A DNA stretch of 64,000 bases. It comes from an uncultured delta proteobacterium (GTDB lineage Bacteria > Desulfobacterota > Desulfomonilia > UBA1062). Position numbers and translations under genes: made by a program. Positions 1 to 64,000 of this stretch are shown here, piece by piece; position 1 is the stretch's first letter, and the number at the start of each line of letters is the position of its first letter. The DNA lies in the NCBI GenBank assembly GCA_963752595.1, contig CAVVYZ010000022.1:64001-128000 (forward strand), given 5' to 3'. The notes beneath the pieces were generated by a model. It made no database searches, was not told the DNA's origin, and saw only the letters and a program-made list of their open reading frames with translations.

Positions 1-1271
1 ACGTGCTCATCGTTGATTACAACGCCACGAGCAGGATGGTCCTCTCGCTTATGCTCGAAACATGGGGCGTCCGCCACGAAGAAACGTCCGGAGGTACTGA
101 GGCGCTTATCCTGCTCAAAGAGGCACAGAAAAAGGACGACCCGTTCGACATTGCCATACTCGACTCGGTTACCGTGGGCATGAGCGGAGAAGAGCTCGGC
201 AGGAGGATAAGCAACGATGCGGCCCTGAAAGATACTGCGCTCGTTATGCTCTTCTCTATTACCCAGAGAGGCGAGGCATCGAGGCTGAAACGAGCCGGTT
301 TCGTTGCGTATCTCAGCAAACCCGTCAGGCAGGCTCACCTCTTCGATTGTCTCTCCACGGTTCTGGGAATCAGGAGTCCGCAAAAGGAGGATCACCGACC
401 GGTGAGCATCCGCACCGATCTGAATGAAGAGAGGCGGCATCACAGGCGTATCCTTCTCGTAGAAGACAACCATACGAACCAGATGGTAGCCATGGGCATT
501 CTCGAACGTCTGGGATATCAGGCGAGCGCTGTCGAAAACGGGGCGGATGCCATTAAATCACTTGAGACAATGCCGTATGACCTGATTCTCATGGACTGCC
601 AGATGCCGGGTATGGACGGGTTCGAAACCACCGCCATCATCCGGGATCAGACCTCCCGGGTCCTTGATCACTCGGTGCCCATCATTGCCATGACGGCCTA
701 TGCTATGAAGGGCGACCGGGAGAGATGCATCACGGCAGGAATGGATGATTATCTTTCCAAGCCCATCAGCTCGGCAGAGATCGATGCCATGCTGATGAAG
801 TGGTTTGCCCGGATGGATGAGGCCCATGCTGCTTCACCGGACGATCTCCCTGAGCCCCTTGCAACCGAGGACCATTCTCATGCAGGTGATTCACCAATGG
901 AAATCAAAGACGAGCCGGTCTTCGACATCGACGGCCTTATGGACAGGCTTGCAGGAGATGAAGAACTGGCGCGAATGGTCGTTGCCGCTTTTTTCGATGA
1001 TGTTTCCTCTACAGTCTCGTCACTGAAGAATTCTTTGGAGAAGTGCGACGCGGCAGCAATCGACTTCCATGCCCACACGCTCAAGGGAGCAGCCGGGAAC
1101 GTGGGAGGGATGTCGCTTCGGCAAACGGCACTGCAGATGGAGAAGGCAGGTAAAGCAGGCGATCCGGATACAGCCTTAAGGCTGATGCCTGAGCTTACGC
1201 ACAAGCTTGACCTTTTCAAGATGGCTGCCGAAGAGAAAGGTTGGGTGGAAAAGAAAGGAATGAGTGCATGA
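1..1271 (+). CDS. Hybrid sensor kinase/response regulator, C-terminal part (REC-REC-HPt); 5' truncated by window edge
   Basis: Two receiver domains (LIVD..., ILLVEDN...LMDCQMPGMDG...KP) followed by an HPt motif AHTLKGAAGNVG. Confidence 0.9.
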   Translation, partial: VLIVDYNATSRMVLSLMLETWGVRHEETSGGTEALILLKEAQKKDDPFDIAILDSVTVGMSGEELGRRISNDAALKDTALVMLFSITQRGEASRLKRAGFVAYLSKPVRQAHLFDCLSTVLGIRSPQKEDHRPVSIRTDLNEERRHHRRILLVEDNHTNQMVAMGILERLGYQASAVENGADAIKSLETMPYDLILMDCQMPGMDGFETTAIIRDQTSRVLDHSVPIIAMTAYAMKGDRERCITAGMDDYLSKPISSAEIDAMLMKWFARMDEAHAASPDDLPEPLATEDHSHAGDSPMEIKDEPVFDIDGLMDRLAGDEELARMVVAAFFDDVSSTVSSLKNSLEKCDAAAIDFHAHTLKGAAGNVGGMSLRQTALQMEKAGKAGDPDTALRLMPELTHKLDLFKMAAEEKGWVEKKGMSA

Positions 1272-1663
1272 AGGCGCTTATCGTTGAGGACGAATTTACG
1301 AGCAGGCTCATCCTGCAGAAGTTTCTCTCGAGCAGCAGTGAAGTACACGTGAGCGGCAACGGCCGGGAAGGTCTCGAAGCATTCAAGGCTGCCCTGGATC
1401 AGGGATCTCCTTTCGATCTCGTCTGTATGGACGTCATGATGCCGGAAATGGACGGCCCTGCTGCGCTCATTGGGATAAGGGCATTTGAGGAGGAAATCGG
1501 CATCAAGGAAAAAATATCGAGGGTGAAAGTCCTCATGACGACCGGTCTGGGTGAGACCGACAGCGCCCTTGACAGCATCAGAAACCTGTATGACGGCATC
1601 CTGACCAAGCCTGTCAGGCTGAACACCCTCATGGTCACCCTCGCCTCACTGGGCCTTATATAA
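1268..1663 (+). CDS. Single-domain response regulator (CheY-like)
   Basis: MKALIVEDE...MDVMMPEMDG...KP; ATG at 1268 overlaps the upstream stop (ATGA). Confidence 0.9.
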   Translation: MKALIVEDEFTSRLILQKFLSSSSEVHVSGNGREGLEAFKAALDQGSPFDLVCMDVMMPEMDGPAALIGIRAFEEEIGIKEKISRVKVLMTTGLGETDSALDSIRNLYDGILTKPVRLNTLMVTLASLGLI

Positions 1664-1742
1664 CAGTATTACTCGCAAGATAACATTTTCTTAAGCGTAT
1701 CCCTTTACAATAAAACTCGAACTGATGTGCAGGAAAAAACCA

Positions 1743-2906
1743 TCAGCTTGTCCGCAGCGACTCCACGATATTCATGCGTGATGCCCTGAACGCAGGCAGC
1801 ACGCCTCCCGTAAGACCCATGATGAGAGAGAAGGCCAGGGATTCAAAAAATATGGACGGGGTAAGGGTGAACTTGAATGCCAGCTCGGAGAAGGACTGGA
1901 AGTTCACGGTCGAGATGGTGATGAACTGCATGAACGAGGCGAAGAAGAGTCCCATGCACCCGCCGATGAGCCCGAGAAAGACTGATTCCACGAGAAAGCT
2001 CAGCAGAATGGAGCGCCTCTGGAATCCCAGGGCCCGTAAGGTCCCGATCTCCCGAACTCGGTTTGCCACGGCAGAGTACATGGTGATCATGGCACCGATA
2101 ACTGCGCCCAGAGAGAATATCACCGTAAGCGTAATGCCGAGGATCGTGAGAAACTTCGCCATCATCTCGGACTGCTCAAGGTAAAATGCAGTCTCACGCT
2201 TTGCCTGGAGAGTGAGCCGCGGGTCATTCTCGATAGCTGCCTTTGCCCTGTCCAGATGTGAGGCATCGCTCATCTTGAAGATCACGATCGAATATACCGG
2301 CCTCCTGAACGTCTGCATGACCTGTTCTGCATCGCCCCAGATCTCGGAACTGAATGCCGTGTTGCCTGCATCCATGATGCCGACGACCCTCCAGTTCCTG
2401 ATACTGTCTGAAAGTGTGCTTCCCAGGGTAAGGTCCTTGAACCTCTTCACCAGACTTGTGCCCACGACCATCTCAGGAGTGCCGAACCTGGGCATGCGTC
2501 CTTGAATGAGCTTGACCTGTGGCCGTAAGGCAAGGGATTCTTTCCCGATTCCACGGATCGTGACATTGGATGTCCCGCCCGCCTTTTTGGGCAATGTAAT
2601 GAGTACCACGACCTCCTTTGACAGGATCCGATCGCCGTTCCTATCCGTGGCGATTCCGGGCAGGGTCTCCACCACGGCAGCCTTTTCCCGCTCGATAGAG
2701 CTGTCGACCTCACTGGTCGCCCCTTTTCGCAGTACGATCATGTTATCGTAGGAGCCAGTTTGCACAAGGGTTTTCCGGAGGCCTGCAGCCAGCATGAGGA
2801 CCGTGGCGAAGACAAATACCACGAGTGCCATGCCCGTGGCGGTGAGGAATGTGGTGAGGCGTCTTGTCCAGAGGCTGCGGAAACTGTAGGATAACGGCAC
2901 CGCCAT
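1743..2906 (-). CDS. ABC transporter permease (FtsX/MacB-like)
   Basis: N-terminal TM, large periplasmic domain, REIGTLRALGF motif, three C-terminal TMs. Confidence 0.9.
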   Translation of the reverse strand: MAVPLSYSFRSLWTRRLTTFLTATGMALVVFVFATVLMLAAGLRKTLVQTGSYDNMIVLRKGATSEVDSSIEREKAAVVETLPGIATDRNGDRILSKEVVVLITLPKKAGGTSNVTIRGIGKESLALRPQVKLIQGRMPRFGTPEMVVGTSLVKRFKDLTLGSTLSDSIRNWRVVGIMDAGNTAFSSEIWGDAEQVMQTFRRPVYSIVIFKMSDASHLDRAKAAIENDPRLTLQAKRETAFYLEQSEMMAKFLTILGITLTVIFSLGAVIGAMITMYSAVANRVREIGTLRALGFQRRSILLSFLVESVFLGLIGGCMGLFFASFMQFITISTVNFQSFSELAFKFTLTPSIFFESLAFSLIMGLTGGVLPAFRASRMNIVESLRTS

Positions 2907-4064
2907 CTAGCCGATCCTCCGTAAACCGTCTGCTATGCGGATCCGGATGGCCTGTATGGCAGGAATGAACGATGCGGCAAATCCCACCAGGAAGGCGATT
3001 CCCAGATCGAACAGTATTGTCGAACGTGCAACGTTGAAAATGGGGAAAAAGGCGCTTAAGCCCTGTTTGAATCCTGCAGCTGCCGGATAGGTGAGTACAA
3101 TTCCGAGCAGCGACCCCATGGAAGTGATCACCAGGGCTTCACCCACGATCAGGATGGTGATGTGGATCCCGGTATATCCGAGCGTTTTGAGCACCGCATA
3201 CTCCCCGATCCTCTCTCTCGTGGTCATTGCCATGGTGTTTGCCACTACTGCGAGTATGATCACGATGACCACGATGGATACCACGTTGATAACCTGCACT
3301 ATGGCCTGGCTCATGGAGATGAAGCCCATGATGAAAGCCTGTTCGGTCTCGGTAAGGGTTTCCGCAGGTGAGTTTTTAAACATCGCGTCTATTTCCAGGG
3401 CTACATCCGAAGATCGGTTCGGATCCTTTACCCCGATGAGGTAGAACCCCACCTGGTCGGCCCTGCGGGGCACGGTCTGCTTGATGGTTTCGTTGAGGTA
3501 TTCCCAGTGGAAAAAGAACTGGGTTTCGTCCGTATTCTGTGTGCGGCCCCGGTAGATGGCCTTAAGCACGAAGTCCCAGTTGCCCGGGTATATCGTCCCT
3601 TTGAGCGTTACGACATCGCCGATCTCCCAGCCGAAACGTTCCGCAAGCTTCCTCCCGGCAACGAAGCCCCTCCGGTCTTTGAAGAAATCCTCCTTCTGCT
3701 TTTCGGGCAGTATGTATTCGGGGTAGAGATTGAGATAGGTTTCGGGCTGCACGGCAAAGTTTGCAAAGAAATTCTTCTCGCTGATGTAAATGCCGCCGAA
3801 CCAGTTGCCGTAGGACACCGAGGTGACTCCTTCTGCATGACGTATCTTTTCATAATATGACAGGGGCAGCGGAAAGATCAGGGAAACGGCATTGCGGGTA
3901 ACGAGCCTGTTCGCAGACGATGATTCGACCCCGGCATACCAGGCGCTGATGACGGTCCGCAAAAGCCCGAATGCAAGGACTGCGATGGCGAAAGCGAGTA
4001 CGGTGAGGCCTGTCCTCACTTTCCGCCTGAAGGCGTTCTTCAGGATCATCTTGAGAAGGATCAT
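2907..4064 (-). CDS. ABC transporter permease (FtsX/MacB-like)
   Basis: Same topology; ERIGEYAVLKTLGY motif; coupled to neighbours. Confidence 0.9.
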   Translation of the reverse strand: MILLKMILKNAFRRKVRTGLTVLAFAIAVLAFGLLRTVISAWYAGVESSSANRLVTRNAVSLIFPLPLSYYEKIRHAEGVTSVSYGNWFGGIYISEKNFFANFAVQPETYLNLYPEYILPEKQKEDFFKDRRGFVAGRKLAERFGWEIGDVVTLKGTIYPGNWDFVLKAIYRGRTQNTDETQFFFHWEYLNETIKQTVPRRADQVGFYLIGVKDPNRSSDVALEIDAMFKNSPAETLTETEQAFIMGFISMSQAIVQVINVVSIVVIVIILAVVANTMAMTTRERIGEYAVLKTLGYTGIHITILIVGEALVITSMGSLLGIVLTYPAAAGFKQGLSAFFPIFNVARSTILFDLGIAFLVGFAASFIPAIQAIRIRIADGLRRIG

Positions 4065-4750
4065 GTACTGAATTCACCCTTTTCCAAGTGGCGGATGACG
4101 TGTGCCCTTTCAGCCGCGTGCGGGTCGTGGGTTACCATGATGATGGTCTTGTTCAGCTCGGCATTCATCCGGTCCATGAGGTCGAGCACATCGGAGGCCG
4201 ATTTGCGGTCCAGGTCGCCGGTGGGTTCGTCAGCCACCAGGATCGCCGGGTCGATGACGACAGCCCGTGCAATGGCAACCCTCTGCTGCTCTCCACCGGA
4301 GAGCTGTGAGGGATAATGGTCCATCCGTGAAGTAAGGTTCACCATCCTTAAGGCCGCCTCCACATGCTCTCTCCGTTCTTTCTTTGAAAGGCCGGTAAGG
4401 TGCAGCGGCAGGTCAACATTTTCAAAGGCAGTGAGCACGGGAATGAGATTGTAGAACTGGAAGATGAAGCCTACATTTCCTGCGCGCCAGCCGGCCAGCT
4501 CGGTCTCTGAAAGGTTGGTGATATCCACATCGTCCACGATGATCGAGCCGCTGTCCAGGCGGTCGATGCCGGCGATAAGATTGAGCAGCGTGCTTTTCCC
4601 GGAACCCGAGGGGCCCATGATGGAAAGGAATTCTCCCCTGGCTATGTCGAAGGTGATATCCGAGAGGACCGGCACCACAAGGTTGCCCCGGTAGTAGCAC
4701 TTGGAAACATGCCGGATCTCGACAATGGACGATTGCTTATCCATGATCAC
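4061..4750 (-). CDS. ABC transporter ATP-binding protein (LolD/MacB-type)
   Basis: Walker [10 protein letters not shown], signature LSGGEQQRV, Walker B ILVADEPTG, VTHD. Confidence 0.95.
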   Translation of the reverse strand: MIMDKQSSIVEIRHVSKCYYRGNLVVPVLSDITFDIARGEFLSIMGPSGSGKSTLLNLIAGIDRLDSGSIIVDDVDITNLSETELAGWRAGNVGFIFQFYNLIPVLTAFENVDLPLHLTGLSKKERREHVEAALRMVNLTSRMDHYPSQLSGGEQQRVAIARAVVIDPAILVADEPTGDLDRKSASDVLDLMDRMNAELNKTIIMVTHDPHAAERAHVIRHLEKGEFST

Positions 4751-5964
4751 TTCTCGGTAATCGTGATCTTCGACCCGTCCCGTAGGCTCTCCGGAGGATT
4801 CAGGACAACCACGTCACCCGGCTTTGCTCCCTGGGGCACTTCCACCATATCGCCGAATCTTTCTCCCGTACGGATGCCTGTTCTCACCGCCTTGCCTTCC
4901 CGAACGATGAAGACGGCCGAACCTTCTCCCGAGCTGACGATCGCCGAGGAGTTCACCATGACACGGGCTTTCTCTTCTTCCTGTGTCAGGGGCCTGGAGA
5001 GGAATCCTACTTTGGCGCTCATTTCGGGCAGGATACGGGGATCAGGCTTTGCAAACCTGATTTTCACGAGCACAGTTGCCTTGGTTCTGTCAACGGTGGG
5101 AACAATCGTATCAACAGTCCCCTGGAACCGGATTCCGGGCAGCGCATCCAGCGTTATGTCGCAGGGTTGACCGGCGCTCACCATGCCGATATTCGATTCC
5201 GCGACATCGGCCTCCACCTGGAGAGATGAAAGGTCGGCGATGGTCACAACCGCTGCTTTTGCATTGGCTGCAGACCCCATAGGCGTGATGATGTCTCCCA
5301 CATCGGCATTCTTGGTGAGAACGACCGCATCGAACGGCGCCCTGATCTCGGTATACGAGAGCGAAACCTCCGAGCTTGAAAGGGCTGCGCGGCTCGATTC
5401 AACGGCCGCCTGCGCAGCTTCCAATGCTGCTTGGGCAGAGAGGTATCGCGTCCGAACCGTATCGAACTCGGAGCGTGAAACAGCACCGGATTTCACCAGA
5501 TTCTTCATGCGCTCGAAATTGCGGGATATATTGTTCAGATTTGCCTGGGCCTCCTGAACCCTTGCCCTGGCAAGTGCGAGATTGGCCCGGCTCTGGTCCA
5601 CGATAGCCTTGGCATCTTCGTTTTCGAGCCTGGCAAGGACCTGTCCCTGCTTTACGACGCTGCCTTCCTGGACCATGAGGGAGACGAGCTGGCCCGTGAC
5701 TTTGGTAGCCACGTCGGCCTTTCTCTGCGCAACGACATAACCGCTTGCACTGAGACGGGCCAGAAGCTGCGACGGATAGACCTCGCTCACGGTTGCAACG
5801 GACACAGCCACACCCTTTGAAGTAAAGGCCCAGACAATAAGTATTATAACGATGATGCCGGTTGCACCGAGGGTTATGGGCAGCACTGGTTTCGGCCGCC
5901 GGCGGGTCTGCTTGTCTTTTCGTTTTCTCTCTATGGCAAGCTTTTCGAGATCCTTGTCTTCCAT
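4747..5964 (-). CDS. Efflux periplasmic adaptor (MFP/MacA-like)
   Basis: N-terminal TM, lipoyl halves (VQEGSVVKQGQVL; EIRAPFDAVV), coiled hairpin; start taken at MEDKD. Confidence 0.9.
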   Translation of the reverse strand: MEDKDLEKLAIERKRKDKQTRRRPKPVLPITLGATGIIVIILIVWAFTSKGVAVSVATVSEVYPSQLLARLSASGYVVAQRKADVATKVTGQLVSLMVQEGSVVKQGQVLARLENEDAKAIVDQSRANLALARARVQEAQANLNNISRNFERMKNLVKSGAVSRSEFDTVRTRYLSAQAALEAAQAAVESSRAALSSSEVSLSYTEIRAPFDAVVLTKNADVGDIITPMGSAANAKAAVVTIADLSSLQVEADVAESNIGMVSAGQPCDITLDALPGIRFQGTVDTIVPTVDRTKATVLVKIRFAKPDPRILPEMSAKVGFLSRPLTQEEEKARVMVNSSAIVSSGEGSAVFIVREGKAVRTGIRTGERFGDMVEVPQGAKPGDVVVLNPPESLRDGSKITITEK

Positions 5965-6053
5965 CTCTTGAAACCTCATTTCAGTCAATATCATTGCTTA
6001 CATATATATACCAATATACATAAAATCTTTAACTTATCATATCTAAATCGCAG

Positions 6054-6096
6054 AAAAGAAAAGGGCACTACCGGGGAATTCTCCGGTGTTGCCCTT
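6054..6096 (-). terminator. Intrinsic terminator downstream of asparagine synthetase-like gene
   Basis: AAGGGCA-CTACCGGGGAATTCTCCGGTGT-TGCCCTT hairpin followed by a U-rich tail on the minus strand. Confidence 0.65.
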
Positions 6097-6138
6097 GAGC
6101 ATTTATTAATTTGCGGTGAACCTGATCGGCAATTATCC

Positions 6139-7362
6139 TTAGAAGAGAAAGAGCGGAAACGAATCCGGGTTCTTGCCGAAGCAGGTGAGATCGTCTATTT
6201 TATCTATTTTGGGACCTTTCAGCAAGGCGTAAAGCGATCGCTCGACACCGATTCCACCTCCCATGGTATCCGGAAAATAAGGCTTGTTGTTTCCATCCTT
6301 CATGGCGACTGCAGTCAGAAACGGCCCGTACCCATCTAGTATGGAGATATTTTCAAGTACACCGTTTGAGAATGCCGGGGCCTCGGGGATGATCTTGTTA
6401 TCGATGAGGCGGTAAATGATCGGTTCGTAAAGCCATTCCCGGATTGCACCGGAAAGTATCTCGAGCGCCGGAGTAAATTTGTTCGTCTCCCGCAGGAGGG
6501 ACCTTGCGCAGATATCATAGTTGTAAATCATGTCCGAGTCGAACGAAGTAAGCGGGAGCCTGGAGCCGTCAGGAAGGAGATAGGGATAAATGAGATCGTA
6601 GTTTTCCCGCAAGAGACCGGTTACCCAGAAAAATTGTGCGGATACGTCGTTTCCGATCTTCGCGTCGGTATCGATCTTCCCGTACTTCTTCAACGCATCA
6701 GTGTGCCTTATGCGCGGGAAAGGCTGTTTGGGAACTTCTATGGCTACACCGAGGTGCTTTAAATCATACTCGTTATTATCCGCAATCGCACTGAGAGCTG
6801 CAATGATCATTCGCTCGAAGAAGTCGATCACCTTCTCGAAGTCCTCTTTGAGGATCGCCTGAACTTTATCCGGGGAGTTCTTGTACTCGTCGAAACCGAT
6901 CCCGCGGTTGCGCCTCAATTCGACATCGATCTGGGAAAAGTCGATGAGGTACTTGCCGCGCTGCTTCCTCTGCGGGCTTTCGATTTCGAGCCTCACATTG
7001 GGCGAATCCACGAATATCCCTTTGATTCTCGGGTTAAAGCATGCGAGGAATTTCGAATAGATCATGGAGTGTGTCGAAACATACGGCATGCCTTTGTAGT
7101 GGATCGTCGGCACATGCTCAACGTCGTGAGCGAGGGGGTCGGTCACAGGGCTCATCTGTACCCGCTCAAGATTTATGAGGCCTTCCTTGGCAAGGTAATT
7201 ATGGATGGCAACGACAAATGACGTGCGGATATTCATTGCCGAAAAGAGCGTCTCGTTCACCCACTTCTCAACATAATTCTTTCTGATGAAATCTTCAAAG
7301 CTGCTGCCTGACTGAACGAGAGACGCCTGAAAGTGGAACAGGTCCTCACCAATAAAAGCCAT
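6139..7362 (-). CDS. asnA: Archaeal-type asparagine synthetase A (AsnRS-like class II aaRS paralog without anticodon domain)
   Basis: SPVTDPL, THSMIYSK, SPNVRLE, DFSQIDVE, NYD, EILSGAIRE and GGGIGVER motifs resemble the Pyrococcus AS-A family. Confidence 0.75.
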   Translation of the reverse strand: MAFIGEDLFHFQASLVQSGSSFEDFIRKNYVEKWVNETLFSAMNIRTSFVVAIHNYLAKEGLINLERVQMSPVTDPLAHDVEHVPTIHYKGMPYVSTHSMIYSKFLACFNPRIKGIFVDSPNVRLEIESPQRKQRGKYLIDFSQIDVELRRNRGIGFDEYKNSPDKVQAILKEDFEKVIDFFERMIIAALSAIADNNEYDLKHLGVAIEVPKQPFPRIRHTDALKKYGKIDTDAKIGNDVSAQFFWVTGLLRENYDLIYPYLLPDGSRLPLTSFDSDMIYNYDICARSLLRETNKFTPALEILSGAIREWLYEPIIYRLIDNKIIPEAPAFSNGVLENISILDGYGPFLTAVAMKDGNNKPYFPDTMGGGIGVERSLYALLKGPKIDKIDDLTCFGKNPDSFPLFLF

Positions 7363-7482
7363 ACTATCCTCCTTGATCTTTGAAGTTGTTTATCAGGTCA
7401 TTATGGGAAAGATCAAAGATCCAATCACTCTATGGGCAAATGCCCCTTCTTGCTCCATAATGCCCTGATTGGGTCACAATTC

Positions 7483-7498
7483 AGCAACCTCTATGCCA
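7483..7498 (-). promoter_or_regulatory. Sigma-54 (-24/-12) promoter upstream of asnA-like gene
   Basis: Minus strand TGGCAT-AGAGG-TTGCT with exact GG-N10-GC spacing. Confidence 0.7.
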
Positions 7499-7727
7499 AA
7501 TGCCCTGAAACGCTACCATTGCAACCTATCACATCAATCCTTGCACTGTAAAGATTCTCTGCGTACCGGCATCTATTGATAAAATGAGCATGCTCAGTGC
7601 GCCCGGTCTTTGAAAAGAATCCCTTAGGGAAATTGCCGGCAATCGTACAATTTTGGGCAACGGATCAGCTTCAGACCAAATTTGTGTGAATAAACATCTT
7701 GAGGTCCTTTTCAAGGCGTTCAATTAA

Positions 7728-9128
7728 TCAGAACTTGAACTTATCGTATTCTGCCGGAACGCAAGTCGGATATTCGCCGCTGAAGCATGCGGTGCAATAG
7801 CGGCTCCCGTCTTCAACGGTCTGCAGCATGGCCTCGATTGAGAGATGTGCCAGGGAGTCTGCCCCGATAAAATCAGCAACATCGGCTACCGAGTGGCTGC
7901 ACGCAATAAGCTCGGACTTCGAGGATATATCTATCCCATAATAGCAGGGCGAGGCGATAGGCGGCGAACTTATCCTGACATGCACTTCGGAAGCGCCGCG
8001 TGACCTCAGGAGCTGGACGATCTGCCGCATGGTCGTGCCTCTGACAATGGAATCATCCACCACAACTACACGTTTCCCATCGATCACCCCGCTCACCGGG
8101 TTGAGCTTGACCCTGACATCGAGCTTGCGCTTGTCCTGGTGGGGAGCGATAAAGGTGCGGCCCACGTAGTGATTCCTGATGAGGCCGATCTCGTAGCGGA
8201 TGCCTGAGGCCTGGGCATACCCGAGCGCAGCGGTATTGCCGGAATCCGGTACCGAAATAACGATGTCGGCCTCGCATGGCGCCTCGCGCGCGAGCTGTTT
8301 GCCGAGCCTCCTGCGCACTTTGTCCACCTTTTCGCCGAAAACCAGGCTGTCAGGCCGGGAAAAGTAGATATGTTCGAAGATGCATTGAGACAGCCTCGGC
8401 GCCTGAGGGAGCTTGTATGAAGAAATGCCTTCTGCATCGATGATAAGGATCTCGCCCGGCTCTACGGACCTGATATACTCCGCTCCGATGATATCGAAAG
8501 CGCATGTCTCCGAGGCCACGACATATGCGCCTTCGGATCTGCCCAGCGAGAGAGGCCTGAACCCATATGGGTCGCGGGCCGCCACGAGCTTGTCCGGAGT
8601 AAGCAGTAAAAAACAGTAGGAACCGACAACCTGCTTGAGGGCATCGATGAACATATCGAGGAAACCGTTCTCATGAGAGCTTGCCATGAGGTGCAGGATA
8701 ATCTCGCTGTCGGAGGTGGTCTGAAAGATGGAACCTCTCTGCTGCAGGCCGCCCCTCAGCTCTTTGGCATTCGTTATGGTGCCGTTATGGGCTAATGCTA
8801 TTTTTCCGGCCTTGCTCTCCACGGAAATGGGCTGCGCATTGGTAATATCGCTCGTACCCTTCGTTGAGTACCGGTTATGACCTATGGCTGAAGTTCCCCG
8901 CAAGCGGGGCATGGCGGTGGGTTCCGAAAAGACCGACCATACGAGGCCGAGACCTTTCTTGAGCTTGATGTCCTCCCCGCTCGTGGATGCTATCCCTGCA
9001 CTCTCCTGCCCCCGATGCTGGAGTGCATACAGGCCCAGGTAGGTTTTTTCAGCAGCTTCCGGATCTCCGAAAATCCCGAATACCCCGCATTCTTCGTGCC
9101 AGTGGTCGTCGTCATATACTTCGATCAT
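7728..9128 (-). CDS. purF: Amidophosphoribosyltransferase
   Basis: Propeptide then CGVFG, LQHRGQESAG, HNRYST, AHNG, VVVDDSIVRGTT, Fe-S cysteines (CIFEH, PCYYG, YCTACF). Confidence 0.97.
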   Translation of the reverse strand: MIEVYDDDHWHEECGVFGIFGDPEAAEKTYLGLYALQHRGQESAGIASTSGEDIKLKKGLGLVWSVFSEPTAMPRLRGTSAIGHNRYSTKGTSDITNAQPISVESKAGKIALAHNGTITNAKELRGGLQQRGSIFQTTSDSEIILHLMASSHENGFLDMFIDALKQVVGSYCFLLLTPDKLVAARDPYGFRPLSLGRSEGAYVVASETCAFDIIGAEYIRSVEPGEILIIDAEGISSYKLPQAPRLSQCIFEHIYFSRPDSLVFGEKVDKVRRRLGKQLAREAPCEADIVISVPDSGNTAALGYAQASGIRYEIGLIRNHYVGRTFIAPHQDKRKLDVRVKLNPVSGVIDGKRVVVVDDSIVRGTTMRQIVQLLRSRGASEVHVRISSPPIASPCYYGIDISSKSELIACSHSVADVADFIGADSLAHLSIEAMLQTVEDGSRYCTACFSGEYPTCVPAEYDKFKF

Positions 9129-9479
9129 GTCGTATCCTCACGCCCCTGTAATATTTTCAACGGTAAAGTAATTCCAAAGATGCCTGTGCTTAAAAAAGCG
9201 TATCATGCGGCCAGGAATGCCATGACATAAATCGGACATCGGGAAAGTACACCTCTTCAGCATGAAAAGCAATGATGATGCCACAGATCTCTAAAGTTAA
9301 TATAATGAGCAATTAATAGGAGATACATGCATTGCCAGTGGATATTCCTGTCGAAATAATGTGATAGAAAAGTTCCATCAATTAATTTCCGAACAATTTT
9401 GTTGCTGTGATGACGGAATTTTTTACTGCTCTGATAAAAAGACTTGATTCCCAATTATCTGAGCTCGATTAAAAGTAGT

Positions 9480-9848
9480 ATGAAGTATCTTTTTGACAGG
9501 CGTTTTCTCATCGCTGTCTGGATTACGATATTTCTTATGAAATTTGCCATCGGGCTTGCCCATCTCCTGACGCTCCGGAAGAGCATCAATCCTGTAACCC
9601 TTGACCTCTCCCAGGAAGCCTACCAGGGGACAAACCCGAAAACGCTCGATGCGCTCAATGAATTCGCACTGACCGTGAATAATACTTTTGATACATACCA
9701 GAGAAGCGCCCAGAGGGAACACCTTTTTGCCGCAGGGGGATACCTCACAGCTGCGCTTACATCCTTCCTTTCCATCATGCTCGTGCTCCGCGATGTTCTT
9801 TTCATCAGAGGGGCAAACACCCCTTTGAGCACAACGATAGAGATATAG
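9480..9848 (+). CDS. Hypothetical membrane protein (two hydrophobic segments)
   Basis: ORF from MKYLFDRR with N- and C-terminal TM-like stretches. Confidence 0.55.
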   Translation: MKYLFDRRFLIAVWITIFLMKFAIGLAHLLTLRKSINPVTLDLSQEAYQGTNPKTLDALNEFALTVNNTFDTYQRSAQREHLFAAGGYLTAALTSFLSIMLVLRDVLFIRGANTPLSTTIEI

Positions 9849-9860
9849 GATGGAAAAACG

Positions 9861-10463
9861 TTAAGGCATTGCAGAAGCGGCTATCCCGGCTATGAGCATG
9901 GCTATGCCTTTCCTGACCATCATAACGCCGATGGATGCCATGAAAAGATTTGCGATCTTTGAGATGATCGTCGTCCCTGCACTGCCGAGAATGCGGTTGA
10001 CCTGGCCAGCAAAGAAAAAGAAGAACCCTGCGATCAGGATATTGAGCGTGAGTGCCGTGGCAGTGAGAACCGCTCCATAGTTATCGAAAAGCAGGATCGA
10101 GGTTGTAAGCACAGCCGGGCCGGTGATCAGGGGCACGCCCAGCGGAACTGCTCCGAGGCCGCCCTTCAGCAGCCTTCTCTGGAGCTTTTCAGAAGAGAGC
10201 AGGTCACTGATTGCAATTACGAAGATGAGAATACCCCCGGCCACCATGAAATCCGCGATGCTGATCCCCAGAAGGCGCAAAGTCGCCCTGCCGCCGAAGA
10301 GAAAGGTAAGCGCCACGAACGTTGCCGTCAGGACCGATTCGAGAATGATCTTGAGAACATGCCGCCATGACATACCCTGGGTAAGTGTAATAAACATCGG
10401 CAGGGTACCTATGGCATCCACTGCTACGAACAGCGGAACAAAGCACATCCAGAATTCTCTCAT
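9861..10463 (-). CDS. MarC family membrane protein
   Basis: LFVAVDAIG, FMVAGGILIF, VPLGVPLITGPAVLTT motifs. Confidence 0.9.
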   Translation of the reverse strand: MREFWMCFVPLFVAVDAIGTLPMFITLTQGMSWRHVLKIILESVLTATFVALTFLFGGRATLRLLGISIADFMVAGGILIFVIAISDLLSSEKLQRRLLKGGLGAVPLGVPLITGPAVLTTSILLFDNYGAVLTATALTLNILIAGFFFFFAGQVNRILGSAGTTIISKIANLFMASIGVMMVRKGIAMLIAGIAASAMP

Positions 10464-10801
10464 CCGTTCTTCCTCGTTCTTTTAAGTACAAAGGACATCC
10501 TTGGTTGATTATCGGCATCCCCCCCGTACGAATTTACCACCCCAGCTCCTCTCTGATGTATCATGATATATGGTGACAGTTTTGTATGAAGAATCGTAAA
10601 ACAAGGGGGCTCATAGCAATTTGCCGTTACTATATACTGTAGGGCGTTTCTGTCGGCGGTCAACAAAAAGGCAAACCGTGCCCCTTTGGTATGGAGAAGA
10701 ACTTAATTCTACCATTCACCCATCGTTTGGAGTATAGGCATTCTCCATAAGAGAACGCTCCCCTAGATGCTCCATGAAACTACTGTAAAACATATGATTC
10801 C

Positions 10802-11521
10802 ATGGGTATACTGAATATAGATATCCTCACCCAGCCCGATGACTACACCTGCGGGCCCACATGTCTGCATGCCATTTATAAGTATTACGAAGACCCCATC
10901 GAGCTTCACCAGGTTATAGCCGAAGTGCCGATGCTCGCAGAAGGCGGAACGCTTGCGGTTTTTCTTGCAAATCATGCGTTGAAGCGGGGGTATCGGGCAC
11001 AGATCTACTCCTATAATCTCCAGATCTTCGATCCCACCTGGGCGAGGCTCGATGTAGACGAGATAAAGAAGCGGCTTATCCGGCAGATGGAGTTCAAAAA
11101 AAGCCCGAAGCTCAAGGTGGACACCCTGGCCTACCTGGAATTCTTCGATCTCGGCGGAACCCTGCACTTCGAGGATTTGAGCCCGTCTCTCATCCAGGGG
11201 TTCCTTCTTGAAAAGATCCCGATCATCACAGCGCTCAGTGCGACATACCTCTACAAGAGCGCCCGCGAGTACGGCCCTGAAAGTGTGTATGACGATGTCC
11301 AGGGAGAGCCTTCCGGGCACTTTGTGGTCGTGAGCGGGTATGATCCCATGAAACGCACCGTCATGGTTGCCGACCCTCACCTTCACAATCCCATCGCCTT
11401 CAGAAATAAGTATGAAGTGTCGGTCGACAGCCTCATCGGTGCCATATTCCTCGGCATTATCACCCACGATGCCAAGCTCATCATCATAGAGCCGAAAAAA
11501 GACGGGAGCTGTAAGATTTAG
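10802..11521 (+). CDS. Stand-alone C39-like (papain-fold) peptidase
   Basis: QPDDYTCGPTCL (Q-x5-C), GHFVVVSGYD (His), VADP (Asp); no signal peptide or transporter fusion. Confidence 0.85.
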   Translation: MGILNIDILTQPDDYTCGPTCLHAIYKYYEDPIELHQVIAEVPMLAEGGTLAVFLANHALKRGYRAQIYSYNLQIFDPTWARLDVDEIKKRLIRQMEFKKSPKLKVDTLAYLEFFDLGGTLHFEDLSPSLIQGFLLEKIPIITALSATYLYKSAREYGPESVYDDVQGEPSGHFVVVSGYDPMKRTVMVADPHLHNPIAFRNKYEVSVDSLIGAIFLGIITHDAKLIIIEPKKDGSCKI

Positions 11522-11522
11522 C

Positions 11523-12995
11523 ATGCGTACGCTGATTGTCGTGAACAATCCCAGGGACTGGCAGTTCGACATCCCGGGGGTCGAGGTTGTGGATGCCTGG
11601 AAATACCTCGATGATCCCGGCTACGGTGCGTTGCAGAGGGCGCGGGTGTTCAACCTCTGCCGTTCGTACCAATACCAGAGCCACGGATACTATGTGTCGC
11701 TGGTAGCCGCTGCCCGCGACCATAAACCCCTGCCCACAGTGATGACGATCCAGGACATGAAGACGCGCTCCGTGATCCGGGTCATGTCGGATGAGCTTGA
11801 TGAGCTCATTCAGAAGCATCTTTTCCACCTCACATCGCACCGCTTCGAGCTGAGCATCTACTTCGGCAGGAATATCGCCAAACGCTATGAACACTTGAGC
11901 ATCGCGCTCTACCGTCTCTTTGAAACCCCGCTGCTCCGGGCCTATTTTCACCGGACAAACGGCAAATGGTTTCTCCAGAATATCGAGCCCATCTCGACGA
12001 ACGAGATACCCGATGAGCACAAGGACTTCATCCGGCAGGCTGCGCTCGAGTACTTCGCAGGCAGGCGCAAAAACACGAAAAAGCTCAAGGAATACCGCTA
12101 CGATCTCGCTATCCTGACCAACGAGCATGAAGACTGTCCGCCATCAGATCAGCGGGCCATAGCCCGGTTCGTCCGTGCAGCGGATTCCCTGGGGATTGAT
12201 GCCGAGACGATCTCGAAGGACGATTTCAGCAGGATCGTTGAATTCGATGCACTCTTTATCCGGGAGACCACGAACGTCAATCACCACACGTACCGTTTTG
12301 CCCGTAAGGCCCAGACAGAGGGCCTTGTGGTCATCGATGATCCCTCCTCGATCTTAAGGTGCTCCAACAAGGTCTACCTCTCGGAGCTCCTGAAAACGCA
12401 CGGGATCCCCATTCCCGGGTCTGTCAACATCCACCTTCAGAACGTGAACTCGGTGAAGCGTTCCCTTGCCTACCCTGCCATTCTCAAACAGCCGGACAGC
12501 GCTTTCTCAAAAGGGGTGGTCAAGGTGGAGAATGTGCATGAGTTCGAGGCTGCGGTGGAGGAGCTCTTTGAAAAATCCGCCATCCTGGTGGCTCAGGAGT
12601 TCATGCCCACGGATTTCGACTGGAGAGTGGGCGTTCTGGACAATCAGGTGCTCTACGTATGCAAGTATTTCATGGCCCCTCATCACTGGCAGATTGTCAA
12701 GAAGGTTGAGAAATCGGGCAGGAACATCGAAGGATCGTTTGAAACCATACCCGTGGGCAAGGCCCCGAAAAGGCTTATCACCCTGGCACTCAAGGCTTCG
12801 GGTCTCATTGGCAGGGGGCTGTACGGGGTGGATATCAAGCAGGTCGGAAAGCGGTATGTCGTCATAGAGATCAATGACAATCCCAGCATCGAATCGGGGA
12901 TCGAAGACAAGGTGCTCAAAGACGGGCTGTATGTAAAGATCATGCAGGTCTTCCTCGATAGAATCGAAAAAAAGAAGGCGCCGAGGAAACTATGA
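11523..12995 (+). CDS. RimK-family ATP-grasp ligase with RLAN-type N-terminal domain
   Basis: GYYVSLVAAARDH N-domain; ILKQPDSAFSKGV, QEFMPTDFDWRV, GLYGVDIK, IEINDNPS. Confidence 0.9.
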   Translation: MRTLIVVNNPRDWQFDIPGVEVVDAWKYLDDPGYGALQRARVFNLCRSYQYQSHGYYVSLVAAARDHKPLPTVMTIQDMKTRSVIRVMSDELDELIQKHLFHLTSHRFELSIYFGRNIAKRYEHLSIALYRLFETPLLRAYFHRTNGKWFLQNIEPISTNEIPDEHKDFIRQAALEYFAGRRKNTKKLKEYRYDLAILTNEHEDCPPSDQRAIARFVRAADSLGIDAETISKDDFSRIVEFDALFIRETTNVNHHTYRFARKAQTEGLVVIDDPSSILRCSNKVYLSELLKTHGIPIPGSVNIHLQNVNSVKRSLAYPAILKQPDSAFSKGVVKVENVHEFEAAVEELFEKSAILVAQEFMPTDFDWRVGVLDNQVLYVCKYFMAPHHWQIVKKVEKSGRNIEGSFETIPVGKAPKRLITLALKASGLIGRGLYGVDIKQVGKRYVVIEINDNPSIESGIEDKVLKDGLYVKIMQVFLDRIEKKKAPRKL

Positions 12996-14233
12996 GCAGA
13001 GCCGGTGCTTCGCTTCATCTCTTTGAAGGATACGGCATCGAGCTTGAATACATGATCGTCGACCGGATAAGCTTGGATGTCCTTCCCGTGTCCGATAAGG
13101 TGCTTGCACGCGTTGCCCATGAATTTACGAACGAGGCGGATATGGGCAGGCTTGCGTGGTCCAACGAGATCGTGCTCCACGTCATCGAGCTCAAAACAAA
13201 CGGCCCGGTACAATCCTTCGAGGATCTGCCGGAACTTTTCAGGCAGGACATTGGTCACATCAATACGATCCTCGAACCCACGGGCGGCCTGCTCATGCCC
13301 ACCGGGATGCACCCGTGGATGGACCCGCGCACCAAGACAAAGCTCTGGCCCCATGAGAACGAAATTATTTATACCTCGTACGACCGTATCTTCGGAACCG
13401 GAGGCCACGGATGGTCGAACCTTCAGAGCATGCACCTCAACCTCCCCTTCCAGGGCGATGAAGAGTTCGTCCGGCTGCATGCCGCCATACGGCTCGTTCT
13501 TCCCCTTCTCCCTGCCCTGGCTGCAAGCACCCCGATAGTCGGCGGGTCGGCTACCCCCCTGAAGGATAACCGGCTGGAGGCATACCGGCATAACCAGGAG
13601 AAGATACCGTCGATCACAGGGCTCATCATACCCGAGGCTGTGCGGAGCATTGATGAGTACCGGAGCCTGATCCTCGAACCCATGTACCGCGACATCGCAC
13701 CCTACGATCCCGGGGGCGTGCTTCAGCATGAGTGGCTCAACTCGCGTGGTGCCATTCCCCGGTTCGAGAGAAACACTATCGAGATCCGCGTCATTGATGT
13801 CCAGGAGTGCCCTCTGGCCGACATCGCGGTAGCGTCTTTCGTATCTTCGGTGGTCAAGTCCCTTGTTGCAGAAAAGTGGTCCGGGCTCGAGGACCAGATG
13901 GCGATACCCACTGAAGATCTCTCGGATATCTTTCTCGGGACGGTGCGTCTGGCAGAAGGATACGAGGTTGACGGGCATGCCTATGCGCCCCTCTTCGGCA
14001 TTCAGCCGGGCATGCAGAGGCCGGCTGCCGGGACTGTATGGAAGCACCTTCTGGAAAGCTGCATGGATCTTTCATCCTGGGAGTACCCTGTTCTGGAAAC
14101 CATGCTCTCTCACGGCAGCCTCTCTACCCGCATCCTTAAACAACTCGGCAGCGGATTCTCAAAGAACGGGCTGAAAGCCCTTTATGGAAAGCTCTGCAGG
14201 AGTTTAAGCAGAAATGAACTGTTCATCCCCTGA
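12992..14233 (+). CDS. Glutamate-cysteine ligase family 2 (GCS2, carboxylate-amine ligase)
   Basis: GIELEYMIV, QSMHLNLPF, NSRGAIPRFERNTIEIRVID; ATGA overlap with upstream gene. Confidence 0.9.
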   Translation: MSRAGASLHLFEGYGIELEYMIVDRISLDVLPVSDKVLARVAHEFTNEADMGRLAWSNEIVLHVIELKTNGPVQSFEDLPELFRQDIGHINTILEPTGGLLMPTGMHPWMDPRTKTKLWPHENEIIYTSYDRIFGTGGHGWSNLQSMHLNLPFQGDEEFVRLHAAIRLVLPLLPALAASTPIVGGSATPLKDNRLEAYRHNQEKIPSITGLIIPEAVRSIDEYRSLILEPMYRDIAPYDPGGVLQHEWLNSRGAIPRFERNTIEIRVIDVQECPLADIAVASFVSSVVKSLVAEKWSGLEDQMAIPTEDLSDIFLGTVRLAEGYEVDGHAYAPLFGIQPGMQRPAAGTVWKHLLESCMDLSSWEYPVLETMLSHGSLSTRILKQLGSGFSKNGLKALYGKLCRSLSRNELFIP

Positions 14234-14948
14234 CCGCTCCGGCCTCGTCATAACCTGCGAACATGCAGGCAATGGTATCCCTCAGGAGTTTTCCCGTATC
14301 TTTGCCGGGTCTGAAAATCTCCTGAATACCCACCGAGGGTATGACATCGGTGCACGTGAACTTGCCGACGCCCTTGGAAAAATATTTACGGTCTACGTGT
14401 TCTCCTCGCCCGTGAGCAGGCTCCTGGTGGATCTCAACAGGAGCCTGTCGAGCCGCACCCTCTTTCCACCCGTTACCCGTAACCTGCCGCAGAAAGAAAG
14501 AGAAGCGATCGTCAGGGACTACTACCTTCCCTACCGGGCACATGTTGAAGAACATATCAAGGCCCTGGCCTACTCAGGGAAATTTGTTCTGCACATATCC
14601 CTGCACACGTTTACCCCGGTGCTGCATGGTGTTGAGAGAAAGGCGGACATAGCATTTCTCTATGACCCGGAGAGGCCATCCGAATGCTGTTTAAGCTCCC
14701 GCATGGCAGAACACGCCCGAGGGGCAGCACAGGAGTACACCGTCCGGAGGAACTATCCATACCGGGGAGTTTCGGATTCATTCACCACACATTTGAGGAA
14801 ACACTATCCTCAGCACGTCTATGCAGGCATCGAGATCGAGGTAAACCAGAAGTACTGCCTGCCCGGCGATCCCCGCCGCATTTTCATCCGCCGCGTTCTT
14901 GCCGGGTGCATAACGCATGCTCTATCCCCTGTTCCTTCCTTCACATAG
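14214..14948 (+). CDS. N-formylglutamate amidohydrolase family protein
   Basis: TCEHAGN, HRGYDIGA, SRLLVDLNR, SLHTFTP, NYPYRG, EIEVNQ. Confidence 0.9.
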   Translation: MNCSSPDRSGLVITCEHAGNGIPQEFSRIFAGSENLLNTHRGYDIGARELADALGKIFTVYVFSSPVSRLLVDLNRSLSSRTLFPPVTRNLPQKEREAIVRDYYLPYRAHVEEHIKALAYSGKFVLHISLHTFTPVLHGVERKADIAFLYDPERPSECCLSSRMAEHARGAAQEYTVRRNYPYRGVSDSFTTHLRKHYPQHVYAGIEIEVNQKYCLPGDPRRIFIRRVLAGCITHALSPVPSFT

Positions 14949-15049
14949 AAGGAATGCTCCTGGACTCCATGAAGTGGAGTTGTGAATCATAAGCAGTAGA
15001 TTACTATTGTTTTATTGAGGCGAATAGTTCCCTGATCCGGATTTTACTA

Positions 15050-17360
15050 ATGTTTCGATCAGCCAAGAGTACAATTCCCCGGCAGGAGGGTAATCTTCCC
15101 GTGTGGTTTAAATGGTTCCCCTGGAAGTATATGGTGAGCCGCCTGGCAAGGTCTGGAGGTTTCATAGACCCGGTCAAGATCCTCTTCAGGGTCGAGGCCT
15201 TTTCACAGCCCATGGATATCCAGAAGCCTCTGGAGATGCTCAGGTCCGGGATGGCCTTCCATGCACGGGGCATCCTGAACACGAGCGCCATCCAGCATAA
15301 TCTCGACTGGATATGGCCTTACTGGGTGGAGCGCCAGTACAACCCGCTCGACATATCCTTTGTCCCGAGGTCTTTTCTGCTGACCCATATCAATCTCACC
15401 CAGAGGAACTGGACCACCATAGGTTTGCCGGATTGCGACAACTTCTGCATCGTGGATCCCAAAGGCCTGCTTACCCCTTTCTGGGACAGCTGGTCTATCG
15501 ATGCATGGATCGTCGCTCAGGACGGAGCAGGCCTTTACCCGTCCCGCGTTCTCAACTCGGACCAGCGGCTCGATCTCGAGACAGGCCTTGCCGTGGAGAC
15601 TCACAGCCGGGTCCTGGGAATGGACCTCAAAAACCACCAGGAGGTGCATCTTCTGGGGGGTGTTCCTACCTGTGTGATGGACCTCCATGCCAGGAGCAAG
15701 GGCGATTCCTGGCTGGTGGTTTCCATACGGCCGTACAATCCCGAAGGTGTCAGCTTCATCTCCACGAATATCCCTGGGAGAGGATGCATCAGTCCTGAAA
15801 GTAGACGGGCACCGGGAGGTACGCCTCGATCCGCCCCCGAGGCATCACCGGTTTTCCTATTACCGCCATGGCGACGTCCACACGCGCCTCTTCGAAGACA
15901 GGAACGAGACCGAAGTTACCTGCAATGTCGGCATGGCAAGTGCTGCTGCGCTGTATCCCATAAGCCGGGACAAGGAAACGCACGTCAGGGTAAAGGTCCC
16001 GCTGGCGACGGAACATGAAAGAAAAAAGAGCTGTTCCCTGCCGGTGAGCTGGGAACATGCCCTCAAGGGGTTCACTTCATTCAGTCTCCCGGAAAAGAGG
16101 TTCCAGGATCTCTTCGAAGGATCCATCCGCGCCCTTGTCCTCCTGAGTCCCAACGGTATCGTATACCCAGGGCCGTATACGTACAAACGGTTCTGGTTCA
16201 GGGATGCTGCATTCATCCTCAATGCATTGCTGTGCCTCGGCCTGTTCGACAGGGTGGAGAAGGTCCTCGACAGCTATCCCGGAAGGCAGATCGCCAACGG
16301 GTTCTATCTCTCGCAGGAGGGCGAATGGGATTCCAACGGTGAGGCCCTCTGGATCATCAGGAGATATTGCGAACTCACCGGAAGGCCGCCGAAAGCATCG
16401 TGGCACCACTCGATACTCAAAGGCGCACGCTGGATATTGAACAAGCGCCTTTCAACGGATATCGACGAGCTCCATGCAGGATTGTTCCCCCCGGGTTTCA
16501 GCGCAGAGCATCTGGGGCCGAACGATTACTACTACTGGGACAATTTCTGGGGCGTGGCAGGCCTGCAGGCTGCAGCAGACCTCCTCGAATCGTATGAAGA
16601 TTTCAGAAAGGCCGACCGGCTCCGGGATGAATCGAACTTCTTTCTCAAGGCCGTGGAGAAGAGCCTGGCTCGTGTAGCCGATCATCTGGGGCGGCCGGGC
16701 ATACCTGCCTCTCCCTATCGCCGCCTGGATTCCGGGGCAATCGGCTCGCTCGTATCGGGTTACCCGCTGCAGATATTCCCGCCCAAAGATCGACGGCTCA
16801 TGGACACCGTTGATTTCCTTCTGGAAGGCTGCCTCGTCAACGACGGGTTTTTCCTCGACATCATCCATTCCGGGATAAACCCTTATCTGACGCTTCACCT
16901 TGCCCAGGCACTCATGCGGGCCGGCCGTATCGGCAGCCTTGACCTTTACCGCACCGTGGCCGATCTGGCATCGCCGACCGGGCGATGGCCGGAGGCAATC
17001 CACCCGCGTACCCTGGGCGGGTGCATGGGGGACGGCGATCATGCTTGGGCTGCAGCTGAATGGATCCTCATGATGCGCAACAGCTTCATCCGGGAGGAAG
17101 GCAATAAGATCGTCCTGGGCTCGGGTATTTTTCCTTCCTGGTACCGCAGGAACGATAAGATTTCTTTCGGCCCGGCGCCTACGCCTTTCGGGGAAATGAT
17201 AGTGAGGATCGAACCGAAAACGCAAGGCCTCCTGGTGACATGGGAGGGATCATGGCGCACGTGCCCCCCTTCCCTTGAGATATCCATCCCGGGCTTCGAC
17301 TCCGTAGTCCCGGGCCCGGAGGAAACCGTCGTAATGCTCACCTGGAAAGGGGAAGAATGA
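15050..17360 (+). CDS. (alpha/alpha)6-barrel glycoside hydrolase-like protein (GH15/GH63/GH65-type fold); one frameshift near 15765
   Basis: ORFs 15050-16018 and 15687-17360 join at PEGVSFI/RISLGED; YKRFWFRDA, EWDSNGEALW, YYWDNFWG, RWPEAIHP motifs. Confidence 0.7.
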
Positions 17361-19402
17361 ACATCCTGATGTTTACGAACACGTACCTTCCCCACGTGGG
17401 CGGCGTCGCAAGGAGCGTCCATAGTTTTGTCGAGGCCCTCAAAAAACAGGGGCATAGGGTCAGGGTGGTTGCCCCGTATTTCGAAGAAACTATTCTCACA
17501 GAGATCGATATTTTCAGAATACCTGCCATAAAGAACTTCAATAGATCAGGATTCTCGGTTCCCCTTTTTGCACCGGGCATGATTTCCAAAGCGGTTAAGG
17601 GGTTCAACCCGGATATCATTCATTCCCACCACCCCTTTCTTCTGGGAAACACTGCACTGAGGTATGCATCCTTTTTCCATGTGCCCATCGTGTTTACCCA
17701 TCACACCCTCTATGAACGCTATACCCATTATATACCCGGGGATTCGGTTCTGCTGAGAAGGTTTGCCGTAAGCCTTGCAACGTTCTACTGCAACAAATGC
17801 GATACGGTCATAGCTCCCAGCACATCGGTGGCTTCAATGATCTCCCAACGCGGGGTCCGCTCGCCGATAGATGTCATACCGACCGGCGTGAACAAGGACC
17901 GCTTTTCCAAAGGTGACGCCGCACTGTTGAAAAAACTGATCGGGATTCCCGAGAATGCCTACGTAATCGGCCACGTGGGCAGGCTCGCGAAAGAGAAGAA
18001 CCTTGAATACCTGGCTCTGGCCTTGTCCCACTACCTGCGCGCGAATCCCGATGACCATGTCATAATCGCCGGTGCAGGTCCCATGGAAGAATACCTGAGA
18101 AAGCTGTTTGCACACCACGGCCTCAACAGAAGGCTCCACATGCTGGGGATCCTGGGCGAAGACGAGCTCCCCTCCGTATACCGGGCCATGAACGTGTTCG
18201 CCTTCTCATCCCAGAGTGAAACGCAGGGACTGGTCATTACCGAGGCAATGGCCTCCGGTGTACCGGTTGTGGCCCTCAACGGGCCCGGGGTCAGCGATGT
18301 GGTGAAAGACCATGTGAATGGAAGGCTGATAACCGGTACGGATATCAGCGATTTCATTACCGCGCTCCAGTGGATGAAATCACTGGGACCCGAAGGGAAA
18401 ATGAACATAAAGGAAGCAGTTCACGACACAGCTGCGGAGTTCGATATGGACAGGAGCGTCGAAAAACTCCTCGTGCTCTACGGCTCCCTCCGGCAGGAAG
18501 TTTCGAGGGCTGCTTCCCCTATGACTGCGTACAGGGACATGCTCCTGACCCACGGCCGTATCATGGAGAGTTCATTATCTGCCTTGATCCATGCAGTTAC
18601 GCCGATATCGCGGGAGGTGTACTCCTGCCGGGACAATATCCCCGAAGACATGGAGATCCAGACCCTTCTGGCCCAGCATTCCGGAATAAGGGCACGCATC
18701 ATAGGATACGCCCTATCGTTTTATATCAGACTGCAGAAAACATCCTGGCATAAGCATCAGGAAGGGCTCGAGTACCTGAAGGCACAGCTCGGACAGGAGG
18801 AGCCTGTTCTCGTATCCTTCTGGCACGGTAAGTACCTGCCGCTCTTTGCCCTGCTCGAGGGACTGCATGGATGCATCTTCGCCAGCTGTTCATTCAGGGG
18901 AGAGGTCGTTGCCGAGATATGCAGGAGGTTCGGCTATGAATGCATCCTCATCCCCGAGCACGCTAGGAGCAGGGCAGTAGATATCATGGCCAAATCCATC
19001 CTCCACTACGGCACAGGAGCAGTGGCTGCCGATGGCCCACGGGGGCCAGGAAGGGTATTCAAGCGGGGGTCTGTACAGCTTTCCTCCGAACTGGGGATGA
19101 CCGTCATCCCGGTATCGGTAGCCGTATATCCCAAGATCGTTGCAAAAAAACGGTGGGACCGCTACGAGGCCCCCCTGCCCTTCGGCCATGTCTATCTCAA
19201 GGTTGGAAAAGGCATACCGGTGCCTGTGGGATTGAAATCGAACGAGATCGATTCCTGGTCGCTCCGGCTGAAAAAAGCGCTGGATGAAGTGGATGAAAGT
19301 GCTGAAGAGGGCTTACGGTCACTCGCTTTTCAACACAAGGGGATAATTCATGTCGAAAGATTATTACGAGATACTGGGCGTATCAAAGAATGCATCCGGT
19401 AA
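17357..19402 (+). CDS. GT4 glycosyltransferase (monoglucosyl-diacylglycerol synthase-like) fused to DUF374 acyltransferase-like domain
   Basis: N: [43 protein letters not shown]; C: FWHG, ADGPRGP, RWDRY. Confidence 0.85.
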
Positions 19403-20483
19403 AAATATCCGTGAGGCATACCGGAAGCTTTCCAGGAAGTGGCATCCGGACGTGAACCCCGGGAACAAACAGGCCGAAGAAAAGTTTAAGGAAATCAGCA
19501 ATGCCTATGATGTATTGAGCAATGATGATAAACGCAAGCTTTATGATGAATTCGGTGAAGAGGGATTGAAGCAGGGTTTTAATCCGGAAGGCGCACGACA
19601 GTACAAGCAGTGGTCCGGCAGGCGGGAACGTGGAGGAAGGCCCGGTGGTGAGGAGTACGGCAGGTATCACAGCTTTGAGGACCTTTTCGGAGGCGCGTTC
19701 GATTTCGGCTTCGAGCGAGGAGGTCCGGCCTCTGCCCAGGCTTATCAGGGAAGCGATATTGAATCGAGCATTACCATCGATTTCATCACGGCTCTGAAAG
19801 GGATGACGACGGAGATTTCGATGAACAAGGCAAAATCCTGCCCGACCTGCAGCGGCACAGGGATCGATCCGCATTCCGGCCTTTCAACCTGCACGGTCTG
19901 CGGCGGAAACGGCCGTATCAACGTTGCAAGAGGTCCCATGGAATTCACCAAGACATGTCCCCGATGCAACGGGAGCGGCCGTGTCGGAAAGGAATGCCCC
20001 ACCTGTCTGGGCAGAGGCATAATCGAGGGGCTGGAAAGGATCAATGTCGTTATTCCCCCGGGCGTTAAAGACAGTTTCAAGCTCAGGATCTCCGGGAAAG
20101 GAGAGCCGGGCGGGCCGAAGGGGAAGCCGGGCGACCTGTACCTCACGGTCCATGTAGCAGAACACCCGTTGTTGAAGCGTGAGGACGACAATCTTGCCAT
20201 GGAGGTGCCCATCACCGTCGGCGAAGCCATGGAAGGAGGAACCATTACCGTGCCTACCCCGGAAGGCCGGATCAATGTCAAGATACCCCCGAAGAGCCAG
20301 AGCGGGCAGAGGTTAAAAATACGGGGCAAAGGCGCCCCAAACCCTAAGACCAAACAGCGGGGAGATCTCTTCATCAAACTCCTGATCAAGGTTCCCAGGA
20401 CAGAGAACAAAGAAGCCCTTGAAGCTGCTGAAAAGATCGATTCCCTCTACACCGAAAACGTGAGGGAGGACATCAGGCTGTAG
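19350..20483 (+). CDS. dnaJ: DnaJ chaperone (type I, with zinc finger)
   Basis: DYYEILGV J-domain with HPD, four CxxCxGxG repeats, C-terminal GDL motifs. Confidence 0.9.
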
Positions 20484-20488
20484 GATAG

Positions 20489-20809
20489 TTATCTCTCCTG
20501 CCTGCTGAGCAGCTCCCGGAATTCATCTACCAGGTTTTTGAGGATATCATCGAACTGGCACCTCATCTCAATCATGTTCTGTCTCATCCGGAGTATTACC
20601 TCGATACCCGGGAGATTTATATCCATGTCCTCGATGAGGGTCTTCGCTACCTGAAGCTTTTCGACCTCCGATGACGGCAGGAGTTTGTCACTTCCTTTCT
20701 CGTCACGGCAGAAAGAGATGATCTGTTCCTTCTCCAGGGTAGTGATAAATTCTTCTCGAACTTCCAAAATCTCAACGATCTCACTGACGCTCCAGAATTC
20801 TTTCTCCAT
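20489..20809 (-). CDS. CbpM-like chaperone modulator (MerR_2 family)
   Basis: 106 aa, MerR-like N-terminus, LIEDMDINLPGIEVILRM motif plus coiled coil; adjacent to a J-protein. Confidence 0.75.
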   Translation of the reverse strand: MEKEFWSVSEIVEILEVREEFITTLEKEQIISFCRDEKGSDKLLPSSEVEKLQVAKTLIEDMDINLPGIEVILRMRQNMIEMRCQFDDILKNLVDEFRELLSRQER

Positions 20810-21018
20810 CTCATTCCTCCGATCGTATCAGGACCGCTTGAACCCTGATGAGCCAGGCCGTCGATGGATGCATCATGGCAATTAAATAAAAATAAATTTA
20901 ATTACCGGCCATATACTGTACGATATGAATATCATGTTCTTAATCAAGGGTGCATGGACGACGTAATGAGCATAAATTCTTGTATCTTCATTCTTTCCAC
21001 GATAGGATTCTCCTCCGC

Positions 21019-23031
21019 ATGGAAACGGTTTTCTTAAGCGACCTCATCACTGTCTTTGCGCTCTCCATAGCGGTGCTCCTGCTTTTTCTACGCCTGCGCG
21101 TCCCCTCCATCATAGGGTTTCTCCTCACCGGAATACTCGCCGGGCCTTCGGGACTGAAGCTCATACAGTCAGGGCATCAGGTCGAGCTCGTCTCGGATTT
21201 CGGGGTAGTCCTTCTGCTCTTTACCATCGGCATCGAGTTCTCGCTTAAAGGGCTTCTCCAGATAAAGAAATACGTGTTCCTCGGCGGAACATTCCAGATG
21301 GCCCTCACCTCGATCCTCTGCTTTGCGGCAGCGCAATACATGGGGCTCGGGGTTTCTGAGGGGATCTTCGTATCCCTGCTCGTATCGTTGAGCTCTACTG
21401 CAATCGTGCTCAAGATCCTTGATGAGCGGGCAGAGACGACTTCTCCCCAGGGAAGGAACACGCTGGCCATCCTTATTTTCCAGGACATCTCGGTTCTGGC
21501 GATCATGCTCGCAATCCCTTTCCTGGCCGGTTCCTCTGCAGAGCTTCATGAATCCCCCGGAATGTTCCTGGGGAAAGGCCTGGCATTGATCGCGCTCTTT
21601 TTCCTCGGGTACAAGTGGATTGTGCCCGGACTCCTGAGCCTGGTTGCAAAAACCCGCAATCATGAGCTTTTCCTCATGAGCATCATCCTGATCTGTCTGA
21701 GTGTTGCCTGGCTCACCTATTCGCTGGGCCTGTCGCTGGCCCTGGGAGCGTTTCTCGCAGGCCTCATCATTTCCGAATCGGAGTACAGCCACGACGCCCT
21801 GGGCCGCATCCTTCCTTTCCGGGATGTATTCGTGAGCGTCTTTTTCATCTCCATCGGCATGCTCCTCGATGTGTCATTCCTCGTTCAGCATCTTATGCTC
21901 ATCAGCCTGCTCGTAACAGGCATCATCCTGCTCAAATTTTTTACCGGATCCCTCGCGACATTCGGCCTCGGGTTTCCGCTCCGCATCAGCGTGCTGGTCG
22001 GCCTTGCGCTCGCGCAGGTGGGAGAATTCTCGTTCGTCCTGAGCAAGACGGGATACCATTACGGATTGATGAGCTTGAATCACTACCAGCTCTTCCTCGC
22101 CGCCACCCTCATCACCATGGCCGCGACACCGTTCATCATGAGCGCATCACCCAAGACAGCGGACTGGTTCATGAACCTCCCGCTTCCCGAGAGATTCAAG
22201 CATGCCATGATGCCGGTAAGTATCATGGCACTGAACGACGATGCCGCGAAGTTCACGGATCATCTCATCGTGGTGGGGTACGGCATCAACGGAAGGAATG
22301 TATCAAGGGCGGCCCGTATGGCGGGCATCCCGTACGTGATTCTGGAAATCAACCCGGATACGGTGCATTCCGAGCGTGAAGGAGGGGAGCCGATCTTTTA
22401 CGGTGATGCGACCCAGGAGGCAGTGCTCACTCATATCGGAATCAGCCGGGCGCGTGTCCTGGTCATAGCCATACCCGACGTTGCCGCAACACGGATGATC
22501 ACGTCCCTTGCAAAGGGACTCAATCCGAAGGTGCATATCATTGCCCGGACCCGGTTTGTCAGCGAGGTAAAGCCTCTTTATGAGCTGGGAGCGGACGAGG
22601 TCATCCCCGAAGAATATGAAACCTCCATCGAGATCTTCTCTCGCGCACTGTCGGAATACCTCATCCCCAGGGATGATATCGAGCGCATGATCGAAGAGCT
22701 CCGTTCCGGCGGCTACCAGATGCTCCGCACCCTCTCGGGAGATGCGACCGCCTCCTCCAATTTCGAGCTCTATATCCCGAACTTCAAGATCACTACCCTC
22801 AAAGTAAAGAAAACCTCCGCTGCAGCCGGCAAGAGCCTCACGGAGCTCGAACTCAGGAAGCGGTTCCGTGTCAGCATCCTGGCAATCCGGCGGGGCGATG
22901 AGACCATCCTCAACCCCGGCGGTGACGACATCCTGTGCCCATCTGACGATATCATCGTAACGGGCCAGATGGAGTGCATCCTGGACATCATCCCGCTTCT
23001 GCGGGCAGTCAATCGTGCTGACGAAGCATGA
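21019..23031 (+). CDS. CPA2 cation:proton antiporter with TrkA-N and TrkA-C domains (Kef-like)
   Basis: Many TMs, LFTIGIEFS, ILIFQD, LAQVGEFSF, VVGYGING, YGDAT, SILAIRR. Confidence 0.92.
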   Translation: METVFLSDLITVFALSIAVLLLFLRLRVPSIIGFLLTGILAGPSGLKLIQSGHQVELVSDFGVVLLLFTIGIEFSLKGLLQIKKYVFLGGTFQMALTSILCFAAAQYMGLGVSEGIFVSLLVSLSSTAIVLKILDERAETTSPQGRNTLAILIFQDISVLAIMLAIPFLAGSSAELHESPGMFLGKGLALIALFFLGYKWIVPGLLSLVAKTRNHELFLMSIILICLSVAWLTYSLGLSLALGAFLAGLIISESEYSHDALGRILPFRDVFVSVFFISIGMLLDVSFLVQHLMLISLLVTGIILLKFFTGSLATFGLGFPLRISVLVGLALAQVGEFSFVLSKTGYHYGLMSLNHYQLFLAATLITMAATPFIMSASPKTADWFMNLPLPERFKHAMMPVSIMALNDDAAKFTDHLIVVGYGINGRNVSRAARMAGIPYVILEINPDTVHSEREGGEPIFYGDATQEAVLTHIGISRARVLVIAIPDVAATRMITSLAKGLNPKVHIIARTRFVSEVKPLYELGADEVIPEEYETSIEIFSRALSEYLIPRDDIERMIEELRSGGYQMLRTLSGDATASSNFELYIPNFKITTLKVKKTSAAAGKSLTELELRKRFRVSILAIRRGDETILNPGGDDILCPSDDIIVTGQMECILDIIPLLRAVNRADEA

Positions 23032-23210
23032 AGTACGGGTGGTAAATCCGCATTCCCCGGATATGATAAATCGTGAGAAATTTGTCGTTATGGTATCTTT
23101 CCATTAATTATTGGAAGGCTGGTTTACCTTTTTAAGCCATATCTCTGGTTTTTCATGGCCTCCGGATGCAAATCGATATTGACATGGAGTCTGTTTTCCC
23201 CTATCGAGTA

Positions 23211-23237
23211 CTAGCACTCAACAGTATCGAGTGCTAA
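23211..23237 (+). promoter_or_regulatory. CIRCE element (HrcA operator) upstream of groES; TTGACA at 23179-23184
   Basis: CTAGCACTC-AACAGTATC-GAGTGCTAA, one mismatch to TTAGCACTC-N9-GAGTGCTAA. Confidence 0.95.
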
Positions 23238-23260
23238 CAATTCATTTCAGGAGGTATCTA

Positions 23261-25221
<1,961 letters not shown>

Positions 25222-25245
25222 TCGGCAACAAAAAAATGTACAGAC

Positions 25246-25272
25246 AAGGGGGCTCTATGAGCCCCCTTTTTT
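25246..25272 (+). terminator. Intrinsic terminator after groEL
   Basis: AAGGGGGCTC-TAT-GAGCCCCCTT followed by a T run. Confidence 0.85.
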
Positions 25273-25434
25273 ATTTCTCAATGTTTCCGGTATCAATATT
25301 CAGTATTGTCCGCCTTGTTATTATTGCTTGTCAGGTTGAAAAGATCCGGTTATAGAGACAGGAGGCTCGAGGAAGGGCTATGCGAATTTGTCCGGACGTG
25401 TTTGATTACCCGAACGGCGAGATGTATCGGTTCG

Positions 25435-25923
25435 TCAATACTCTTTCACCGGGTTCAGGTTCAGCACGCGCCTGACGGCCACGAGCTCACCCACGTGAAA
25501 GGAGTTGTGGTCGGCAGCAAGGAGAATCTCCCTGAAGACCGTATAACCCTTTGCATGAGGGATCGGGTTGAAGAAATCGGTATGAGGGTCCTGAACGATC
25601 CCTTCAAGGGCACCGAGATCGCCCCGAATGTCACTGACCGTCTTTTCCCAGATCGCAGAAGTAGCCGTTTCATCGGTCCGGGGCCAGTATCCCACGGGAA
25701 AATCAGGCGAGATATAGTTCGGGTTCCTGACAAATTCCAGGATATCCAACTGGGCGATACGCATGTGTTCCAGGAGATGCCAGACCGTGTAGCTGCTGTG
25801 GGGGACCTTTGTATTGACGGCTTCCATGGGAAAGCCTGAGACCGCATCATCAAAACTCATGTGGGCATTTCCTCCCCGCAGGAGCGCGAGCAGTTGATCT
25901 CTGACTATTCTGCCGGTATCCAT
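25435..25923 (-). CDS. DinB family protein
   Basis: GGNAH, WHLLEHMRIAQ, ADHNSFHVG His motifs; start MDTGR behind GAGG. Confidence 0.85.
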   Translation of the reverse strand: MDTGRIVRDQLLALLRGGNAHMSFDDAVSGFPMEAVNTKVPHSSYTVWHLLEHMRIAQLDILEFVRNPNYISPDFPVGYWPRTDETATSAIWEKTVSDIRGDLGALEGIVQDPHTDFFNPIPHAKGYTVFREILLAADHNSFHVGELVAVRRVLNLNPVKEY

Positions 25924-26009
25924 AGGCACCTCTTTCCCGAAACGATAAAGATCGGCTTCTCGAAGAATATAATATGCATGAAGCGGAGGTTTCCCACATA
26001 CGTGCCGGC

Positions 26010-26441
26010 TTATTCCGAGAACCGTTGTATGATCTTTTGCAGGATGGAGCTGAAGGCATCGATTTCCTCCTGTGACAGCCCTTCCTTGATCGCATCGTTG
26101 TGCTGCTTGGTGATGCTCAGGCATTTCATGGCCGCAAGTCTGCCTGTTTCCGTGAGGAATAACTTTATGGCCCTGCGATCCGAAGGGACAGCTTTGCGCT
26201 TTACGAGGTTCTTGCTTTCCAGCCGGTCTACGAGCCCGGTAATTGCCGATTTATCCAATATGAGGGCGCGGCTGAGCTCGGTGAGCAGACACCCGTCGTT
26301 GGCCATCAGATAATAAAGTGCGCCGGACTGTGCCGCCGTCACCCCTGCAGAATCGATAAGGGCCTGGTCGAGCTTTGTGAACAGCCGGTTCCTGGCCTGC
26401 CCGAGAAGAAATATAAACCGTTCATCTTTTTTCATAAGCAC
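26010..26441 (-). CDS. MarR family transcriptional regulator
   Basis: ELSRALILDKSAITGLVDRLESKNLVKR...DRRAIKLFLT. Confidence 0.93.
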   Translation of the reverse strand: MLMKKDERFIFLLGQARNRLFTKLDQALIDSAGVTAAQSGALYYLMANDGCLLTELSRALILDKSAITGLVDRLESKNLVKRKAVPSDRRAIKLFLTETGRLAAMKCLSITKQHNDAIKEGLSQEEIDAFSSILQKIIQRFSE

Positions 26442-26475
26442 CCGTCCTGTTTTTCTTTATCATTAGTATAGGATC

Positions 26476-26501
26476 TTGGTAGTTGATATATCAACTACCA
26501 A
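26476..26501. promoter_or_regulatory. Perfect 26-bp palindrome, likely MarR operator
   Basis: TTGGTAGTTGATATATCAACTACCAA between divergent marR and the 26603 gene. Confidence 0.75.
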
Positions 26502-26602
26502 CTCCCTAGTCCCCTCCCTTATGCCTTCGTAAACCGGTATTTTCTTCACAAGGGAAAAGGTATTATAGTACCGGTTGTATCTGTTTATGATGAGGAGACT
26601 CC

Positions 26603-29449
26603 ATGAATAGCTTCTATTTCACGGCTAAGAGGGCTTTGCATGCATTCCTGATCTGCATCGTTTCCCTGCTTTTCTTACCGTTGTGCGCCTCGGCGCGGTA
26701 TGACCCGGCATGGGAATGGTACACGATCCGGACCGATGATTTCGTCATCTATTACCCCAAAGGCCATGAGCTGTTTGCCCAGCGTATCCTCTCACTCTGC
26801 GAAGAGGTCAGGAGCGACGTCAGCGGGTATCTCGGTGTCGAGCCGCGGCCCTGCCCCATAGTCCTGAACCCCGGTACGGATATCTTTAACGGCTATATGA
26901 ATATATTCCCCAGCATGATTTCCCTGTACGAGGCGCCTCTCTATACCTTGAGGGGGCTTGGCCCCGGCTCGGATCTTATGGATCTGGTCTTCACCCATGA
27001 GTACACCCACTATGTCCATATAACGACCCGGCTCGGATGGTATGCCGGATTGACGGATCTGCTGGGAAATGGCCTTGAAATTTCAAACATCGTATCCCCC
27101 GGATGGGTCGTAGAAGGCATCACGACCAATACCGAGACCCTGTTCACCGACGGCGGGAGGGGCCGGTCTCCACTCTTCACCGGCCAGATGATGTCTTTCA
27201 CCGAAGGCAAAGGACTCTGGGACCTCAACTCGGCAGCAGTATCCTCACCCTACTCTCCCCCGGGTTCGAGGATCTACCTTGCAGGATACCATATGATCGA
27301 TTACCTGAACCGCACCTACGGCCCTGATGCGTTTGCGCGTCTGAGCCGCTACCAGGCAGCGCACCCCCTGGGAGGCACGGCTGAGGCCCTGATGAGCGTG
27401 ACCAATGAATATCCCGATCGGTTCTACTCCGGTTTTCTGCGCGATTTCGAGGCCCGTACGAAAAAAACAAAAGATGAGGCACTATCCGTCGGCCTGCCCT
27501 CAGGGAGGACCGTGCTGGGAGAAGATGCGTATCTCGACGGCTTCGAGTCTCATTTCTGGACTCAGACCGGGACCATTATCGGGCTCAGGAGAGGGTACGA
27601 CAGGAAGACCGCCCTGGTCGAGGTCGAACCCTCAACAGGAAGAATACTGGATGAAAAACCCACGGGCATCCTGGCGAACCTCTCCAGCCGGAGGCTTTCA
27701 GACGGCCGGCTGGTGATACCGGAGGTGTTCTATCACCCCTTTGGCGAAGGCGAGATCGATTCGACCGATCTCGTGATCTTTAACCCGGACACGATGAAGC
27801 ATGACCGGCTGACCAGGAATGCACATATCTATTCAGCGGCTCTCTCACCCGATGGCCGCACCTTTGCAGCCACGCGAAGGAACGGAATGTGGATCGACCT
27901 CGTGCTTCTCGACGCAGACGGGTCGAACATCAGGCCTCTCGTCTCAAAGGCCGGGGTGTATTTCGACGCACCATGCTGGTCGCCTGACGGCTCCCGTATC
28001 GCTGCAGTGGTGAAGGCCGGCCGGAACTCGGACATCGCGCTGGCCGATCCCCTGACAGGCGCCATGGAACTGCTCTTCCAATCGGATGCCGCCGAAGACA
28101 ACGACCCCGAATTCTCATCCGATGGAAAATGGCTTGTATTCTCTTCCGACAGGAGCGGCATCTGGAATGTCTATGCCTGGAACCTCCCGGAGAAAAGACT
28201 GTATCAGCTCACCTCCGTACCCTACGTGGCAGAGGACCCGCATGCCTCGCCTGACGGGAAGACCCTCTCGTTCTCCAGCACGATACGGGGGGTGAAGCAG
28301 GTGTGCACTCTGCCTTTCACCCCCTCAGAAGGCAAGCCCATAGAAGTACTGCAGGCTTCCGCTGTCGGCGAGCCTGATCTGAAGCGCCTCCAGCCCGAGG
28401 TCGCATTTACCGGTGCTGAAGGTATCCCCAATGCGGCATACAAGCCCTTCCTTCATGTCCTTTATGTCAGTTCCGACGAGGAAGGTACACAGGCAGGCAT
28501 TTTCATTATGGGAGCTGACCCGGTGGGGATAAATGCCTATACCCTGGGCCTTCTGTACGGGTTCGGGTCGAACCGGCCGGGATACGATATCAACCTCGTC
28601 AACAGGTCTTTCTGGCCGACCCTGACAGCCCGCATCTACGACACCTCCGTGGAAGGAGACACCGTAGGCGGGGGAAGTGACTTCTGGTTCCGCGAAAGGG
28701 GCGGAGAGCTGTCCGCGGGATTGAACACCATTCACCGGATCACGCCGAGCTCCATCACCTCATCGATCCGCATCGGCCCGCGGCTGAGGCATTTCAGCTC
28801 ATTAAACGACAATATCCATCTCAGCGATGCCTTTGATCAATCAGTCGGCGTCTTCGGAGAAATGAAATTTTCCAGGAAACCTGATTCCCCTTCGAGGGAC
28901 ATGGTGACCTCCTGGGGCCAGGACCTCTTCCTGACCTATGAAAAGGGTCTGTCCAAGCTGGGGGGAGAGCTTCCCGGTTATAACGCAGCCGCTTCACTAA
29001 CCCAGTACGTGCCGTCGTATTTCCGCCACCAGGGCTTTGCATTGACCCTTGCCCACCAGTCCCAGAAAGGTCTTCTCTCTTATGACAAGATTTACATACC
29101 CAGGGGATACAGCGACAATGACTCAGATGGAGGGTTTCTCCTGAAGAGGAACCTCCTCATGACCGCCGAGTACCACTTCCCGATTCTCTACACCGATGGC
29201 GGCCTGGGCCTGAGCGCCTATCACAGCGACCTTCTCAAAGGCTCGGTCTTTATCGACTACGGGGCAGGATGGGAAGGCGGCTTTGACTGGGATTCCTGGA
29301 ATGCCGAAGCCAGGACGTCCATCGGGGCAACCCTGACGAACAAGTGCGTGCTTTTTGCGCTCCTGCCCATTGAATTCGGCATTCAGGCAGGCTACAAAAC
29401 GCATGAGCACGAGGGCTTCATGAATTTTCTCTTGAGGTTCGAGCTGTAA
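26603..29449 (+). CDS. Secreted/outer-membrane protein: HExxH peptidase-like domain, PD40/TolB propeller and putative C-terminal beta-barrel (WD40-Omp85-like)
   Basis: Signal peptide, THEYTHYVH...WVVEG, repeated SPDG/SSDG PD40 motifs, aromatic beta-strand-rich C-terminus. Confidence 0.7.
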   Translation: MNSFYFTAKRALHAFLICIVSLLFLPLCASARYDPAWEWYTIRTDDFVIYYPKGHELFAQRILSLCEEVRSDVSGYLGVEPRPCPIVLNPGTDIFNGYMNIFPSMISLYEAPLYTLRGLGPGSDLMDLVFTHEYTHYVHITTRLGWYAGLTDLLGNGLEISNIVSPGWVVEGITTNTETLFTDGGRGRSPLFTGQMMSFTEGKGLWDLNSAAVSSPYSPPGSRIYLAGYHMIDYLNRTYGPDAFARLSRYQAAHPLGGTAEALMSVTNEYPDRFYSGFLRDFEARTKKTKDEALSVGLPSGRTVLGEDAYLDGFESHFWTQTGTIIGLRRGYDRKTALVEVEPSTGRILDEKPTGILANLSSRRLSDGRLVIPEVFYHPFGEGEIDSTDLVIFNPDTMKHDRLTRNAHIYSAALSPDGRTFAATRRNGMWIDLVLLDADGSNIRPLVSKAGVYFDAPCWSPDGSRIAAVVKAGRNSDIALADPLTGAMELLFQSDAAEDNDPEFSSDGKWLVFSSDRSGIWNVYAWNLPEKRLYQLTSVPYVAEDPHASPDGKTLSFSSTIRGVKQVCTLPFTPSEGKPIEVLQASAVGEPDLKRLQPEVAFTGAEGIPNAAYKPFLHVLYVSSDEEGTQAGIFIMGADPVGINAYTLGLLYGFGSNRPGYDINLVNRSFWPTLTARIYDTSVEGDTVGGGSDFWFRERGGELSAGLNTIHRITPSSITSSIRIGPRLRHFSSLNDNIHLSDAFDQSVGVFGEMKFSRKPDSPSRDMVTSWGQDLFLTYEKGLSKLGGELPGYNAAASLTQYVPSYFRHQGFALTLAHQSQKGLLSYDKIYIPRGYSDNDSDGGFLLKRNLLMTAEYHFPILYTDGGLGLSAYHSDLLKGSVFIDYGAGWEGGFDWDSWNAEARTSIGATLTNKCVLFALLPIEFGIQAGYKTHEHEGFMNFLLRFEL

Positions 29450-30715
29450 AGAAAGCCTATGCCACGGAGGCCTCTTGCCTCCGCCCTTTCATCCCATATG
29501 CTCATGAGATAGCTTTTGTTTTCCTCAAAGCACCTCGCCTGCTGCTCGACAAGCTCTTCGGCCTGATGAGAGTCCATATCCCTGGACTGGTTCACGAAGG
29601 AGGCCACCCGGGCATAGTACAGGGGCTCCACCAGTTCGATGAGCTTGTAGCGGTTTTTCTTCCAGGAATGGAACGTTGCGGCGAGCTCATAGAGGATCTT
29701 GACCCAGATCTCGCAGGGAACAAGAAGTCGTGCTTTTTCGATCCGATCTTCTCGATCTCCCGGTAAGCATTCCGGGGAAAAGACCTCCTTCCACAGGACT
29801 CCGAAGTGCCGGAAGCCGGCCTTGAAATTTTCCAGCAGGGCATCCATGTTCACCTCGACGGGTTCCGGCTCGGTGAATCCCTGCATGCCGAAGGTCTCCA
29901 CCGGGTTGCTGCCTTGACCTTTCTCCAGTATTCCTCGTAGACCTCCATGAGGGTGAAGAGGGTCCAGATGACCTGGCGGAACATGGGGCCCAGGTGGTGG
30001 GAGGGGTCCTTCGCGTCGTGGATCTTCACCCCCAGGTTCGACTGGCAGATCTTGAAGCCGCTTGGTGATGGCGTGGTGGTCATCCAGATGTCGATGCCGA
30101 AGCGGGCCACGTCGGTCTCCCAGACGTCCTGGTCCGCGTAGAACTTGGCCACGTCCTGGGAAAAGGCGAAATCGCCGCCGATGGGCTGGCGGATCCGCTT
30201 GCCGTACAGGGCGCGGGTGAGGTTGTAGACGATGTTGTTGGTGATGGTGCCGTCGTACTTGTGCCGCATGTACACGGGGGCCACGAACTGGTAGCCTTTC
30301 TCCAGCACCGGGTCCAGGAGGTATTTGACCCAGTCCGCGTGATGCTGCGCAGGTCGGAATCCACCACGGCGCAGGCCTTGACCTTCAGCCGCTCGGCCGC
30401 CTCGAAGATGGACCGCAGGGCGGTGCCCTTGCCCGCCGGGCCCCGGTAGATGGAGACGATCTTTTCCTGCCAGGGCTTGATCTGGAACTCCTTGGCCACC
30501 TCGCGGGTGTCGTCGGTGGAGCCGCCGTCGGCGATCGAAGATGACGCTCCGCTTGTCCTTGTAGTGCCGGGCCAGGCCGTGGGTGACCATCTGGATGACG
30601 TGCTCGATGGTGCTCTCGTTGTTGTAGCAGGGGATGCCCACGAGGATATCGGCGGATTCGATCTCCTCGATGCCTTTGAGGTATATGCCCTCAACGCCGT
30701 GTCATAATTGAAGCA
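29392..30715 (-). CDS. Glucosylglycerate synthase (Ggs)-like glycosyltransferase; several frameshifts, ends approximate
   Basis: Stitched from three frames: VGIPCYNNE, DGGSTDDT, GKGTAL, DSDLRSIT, RHKYDGTITN, RQPIGGDF, FGIDIWMT, KIHDAKDP. Confidence 0.75.
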
Positions 30716-30916
30716 AACTGCTCTCCTTTCGTTCTGTGGCTTTTTTCGGGATGCCGTTCGTGAGAGCGGCTCTTAAAAAATACATTACGAAAGAACAAGT
30801 CAACCCGAAAACCATATCGGGATTGCATGACACAGCACTCCGAGTTAATTGCCGGGAAGAAAACCGATATTCCTATGAATTTTTTGACTGCCCGATATGC
30901 GCATTTCGGGTGCAAA

Positions 30917-31674
30917 CTACCTCATCGGGGATACGGGTGAGATGAGCGGCATAAGATCAGTGCAGAAATCAGTCGTCGAGGATGCCCCGGCATTCTTCGA
31001 GAGCATGATGCGGGTATCGACGGCGATACAGCTCTCGGGAGTGCATTTCAGCGGGATTGACATCCACTGACTCGATCGAATCCTGAAATCCATAATGAAA
31101 TCGGAAAACGAGAGAACACTCGGCGAGATTTTCCATGCTGATCGGCTCTGAGCCGCGGTACCCTTCAAGAAGTTTGCGGCCCCGGAGATGGCCGGCCATC
31201 TGTACCACATCACGGGGCTCAAGCGGGGCCATCCTCAGGCTGACATCCTGATAGATCTCGACACTCGTGCCGCCTATGCCCAGCAGGATCATCGGGCCGA
31301 ACTGGTAGTCGATCTGTGCCCCGAGGATGAGCTCCAGCCCGGTGGCCATTTCTTCGACGATCATCCCGGTAAATCCCTGTATGGAAGCACAACCTGTCGA
31401 ACGTCTCGATAAGCTCTTCATCGTTATCGATTCCCACTTCCACCCCATGGACTTCCGACTTATGGAGCACGTCAGGAGAAACGACCTTTGCCACGACAGG
31501 ATACCCGATCTCTTGAGCTGCATCCTGTGCTTCCGTATGGGTCAGCGCAACTCTGAACCTCGGTATGGAAAGGCCTGCCAGCAATAAAATGCGCTCTGCA
31601 TCGGGTTCCAGCACCCAGCCCCGTGCAGCGGACCGCGAGATGATCTCCTGGATGCCTTCTTTTCCTTCTACCAT
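30917..31674 (-). CDS. ADP-forming acetate/acyl-CoA ligase, ATP-grasp (beta) subunit; frameshifted
   Basis: GYPVVAKVVSPDVLHKSEVHGV, ELILG...FGPMILLGIGG, LLEGYRG spread over adjacent frames. Confidence 0.8.
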
Positions 31675-33036
31675 GGCTTGTTCCTCCTCAGTGCCTGTGC
31701 CATCAATACCGCCCCTTCGATTGATGGGGAGACAGGTACGCCGTTGAGCTCGAACCCCTCGGTGAGCATCTGGTATTTTTCTTCATGCGGGACATAAGCG
31801 ATAAGGGGTATTCCCAGTTCCCGGGAGATATTGCTCAGCCTTGATCCCAGATCCAGGGTGATGCCGGGGAGATAAGGCAGGAGGAGTGCAACGATGCAGT
31901 CGACCTTCCCGCTTTCTGCCAAAGATCTGGTACAGTAGGAAAAATCGTCATCGGTTGCGCTGCCTGTAAGATCAATGGGGTTTCCCAGCGACGCGATTGC
32001 TTGCACGGATGGAGAAAGGCTTTTGCGGATCTCGTTCTGCTCATCTTCCGGGATCTGAGGTACGGAGAGGCCATGGTTCCAGCATGCATCGACAGCCATG
32101 GCCCCGTGACCGCCGCTGCCCGTCACGACACCTACGGACCCCTCGATGGGTCTCTGATAGGCACTCAAGGCCTCGCAGAAGGAAACGAGCTCGAATTCAT
32201 TGTCAGCTTCGATGATCCCGTACTGTCCGAGCGCTGCAGAAAAGCTTGCCTGATTGCCGGCCAGCGATGCGGTATGGCTCGAAACAGCTCTCCGGCCGCT
32301 CGGACTCTTGCCCGATTTCATGACGACGATCGGTTTCCCGCATCCATATGCGCGATCGACGAACTTCCTGCCCTGATCCTTGCCGAAGCCCTCGATGTAA
32401 AAGGCGATCACCTTGGTGGCAGGATCAGCCGCAAGGTAATCGAGCAGATCCACTTCGTCCAGCAGAGCCTTATTGCCGATACTCACCGCCTTGGCCAGGC
32501 CCACATGCTCGTTCTTGAACTTGATCATCTGATCCACGAGAATGCCTCCGCTCTGGCTCACGAATGAGACATTGCCCGTATCGGGCTTGACCATGCGCTC
32601 AACCGGAAGGAAAAAGGTGTCGATCGTCCTGGGCACATAGATACCCAGGCAGTTCGGCCCGATGAAGGGGAATTTCGCCTCGTCGGACATAGCTACAAGA
32701 CGGTCCTGGATATCGGAGCGGCCGACCTCTTTGAACCCTCCCGAAATCACTGCTGCAGCGCCGACACCATGCGTTATGCACTCCTCGGAGGATGCCGGGT
32801 ACGGATTCAGCCCTTGTTGCGATGACTGCAAGGTCTATCTTTTCCGGGACCTCTGCCGGAGACGGATAGATCCGTTCGCCCTGAATCTTCCCTCCCTTGG
32901 GATTCAACCCGTATACCCGGACAGGATACCGATGGAAATTCTTCAGAAAGATCACATTGGCCGGGTGCTGGAAATTGGTTGAGGACACACCGAAAACCGC
33001 CATGGTTTTCGGGTTGAATAAGGGATCAAGGTTCAT
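31668..33036 (-). CDS. ADP-forming acetate/acyl-CoA ligase, CoA-binding (alpha) subunit; frameshift near 32790
   Basis: LFNPKTMAVFGVS, IGPNCLG, SQSGG, SIGNKA, AVSSHTASLAG (phospho-His), GNPIDLTG. Confidence 0.85.
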
Positions 33037-33134
33037 GAGCACCTCCTCGCTATGAATACAAGGATAGCCGAGAGGTTCTGATTTTAAAGTGCCGATTGAA
33101 AACGGAACGGCGAAGGGACGTGCCTGCTGGATGA

Positions 33135-35996
33135 TCAGAACGTGTATCCTATGGAAAAGTGCCACCTGTATGTGCTCTCGCCGGGCTGGGGATCGAGCTT
33201 CCGGCCGTAGAGCAGGCCGATGGGACCGATGGGCGTGACATAACGCAGCCCGGTCCCGTATGATGAACGGGTGTTGTCCGTGACCGGCGTTCCATTGGTT
33301 TTCTGTATCGATCCGGTATCGAAGAACAGGGCGATCTCGAGATTATATGCAACGAGATATCTGGCTTCGATGCTTCCTGCAAGGGACAGTCGGCCTCCCA
33401 CTGGATTCCTGCTCGCATCGTACAGAAGCATATTCTCGTCAAACCCCCGGACATCGAGCGTCCCTCCGAGATAAAAGAGCTGATCGTCCGGCACCCGCAC
33501 GGTGGTCCCGGTGGGATCGACATAGCCGGCCCTTCCCAACCATGCGAATGTCAGGTTTTCCAGCGGACTCACATAGGTGCGGACATCGAGGCGGTACCTG
33601 ACGAAATCGTCGAGAGATTCCTGGAGCCCATTGGTAACATCCACGGAAAAGGAGCTGAACACGCCTCTCTGCGGCCGCAGGAAGGAGTTTCTCGTGTCGT
33701 AGGTGATGCCCGGCGTAACAACGATGACGCTCCTCGGGTCGAAGATGCTCTCATCCTCGATAAGTATGTCTCCGGTCTCGGAATCCTGGAGGGAACGTTT
33801 CCTCCGTTCATACCTGAAATTCAGAGAAGTGAGGACGTGATTCCCATATCGTCTGATAAAACCGAGGTTGGTTCCCAGCGTCGTGAGTTCGAAATCCTGG
33901 TTGAACTCATCCCGGCGTTCCAGAAACAGGTTGTATACCCCTGTGATCCTGGTCCCGAATATCCGGGGCTCATTGAGGCCAAGGTCGTATCTCTCACCTG
34001 TCTGGCTGGCCTCGGCGCCGGCCCAGAGCTCCTTGTTCAGCCCGAAAACATTGCGGTCGCCTGCACGGGCATTGCCGTAGAGCCCGACATTGCTTTCATA
34101 GCCCATGGCTGCCTGGACATAATAGGGCTTTTTCTCCTCCACATCCGCCAGAACCGTTACTTCGTCCGTACCCTCCCGGAGACCAAGGGTCTTGAACTGG
34201 ACCGAGTTGAAGATGCCCATGTTCCGGATCGTGTTCTGGCCTTCAACGATCTTGCGAAGAGAAAACGGATCGCCCGGGTCCATATCGAGCTCCTTCTGAA
34301 GCACTTTCCTCCTCGTCTTGAAATTGCCGCTGAAGTATGTCCTTCCCATCCGGACAAACGGACCCTCGTTTACTGCATAGTGAATGCTCGCGCTTTTTCT
34401 GTCGGCGCTGAACAAAAGAGTCTCCCGTACCTTCACATGGGGATAGCCCCGCTCTGATATGCAGGTGGCCAGGGCGTTTTCATTGCTTTTCACGCCGGAT
34501 TCTACAAACGGCTTACCTTGTTTAAGGCTTATGCATGAGCGTGCCTCTTCGGCGCTGATGGCGGTGATCCCTTCAAAGCTGATGGCCGATACGATGGTCC
34601 GCACCCCTTCAAGGACAATAAGAGAAATGGAGACGTGCTTGCCGTCTTTCTCCCAGGTGAGTTCCTCCCGGACATCTGCATTGACGAACCCGTTCTGTAT
34701 GTACAAGATTTTGATTTCCCGAATGTCCTGTTCAAGGAGATCCCGCACAAAAAGCCTTTTGCCGACCAGCGGTATGATTTTTTTCCAGACATTCATACGG
34801 CTGCGAAGCTCGTCTCCGCCGAATGCGGTGCTGCCCCTGAACGTGATGTCTCTGACGACGGTCTGCGGGCCCTCATTGATCGCAAAGGTGATCTTCCGCT
34901 CCTTCTGAACGCCGGAGTCTTCAGCTCCCTCTTCTGCTTTTACACTCACGGACGGATAGCCGTTATTGCGGTATAATTCACGGATATTCCTGATGCTCTT
35001 TCTGAGCCCGCTCCCCCTTCTATTCCCCTCAGTGAAGAGAACGAGCTGCTTTTTCAGGGTGAAATCAAAGAATTCCTTATTTCCTGTAAACGATATCCTG
35101 TACTTCGGGCCTTCCTGTATCCTTACCGACAGCAAGACATTCCCGCTCCTGGGATCCTTATCCAGTGAGTACGAGACCTCTGCATCGGAAAAGCCTATTC
35201 CGCGGTAAAAAGAGGTGAGATTCTTTATATCGTCCTTCAATGTCTTTTCCCTGAAGCGTGAGGAACTGCCCGGGAAGAAGGACCTTGTCCAGGTGCTCAT
35301 CCGCAGCTTTATCCTGTTCTCAGATACATTCCTGTTTCCTTTGATGACGAGGGAATGGAGCGTGTAGTACCTGTTCTTGGTCAGATGCACCTCAATGATT
35401 GCGGTACCATCATTTTCATGAGGGATAACGGCCACATGTACGCCGGGCCCGATGAATCCCTCGGCAACGAGATACTGCTCTATGAGGGGCTCCTGTTCGG
35501 CAGGCAGGTCAGGCCGGATGTAATCACCCACATAGACGGACATGACGTTGAGGATATCCTGGGTAAAGAGAGGATATTCGCCCGATACCGTGATATCCCT
35601 GATGATGAAGTATGGTTTCAGCCTGAAGACCACGAGCGTCCCCTCCTGTTGCGGAAAGGCCTCCACCGTGACATCCTCGAACCTTCCGCTCGCTTTGAGG
35701 AGCGATACCGATTTATCCATGAGGCCCTTTGAAAAAGGCCGGCCTTCCTGCAGCGAGATCAGATCGCGAGCCAGGGCGAGCAGCTTATTCTGAGGGCCCG
35801 GGTAATTATGGATATCGATACGGATGGTTCTTACCGGATCCTGTGCAGCCACCTTCCCGCCCAGGTTTGTAACATCCGCCCGGGCGCTGCTCGTACCGGG
35901 CATGGCCATGAGGATCAGCGCCATGAGCAGCATCGGCAGGAGGCCTGACCATACGAGTGCGGTATGAGGTTTGCCGCTGCATGCAGCAGGTGTCAC
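33135..35996 (-). CDS. Omp85-family outer-membrane assembly factor (BamA/TamA-like, many POTRA repeats); start uncertain (ORF open to 36110)
   Basis: Repeated POTRA-like units (Y...GF/GY), LDVRGF loop motif, RYVTPIGPI, terminal FSIGYTF. Confidence 0.88.
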   Translation of the reverse strand: MTPAACSGKPHTALVWSGLLPMLLMALILMAMPGTSSARADVTNLGGKVAAQDPVRTIRIDIHNYPGPQNKLLALARDLISLQEGRPFSKGLMDKSVSLLKASGRFEDVTVEAFPQQEGTLVVFRLKPYFIIRDITVSGEYPLFTQDILNVMSVYVGDYIRPDLPAEQEPLIEQYLVAEGFIGPGVHVAVIPHENDGTAIIEVHLTKNRYYTLHSLVIKGNRNVSENRIKLRMSTWTRSFFPGSSSRFREKTLKDDIKNLTSFYRGIGFSDAEVSYSLDKDPRSGNVLLSVRIQEGPKYRISFTGNKEFFDFTLKKQLVLFTEGNRRGSGLRKSIRNIRELYRNNGYPSVSVKAEEGAEDSGVQKERKITFAINEGPQTVVRDITFRGSTAFGGDELRSRMNVWKKIIPLVGKRLFVRDLLEQDIREIKILYIQNGFVNADVREELTWEKDGKHVSISLIVLEGVRTIVSAISFEGITAISAEEARSCISLKQGKPFVESGVKSNENALATCISERGYPHVKVRETLLFSADRKSASIHYAVNEGPFVRMGRTYFSGNFKTRRKVLQKELDMDPGDPFSLRKIVEGQNTIRNMGIFNSVQFKTLGLREGTDEVTVLADVEEKKPYYVQAAMGYESNVGLYGNARAGDRNVFGLNKELWAGAEASQTGERYDLGLNEPRIFGTRITGVYNLFLERRDEFNQDFELTTLGTNLGFIRRYGNHVLTSLNFRYERRKRSLQDSETGDILIEDESIFDPRSVIVVTPGITYDTRNSFLRPQRGVFSSFSVDVTNGLQESLDDFVRYRLDVRTYVSPLENLTFAWLGRAGYVDPTGTTVRVPDDQLFYLGGTLDVRGFDENMLLYDASRNPVGGRLSLAGSIEARYLVAYNLEIALFFDTGSIQKTNGTPVTDNTRSSYGTGLRYVTPIGPIGLLYGRKLDPQPGESTYRWHFSIGYTF

Positions 35997-36009
35997 TCTC
36001 GTCTTCTGC

Positions 36010-39000
36010 CTACCGGAATTCTGCTTTGAACTGTAAATCCGCACCGAATGCCCCTTTGCTATCCTGGAATCCATTGACTGCCAGGTTCTCGAAGAACTTG
36101 AACTCGGCAATGGCCGTTCGTGTAACTTCGTTGTTCTGTGTTTCCAGAGAATATTTTACCGTCAACCGGCGGGTAAGCTCTTCCCCAACCGTTATCTTGA
36201 TGTCTTCACCCTGCCGGCCTTGCAGAGGACCCTTTGTCTCGAACTCCAGGATATCGAGCCCGGTGGATTCCCTCACCCGCTCCCCATAGGTATTGGCCAG
36301 GACTTCCGCCAGCATGCTGGACGGGCTTCTCTGTACCGTACCCGTTCCGCCTGCGATTTCATCCGGGGTCCTGCCTGTCGCCAGCAGAGAGAGGATGACG
36401 GCGTTTTCTGCAGGAGGGTTGGAGCTCAGCTCTATGTTCAGATTATCGAGAGGCCCCGAGACTGCCAGGAATATGGTCCACTCCCTGACCCGGCCTTCTG
36501 CGCGCAAATCTACTTCGGGCTCGGTCCGGTAGGGGTTCGAAAAATCGACAACGCCCCTGGTTACGGTAAAGGTCCTCTTCTGATAGGTGATAGTGCCTTC
36601 AGCCACCGAGACCCTTCCGGTGGCAACCGGATTATTCAGGGTGCCTACAATCTGCAGGTCCGGGTTCAGGCTCATTTCTGCAAGGTTGTTCTCGATCATG
36701 ACCGTTCCCCTCCTGATCACGGTCAGATCGAGTGACAGGTTGCGGAGGAACGGTGCATGTATGGGCTCGCCGGGTGCCTCTGCAGCCCTTCGCCCGCCGG
36801 TGATCCGCTCTCCTACTTCTGCGATGAGATTCAACTGAAGGTCTTTATAGTACAACCCGTCGAGGATCGCCACATTCCCCTGGAGAAGCGTGTCATCAGG
36901 GGTTCCTGAGAGAGAGACATTGGTTTCGATGAGGAGCTCCATGGAATCGGGTATGATCACGGGCAGCGACCGGGCACTGGCATTGAGGTTAACCTCGACA
37001 GGCTGGAAATCTCTCAGGCCGATCGTTCCGCGGGCAGTAAAGTAACCGGTATCGAGCTGCCCGGCGAGGTTTTCGATAACGACCTGCTCGGGGGTTAGGC
37101 TGATGTGCCCGTTTACGTTGTGGAGGCTCTGGTTATTATAGGAAAGGATGTACTGGACATTGGAAAGATACACATCCCCATTGATCACCGGCTTCATGAC
37201 CGGCCCTTGCGCAGATAACCGGAAGCGGACATCTCCCTCCAGGTCTGCGAGGTCCTGGTCGACGACGGCCATGACCCCCATAGGTATCGTCCCCTGAGCC
37301 GTCATATCGAGCCTCCCGTTCCGGTCGGTAACCGCCTGGATGGTCATGCTTCCCCGGCTCAGCAGCGAGATCCTGGACAAGGGAATGTTCAGCTGCCTGT
37401 CATGATACCACAGCGCGAGTTTTGAAGCGCTGATGAGGTTGGTTCCCTTGAGCGAGATATCGACATCGGCCACATCCAGGGTCATTTCGATGTCCTCGAT
37501 ATCGTGCGCATTGCCTCTTATCTCAGCTGTCCCGGTAAGCAGGCCGCCCAGATCGGGCCTGCCGGCGATGGCAAAGTACGGAACAAGCTCCATGTGGTCG
37601 AAGAACGCCTGGATAAGGAGATCGCTCGTCTTGACATCGTACGTCCCTCTGAATCCGAAACTGTTCTGGCCGGTCATGTTGAGCTTCCAGTCTTTCATGA
37701 GAAGATCGATGGACACGTCCTTGAGGTTCTGATTGCTCACCGCTATATCCATGAGCCTGAGAGAGCCGCTCATGTGGGGGTCGCCGAGAGTTCCCTGCCC
37801 TGAGATCGTGAAAGCGGCACGGCCTTTTGTAACCTGATAGGCCTTGAGGAACGGGAATGAATCGAGCATGATCCCCGATGAAGAAAGAGCAAAGTCATAC
37901 TGTTTTTTCTCATCCAGGCTGATCCATCCCGAACCGGTGATTCTCTGGTCCCCCTTCACCGCGATATCGAGGCTCTCGATGCTGACCTTCCGGTTTCCGA
38001 TAACCGAATAGATGCCGGCTTTCTCGATATTCTGGTCCTGGATCGCCAGGTCTGTGGCGTTTGCGAGGAACGTTCCCTGCGGGTTCTTCATGCTTCCGCT
38101 TATGTTCGCATGAAGCGAGAGTATGCCTTGGGCAGGGAACCCGAAATCCTCGATCCTGATGCCGCTGCCTGATGCAATGAGGTTCACTTCCGGATCAGGC
38201 ATGATGCGCCTTTTTTTTGTATCCAGGATATGAATCCGGCCCGAAGCGTGCATTACTGATTCCCGGTTGCTTAAGTCGAGGCGTTCGATCGTGGCTGTGC
38301 CGCCGGAGATGCCGCCTTCGAGAGAGATGTTCCCAAGTTCTAAGTCATGATACCCGATACCGGCTGCTTCCACAGCAAAGGTCCCTGAAGGATCGAGGGC
38401 GCTTCCTCCTATGTGCAGGTCACCCTCGATGCTGCCTTTCACTCCTCCCTGCGCAATGAGTTTTCTCAGGTTGGAGGACCGGATGTGGGCATTGGCCGAG
38501 AGGGGCATCCGGGGATCGAGGGTGAAACCTTTTTGAAAGACTTTTACGCTTCCTGAAGCGGTCAGGACAGGCTCGCCGTTATTCACCTCAAGCTCTGCGA
38601 TTCTTACTTGTCCTCTCTCGTCGAGCCCTGCTTCCATTGCGATGTCGCCCAGGGAGTATTCCTGCCATCTGACATTTCGGCCCTTTGCGGAGGCCAAGAC
38701 TCTCGGGCTTCCGAACGAACCCGAAATTTGGGCAGCGGCTGCGAGTGATCCGGATATCCTGTCCAGCGGCCGGGCAAAGGCCCTTTCCATTCGGTCGGCT
38801 TTCAGATTTACACCGGCCTGGAGCGTCCTTGCGGCAAGGTTCACTTTTCCCTGTATATTTGTATCCATCCCGGGGGTAGTGATGCTGGTTGCCGTCAGGC
38901 TCAGCATCGGGTAATCGAGAACTGCCCTGCCCTTTACCGTGACGTTGTCCATCTTTACCGGAGAATCCGGGAATCCATCTTTCAGGCTGAGCGCATAGGT

Positions 39001-40221
39001 CGTTTTTCCCGAGATGCCCGGTGGAGTTATGCCCTTTCCCGACACGACGGCGTTGCCGGAAACGCTTTTCGGATACCCCTTCCCATCCGGAAAGATCCGG
39101 GTAAAGTCAAGACCCCTGGCGGTTGCTGCAAGATCGTATGAGACGGCACCGGGGTCCGGCCTGCTCAGCAAAAACCCTTTGGAGAAGGCATTTTTGAGGT
39201 CGATGGTCCCTTTGACGAGGGCATCTCCCGAGGCGATGTGTGCCGAAGCCTCGTGCAGGGTAAATACCCGGTCGTTGAGTGCAAAAGCCGCCCTGCCCCG
39301 GTCGATACGCACTCCGGCGATCTTTCCTCCTGAATAGCGGGCCTCCCCTGAGCTGTCTGGGTTATCCAGGGTACCCTTCAGGGCGATGCGCCCTGTTGCG
39401 TTGCCGGTAAAGGCCTTTTCCGCTCCGAAGACTGCTGCGAAATCGGAAATCTCACCGCCCGAATCAAGGGTGATGTCCAGGACAGGATTATTGAAAAGGT
39501 CCTGCACGGATCCTTTCAGGGCTGCATGGAAATTGCCTGTGTTCGTCTCCAGGAAGAGCGGATCGAGCCTGGCGTCATGAAGAGATGCCTGCATGATCGT
39601 GTTATGCAGGGCGATCGGGGAACCACCCATAGCGATGCGTGCATTTTCTATGGCGGCCCTGAGTCTGCCCGAGGTTTCCATGAAATCCATGGAGCTTGTA
39701 ATGTCGACGTCCGAAAGGCTGATGAGAAGTTCCCGGCTTTTAGCTTCAAACCCGATATTGCCGTCCTTGATCGCTATGCTTTCCAGGATTACCGAATATT
39801 CGCTGCCTGGTTCTTCGGGGGTTTCTTCCTCCTCCACGAAGGCCTGCACGATATTGAGCCTGTTATCTTCTGACAGCTTAAGCATGAGCTTGGGTCTGAA
39901 AGCGGAGGCAGATGATATGATGATCCGCTTCCTGAGCAGAGCCGGAAGGTTCATCTCCGCCCTGATCGTTTCAGTTGTGAGGATTACGCTGTCATCCGGC
40001 CCGAGAAGGAGGGCATCGCCAAGTTCAATGTGTTGGCCGAGAAGTGAGATGGACGCCCGGCCGTAGGAAATCTTCCCCGGTATAAGGGAATTCACCGTAT
40101 CCAAGGCGAATCTTTCACCGCGCTCCGTCATGAGAAAGAGATGAAGCCCTGCCACCGAAAAAAGGACAAGGAGCAGGATCAGCAAAATCGATGTGAGGAT
40201 AATCCTCAAAAACTTTCTCAT
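36010..40221 (-). CDS. tamB: Translocation/assembly module TamB-like protein
   Basis: 1403 aa, N-terminal anchor, long Gly-rich beta repeats, DUF490-like C-terminus (LSSNPP...ILSLLATG). Confidence 0.85.
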   Translation of the reverse strand: MRKFLRIILTSILLILLLVLFSVAGLHLFLMTERGERFALDTVNSLIPGKISYGRASISLLGQHIELGDALLLGPDDSVILTTETIRAEMNLPALLRKRIIISSASAFRPKLMLKLSEDNRLNIVQAFVEEEETPEEPGSEYSVILESIAIKDGNIGFEAKSRELLISLSDVDITSSMDFMETSGRLRAAIENARIAMGGSPIALHNTIMQASLHDARLDPLFLETNTGNFHAALKGSVQDLFNNPVLDITLDSGGEISDFAAVFGAEKAFTGNATGRIALKGTLDNPDSSGEARYSGGKIAGVRIDRGRAAFALNDRVFTLHEASAHIASGDALVKGTIDLKNAFSKGFLLSRPDPGAVSYDLAATARGLDFTRIFPDGKGYPKSVSGNAVVSGKGITPPGISGKTTYALSLKDGFPDSPVKMDNVTVKGRAVLDYPMLSLTATSITTPGMDTNIQGKVNLAARTLQAGVNLKADRMERAFARPLDRISGSLAAAAQISGSFGSPRVLASAKGRNVRWQEYSLGDIAMEAGLDERGQVRIAELEVNNGEPVLTASGSVKVFQKGFTLDPRMPLSANAHIRSSNLRKLIAQGGVKGSIEGDLHIGGSALDPSGTFAVEAAGIGYHDLELGNISLEGGISGGTATIERLDLSNRESVMHASGRIHILDTKKRRIMPDPEVNLIASGSGIRIEDFGFPAQGILSLHANISGSMKNPQGTFLANATDLAIQDQNIEKAGIYSVIGNRKVSIESLDIAVKGDQRITGSGWISLDEKKQYDFALSSSGIMLDSFPFLKAYQVTKGRAAFTISGQGTLGDPHMSGSLRLMDIAVSNQNLKDVSIDLLMKDWKLNMTGQNSFGFRGTYDVKTSDLLIQAFFDHMELVPYFAIAGRPDLGGLLTGTAEIRGNAHDIEDIEMTLDVADVDISLKGTNLISASKLALWYHDRQLNIPLSRISLLSRGSMTIQAVTDRNGRLDMTAQGTIPMGVMAVVDQDLADLEGDVRFRLSAQGPVMKPVINGDVYLSNVQYILSYNNQSLHNVNGHISLTPEQVVIENLAGQLDTGYFTARGTIGLRDFQPVEVNLNASARSLPVIIPDSMELLIETNVSLSGTPDDTLLQGNVAILDGLYYKDLQLNLIAEVGERITGGRRAAEAPGEPIHAPFLRNLSLDLTVIRRGTVMIENNLAEMSLNPDLQIVGTLNNPVATGRVSVAEGTITYQKRTFTVTRGVVDFSNPYRTEPEVDLRAEGRVREWTIFLAVSGPLDNLNIELSSNPPAENAVILSLLATGRTPDEIAGGTGTVQRSPSSMLAEVLANTYGERVRESTGLDILEFETKGPLQGRQGEDIKITVGEELTRRLTVKYSLETQNNEVTRTAIAEFKFFENLAVNGFQDSKGAFGADLQFKAEFR

Positions 40222-40283
40222 CCTTTTTCAACTACCTTTTGGAGATACTCCATTCCTCTGCTTTTATATCTCTTATTGCAGGG

Positions 40284-41354
40284 TCAGAGCCACTTCTTCT
40301 TTTTGAATATGCCAAGCATCCCTCCTGCCAGAGTGATCGAACCCAGCCAGAATACCGGATACGACCAGCGCCAGTGCTGCCCGGGAATAAATTCGAAATT
40401 CATCCCGTAAACACCGGTCAGAAACGTGAGCGGGATGAAGATTGTGGAAAATATGGTGAGAACCTTCATGATCTCGTTCATGCGGTTGCTTAAGCTGGAA
40501 AGATAGGCATCCATCATGTTGGAAAGGATGTCGCGGTAAGTATCGAGGGTATCCATGATCTGGATGATGTGGTCATAGACGTCCCGGAAATGGACTTCCG
40601 TCGTCTGCCGGATGAGGTCTGATTCGCCTCTTTCGAGATCATTGATCACCTCTCTCATGGGAAGAATGGATTTCCTCAAGAAAATCAACTCAGTTTTCAG
40701 TTCGTGGATAGCATGGGTGGTCTCCCGGCCGGGCCGTCCCAGTACGATTTCCTCCATATCCTCGATAGACTCTCCCATGGTTTCCAGGGTATTGAAATAG
40801 TTGTCTACAACCGCATCGACAAGAAGGTAGGCAAGATAGTCGGCACCTTCTTTCTTGACCCTGCCTTTCCCGTTCCGGATAAGCTTGCGTACCCGGTCAA
40901 AGACATCCCCGTCCTTTTCCTGAAACGATATGACATAATTCTTCCCGATAACCAAGCTCACGTGCTCTGCGGCAATTTCCCGATTATCCCCTTCAAGATA
41001 CAACATCTTTAATATGACGAGGATATAGTCGTCATAGTCTTCTATTTTGGGCCTGCCGCCGGTATTCAGTATATCTTCCTGATGAAGGGAATGTAAGCCG
41101 AAGCATGATCCCAGCGATGCAATGAGCTCGGTGTCATGAAGGCCGGCAACATTGATCCAGCTTACCGTCGATGTATCCTTAAAAGGTATGCACTCATGGA
41201 CATCCAGTATCTCGCGCTCCTCGATATGATCGCTGTCATAATCAATGAGCGTTACCTTGACCTTCTCAGCCATCCTCTCGCCGATATGAACGAGGGTGCC
41301 GGGCGGCAAGCCTGCCTTGGCCGAAACCTTCTTGATAAACCGCGCCATGAACAT
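40284..41354 (-). CDS. corA: Magnesium/cobalt transporter CorA
   Basis: AGLPPGTL, EDILNT, MNEIMKVLT, YGMNF signature. Confidence 0.96.
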   Translation of the reverse strand: MFMARFIKKVSAKAGLPPGTLVHIGERMAEKVKVTLIDYDSDHIEEREILDVHECIPFKDTSTVSWINVAGLHDTELIASLGSCFGLHSLHQEDILNTGGRPKIEDYDDYILVILKMLYLEGDNREIAAEHVSLVIGKNYVISFQEKDGDVFDRVRKLIRNGKGRVKKEGADYLAYLLVDAVVDNYFNTLETMGESIEDMEEIVLGRPGRETTHAIHELKTELIFLRKSILPMREVINDLERGESDLIRQTTEVHFRDVYDHIIQIMDTLDTYRDILSNMMDAYLSSLSNRMNEIMKVLTIFSTIFIPLTFLTGVYGMNFEFIPGQHWRWSYPVFWLGSITLAGGMLGIFKKKKWL

Positions 41355-41560
41355 CCACCTCCCATAAAAAAGGATAATGGAATGATGAGGGAAAGAGAAG
41401 AAATAATCAATAGACTTCAGAGATATCCCGATACGGACCCGGTCTCCGTATTCTATGAATGAGATTTATCGGGAAGCATAGGGGAGGTCTGATGATAAGT
41501 TCTCACAAAACGGATGAGCCCCCGGGGCATCGTGCCCTTAAGCACGTACGTAAAGCCGTC

Positions 41561-43147
41561 TTACCCGGCTGCACGCCTTTCCTGATCAGGCCTTGCCTTG
41601 CTGATGAGCGGCCGGCCGCGTTTGCCTTTAAGCTGTTTCTGGATGCGTGCCGCTTCTGCCGAGGGGATACTGACAAAGGCGAAGTCGTCCCTGATCTCTA
41701 TGTCGCGGACGAGCTTTTCTTTCAGGCCTGTGGTCTGGCTGATGAACTTGGCCAGTTTTCTCGGCGTGATGCCGTGCCTGCGGCCGCGGGCTACGAAGAG
41801 CCTCGTGTTCGGCGACTTGATTTCTGATTTCACCGGGAAGATCTCTCCGTATGACGATGCATCGAGTTTGCCGGAAAATGCGTGCTGAAGGCAGGCTGCC
41901 AGGACGGTTTTGATATCCCCTGCGGTGAGCAGTTCGGCTGCGAGCACGGAATATTCGCCAAAATCATCCCCTGCCATGGTCTGCTCGATCTGGGATCTGA
42001 TATGGGCTCGCTTGGCTGCGATAATCTCTTTGACTTTGGGGATCGAACCCTTCCGCAGAGCCGACCCTGAGGCTTTACGGATAATGTCGAGCATCCGGCC
42101 TTCCTTGGGTGTTACCAGGGTGACGGCTATTCCCTTTCTCCCTGCCCTGCCGGTACGACCGATACGGTGGGTGTAGGCATCGGTGTCCTGCGGAATGGTA
42201 TAGTTGACCACGTGGGTAAGGTGCTCGACATCGATCCCTCTCGCAGCAACATCCGTTGCCGCAAGGATCGTAATCGTCTTGTCGCGGAACGACCGCATGA
42301 TCTTCTCGCGGCCGTACTGGTCTATCTCGCCGTGTATGCCGTCTGCCGAATATCCCCTGGAGACGAGCTTTTCAGCTATTTCTGCAGTCTCGATCCTCGT
42401 GCGGCAGAAAACCAAGCCGTAAAATTCGGGTTCGAGGTCGATAATGCGGCACAGCGCCTCGAACTTGTCCTGCTCCCGCACCTCGTAGAATATCTGGTCG
42501 GTAAGATTTTTCGCTTCGGGCTTTCTGGCAATGGAGACTGTTTCATAGTTCTTCATGAACCGCTTGGCAATGCCGATCACCTGGCGGGGAATGGTCGCGG
42601 AGAAGAGCAGCGTTCTGCGCTGCACGGGGGCATGGGAAATTATCGCTTCGATATCCTCGATAAAGCCCATGTCGAGCATCTGATCGGCCTCGTCAAGCAC
42701 CAGGAAGGAGAGGCAGTCCAGGCAGAGCGATCCTCTCTTGAGGTGATCGAGGATGCGGCCGGGCGTTCCCACAACGATATCCACCCCTTGTTTCAGGAAT
42801 TTAAGCTGAAGCCCCATACCCTGTCCGCCGTATGCCGGAAGGATTGTGAGCCTCCTGCCGTTGTTGAGGGTATCCAGTTCGCCTGCCACCTGAAGGGCCA
42901 GTTCCCTTGTGGGTACGAGCACAAGTGCCTTTACGTGTCTGTCATTCGGATCAAGTTTTTCGATTATCGGTATGCCGAATGCCGCTGTTTTACCCGTTCC
43001 GGTGGCAGCCTGCGCTACCACGTCGGATTCCTTGTTCATGAGAAAAGGAATGATCTCCCGCTGAACAGGCGTAGGCTCCTGAAAACCTTTGCGTGCAAGC
43101 GTCTTGATCATAGCCTCTGAAAGGCCGAGGCCTTTGAATTGATCCAT
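41561..43147 (-). CDS. DEAD-box RNA helicase with DbpA-type C-terminal RNA-binding domain (DeaD/CsdA-like)
   Basis: ATGTGKT, PTRELA, TPGR, DEAD, SAT, ARGID, HRIGRTGRAG. Confidence 0.95.
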   Translation of the reverse strand: MDQFKGLGLSEAMIKTLARKGFQEPTPVQREIIPFLMNKESDVVAQAATGTGKTAAFGIPIIEKLDPNDRHVKALVLVPTRELALQVAGELDTLNNGRRLTILPAYGGQGMGLQLKFLKQGVDIVVGTPGRILDHLKRGSLCLDCLSFLVLDEADQMLDMGFIEDIEAIISHAPVQRRTLLFSATIPRQVIGIAKRFMKNYETVSIARKPEAKNLTDQIFYEVREQDKFEALCRIIDLEPEFYGLVFCRTRIETAEIAEKLVSRGYSADGIHGEIDQYGREKIMRSFRDKTITILAATDVAARGIDVEHLTHVVNYTIPQDTDAYTHRIGRTGRAGRKGIAVTLVTPKEGRMLDIIRKASGSALRKGSIPKVKEIIAAKRAHIRSQIEQTMAGDDFGEYSVLAAELLTAGDIKTVLAACLQHAFSGKLDASSYGEIFPVKSEIKSPNTRLFVARGRRHGITPRKLAKFISQTTGLKEKLVRDIEIRDDFAFVSIPSAEAARIQKQLKGKRGRPLISKARPDQERRAAG

Positions 43148-43379
43148 ACTGATTCCCCTTTGTTGTTTTCGGTTCCATCTCGTTGACACACAAAGGATCA
43201 GCAATGCATATCTTTGAAGGTGGCGCCAAGACTATTTGTCAGATGCCTTATATACGATCCGGCAAAGAAAGCCAGAAAATAATCACACTTAGCCTCAAAT
43301 TACAGCAAATATTTGTTTAATATGTCTCTGATCAGGCTCCAACTGCTCCATCTTTGGAGTGAAAAGGGCACTGGAGGAT

Positions 43380-43646
43380 TCATATCCAATATACTTTTTC
43401 ACCTTTCCCCTTTTTTTCATCGTAGATCTTCCTGGCTTCTTCATGGTCATAGATCTTTTCAGGAGCGCCCAGGATCAGATAACTGCCGCATTCAGCATTG
43501 GGACAGCCTGCCCTTACCCATTTGAAAACCAGGGCGGCGCGTTCCACGGAAGGCTCCATCTCCGACCAGAAAACTTCGCTTCCGCATCCCTCGCACTTGA
43601 AATAATGCACTGGGGTTCCGTCTTTTTTTTCCGGATCGATTTCCAT
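43380..43646 (-). CDS. Small zinc-ribbon hypothetical protein
   Basis: CEGC...CPNAEC; GGGAGG RBS. Confidence 0.65.
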   Translation of the reverse strand: MEIDPEKKDGTPVHYFKCEGCGSEVFWSEMEPSVERAALVFKWVRAGCPNAECGSYLILGAPEKIYDHEEARKIYDEKKGKGEKVYWI

Positions 43647-43672
43647 GAGACCTCCCTTCCCGGGAAAAATGT

Positions 43673-43987
43673 TTACTCTTCTCCTGCCCCTGCCCTCAGG
43701 AAAACCGGAGGGACTCTGCAGGGCCTGATGTCGATCTTCTCCCAGACCTTTCCGGTGACATACGGCTCGGTCCGCAAGTACTCATCGAGAGCACGGCGCG
43801 AATCAAAATCATAGACGACTATCGAGCCTATCATAGAACCGCTGCCATCGAGCAGGGCTGCTCCGTAGAGCGCCTTACCCTGAGCCTTGAGCCGTTCTAT
43901 GGATAGAAGATGACGATCGCGTACCGCCATCCTTCTCAAAGGTGCCTCTTCATCAATGCCATCGTGTGCAATGACAAGAAAGTGCAT
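43673..43987 (-). CDS. YciI family protein
   Basis: MHFLVIAHD...RDRHL...MIGSIVVYDF...EPYVTGKVW. Confidence 0.85.
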   Translation of the reverse strand: MHFLVIAHDGIDEEAPLRRMAVRDRHLLSIERLKAQGKALYGAALLDGSGSMIGSIVVYDFDSRRALDEYLRTEPYVTGKVWEKIDIRPCRVPPVFLRAGAGEE

Positions 43988-44166
43988 GACAGCCTCTCCT
44001 CTTCCAGATACGATCAATGTTCTTAAGATGTCCTGTTTATTCTCCCAGGTTCATTCTTGCAAGAATGATTTTCACCGGATGCAAGGGGGTATGCTGCATT
44101 ATCTTTGCCCACTCCGGTTTGATCAACCATAAAAAGGGCGCATGGACTGAACTGATGGCTGCACGC

Positions 44167-44403
44167 TCATGTCTGCCAGTAAATCCTGTTTTTTTGATCG
44201 GCCAGAAGTTTTATATAAACCCTTCGTGCTTTATCCATTGAAACATATGTTTCTTCCGGAAAAAGGGATATCGTACGGTTACAGCTCGGATTCGGACATT
44301 TACCCGTATAGAGGGGAGACCGGGGGAAATTCTGAAACCTTGCAAAAAACTTAGTCTTACATCCCTGGTGATCGAACAGGGCAATGGATTTCCCTTCCCT
44401 CAT
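44167..44403 (-). CDS. Small hypothetical protein with putative Zn site
   Basis: HQGC...CPNPSC; GGGGAGG RBS. Confidence 0.6.
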   Translation of the reverse strand: MREGKSIALFDHQGCKTKFFARFQNFPRSPLYTGKCPNPSCNRTISLFPEETYVSMDKARRVYIKLLADQKNRIYWQT

Positions 44404-44612
44404 GGTTTGCCTCCCTTTTGCAATATTGAAAAGAACTATCTTACGAATGAATAGTAAGCAGAATAGTTATTCCATCAAGAACCCCGGAGCCTCCTTTATT
44501 CGGGGTAATTCAAAAGTATTCCGGCAGGTCTCCTTGCTGCTGACTGTTTTTGAATCATGCTGCAGAGGCAATGTTCAGGGGAGGATCAATTTGTTCTATT
44601 TGTCGGAAGGGA

Positions 44613-44942
44613 TTAAGACAAGATCTTGAGAAGAAAGAAGTGCCTGTCGATTATCTCGTAGTTCCCGGTTTCCTGGCACCATGCAAAAGCCTCCTCCTCG
44701 CTTATGGGCCGGATGCTCGAACCGCCGAACCACATCTCTGAATTTCGAGAGGATTGAAACCGGGAATAAAGGCCGCCCCGGGTGTAGAGGAAATAGTTTC
44801 CCTTCCCTGTCCTATAGAGGATTTCAGTTTCCCGCATGAAACTGCCGGATACTTCTCCAGGATTCCATTCCGCCAGCCTTTCGGATCCTGAGAGGTTGTA
44901 TTCGTCCTCATCCATATATTCCCGGTCATTCTGCTGGATCAT
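44613..44942 (-). CDS. Hypothetical protein resembling mobile-element/phage proteins
   Basis: EILYRTGKGNYFLY...GG...WFGGSSIRPISEEEAFAW pattern, recalled from phage-associated hypotheticals and not verified. Confidence 0.55.
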   Translation of the reverse strand: MIQQNDREYMDEDEYNLSGSERLAEWNPGEVSGSFMRETEILYRTGKGNYFLYTRGGLYSRFQSSRNSEMWFGGSSIRPISEEEAFAWCQETGNYEIIDRHFFLLKILS

Positions 44943-45087
44943 CAGACATGATTGCCATAAAACCTTTTGATAATCAAAAGATAATTATACCCGCTAGTGA
45001 TTCTCATAAGAATCACAGGCACAGTACAGTAAAAAGAAAGCCTTTATTTTGCATGCATGAATTTAAGAGGTCATTGTGTTATGCGGG

Positions 45088-45114
45088 AACTCCCCAGGCC
45101 CGGCCTGGGGAGTT
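45088..45114. repeat. Perfect GC-rich inverted repeat (13-bp arms)
   Basis: AACTCCCCAGGCC-C-GGCCTGGGGAGTT. Confidence 0.8.
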
Positions 45115-45166
45115 GCTTCCGTAGTCAAAGGCGTGCGAGTACAAGAGAGTCCGGTTCTCTTTCTGA

Positions 45167-45400
45167 TCAATCGACGCGGAGGCAAATCATGGTGTAACTT
45201 TTCTTTGGGCCTATCGTGGGATGATTGAACTGTAACCCGGCTTCATCAGGAGTGAACCCAGCATCCAAACACATATCCTTAATCTTTTCCCTGCATCGGA
45301 GGATAACCCAGAAAAGCTGCTCCTGAAGTTCATTGAGGGTCTTTTCAGATATCTCCCTTTCTTTGACCGCAGGATTCACCAGATTTACCGGCCTCTTCAT
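45167..45400 (-). CDS. Small hypothetical protein
   Basis: MKRPVNLV...; AGGAG RBS just after the upstream stop. Confidence 0.55.
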   Translation of the reverse strand: MKRPVNLVNPAVKEREISEKTLNELQEQLFWVILRCREKIKDMCLDAGFTPDEAGLQFNHPTIGPKKSYTMICLRVD

Positions 45401-45416
45401 CTGATTCAATCTCCTG

Positions 45417-45641
45417 CTACTTTGCCTGTTCAATGAGTTCATCGATATTGTTCCCATTAAATTTTCCTCTCAACACAAATTCGTTTATTTTGCCGACGTC
45501 TGCCCCACCTTCGACTGCCGCATTGAGCCTTTCAAATTTTCTCTTGACAATTTCAAGCTTTCCAGCATTGACAACTCTCCTGATCAGATGAAAAACCTCT
45601 TCATCACTCCACCATGATTTATCTTTTGATTGATCGCTCAT
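45417..45641 (-). CDS. Small hypothetical protein
   Basis: MSDQSKDKSWWSDEEV...; AGGAGG RBS. Confidence 0.6.
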   Translation of the reverse strand: MSDQSKDKSWWSDEEVFHLIRRVVNAGKLEIVKRKFERLNAAVEGGADVGKINEFVLRGKFNGNNIDELIEQAK

Positions 45642-46029
45642 GGTCCAAAAACCTCCTAAAAATAACTTCATTAATTTGATGAATAGTAACACAAATAATA
45701 ATGTTAATTAATAAAGTTATTGTTTTAATAATATATTATGAGGTGTTTTGAACATCTCAAGGCTTGATGATAAATTAAATTTAAATTAATAATTAAATTA
45801 GTCTATTACAATGATTAAAATACGGAAATAGGCTCGATTCCACGATCGGGGAGCACTTCCGGAATCTCTGAAATTCCTTGGTGAAGGCCATTCTCAATAC
45901 GCTTTAATTTATGACCACATGCATCAAGCGGAAGGGAAGAGAAAACAAATAAATGTAACAACTTTATTTATAAATCATGGAACTTTCATCAGAGGGATCA
46001 TTGATTAATTACAGGAAAGATTTACTACA

Positions 46030-46209
46030 ATGCTTATGAAGATAATAAGACGTTCTCAGTATACGATGAGACTCGATAGCAATATAATGAAAAAGGTAAA
46101 AATCCTGGCGATAGAAGAGGGCAAGAAGGCCAATAGCCTTATTGAGGAAGCTCTTCTGGAATACTTAAAAAAACATGAGAGCGAATACCTTCATTATGAC
46201 AGGGCTTAA
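46030..46209 (+). CDS. Ribbon-helix-helix (CopG/Arc-like) protein, 59 aa, absent from the ORF track
   Basis: Own translation MLMKIIRRSQYTMRLDSNIMKKVKILAIEEGKKANSLIEEALLEYLKKHESEYLHYDRA; beta-helix-G-helix pattern. Confidence 0.75.
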   Translation: MLMKIIRRSQYTMRLDSNIMKKVKILAIEEGKKANSLIEEALLEYLKKHESEYLHYDRA

Positions 46210-46416
46210 TGCAAGGATGGGAATGATGCCCCCTTTTTCTCTCATGATATCCTCTTTGTGCCGCTCATTTTTAAAAGATAGTATGTCCTTTTCCAGGTGC
46301 AGGCAGGAATAGAACGGGACAGGTTATTCCCTTGTCGGGGGGAAAAGGTACATAAGAAGGAATTGTGCGTCTTTAAAGCCTATCACTGATGAAATGTTTC
46401 AGTAAGGAGGATTCCT

Positions 46417-46611
46417 ATGGTGGATCAGTCCATGGAATTTGTTGAGGTACAGGCTTTCAAGGGGAGTCATAAGGTGTACTTCAAACCGACTGGCGAAATC
46501 CTTGATACCTTCATGAACCGGTGGGATGCATTACGGGTCGCGCATGCAGTGGAAAAAGCCCTGCAGTCGATGCACGTGAGAAACGACTCGATAGGGTCAC
46601 GTTGCTTGTGA
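46417..46611 (+). CDS. Small hypothetical protein
   Basis: 64 aa ORF with strong AAGGAGG RBS. Confidence 0.55.
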   Translation: MVDQSMEFVEVQAFKGSHKVYFKPTGEILDTFMNRWDALRVAHAVEKALQSMHVRNDSIGSRCL

Positions 46612-46700
46612 GTCGAGCACGGTGCGACCCGGATTAACCGCAGGGCCGTCGTAACAGCAAAGTCCGGCTTTAAGGCTCCATATCCTCCGGATGGCAGCTC

Positions 46701-46922
46701 TCATTCAAACCGGCCCAGGTGACAATCGGGTTTTTGCTCAGTTACGGTCGCACCGGCCTCCTGGAGGGTTGCATCCTTGGAAAAAGAAAGGAGGATGGTT
46801 CCCGGCTCGTATTCTATCCGGGATGCTGTCCCCGGGGCTGATCCGGAGCTTTCCTTATTACATCCGGAAATATATGCAGAAACGACGGCAATAAGAAAGA
46901 ATACCGTGAGACTTCGTCTCAT
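46701..46922 (-). pseudogene. Probable truncated lipoprotein (S8-protease prodomain-like start)
   Basis: Lipobox ISGC followed by EYEPGTILLSF; ORF ends after 73 aa. Confidence 0.4.
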
Positions 46923-47019
46923 AAAATTTATGAACTCTCCCGATTACAACATCTATATCATTATAAGTAATTAATATTTAATCATTTATTTCTCAAGAAA
47001 GAGAAAGTTTTCAGATATA

Positions 47020-47094
47020 TGGAGCCAGCGAAGGGGGTTGAACCCTTGACCTGCTGATTACGAATCAGCTGCTCTACCACTGAGCTACGCTGGC
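47020..47094 (-). tRNA. tRNA-Thr(CGT)
   Basis: GCCAGCGTAGCTCAGTGGTAGAGCAGCTGATTCGTAATCAGCAGGTCAAGGGTTCAACCCCCTTCGCTGGCTCCA; anticodon CGT, encoded CCA. Confidence 0.97.
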
Positions 47095-47245
47095 ACCGCA
47101 GACTTTTTTGACATATACCCGGGCATTGTCAATGGGATAGGCCATATTTCTATGGATGCATTTCCAAAGGTCAAATCCTTACAGAAAGAGTCGTAAAAAG
47201 AACCCATTAGGAGAATTTCTTTTTCCCCAGATGAAAAGATAAGGG

Positions 47246-47995
47246 CTACAGGATCTGCCTCATGAACTGCTGGGCCCGCTCATGGGTGGGGTTCTTGAAG
47301 AAATGCTCGGGCGAGCCCTCTTCCAGGATCTTGCCGTAGTCCATGAAGATGACCCGGTCGGCCACCTCGCGGGCAAAGCCCATCTCGTGGGTGACCACGA
47401 TCATGGTCATGCCTTCCTTGGCGAGCTTCACCATGACATCCAGCACCTCGCCGATCATCTCGGGATCAAGGGCGGACGTGGGCTCGTCGAAGAGCATGAG
47501 CCTGGGCTGCATGGCAAGCGCCCGGGCAATGGCGACGCGCTGCTGCTGGCCGCCGGAGAGCTTCGTGGGGTAGACGTTCGCCTTCTCGCGGATGCCCACC
47601 TTGTCCAGAAGCGCCATTGGCGATCTCTTCCGCCTCCTGCCTTGGAGCGCTTGCGCACCACGATCTGGGCCAGGGTGAGGTTCTCGAGCACGGTCTTGTG
47701 GGGGAAGACGTTGAACTGACTGGAACACCATGCCCACCTCTTCCCTGACCTTGTTGATGTTGGTCTCGTGGTCGTTGATCTCGAAGCCGTCCACGATGAT
47801 GGTGCCGGCATTGATTTCTTCGAGCTTGTTGATGGAGCGCAGCAGCGTGCTCTTGCCCGAGCCTGAAGGCCCGATGATGACGACCTTCTCTCCGTCGTAC
47901 ACATCGAGCGATACGTCGTCCAGGGCCTTGAGCGTGCCGAAGTACTTGGCCACGCCCTTCATCTCGACCATCTTGCGGCGGTTGTCATTCTGCAC
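47246..47995 (-). CDS. Polar amino-acid ABC transporter ATP-binding protein (GlnQ-like); compensating frameshifts about 47620-47720
   Basis: [21 protein letters not shown] (alternate frame), [30 protein letters not shown]. Confidence 0.9.
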
Positions 47996-48768
47996 TGATC
48001 TTCTCCTCCATGATGCTGATGAGCTTTGAGAGGAACAGCGTGATGATGAGGTAGACCAGGGCCACCACCGTGTAGGTCTCGAAGTAGGTGAAGCTCTCCG
48101 ATGCATACTCCCTGCCCCGCCTCAGGAGATCGGCAACCGCAAGGATGGAAACGAGGGATGAGTCCTTGAGCAGGGCCACGAATTCGTTTCCCACGGGCGG
48201 CAGGATGGTCTTGAATGCCTGGGGCAGGATGACATGATACATGGACTGCGCGGGTGTCATGCCCAGGGAACGGGCCGCCTCGGTCTGCCCTTTGGGGATG
48301 GACTGGATGCCTGCCCTGAAGATCTCTCCCATGTAGGCGCCGTAGCATATGGCCATGGCGAGCACCGCGCTCGGCAATGGCGGCATCTGGACGACGCGGC
48401 CCAGGGCGTAATAGATGTAGAAGAGCTGGACGAGCAGCGGGATGCCCCGGATCACCTCCACGTAAAGCGAGGCGATGCCGTTGATGAGCGGGTTCTTCGA
48501 AATCCTGCCCAAGCCCGTGAAAAGGCCGATCACAAGGGCCAGGATGATGGACAGCACCGTGACCTCGAAGGTGACCAGGATCCCGTCCGGGACGAACTGC
48601 ATGATGTCGAGATACGGATCCTTCTTGAAAGATCGCGAGGTATGCAATAATGGCGATGGCGCCGAAGAAGGCCACCCTCCAGGCCGTAAAGAGGCCGATA
48701 TCTTCCTTTGTGGGGATGGCGGCACCATCGCCTACATCGATAGAAACCTTCTGAGTATCTTCGAGTAT
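47985..48768 (-). CDS. Polar amino-acid ABC permease; frameshift near 48630, start uncertain
   Basis: [47 protein letters not shown]. Confidence 0.9.
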
Positions 48769-48783
48769 CTTCTCTCTTTTGCT

Positions 48784-49546
48784 TTATCTCAGCCACTTCT
48801 TCTCAAGCTGCTTGTCGATGCCTTTTGCCTGGACAGCCTTGATGCCCTTGTTGAGCAGGTCCAGCAGTTCCTTGTTGCCCTTCTTCACCACGATGCCGTA
48901 GCTCTCCTTGGTGAAAGGCTTGCCCACGATCATGAACTTTGCTTTGTATTCTTTCCTCTGGAGCGCGTAGTCTGCAGCTACAGGAGTATCGCACACAACG
49001 CCCTCGATCCTGCCGGCTGCCATGTCCTCGAAAGCGAGGCCGATCTCATCGTAGTTCTTACCCTCGACTCCTGCAACCTTCTTGATCTCCATGGCGCCGG
49101 TGGTCCCGATCTGGGCTCCGACCTTCTTGCCTTTCATGTCGGCAAGGGAGGATACGCCTTTGAGTGTCTTGGGGGACGGTAAGCACCTGGCCGGCATTGA
49201 TGTAGGGAAGAGAGAAATCAAAGTTCTTTTTCCGCTCGTCATTGATGGTCACGGATGAGATGACTGCATCATACTTACCCAGTTTCAGCCCCTCGAAAAT
49301 TCCATCCCATGCCGTATTCTTGAACTCGACATTGAAACCTGCCTCTTTGGCAACGGCGCTTAGGAAGTCGATATCAAACCCGACAATTTTTTTGTTCGTA
49401 TTCACCATCTCCATGGGGGGCCATGTTGCGTCGGTGGCCACAACGATCGTTTTCTTCCCGGCAGCGGATGCCTGCCCGGATACAAAAACACCCAGGAACA
49501 CAGCGATTGCTAGAACAGCGACAAAAAGAGACCTGGCATTTCTCAT
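48784..49546 (-). CDS. Polar (basic) amino-acid ABC substrate-binding protein; frameshift near 49185
   Basis: Signal peptide, ATDATWPPME, GFDID, WDGIF, GAQIGTTG, ESYGIVVKKG. Confidence 0.9.
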
Positions 49547-49781
49547 AGATTCCCTCCCCTTATAAAGTGGAAAAACTTGGCTATTCACTAATGCTTCGAA
49601 TGTTGAGTAACACAATTTCAACCCCACGTCCAGAGCAGAGAAGGATTTTAGATTCATTTATCAAAAGCATATGATGAAGGGCTTGAATGCCTTGGGAAAA
49701 TGGCTGTCGATCAATTTTATTGAACCTGGGATTTATCCTCGTGCATATTTCATAGTAGAAAATTTCATGAAGGTATTTTTC

Positions 49782-49831
49782 TTGACAAGAAACGGTTGTG
49801 GGCTTATCTTTCCGGATTGAATAAAATTTCA
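49782..49831 (+). promoter_or_regulatory. Sigma-70-like promoter with downstream imperfect palindrome (candidate TetR operator)
   Basis: TTGACA-N17-TATCTT; TGAA-TAAAAT-TTCA at 49818-49831. Confidence 0.5.
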
Positions 49832-49856
49832 GATTATCCTTTAATGTAGGTACATT

Positions 49857-50517
49857 ATGACGACCAAAGGGTCAGAAAAAAGAAAAGAAGAAACAAAAGA
49901 AAAAATAGTTGCTGCTGCGTGCGAGCTTTTCAGCAAGTACGGCTACCACAACACGCAGGTGATGGATATCGTCAAGGCCGTGGGGATGTCTGCCGGAACA
50001 TTCTACAATCATTTCCGCGACAAGAAAGACCTCTACCGGCAGCTTACCCTCGAAAGCCTCGAGAGTCTCAGACTGCACGTGAAAAAAATGCGGGAGCCTG
50101 TCGATATCTGGAACCCGAATGAAAGAAGCCAGATCTTGAACGAGATGTTTAATGCAATCTTCGATTTTATCGATTCAAATCCCCAGCAGTTCCTTATGCT
50201 GCTGCGTGGTGGTTTCGGCGTAGACGAAGAGCTTGACTTCAGCATCTGGAATTACTTTATCGGTTTTGCAGAAGATGCGGGTGAGGACGTTCAGCGATGG
50301 ATGAGCGAGGGGGTAATCGAAGGAATTGACCCCATGCTCTTCGGACATGCCTGTGTCGGGATGTGCCTTCAGCTCATCCACAGCTACCTGGTCGAAAAGA
50401 GATTCTCCCGGGAGGATGTAATTAAGAACCTGATCCGGATGATCCTCGCCATGTTCGAATCACTACCTCACAGAAGAAGGTCGCAAGGCGCTGGAGTCTC
50501 AAATTACAGAAGGGTAA
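49857..50517 (+). CDS. TetR/AcrR family regulator; probable 1-nt error near 50460, true stop likely 50517
   Basis: IVAAACELFSKYGYHNTQVMDIVKAVGMSAGTFYNHFRDKKDL HTH; shifted frame gives YLTEEGRKALESQITEG*. Confidence 0.9.
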
Positions 50518-50766
50518 AACCTCTCTATTCCCTTTGCTTACTCTTGCTCCCAAAGCCGGGCGAGTACGTCTTTCATGCCTTTGTCGAGGATATCCAGGTG
50601 GGCGGCCACATCCACATACCCTGTCTTCTTCATCCCGGGCCGCCAATATAGGAATAATTACACAATTGTCTCTTTGAGATTGATATAACTTGGTTTGTTG
50701 ACAATATCCTTGAAGATGGATACACCTATTGAAATACTAACTGATTATCGAACGAGGGGAGGAATC

Positions 50767-51582
50767 ATGAATATCATTTATGAAAAGCAAGGCCATATCG
50801 CGCGTGTCGGCCTCAACCGCCCGAAGCAGCTCAACGCCCTTGATCCCGGCATTCTCCTGGATCTCCACAATGCCTGGATAGATATCAACAATGACGATTC
50901 CATAAGGGTTGCCGTGCTCTATTCCTCGCTTCCCGGAATCTTCTGCTCGGGCATGGATCTGAAGACAGCCATCCCGGTCCTCACGAAAGCCCGGGAGCCG
51001 GAGAACGATGCCGAAAAATGGATCATCACCGGATGGGATGGTTCGGGCGGCGTTGCCGAGGCCATGCTCAAGGTCAGCTTTGTGAACAAGCCTGTCATCG
51101 CAGCAATCAATGGCTACTGCCTCACCGGAGGATTCGAGATGGTCATGGGGGCAGACTTGAGGGTCGCATCCACTGATGCAGTTTTCCAGATGCGGGAAGC
51201 AAGCCTCGGAATCATGCCCACGGGCGGGGGTAATGTCTTTCTCCCTCGGCATGTCTCTCCATGCAGGGCCCTGGAGATCCTGCTGACAGCCGGGAACTTC
51301 GATGCCCAGACCATGTACGAGTGGGGGTTCCTCAATCGCGTCGTACCCAAAGAAAAGCTCATGGACACAGCCATGGAGCTTGCAGAAAAGATCGCAGGCA
51401 ACGGCCCTCTTTCTACCCAGGGGATCATCCGCCTGTCCAGGGAAACGAGGATGATGGAGATGAGTGAGTCATTTAAAAAAGAAGTGGCGATCGGCATGCC
51501 CATCTTCGGGAGCGAAGATGCACGGGAAGGTGTCAGGGCGCAAAAAGAGAAGCGCAAACCCGATTTCCCGGGTAAATACTGA
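50767..51582 (+). CDS. Enoyl-CoA hydratase/isomerase (crotonase)
   Basis: LNRPKQLNAL, FCSGMDL, KPVIAAINGYCLTGGFE, EDAREGV...EKRKPDF. Confidence 0.93.
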   Translation: MNIIYEKQGHIARVGLNRPKQLNALDPGILLDLHNAWIDINNDDSIRVAVLYSSLPGIFCSGMDLKTAIPVLTKAREPENDAEKWIITGWDGSGGVAEAMLKVSFVNKPVIAAINGYCLTGGFEMVMGADLRVASTDAVFQMREASLGIMPTGGGNVFLPRHVSPCRALEILLTAGNFDAQTMYEWGFLNRVVPKEKLMDTAMELAEKIAGNGPLSTQGIIRLSRETRMMEMSESFKKEVAIGMPIFGSEDAREGVRAQKEKRKPDFPGKY

Positions 51583-51637
51583 TCTTTGGCTTCTGCCTGT
51601 TTTGTCACGCGCAGTTTCAAGAAATCAGCGGGCATCC

Positions 51638-52549
51638 ATGGATCGGTTTGCAAAGGCATCAGCCATGCTGGGATATTTCCTGAGGACGAGCGTTCTCGGG
51701 CAGCAGATCCCGCTCCTTGCAAGCATAAAGCTGACATACCGGTGCAACCTGGCCTGTTCCGGATGCCCCTTTCACCAGCGCGCAAGGATGCCCGGCTCTC
51801 ATATGAGCAAGGATAACGCCTTTCAGAGCCTGAATAGTCTGAAGCAGATGGGGTGCAACTTCATCGTGTTTGAAGGCGGTGAGCCGTTGCTCTGGAAAGA
51901 CGGGAGCTATACGTTCAGCGACCTTGTACATCATGCACGAAAGAATTTCTTGTGTGTCGGAGCGACAACCAACGGAACCATGCCCCTTGATGCTCCAACC
52001 GATGTACTCTGGGTGAGCATCGACGGGTTGAAGCCCACCCATGATGCCTTGAGGAGCAACTCATATGATGCAATCATGGCCAATATCCGCTCGTCCGGTC
52101 ATCAGAAACTCTTTGTGCACTATACGCTCAACACAAGGAACTGGCGTGATTTTGCCGCAGCCGCAGACATGCTTTCCTCCCTTGAGCAGATCAAAGGCAT
52201 CACCGTGCAATTCTTCTATCCTTATGAACAGGGAGAGGAGAACCTGAAGCTTTCACCCGAAGACCGCACGCAGGCGATACGGACAATCTTGAGCCTCAAA
52301 AGGCTCGGCTATCCCATCATGAACTCCGCGTGGAGCCTGAAGGCGATGATCCATAATACCTGGCAATGTCGCGACCGTCTCCTCGCCAATGTGGAACCGG
52401 ACGGGAACGTTTCCGTCGGATGCTATGTAAAAAACCGCGGAAACATAAAATGCCATGAGTGCGGGTTTACCCCTGTGGCCGAGGCATCCGGGGCCATGGA
52501 TCTTACCATCGGATCGCTCAAAGCGGGCTGGGATATTTTCCTCTCATGA
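51638..52549 (+). CDS. Radical SAM protein with C-terminal Cys-rich domain (DUF3463/HpnH-like)
   Basis: CNLACSGC, GGEPLL, VSIDG, C-terminal C...GC...CHECG. Confidence 0.88.
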   Translation: MDRFAKASAMLGYFLRTSVLGQQIPLLASIKLTYRCNLACSGCPFHQRARMPGSHMSKDNAFQSLNSLKQMGCNFIVFEGGEPLLWKDGSYTFSDLVHHARKNFLCVGATTNGTMPLDAPTDVLWVSIDGLKPTHDALRSNSYDAIMANIRSSGHQKLFVHYTLNTRNWRDFAAAADMLSSLEQIKGITVQFFYPYEQGEENLKLSPEDRTQAIRTILSLKRLGYPIMNSAWSLKAMIHNTWQCRDRLLANVEPDGNVSVGCYVKNRGNIKCHECGFTPVAEASGAMDLTIGSLKAGWDIFLS

Positions 52550-53406
52550 ATAGCGTGAATAATCCTCCAACCGGCCTTATGAGCGGACTCCCGGAAAAGA
52601 TCATCGACTTCCATGTTCACCTGTTTCCTGACGATCTGTTTGAGGCCATATGGGATTTTTTTAAAAGGCACTATGGTCTGGAGGTGGTCCATAAACTCTA
52701 TGCTCAGCAATGCATAGAGTATCTAAGGGATAAGGGCGTTGATGCCATCGTATACTCCAATTATGCCCATAAAAAGGGAGTGGCGGAAAGGCTGAACGAC
52801 TGGAATGTAAACCTCCTCGATCGAACGGAATCTCTCTACTGTTTTGCAGCTTTTCACCCTGATGATGACAAGGCCCTGGAAATGGCGGATCGTATCATTA
52901 CTCACCCCAGGGTGCTGGGTTTCAAGCTTCATTTCCTTGTGCAGTGCTTCTATCCCGACGACGAGCGCCTCTTCCCTCTGTATGAGATGGTAATGAAGCA
53001 TAACAAGAGGCTTCTTCTGCATATCGGCACAGGCCCCATAGGAAACGATTACACGGGTATCATACGTTTCAGGAACGTACTTGCCCGCTATCCTGATCTT
53101 CCCGCAAATATCGCGCACATGGGGGCATTCGAATTCGGTGAATTCTTCGATCTTCTGGGTGGTCATCCCAAACTATTCCTCGACACATCATACTGTTTCC
53201 TTCCCGGAAAATTCAGGATGTTCAAGCTGGAAAACGACCTCCTGGAAAGGTATCAGAACAGGATTCTTTATGGATCGGACTTCCCGAACCTTTTCCATCA
53301 CCGCCGGGAAGAGATCATGGCTCTGAAGGCATTGGGTCTCTCTCGGAGATTCTATGACCGTATCTTCCTGGAAAATGCAAAAACACTCCTTATGCCTGTT
53401 ACTTAG
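52546..53406 (+). CDS. Amidohydrolase_2 family metallohydrolase/decarboxylase
   Basis: IIDFHVH, GFKLH, LHIG, IAHMG, LYGSDFP, ENAK. Confidence 0.9.
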   Translation: MNSVNNPPTGLMSGLPEKIIDFHVHLFPDDLFEAIWDFFKRHYGLEVVHKLYAQQCIEYLRDKGVDAIVYSNYAHKKGVAERLNDWNVNLLDRTESLYCFAAFHPDDDKALEMADRIITHPRVLGFKLHFLVQCFYPDDERLFPLYEMVMKHNKRLLLHIGTGPIGNDYTGIIRFRNVLARYPDLPANIAHMGAFEFGEFFDLLGGHPKLFLDTSYCFLPGKFRMFKLENDLLERYQNRILYGSDFPNLFHHRREEIMALKALGLSRRFYDRIFLENAKTLLMPVT

Positions 53407-53662
53407 TGATATGGCCGGTTATCGCTGAATATCTGCCTTTTATATTCCCTAATGACCAGCAAATGCATCGGATCTTATTTTATTATCTATTTTTGACATT
53501 TATTGTGCATCCTTTTTAGATCCGGATCATCAAAAATATATAAAAAGAGAAACAGACCTAAAGAAGCAAACATTTAACCTCCTCTTATAGGATGGCGCGT
53601 CCTATGCCCTAACCGCCATCCTTTTTTTTGCCCTTTCCCTTGAAAATATCGATATAATTTAA

Positions 53663-55078
53663 GAGCCGATTGCAAAACTCACAACGAGGGATAATATTGC
53701 GAATCAGCATATAAGTAATGAAATAGTGATGAGAAAGCTCTATTCTTTTTGTGCTGAGCAAAAAGAAAGGAGAAGCGATGAGCAATCTCTTCGAGATATG
53801 GAATACCAGACAGGCGAGATTTTTCCATGGTTGGAAGAGAGACTCGATCCGTTGAGTGATAAGGAGCAGCAATTTGTGAGAGTTGTCTGTCTGATGGACC
53901 TGCCGAAGCACATGCAGGGGTATCGCTGGATCGGGATAGGGAGGAAGCGAGAGGACAGGGTCTCAATCGCCAAGGCGTTTGTGGCGAAGGCGGTATACAA
54001 TTTTGAGACGACGAAGGTGCTCATAGAGTATCTGAAGGGGTGCAAGAATCCGAGGCGGTTATGCGGATGGGAGACGAGAGGAGATATTCCCTCTGAGTCG
54101 ACCTTTTGCCGGGCGTTTGGGGAGTACTCCCATGGATGCCTGCCACAGAAGATCCACGAGGCCATGGTGGAGGAGCATTGTGGGGACAAGCTTGTGGGTC
54201 ATGTGAGCCGGGATGCGACGGCCATAGAGGCGCGAGAGACGAGAGAAGACGATAAAGAAAGAAGCGGGTGAAACTGCGTCGGTGCCGAAGAGGAAACGGG
54301 GTCGCCCCAGGCAGGGAGAAGAAGTTGCTCCCAAGCCTCCGAAGAGGCTGGATCTTCAGGTTGGCCGGAGCCTGGAGGAGAATCTAAAGGATCTGCCGTA
54401 TCACTGTGCTGTAGGGACCAAGGTAGACAGCAAGGGATACAAGATGACCCGGAGGGGATACAAGCTGCATATCGACTGTATTGATGGGGATATTCCGGTG
54501 AGTGCATTATTAACCTCTGCGTCATTGCATGATTCCCAGGCAGCGATACCGCTTATGCAGATGACGTCGAAGCGGGTGGTGAGTCTGTATGATCTTATGG
54601 ATTCCGCCTATGATGCGCCGCAGATCAAGGAATTCAGTGAGGCGCTCTCGCATGTTCCGATCATTGATCCCAACCAGAGGCGAGGAGAGAAGATCCCGCT
54701 TGATCCAGCCAGGAAAGCTCGTTTTGCGCAAAGGAGCAGTAGTGAGAGAGTAAACTCGTATCTGAAAGACAACCACGGAGGAAATCATATCCGGGTAAGG
54801 GGGGCATCCAAGATCATGGCACATCTCATGTTCGGGCTCATTGTCATAACCGCGAATCAGCTTTTTCAGATGCTTTGTTGAAAGGTGTACATGCAAACTA
54901 GGACATATTCTCGGTACTTCCTGTGCAGTATGGCGGACAGCTACGCCCGAAAATCCGCATTTGGGCAATTTTTAGAATGGTAACATCAGGTAAACAGCTC
55001 TCATGACCTTGAACATAGAAAGTAACAGCGGCTTTGGGCTTCAAAATCTAAACCGGCTGAGAGTTTTGCAATCGGCTC
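53663..55078 (+). mobile_element. Insertion sequence, 1416 bp, DDE transposase (IS5/IS1182-like)
   Basis: Perfect 18-bp terminal IRs GAGCCGATTGCAAAACTC (53663-53680 / 55061-55078) flanked by TTTAA direct repeats. Confidence 0.92.
53778..54881 (+). pseudogene. DDE transposase, disrupted (frameshift near 53812; 7-bp duplication at 54233-54246)
   Basis: RLCGWE..PSESTF, RDATAIEAR, GYKLHID, LHDSQAAIPL, DLMDSAYD, RSSSERVN. Confidence 0.88.
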
Positions 55079-55156
55079 TTTAAGTATGGAATTTCCTATT
55101 CTGCATCAATGATTTGAGATCGTCTCCCGGCATATTACAATATACTTCTAACCGCT

Positions 55157-55194
55157 TTGCAATATGTGTGTTCGGTTGCAATATGTGTGTTCGG
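55157..55194 (+). repeat. Exact 19-bp tandem duplication
   Basis: TTGCAATATGTGTGTTCGG x2. Confidence 0.9.
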
Positions 55195-55225
55195 GCAGAA
55201 TATTAGTGCAGGAGTGTTTTGATTT

Positions 55226-58111
55226 ATGAGCAATGGAACGATTACCCATGCTTCGGAGGAGGCCCTGCAGAAAGAAATGAATAACCTTCGCAGGCTGCTC
55301 ACGGAAACCGATTTAAAAAAAACTGCTATTTTTCATAATGATACCTATACTTCTCTCCTGGAAGACCTTCCTGATCTCCTGTGCCTCTTCCGGCCCGACG
55401 GCCGGATTACCTATGCGAATGCAGCGTTCTGCAAATATTTCAGGAAGAAAAAGCGAGAAACCTTAGGCAGCATGGTTTATAGCTACATTCCCAGAAAGGA
55501 CAGAAAACGTTTTGCCCACCAGCTTGAAAATATCGGCCCAAGCAAGCCGGTAAGGAGATTCGAATATCGGATAATGCCTCTTGACGGACAGATGCAGTGG
55601 TATCAGTGGACGCTCAAGGCCTTGTTCGACGAATCCGATGCACCTGTTGATTATATCCTTACGGGCAGGGACATCACCAGCCTGAAATCCATGGAAGAGG
55701 ATCTTATAGATGCCCTGGAGAAATACGCCACACTCTTCGAATCTACGAAAGATGCCATCATTCTCACTGACAAGGACAGATTTATAGATTGTAACACGGC
55801 AGCTCTCAAGATATTTCGCTGCAGAGACAAGGATGCGTTCCTCCACAGCAATTTTAAAGACTTTTCTTTCCCTGACCTCTCGGGAAAGCATGAGACGGGC
55901 AACGAGCTGCAGAAGCATTTTGAGCGTGCATCCAGACTGGGTATGGACCGTTTTCAGTGGATGTGCAGGCGCTCGGATGCAACCGTATTCCCGGCCGACA
56001 TAATATTAAGCCCCTTCCCTCTGGGTGCAAAAAAGATCGTCGCTGCCGTTATCAGAGACATTTCCGAGTTGAAAGAAACCGAAGAAGCCTTGAGAAAAAG
56101 CAGGGAACAATACCGGGAACTGGTGGAAAATATTAATGATGCGATTTTCTCTCTGGATGAAAACGGCACTATTACCTATACAAGCCCGGTGATTAAAAAA
56201 ATAACGGGCTATAAACCTCAGGAAATGACCGGCAGGCATTTTACCGATTTCGTTTACGCTGAAGACAGTAAAAGAATAAGCAGCCGGTATTCAGAGCTCA
56301 GGTCAGGAAAAATCCTGTCTTTCGAATATAGGATTCTGAAAAAATCCGGCGCCCTCTGCTGGGTGAGTGCCTTTAACAAGCCCATCATAGAGGGAGACAG
56401 GCTGAGGATTTATGGTGTCGTAACGGATATTACGAACCGGAAAAAGGCAGAAGAAGAGCTGAGAAAGGCGTATGACGAGCTCGAAGCAAAGGTAAAAGAG
56501 CGTACCGAAGAGCTCATCGAGATCAACAAACGCCTCACTCAGGAAATCCAGGAACGGAAACTGATCGAAGAAACCCTCCGGACAAACGAAGAACGGTATC
56601 GAATGAAAGCAGAAGAGCTTGATGTCGTACTGAACGGTATAACCGACATCATCATGATGCAGGACACTTCCCTGAATATTATCTGGGCCAATGAAGCAGC
56701 CTCCCGAACCCTCTACCTTTCACCGGAAGAGCTCATCGGGAAAAAGTGCTACGAGCTTTGGCAGGGCAGCTCTGCGCCGTGCGATAAATGCCCGGTGACC
56801 AGGGCGGTAAAAACAGGCTTGCCCCATGAGGAAACGGTAAAAACAAAAAACGGTGCTCTCTGGCAGGTCATGGGCTACCCGGTCATGGACGACCACGGTG
56901 CCGTCAGGGGAGCAATCGAGATATCAAGGAATATAACGGGAAGAAAATACCTGGAGGAAGAACTCCAGAAGCGGTACAAGCTCGATTCCCTGGGTACACT
57001 TGCAGGTGGAATCGCACATGATTTCAATAATATTCTTACCGTAATCCTGGGCAATGTATCGTTTGCAAAAATGCTGATCGATGCCCAAGAAAAGGTTTAC
57101 GGCAGGCTGGATGACATCGAGAAGGTATCTATGAAGGCACAAGACCTCACCGGTCAGCTTCTGACTTTTTCCAAAGGGGGAAGCCCTTTGAAAAAGAAGA
57201 TGCACCTGGACCAGCTTCTGCGGGATACTGCCCATTTCGTACTCCGGCATTCCGAGGTCACTGCCCGTTTTCACACCGAAGCAGATCTCTGGCCTGTGGA
57301 AGCAGACGAGTCGCAGATCGCTCAAGTCATTCAGAATATTATCCTCAATGCCAGACAAGCCATGACCGATGGCGGGACGATTACCATAGAAGCCGGCAAC
57401 AGTTCACGATCGGACGACAACCCCCTCTTCTGTCCCGAGGGTAACCATGTAAAGATAACCATCAAGGACACAGGCTGCGGTATCGATGAAGCGGTTCTCA
57501 ACAATATCTTCGATCCCTTCTTCACTACGAAAAAGAAAAGTCACGGCCTCGGGCTCGCCACCTCTTATTCCATTGTGAGGAAACACGGCGGCCATATCAC
57601 TGCGTCGTCTACGCCCGGCAAAGGCACGACGATAACCATATATCTCCCTGCTCTAATCGAAACAAAAGAAGAGCCTCGCACGGAGATTCAGGAAACCTTC
57701 CCGGGCAAAGGCCGCATCCTGTTCATGGATGATGAGGCTTTCATCCGCGATCTGGCCAAGAGCATTCTTTCCCATCTGGGCTATGAAATTGTCTTTGCAA
57801 GAGATGGCAACGAAGCAATCCAGGTATTTGAAAAGGCAATGAAGGACGGTGAAGGCTTTGATGCCGTGATTCTGGACCTCACCGTTGTCGAAGGGATGGG
57901 CGGGAAGGAATGCATCAAAGAGTTGAAAAGGATGGATCCCGGGGTAAAGGCCATCGTATCGAGCGGCTACTCGAACGATCCTATCATGTCTGAACCGGGG
58001 AAATACGGGTTTACGGCTTTTATAGCAAAGCCGTATAGTATTCAGGCGCTCAGCTCGGTATTAAGAAACACTATCCAAAGAGAGGCCGTCTCCTGTGAGA
58101 TTACCGGATAG
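55226..58111 (+). CDS. Cytoplasmic multi-PAS hybrid histidine kinase (4 PAS-HisKA-HATPase-REC)
   Basis: Repeated PAS/PAC ends (DIT), LAGGIAHDFNNIL, NARQAM, DTGCG, FDPFFTTK, GLGLA, ILFMDDE receiver. Confidence 0.95.
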   Translation: MSNGTITHASEEALQKEMNNLRRLLTETDLKKTAIFHNDTYTSLLEDLPDLLCLFRPDGRITYANAAFCKYFRKKKRETLGSMVYSYIPRKDRKRFAHQLENIGPSKPVRRFEYRIMPLDGQMQWYQWTLKALFDESDAPVDYILTGRDITSLKSMEEDLIDALEKYATLFESTKDAIILTDKDRFIDCNTAALKIFRCRDKDAFLHSNFKDFSFPDLSGKHETGNELQKHFERASRLGMDRFQWMCRRSDATVFPADIILSPFPLGAKKIVAAVIRDISELKETEEALRKSREQYRELVENINDAIFSLDENGTITYTSPVIKKITGYKPQEMTGRHFTDFVYAEDSKRISSRYSELRSGKILSFEYRILKKSGALCWVSAFNKPIIEGDRLRIYGVVTDITNRKKAEEELRKAYDELEAKVKERTEELIEINKRLTQEIQERKLIEETLRTNEERYRMKAEELDVVLNGITDIIMMQDTSLNIIWANEAASRTLYLSPEELIGKKCYELWQGSSAPCDKCPVTRAVKTGLPHEETVKTKNGALWQVMGYPVMDDHGAVRGAIEISRNITGRKYLEEELQKRYKLDSLGTLAGGIAHDFNNILTVILGNVSFAKMLIDAQEKVYGRLDDIEKVSMKAQDLTGQLLTFSKGGSPLKKKMHLDQLLRDTAHFVLRHSEVTARFHTEADLWPVEADESQIAQVIQNIILNARQAMTDGGTITIEAGNSSRSDDNPLFCPEGNHVKITIKDTGCGIDEAVLNNIFDPFFTTKKKSHGLGLATSYSIVRKHGGHITASSTPGKGTTITIYLPALIETKEEPRTEIQETFPGKGRILFMDDEAFIRDLAKSILSHLGYEIVFARDGNEAIQVFEKAMKDGEGFDAVILDLTVVEGMGGKECIKELKRMDPGVKAIVSSGYSNDPIMSEPGKYGFTAFIAKPYSIQALSSVLRNTIQREAVSCEITG

Positions 58112-59117
58112 CGGCCAATATATCGGCTCCCTTATCGGTCAGTGCCTTGGCGATGCCGTCGGATTCCCGGTCGAAGGTCAGCCGTATGCCGTCTGCAAAG
58201 AATACGTGGAGGAAATAATTGAAGAAGGGCCTGGGCTGAGAGCCAGGCCCGGGTATGTTTTCGGCCAGTATACTGATGACTCGCAACTTGCACGCGAGCT
58301 GATTATCAGTTGCGTCTTATCCAGGGGCTTCAATCCTGAAGATTATGCCGGGCGGATAGCGGATATCTTCTCCAAGGGAAAAGTCGTGGGAGGAGGAACT
58401 GCTACCTGGGAGGCTGCAATCCGCTTGTCACAGGGCATTCCCTGGTACGAGGCAGGAACCCCAAGCCCGTCTGCCGGAAACGGAAGTGCCATGCGGGCAG
58501 GACCCGTCGGTCTGATGTTCTTCGACCGAACCGAATCCCTGATCAAGGCAGCACATGATCAGAGTATCATCACCCACAAGGATATCAGATGTTCCGTAGG
58601 TTCTGTAGCCATTGCCGGATCTGTCGCATTGGCCCTTGTAAACAAACCCGTTTCCAAGCCGGAGTTCATCAATGAGATATCGCGGCTGGTTGCGACAATC
58701 GACCCGTCGGCCGAAATCGCCTTTGCATCGCTGATCAACTGGATCGATCTTGAGCCTATCGATGCGCTCCGGGAAATTGTCAGTGCCGGGTATGCCTTTG
58801 GAGACTGGCAGGATTGGCAGGGACTGACCCAGTTTGTTACAGGAACCGTTCTTTGGAGCCTGTATGCGTTTCTGCACTCCCCGGAAAGCTACCTGGAGAC
58901 CCTTGCCTCTGCCATAGAAGTCGGTGGCGATGTTGACACCACGGCGGCAATGGCCGGGGCTATCAGCGGGGCCTACCTCGGAATCGAAAATCTTCCCGGC
59001 GAACTGATAACGCATCTCACAGACGAAGAAACATGGGGATTCGATGAACTCACCCAGTTGGCAATCGATCTCTATAATCTGAAAGTATTTCAAAAAAAGA
59101 TCCCGGCATATACCTGA
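58095..59117 (+). CDS. ADP-ribosylglycohydrolase (DraG/ARH family)
   Basis: GDAVG, YTDDSQ, GNGSAMR, ITH, GGDVDTTAAMAGAISGA. Confidence 0.93.
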   Translation: MRLPDSGQYIGSLIGQCLGDAVGFPVEGQPYAVCKEYVEEIIEEGPGLRARPGYVFGQYTDDSQLARELIISCVLSRGFNPEDYAGRIADIFSKGKVVGGGTATWEAAIRLSQGIPWYEAGTPSPSAGNGSAMRAGPVGLMFFDRTESLIKAAHDQSIITHKDIRCSVGSVAIAGSVALALVNKPVSKPEFINEISRLVATIDPSAEIAFASLINWIDLEPIDALREIVSAGYAFGDWQDWQGLTQFVTGTVLWSLYAFLHSPESYLETLASAIEVGGDVDTTAAMAGAISGAYLGIENLPGELITHLTDEETWGFDELTQLAIDLYNLKVFQKKIPAYT

Positions 59118-59140
59118 ACCGGCGCTTTTGCCGGTGTTTT
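59118..59140 (+). terminator. Possible intrinsic terminator
   Basis: ACCGGC-GCTTTT-GCCGGT-GTTTT directly after the stop. Confidence 0.5.
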
Positions 59141-59237
59141 GTCCTTGTCGGTTTTCCTTCCTGCCCGACTGCATTGACATGGGCTGAAGCAAATCCCTAC
59201 TTATATCATAACGAAGCAATCAAGAGGAGTTTCTCCC

Positions 59238-59624
59238 ATGAACGATAAAGAATATTTTGACAACACGAAAGGGAAAGGGGTTCTCGCTACGGCAGATGCC
59301 CAAGGTAATGTCGATGCTGCGCTCTATGCAAAACCTTTCTTCGTCGATGAAAAGACCGTAGTGTTCATCATGGCCGACCGGTTGAGCCATGAAAACCTGA
59401 AATCAAATGTCCACGCGGCATACCTCTTCATGGAGGAGGAAAACAGCTTGAAAGGAAGAAGGCTCTACCTGACAAAAATTCGGGAGGGAAAAAATTCCGA
59501 ACTCATCGATGAGTTGAGGCGCTTGAGAAATTATGCCTCTCAGGACAGGATATATGAAGAGGATTCATATCTTGTCTATTTTTCAATCGATAAAGTAACG
59601 CCTTTGATCGGGCACGGCTTATGA
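59238..59624 (+). CDS. Pyridoxamine 5'-phosphate oxidase-like (FMN split barrel) protein
   Basis: GVLATADAQG...SHENLKSNVHAAYLF...KGRRLYL. Confidence 0.8.
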   Translation: MNDKEYFDNTKGKGVLATADAQGNVDAALYAKPFFVDEKTVVFIMADRLSHENLKSNVHAAYLFMEEENSLKGRRLYLTKIREGKNSELIDELRRLRNYASQDRIYEEDSYLVYFSIDKVTPLIGHGL

Positions 59625-60479
59625 ACCGGCAGAACCGGATTTATGCTTCCATAGAAGCCTGTTTACAAGGCCGGCAATGACCCCACCGAAGCCTATGATC
59701 AATGCGCAGGCGGTAAACAGCCGCCCAACAAAGGGAGCCATGCCTGCCAGGCTTATTGCCACAGTTCCGGCTAATGTTTCCAGAAGCATAGGTCTGTCCG
59801 GCATTTTCAAGGCGAGGAAGAGTTTTTTTCCTATGAGCTGGACAACGGCGACGTAGCCGATAAAAAATGCAATGCCCACCAGAAGCATCTCGAATGGGAT
59901 AAGGATGATGCCGATGATCGAAATAAGAAGCATGAACGCTACGGGGAAGATCGAAGCACTCCCGAGAATGCCTAAAAAGAATGTCTTCAGTAAAGCGTGC
60001 TCGATGGTAAAGGAAATATATCCGATGGCGCGGGGTGCTATGGCAACCGTGATCAGGGCAAGCGCGAGAAAGCCTATAAAGGGAAAGATGCTAAACGGGG
60101 TATGAAACCCGTAGGGCATATCCCGCCAATGGTCATTCCCGGGCATGATAAATGATTTTATCCGGGAGGGATCGATAACGGTGATATCTCCGAGAACCGA
60201 AGCGCCTTGCTCTTTCACCACCGTCCCACCGAGAGAAACGATATTCCCTTTGATTATCGAACCCGGCCCCAGGAACACTGATCCGCCCACGGCAACTACA
60301 TCATTCCTGACAAGCCCGTCCACACGGACATCACCGCCGAGCGAGACTGCCGAATCCACCTCTTGTCCCCGCTCCACGGTCGCATTCCTGCCCAGTTCGA
60401 CCAGGGTATCCGCCTTTGCATATGCCGGAATGCAGATCATGCACAGCATAACGGCCGGCCAGGTTATCATTCGCGTCAT
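59619..60479 (-). CDS. Membrane protein with N-terminal beta-helix-like (bactofilin-like) repeats
   Basis: Signal peptide, repeats V(S/A)(L/V)GG.V, then several TM segments. Confidence 0.7.
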   Translation of the reverse strand: MTRMITWPAVMLCMICIPAYAKADTLVELGRNATVERGQEVDSAVSLGGDVRVDGLVRNDVVAVGGSVFLGPGSIIKGNIVSLGGTVVKEQGASVLGDITVIDPSRIKSFIMPGNDHWRDMPYGFHTPFSIFPFIGFLALALITVAIAPRAIGYISFTIEHALLKTFFLGILGSASIFPVAFMLLISIIGIILIPFEMLLVGIAFFIGYVAVVQLIGKKLFLALKMPDRPMLLETLAGTVAISLAGMAPFVGRLFTACALIIGFGGVIAGLVNRLLWKHKSGSAGS

Positions 60480-60561
60480 GTCATCTGCTCCTGATTTTTT
60501 CCTGCTCTATCGTTGAGCACGATATACAAGGGACTTTGTTTCCTTTATACAGCTCTCCCTG

Positions 60562-61419
60562 TTACCCTCTGGAAAACCGCCTGATATTCACTATCCGCAA
60601 GATGAGCACCACGCTCAGGTATACTGCACCGGCCAGAAGAATGATCGTTGCTCCGGTAGGAAGTCCCGGCCCGTAACTTATAGCCAGCCCGCCTGTAGTG
60701 AATGCGGCGGAAAAAAACATGGAGAGCACCATCATGTGCCCGAGCTTCTTGGAAAAATATCCGGCTGTTGCCGGAGGCAGCGTCAGGAGTGCGATAACCA
60801 TGACAATACCGACCACGCTGAGCATGAGCACAACGGTCAATGCTGTCAGGCACAGGAGCAGAAGGTAATACACCTCGACTCGCACGCCGCGCAGAAGGGC
60901 AAATTCCTCATCGAAGCAGACGGCGAGGAACTTGTTGTAGAAGATAAGGACAAGGACGATGATGAGCAGATCGAGGCCTGCCATGAGCCAGATGTCTCCC
61001 TGTGTCACCATGAGGATGTTCCCGAAGAGATAGCTCATCAGATTCTCGCTGTATCCCGGGGTCTTGAAGATGAACATGATACCCGCCGCCATGCCGATTG
61101 CCCATACGGCACCGATCACCGTATCCTCCCGCTGCTTTGCTCGGAGGCTCACCAGGCCGATGATGACGGCGGAGAGGAGAGCTGCGATCGTTGCGCCGAT
61201 GAGGGGATGAAACCACTCCCATCTCAGCACGACCTCACAGTATCGTGCCGCACCCATCCCGCCCAGAACGCTATGGGAGATAGCTCCTGCGATATATGTG
61301 ATCCTCCTGGTGACGACATAACTGCCGATTATCCCGCATGCAACACTGGCAAGAAGGCCTGCCATAAGTGCATACCTGAGGAACGAAAAGCTCATGAGAT
61401 CGGACAAGAATTCAGTCAT
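60562..61419 (-). CDS. znuB: Zn/Mn ABC transporter permease (ZnuB-like)
   Basis: AISHSVLGG, YLFGNIL, FDEEFALLRG, LLTLPPATA. Confidence 0.88.
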   Translation of the reverse strand: MTEFLSDLMSFSFLRYALMAGLLASVACGIIGSYVVTRRITYIAGAISHSVLGGMGAARYCEVVLRWEWFHPLIGATIAALLSAVIIGLVSLRAKQREDTVIGAVWAIGMAAGIMFIFKTPGYSENLMSYLFGNILMVTQGDIWLMAGLDLLIIVLVLIFYNKFLAVCFDEEFALLRGVRVEVYYLLLLCLTALTVVLMLSVVGIVMVIALLTLPPATAGYFSKKLGHMMVLSMFFSAAFTTGGLAISYGPGLPTGATIILLAGAVYLSVVLILRIVNIRRFSRG

Positions 61420-62170
61420 GCAGTTTCCCTTTTTTAGGATTCATATCATGATCATGCCTGACCATCTGTACCTTTGATCCATAAATCTCATTAATTATAT
61501 CTCCGGTAATATCACAGGTCGGATGGCACAGAAGCCTGCGGTTTACGCAGGCGACATTTTTCACGTGCCGTGAAACAAACCCGAGGTCATGGGTTACGAG
61601 CACGATGGTCATCTTCTGGTTCAGCTGATTGAGAAATTCGTAAAATTCCGTCTCTGCAGCGGCATCAACATTTGCCGTAGGTTCGTCGAGAAGCAGAAGA
61701 TCCGGGTGTGAGACGAGTGATCTGGCTATCAGCACCCGCTGGGTCTGCCCTCCGGAAAGGTCGGCGAACGGTCGGCTCCTCACCCCATAAAGATCCACTG
61801 TTCTAAGGGCCTCCTCTGCTGACAGTTTATCAGACTTGCTGTACCCCCCGAACCGTATGCCTGTCCCCAGACGTCCCATGAGGACGACGTCAATGACCGT
61901 TACAGGGAACAAGGGGTCAAGGGCGGTATGCTGCGGCATGTATCCGATTCTGGTTCGTGCCTTTTCCGGAGATGTCCCGAACACGCTCACCTTGCCTTTG
62001 TCCGGTTTTACGAGGCCCAGGATGAGCTTTAAAATCGTTGTTTTTCCACCGCCGTTCGGCCCCACGATGGACAGAAAATCCTGCTCTTGGATCTTTAAGC
62101 TCACATCTTCCAGGACCGGCATGCGCCCGTAGGTAAAGGATACCGCATCAAGTTCGATTACCGGCTTCAT
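61412..62170 (-). CDS. znuC: Zn/Mn ABC transporter ATP-binding protein (ZnuC-like)
   Basis: GPNGGGKTT, IGYMPQ, LSGGQTQR, LDEPTANVD, VTHDL, His-rich C-terminus. Confidence 0.9.
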   Translation of the reverse strand: MKPVIELDAVSFTYGRMPVLEDVSLKIQEQDFLSIVGPNGGGKTTILKLILGLVKPDKGKVSVFGTSPEKARTRIGYMPQHTALDPLFPVTVIDVVLMGRLGTGIRFGGYSKSDKLSAEEALRTVDLYGVRSRPFADLSGGQTQRVLIARSLVSHPDLLLLDEPTANVDAAAETEFYEFLNQLNQKMTIVLVTHDLGFVSRHVKNVACVNRRLLCHPTCDITGDIINEIYGSKVQMVRHDHDMNPKKGKLHD

Positions 62171-62219
62171 CTTTTCACGATACCTCTCATATCCTATAAT
62201 CCCCTTTCATCTTCGGGTC

Positions 62220-63095
62220 TTACTTCCGACCCGCAAGAGAGGTCTTAATCGTTTCAGCCATTTTCTTCATTTCCGTGAGATAGTTCCCGGGAAGGGGGTT
62301 GATGGGGATGACCTCCCCTCCGATCGATTGGGCAATTGCCCGGGCAGCCCTTTGAGAGAACTGGGGCTGGACAAAGATAACCTTGACGTTTTCCTTTCTC
62401 GTGCTCTCTATCAGCCTGGCAATCTGTCTGGCGCTGGGCTCTTTTCCCTCAACTTCGAAAGCTACCTGCTGCAGCCCGTAGGATTCACAGAAATACCCGA
62501 AGGCGGGGTGAAATACATAAATTTTTCTGCCTTTGACGGGTGCGAGTATTCCCGTGATCTCGGAATCGAGTTTGTCCAGGTCCTTTTGGAAAACTTCCAG
62601 ATTCTTTCGATAAAATTCTCCATGAACCGGATCGATCTTCGTGAGCCCTTCGGATATATTCCGGGCAATTATCTTGACCCGCTTGGGATCAAGCCAGATA
62701 TGGGGGTCAGGCCCCTGCTCGCCGGAACCCGGCGAAAAAAAGAGAATTTTGACTCCCCTGGTTGTATCGATTATGGAAAGCTGTGGAAATAGGCCGGCAA
62801 TCTTCGGAACCAGGGCACGCTCGAAAGGTGCCCCGATCGTGAAGAAAACCCGTGAGCGAGCCAGTTTGGACATCTGGGCCGGAGTGGGTTCATACGTCTC
62901 ATGAGACTGTCCTTCGCCCACGAGGACACTGACCTCGACGTATTCCCCTCCTACTCTTTCCACAAAATACTTCTGCGAGATAATACTCACGAAGGCCTTG
63001 ATCTTCTCCCCTCCGGCCTGAGAGGCACTCGATGGGCACGCCATCAGGATGATGACGATCAGGCCTGTCAGAAAGGACAGTACCTTTCCCTTCAT
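62220..63095 (-). CDS. znuA: Zn/Mn ABC substrate-binding protein (ZnuA/TroA family)
   Basis: SHETYEPTP, DPHIWLDP, FHPAFGYF, EGKEPS. Confidence 0.9.
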   Translation of the reverse strand: MKGKVLSFLTGLIVIILMACPSSASQAGGEKIKAFVSIISQKYFVERVGGEYVEVSVLVGEGQSHETYEPTPAQMSKLARSRVFFTIGAPFERALVPKIAGLFPQLSIIDTTRGVKILFFSPGSGEQGPDPHIWLDPKRVKIIARNISEGLTKIDPVHGEFYRKNLEVFQKDLDKLDSEITGILAPVKGRKIYVFHPAFGYFCESYGLQQVAFEVEGKEPSARQIARLIESTRKENVKVIFVQPQFSQRAARAIAQSIGGEVIPINPLPGNYLTEMKKMAETIKTSLAGRK

Positions 63096-63124
63096 ATTAT
63101 TTACCTCCGGGTCTTATCCCCATA

Positions 63125-63385
63125 TTATTCATGCCCGATCTTGGTGCAGACAAGGAAACGCTCGTTGCACTGCTCGCACGTTTCGATCGAATGGGCCTCC
63201 GAGAAATCCTTCCAGTGCTGCTTCTGGTTCGGCGTCAGCGTGCCTTTCCCGTTGCACAGGGGGCAGACGCTGTCCAGTGCAGTTAGAATAGCTGAACGGA
63301 TGAATTCCGATCTGTTGGGTATTCCCTGAATGATCCTGAAAAGATGCTCATCAACTTTGAAAGTTACGATCTCATGCTTTTTCAT
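63125..63385 (-). CDS. CopG/RHH-type regulator with C-terminal Cys/His metal-binding tail
   Basis: IVTFKVD..LF...NRSEFIRSAI (RHH), then CPLC...H...H...CEQC...C. Confidence 0.8.
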   Translation of the reverse strand: MKKHEIVTFKVDEHLFRIIQGIPNRSEFIRSAILTALDSVCPLCNGKGTLTPNQKQHWKDFSEAHSIETCEQCNERFLVCTKIGHE

Positions 63386-63407
63386 GCTATACTCTCACCG
63401 GACCTTA

Positions 63408-63459
63408 GTAATACTATGTAATACTTTTGTATTAGAAACCAAGACCTGATAATTGTCAA
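63408..63459 (-). promoter_or_regulatory. Sigma-70 promoter overlapped by TAATAC repeats (candidate RHH operator)
   Basis: Minus strand TTGACA (63459-54)-N17-TCTAAT (63436-31); GTAATACT at 63408 and 63418; TAATAC-TTTT-GTATTA palindrome 63419-63434. Confidence 0.7.
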
Positions 63460-63612
63460 GATCACTCATAAGATATACATAATGAATACTTTCGGTTACT
63501 TTTTAGCAGGATCGGAGCAGTGCGTTCGCGATCAATCCGGGGTGCATACCTCTCTTAAAATCGAGGGCTTCCGGTTACGCCGCCTTCACGAGGCATACTG
63601 ACCGTACAATCA

Positions 63613-64000
63613 CTACTTTTTTGACGTACCCTTGAGCACCTTGAAAAAGTCGTAATCCGTACTGAGGATCAGGGTTGTATTGTCGAAAGAGGTTTGCTTA
63701 TACGTCTCGAGGGTCTTGTAGAAGGAATAAAATTCCGGATCCTGATTGTAGGACTTCCCATAGATCCTGGTGACCTCGGCATCGGCCTTTCCCTTGATCT
63801 CTTCCGCTGTCTTGAAGGCCTCTGACCGGATAGCCTGGAGATCTTTACCCATGCGCCCGGTTATCTCTGCCTTTTTTCCCTCTCCTTCGGATATCAGCTG
63901 AGCTGCCTGGTATTTCCTTTCGGAGATCATCCGGGCATACACCCTATCTTTGACCTTTTCTCCGTAGTGTAGGCGCTTTACCTGAACATCTACGAGTCCC
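63613..64000 (-). CDS. hflC: Protease modulator HflC, C-terminal part (5' truncated by window edge)
   Basis: VDVQVKRL...VYARMISER...GKADAE...YNQDPEFYSFYKTLETY. Confidence 0.9.
   Translation of the reverse strand, partial: GLVDVQVKRLHYGEKVKDRVYARMISERKYQAAQLISEGEGKKAEITGRMGKDLQAIRSEAFKTAEEIKGKADAEVTRIYGKSYNQDPEFYSFYKTLETYKQTSFDNTTLILSTDYDFFKVLKGTSKK

Follow-up and report, generated by a model that had tools for sequence, protein, structure and literature searches.

An apparently undescribed family of small ribbon–helix–helix proteins predicted to control zinc uptake from a defined operator

The window examined in the present study, a stretch of DNA of 64,000 nucleotides, contains an 86 aa open reading frame directly ahead of a znuABC-type operon, and we consider it probable that the encoded protein is a zinc-activated repressor acting at a 17 bp site in place of Zur. 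The protein belongs to a family whose genes are linked to zinc-type import genes and alternate with Fur-family genes at znu loci, and a conserved site on the promoters of these loci co-occurs with the regulator gene in related genomes. Judged from the sequence comparisons described below, the family is real and well supported, appears not to have been described before, and would regulate zinc uptake from a defined operator.

The regulator gene, its product and its distribution

Both coordinates and Pfam matches agree with the original prediction that the 86 aa gene heads a co-oriented znuA-C-B cluster (Table 1), in which znuA starts 29 bp downstream of the regulator ORF and is followed by znuC and then znuB on the same strand. 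The two hexamers of the proposed TTGACA-N17-TCTAAT promoter were found where they had been placed, but the −10 hexamer is off-consensus and a consensus promoter scanner did not call the promoter of the 86 aa gene; as the scanner made no call there, we treat TCTAAT as a candidate. The GTAATACT repeats, 10 bp apart, were also located, and it is this 10-bp-phased pair that proved to be the conserved element; in the window the predicted operator covers the predicted transcription start. The TAATAC-N4-GTATTA palindrome is likewise present, but it occurs in only one of 97 distinct upstream regions and was rejected as an operator.

Table 1. Features of the regulator locus, with positions numbered from the first nucleotide of the window
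Feature	Position	Strand	Basis
86 aa regulator gene: RHH (ribbon–helix–helix) domain (~residues 5-38) and Cys/His domain (41-80)	63125-63385	-	ORF, Pfam, alignments, model
znuA, cluster A-I solute-binding protein, three His motifs	62220-63095	-	Pfam ZnuA 3e-67
znuC, ABC ATPase	61412-62170	-	Pfam ABC_tran 1e-30
znuB, ABC-3 permease	60562-61419	-	Pfam ABC-3 3e-69
-35 hexamer TTGACA	63454-63459	-	sequence
Candidate -10 TCTAAT, off-consensus and sharing bases with an imperfect third half-site	63431-63436	-	sequence
Predicted operator GTATTAC-ATA-GTATTAC, a pair of self-complementary heptamers phased by one helical turn	63408-63424	.	conservation
Probable ribosome-binding site GGTGAGAG	63392-63399	-	inferred from sequence
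GTAATACT copies	63408-63415 and 63418-63425		sequence
TAATAC-N4-GTATTA palindrome	63419-63434		sequence

The protein has the TFKVD...NRSEFIRSAI pattern that had been read in it, together with C41, C44, H57, H65, C70, C73 and C80, all seven of which are invariant among 63 aligned members of the family; a further His occurs in the C-terminal tail of 50 of 97 members. A protein search returned 495 homologues, which, where a name is given, are called only ‘CopG family’, ‘ribbon-helix-helix domain-containing’ or ‘hypothetical’. Against Pfam and NCBIfam, the 86 aa protein scored above the cut-off of no model. RHH_1 matched it with an E value of 0.054, under the Pfam cut-off, and matched 31 of 63 family members at E values up to 0.01, again under the curated cut-off, and the aCcr1 family of RHH cell-cycle proteins matched it at 9e-6. 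Its N-terminal region follows the strand–helix–helix sequence pattern of the RHH superfamily, and by sequence it is an RHH protein with seven near-invariant Cys/His residues. The members scanned with Pfam gave no match to FUR (PF01475), NikR_C (PF08753), DZR (PF12773) or MarR, and the ACT-type C-terminal domain of NikR is thus absent, as had been claimed.

A model of the monomer (pLDDT 82, pTM 0.48) places helices at residues 13–20, 25–38 and 52–61 and a hairpin at 65–69/76–80, with no strand in residues 1–12 and with H65 and C80 positioned where the predicted hairpin opens. The top matches of this model in a wide structural search were weak (Z 2.5–3.5) and mostly RHH proteins or antitoxins; Foldseek gave no match at E values up to 0.001, and a sequence search of the PDB found no solved relative, returning just weak anti-TRAP/DnaJ matches.

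At least 519 genome loci carry the regulator gene (519 of 597 rows confirmed). By record titles, the best 80 of these at least 519 loci, a sample that leans towards close kin and that also provides the linkage counts below, fall into about ten phyla: Thermodesulfobacteriota/Deltaproteobacteria, Planctomycetota, Spirochaetota, Zixiibacteriota, Fibrobacterota, Ignavibacteriota, Acidobacteriota, Hydrogenedentota, Glassbacteria, Electryoneota and Verrucomicrobiota. The gene was found in 42 of 61 near relatives (one as a contig-edge fragment), in 19 of 301 genomes sampled from the phylum (one match being weak), and in 32/61 and 30/61 relatives of a Zixibacteria and a spirochaete genome respectively; the viral contigs searched contained no relative of it. 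The carriers are mostly anaerobic or uncultured bacteria.

A profile search also revealed a sister clade of the regulator (hhalign 99.8%), which serves as a natural control. This clade keeps C41/C44/C70/C73 and H57, whereas H65 is present in 6 of its 75 examined members and C80 in none of the 75, compared with 235/235 and 234/235 homologues in the core family. Neither znuA nor znuB was found in 80 metagenome loci close to one sister-clade member, the operator site was found in 0 of 71 sister-clade upstream regions, and a query with the sister clade recovered just the core gene, in five planctomycete genomes. Because the four cysteines are common to both clades and H65 and C80 are confined to the znu-linked clade, we infer from the alignments and the model that the regulator has a structural Cys4 site and a separate regulatory H57/H65/C80 site.

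The predicted operator and its association with zinc import genes

The upstream regions of the family share the site GTAWTAC-N3-GTAWTAH, composed of two heptamers that are each self-complementary and are phased at 10 bp. At up to two mismatches it occurs in 93 of 97 distinct upstream regions, compared with 0.3% of 1,940 dinucleotide shuffles, and the spacer between the half-sites is 3 bp in 79 of the 97 regions and 13 or 14 bp in three. For 83 of the 93 sites, a TTGAC-like element lies no more than 60 bp upstream, and the operator mostly starts about 11, 18–21 or 34–35 bp past this element, i.e. on the promoter spacer, the −10 or the start; the operator in the window is of the 34–35 bp class, and so on the transcription start. 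When sites were ranked with a matrix trained without the window, the window's site came first in its own genome at 27.4 bits, the runner-up scoring 18.0. Sites above 12 bits were present at 10/10 and 56/57 held-out loci (66/67 together), the background of such sites being about 0.0013 per 250 nt in the window's own genome, and the expectation that an upstream motif would be conserved among homologues is borne out by the training and held-out loci alike. Two of the four training regions with no site upstream of the regulator are explained by gene order, the site preceding znuA, itself upstream of the regulator, in one case (L107) and an AztD-like gene plus znuA in the other (L053).

Linkage of the homologues to metal transporters, which had also been anticipated, is equally clear. 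In the best 80 of at least 519 loci, a co-oriented znuA or znuB lies within 3.5 kb of the regulator in 73, and znuA, znuB and znuC all lie beside it in 61. In the held-out loci, znu genes follow the regulator in 10/10 of the first set and in 52/57 of the second (60 loci minus three already in the training set), where two more have convergent znu genes. These held-out sets lessen, but do not abolish, the bias of the sampling towards close kin. Nearby co-oriented znuA/znuB genes are missing from seven of the best 80 loci, and in five of these seven a single gene for a 205 aa membrane protein stands directly downstream of the regulator. One locus (L334) has neither the operator site nor znu genes. 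The window's ZnuA is closest to the solved zinc uptake proteins 1PQ4/2OV1, of cyanobacterial type (1e-52), compared with 2e-25 for the best Mn-binding protein. In a quick tree (n=99) the ZnuA proteins under the regulator form two deeply separate clades of 78 and 8 rows (SH-aLRT 99), the second being closest to YcdH and AdcA, and as the regulator heads both clades, its linkage is to a function and not to one cassette. Both appear closest to zinc-type importers, the nearest solved proteins of each binding zinc, and the identity of these target transporters narrows the probable metal to zinc.

The site also tracks the regulator gene. Exact copies were found in 35 of 42 regulator-carrying relatives compared with 2 of 19 regulator-less relatives, a difference open to no valid significance test because the genomes are related and not independent. 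Where znuA is split from the regulator it still has the site (G041, G042, G047 and G048), and the site is also found before a znuACB cluster standing apart from a lone regulator (G044) and before a separate znuB (G105). As the site thus heads znu genes far from the regulator as well, the protein would have a role beyond autoregulation; a conserved operator is found on zinc-importer promoters both in cis and in trans, which places the family among predicted zinc-uptake metalloregulators.

At znu loci the regulator and Fur-family genes alternate: a Fur-family gene adjoins znu in 5 of 14 regulator-less loci, compared with 0 of 42 regulator-carrying genomes. Among the 13 promoters of these regulator-less loci that were scored (the 14th locus ends before its promoter), none exceeded 8.2 bits for the site, and eight had neither the site nor an adjacent Fur-family gene. 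One regulator-less locus (L132) has an exact copy of the Desulfovibrio-type Zur box ATGCAACNNNGTTGCAT given in the available part of PMC545781, and its ZnuA shares a branch with those of RHH-run operons in the quick tree. Within three mismatches, this same box of PMC545781 was found in 0 of 97 RHH upstream regions, and two published delta-proteobacterial Zur boxes matched the window with, at best, four and nine mismatches; a Zur box was thus missing from the 97 regions, and a Fur-family neighbour from the 42 genomes. A distant Zur may nevertheless be encoded elsewhere in the window's own genome, the assembly of which is 84% complete.

The regulon is small in the genomes examined. In the window's own genome the matrix found no second credible target, and a wider regulon was rejected there, the next sites, of 18.0, 17.3 and 16.9 bits, lying before what we take to be a GntR/FadR-like gene, between a presumed DedA-like gene and a sigma factor gene, and at the end of a presumed ligase gene. 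Relatives contained 17 secondary exact sites, ten before znuA or the gene for a probable outer-membrane protein and seven in unrelated places, among them a CRISPR array and coding regions; of ten in other phyla, one precedes znuB, one is at a contig end and eight are unrelated or unexplained, so that 15 of the 27 secondary exact sites examined lie in unrelated places. The genes for the 205 aa membrane protein and for a 590 aa probable outer-membrane protein are candidate targets; with a model of the former, Foldseek gave no match at E values up to 0.001.

Proposed mechanism and competing explanations

In the mechanism that we propose, each GTAWTAC heptamer would take one RHH dimer via the strand residues I6, T8 and K10, and the two dimers, 10 bp apart, would lie on the same face of the DNA. 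Depending on the locus, the dimer pair would cover the promoter spacer, the −10 or the transcription start and block RNA polymerase. C41/C44/C70/C73 would form the structural zinc site, and H65, C80 and H57 the regulatory site, perhaps with a fourth ligand from the His-containing tail or from the partner subunit. When zinc is sufficient, the regulatory site would be filled and the dimer pair locked on the DNA, so that the operon and the regulator's own gene would be off, and zinc starvation would lead to release from the operator.

We think it rather unlikely, although it is the strongest of the alternatives, that the protein is the cognate repressor of these operons but responds to Co, Ni, Cd or cysteine oxidation/persulfidation, with zinc being just structural. 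Five Cys and two His residues would be able to coordinate a range of metals or to react with sulfur species, as is established for Cys-rich sensors (available text of PMC11672702, section 3.2.1); the carriers being mostly anaerobes would suit such a signal, binding proteins of cluster A-I lack strict specificity for zinc, and the 205 aa membrane and 590 aa probable outer-membrane targets are without a known substrate. However, the zinc-binding nearest solved proteins of both transporter clades point the other way, as do the AztD-like gene among the targets and the alternation, on one ZnuA clade, of the regulator with a Fur-family gene that bears a Zur box. Other metals also seem to be provided for, since the window's own genome encodes a separate NikR, beside nikM, and two Fur-family proteins (Fur and PerR-like) beside iron and peroxide genes, which from their translations we take to be feoB and rubrerythrin; in addition, the operator site is missing from L147 and L148, two troA-like operons of Mn type in genomes that carry the regulator.

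Less probable again is that the site is bound without any metal switch, or just when zinc is absent, so that the protein would be a simple feedback limiter or would work with reversed logic. Many RHH proteins, such as CopG, Arc and omega, are ligand-free autorepressors, which counts for this reading, and so does the RHH plus zinc-ribbon protein CdrL, for which the available part of PMC7439475 reports no zinc-sensing role. Yet self-limitation alone is hard to reconcile with the sites found in front of znu genes remote from the regulator, the ligands that set the znu-linked clade apart would be difficult to explain in a protein that senses nothing, and sites on the −10 or start fit repression, whereas zinc-triggered release would have the wrong sign for an importer.

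That the site is one for another protein (NikR, a Zur encoded at a distance or a sigma factor), with the RHH gene a passenger of the cassette, is very improbable and largely refuted by the distributions. It is true that the half-site resembles the delta-proteobacterial NikR half-site, that 50 of 61 relatives have NikR and that the second half-site could also serve as a −10. However, the NikR spacing is 13–14 bp and not the prevailing 3 bp, and NikR was not found in six genomes with both gene and exact site (G001, G005, G006, G007, G013 and G050, the first four being 95–100% complete) and is present in 14 regulator-less ones. The examined znu promoters of NikR-bearing regulator-less genomes lack the site, the variable distance from the −35 argues against a sigma element, and within one genus (G011) the cassette was exchanged while the regulator and the site stayed the same.

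Relation to known metalloregulators and significance

The predicted zinc-activated repressor shares with NikR an N-terminal RHH domain, a C-terminal metal-site domain, the predicted corepression of an ABC importer, and two symmetric half-sites of similar sequence, GTAWTAC here and GTGTTAC/GTAACAC for NikR (available part of PMC545781). It differs in being 86 aa in all, with no NikR_C domain, in its Cys4 and His/His/Cys residues, compared with the His3Cys nickel sites given for NikR in the available text of PMC11672702 (section 3.2.8), and in having half-sites 3 bp apart and zinc-type targets, where NikR has half-sites 13–14 bp apart and nickel targets. With Zur it has in common the job and the targets (znuABC, an AztD-like gene and a probable outer-membrane protein), the combination of structural Cys4 and regulatory sites, predicted for the RHH protein and described for Zur in the available part of PMC11672702, and the place beside the znu genes, which Zur occupies in relatives; Zur, however, is a winged-helix protein with another operator, and the regulon of the RHH protein is smaller in the genomes examined. 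AdcR, of the MarR family, is described as a known non-Zur regulator of zinc uptake, and AdcA-like binding proteins occur under the RHH regulator too, but AdcR is a streptococcal protein of the MarR fold, to which our regulator has no match.

Among RHH proteins, the haloarchaeal CdrL also has an RHH followed by a zinc-ribbon domain and binds one promoter, but according to the available part of PMC7439475 its ribbon is double (DZR, PF12773), it is confined to Halobacteria and it regulates cdrS-ftsZ2. Residues 41–65 of the regulator weakly match the knuckle and helix of anti-TRAP (E 0.0016), and DnaJ_CXXCXGXG matches 35 of 63 members, below the cut-off; unlike anti-TRAP and DnaJ, the regulator has one such knuckle, fused to a DNA-binding domain and followed by a hairpin with the second CxxC.

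Metal sensors from 12 structural families are listed in a 2024 review, whose section headings include NikR as the sole RHH family (PMC11672702, available part). In addition, a survey from 2004 noted three delta-proteobacteria in which znuABC is accompanied by neither Zur nor Zur boxes, and proposed that a different mechanism operates there (PMC545781). No description of the present family was found in the literature searched, in keeping with the suggestion that the class is uncharacterized, although paywalled papers, regulon databases and supplements may contain one; a term search of the available text of PMC6103462 returned ‘ribbon’ and ‘CopG’ zero times each, and the CopG gene mentioned in the available part of PMC5387054 is unrelated.

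On balance, we favour the broader view that this protein would be the second RHH metalloregulator, after NikR, and, following Zur and AdcR, a third way of controlling zinc uptake: a zinc sensor of ~85 residues, with a new His/His/Cys site on an older Cys4 domain, that has been passed by transfer among at least ten phyla, most of them anaerobic, and whose operator points to new zinc importers, namely a TRIC-like family of 205 aa membrane proteins with thousands of members and the 590 aa probable outer-membrane protein. If this is true, the metal sensors would gain a further family, the second of RHH type and one that has a metal domain and an operator of its own, and it would show how a regulatory site originates, the sister clade being the scaffold without the site-specific ligands, the operator or the targets. 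The family is also a candidate for Zur-less znuABC cases such as the three delta-proteobacteria reported in the available part of PMC545781. Its operator could be used as a probe for new zinc transporters, and a one-component sensor of 86 aa with a 17 bp site should be easy to test and may be usable as a biosensor part.

Membrane and secreted proteins near the regulator or its operator

At six loci, znuACB is replaced by a gene for a helical 205-aa membrane protein, which lies 3' of the regulator and its site. This protein had no match in Pfam or NCBIfam, and has at least 7932 homologues; H12, H46, H49, H113, H144, C187 and C188 are invariant. Its predicted structure (pLDDT 80) matched TRIC cation channels with a Z score of 9.8 (rmsd 3.1, 131 aligned), a range that helical bundles can reach by chance, and the next unrelated match had a Z score of 6.4. 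We regard this protein as a candidate new zinc importer.

In six genomes of family f2, the operator lies 5' of a gene for a secreted protein of 570–630 aa that ends in phenylalanine; in genome G044, the gene for this protein comes after znuB. No match was found in Pfam or NCBIfam; this is probably an outer-membrane protein. An ArsP_1 (DUF318) permease is encoded 3' of the operator-bearing znuA in genome G042, and another directly 5' of the regulator in genome G596.

Locations of the genes discussed (L, locus)
Gene	Location	Strand	Remark
205-aa membrane protein	L070:5394-6008
	L042:717-1331
	L043:2183-2797
	L066:5284-5919
	L098, about 5405-6001
	L272:1501-2115
570-630-aa secreted protein	L113:3792-5579
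	L145:5509-7299
	L114, L116, L117, L122, L123
ArsP_1 permease	L113:822-2058
	L331:1-1436
286-aa membrane protein	window 59619-60479	-	co-oriented, 82 bp 3' of znuB
hflC, 3' end	window 63613-64000	-	upstream of regulator promoter
Two consecutive ORFs	window 53726-54881	+	ORF call

Other genes in the window

The 286-aa membrane protein encoded beyond znuB had no family match. Its gene, which may be co-transcribed with the znu operon, has relatives at 12 of the 80 best loci (of 519 confirmed), the eight listed being close kin, and hflK/hflC-like neighbours of the regulator recur in close kin only. The ORF pair resembles a single transposase split by a frameshift.

Related regulators and further sites

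Members of the sister clade (P0240, P0212 and loci L183-L262) are RHH proteins with a longer cysteine-rich tail, and neither operator nor znu genes were found at L183-L262. Two proteins, P0121 and P0144, carry the regulator as a tandem duplication within a single chain, and P0167 joins a NikR-like N-terminus to the Cys/His domain of the family; these architectures could be natural or artefacts of assembly.

Strong sites were also present in two spirochaete genomes, at 1927 and 2051 of L158 (25.3 and 19.6 bits) and at 2776 of L156 (24.0 bits), where the genes behind them have no evident link with zinc.

At L139, L140, L142 and L143, Fur-family genes are divergent from a znuACB of a distinct clade, the znuA promoters of which all share TTGCA...TGCAA-type palindromes. 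These differ from the two published delta-proteobacterial Zur boxes (PMC545781) by 5–6 mismatches, and possibly represent a further Zur-box variant.
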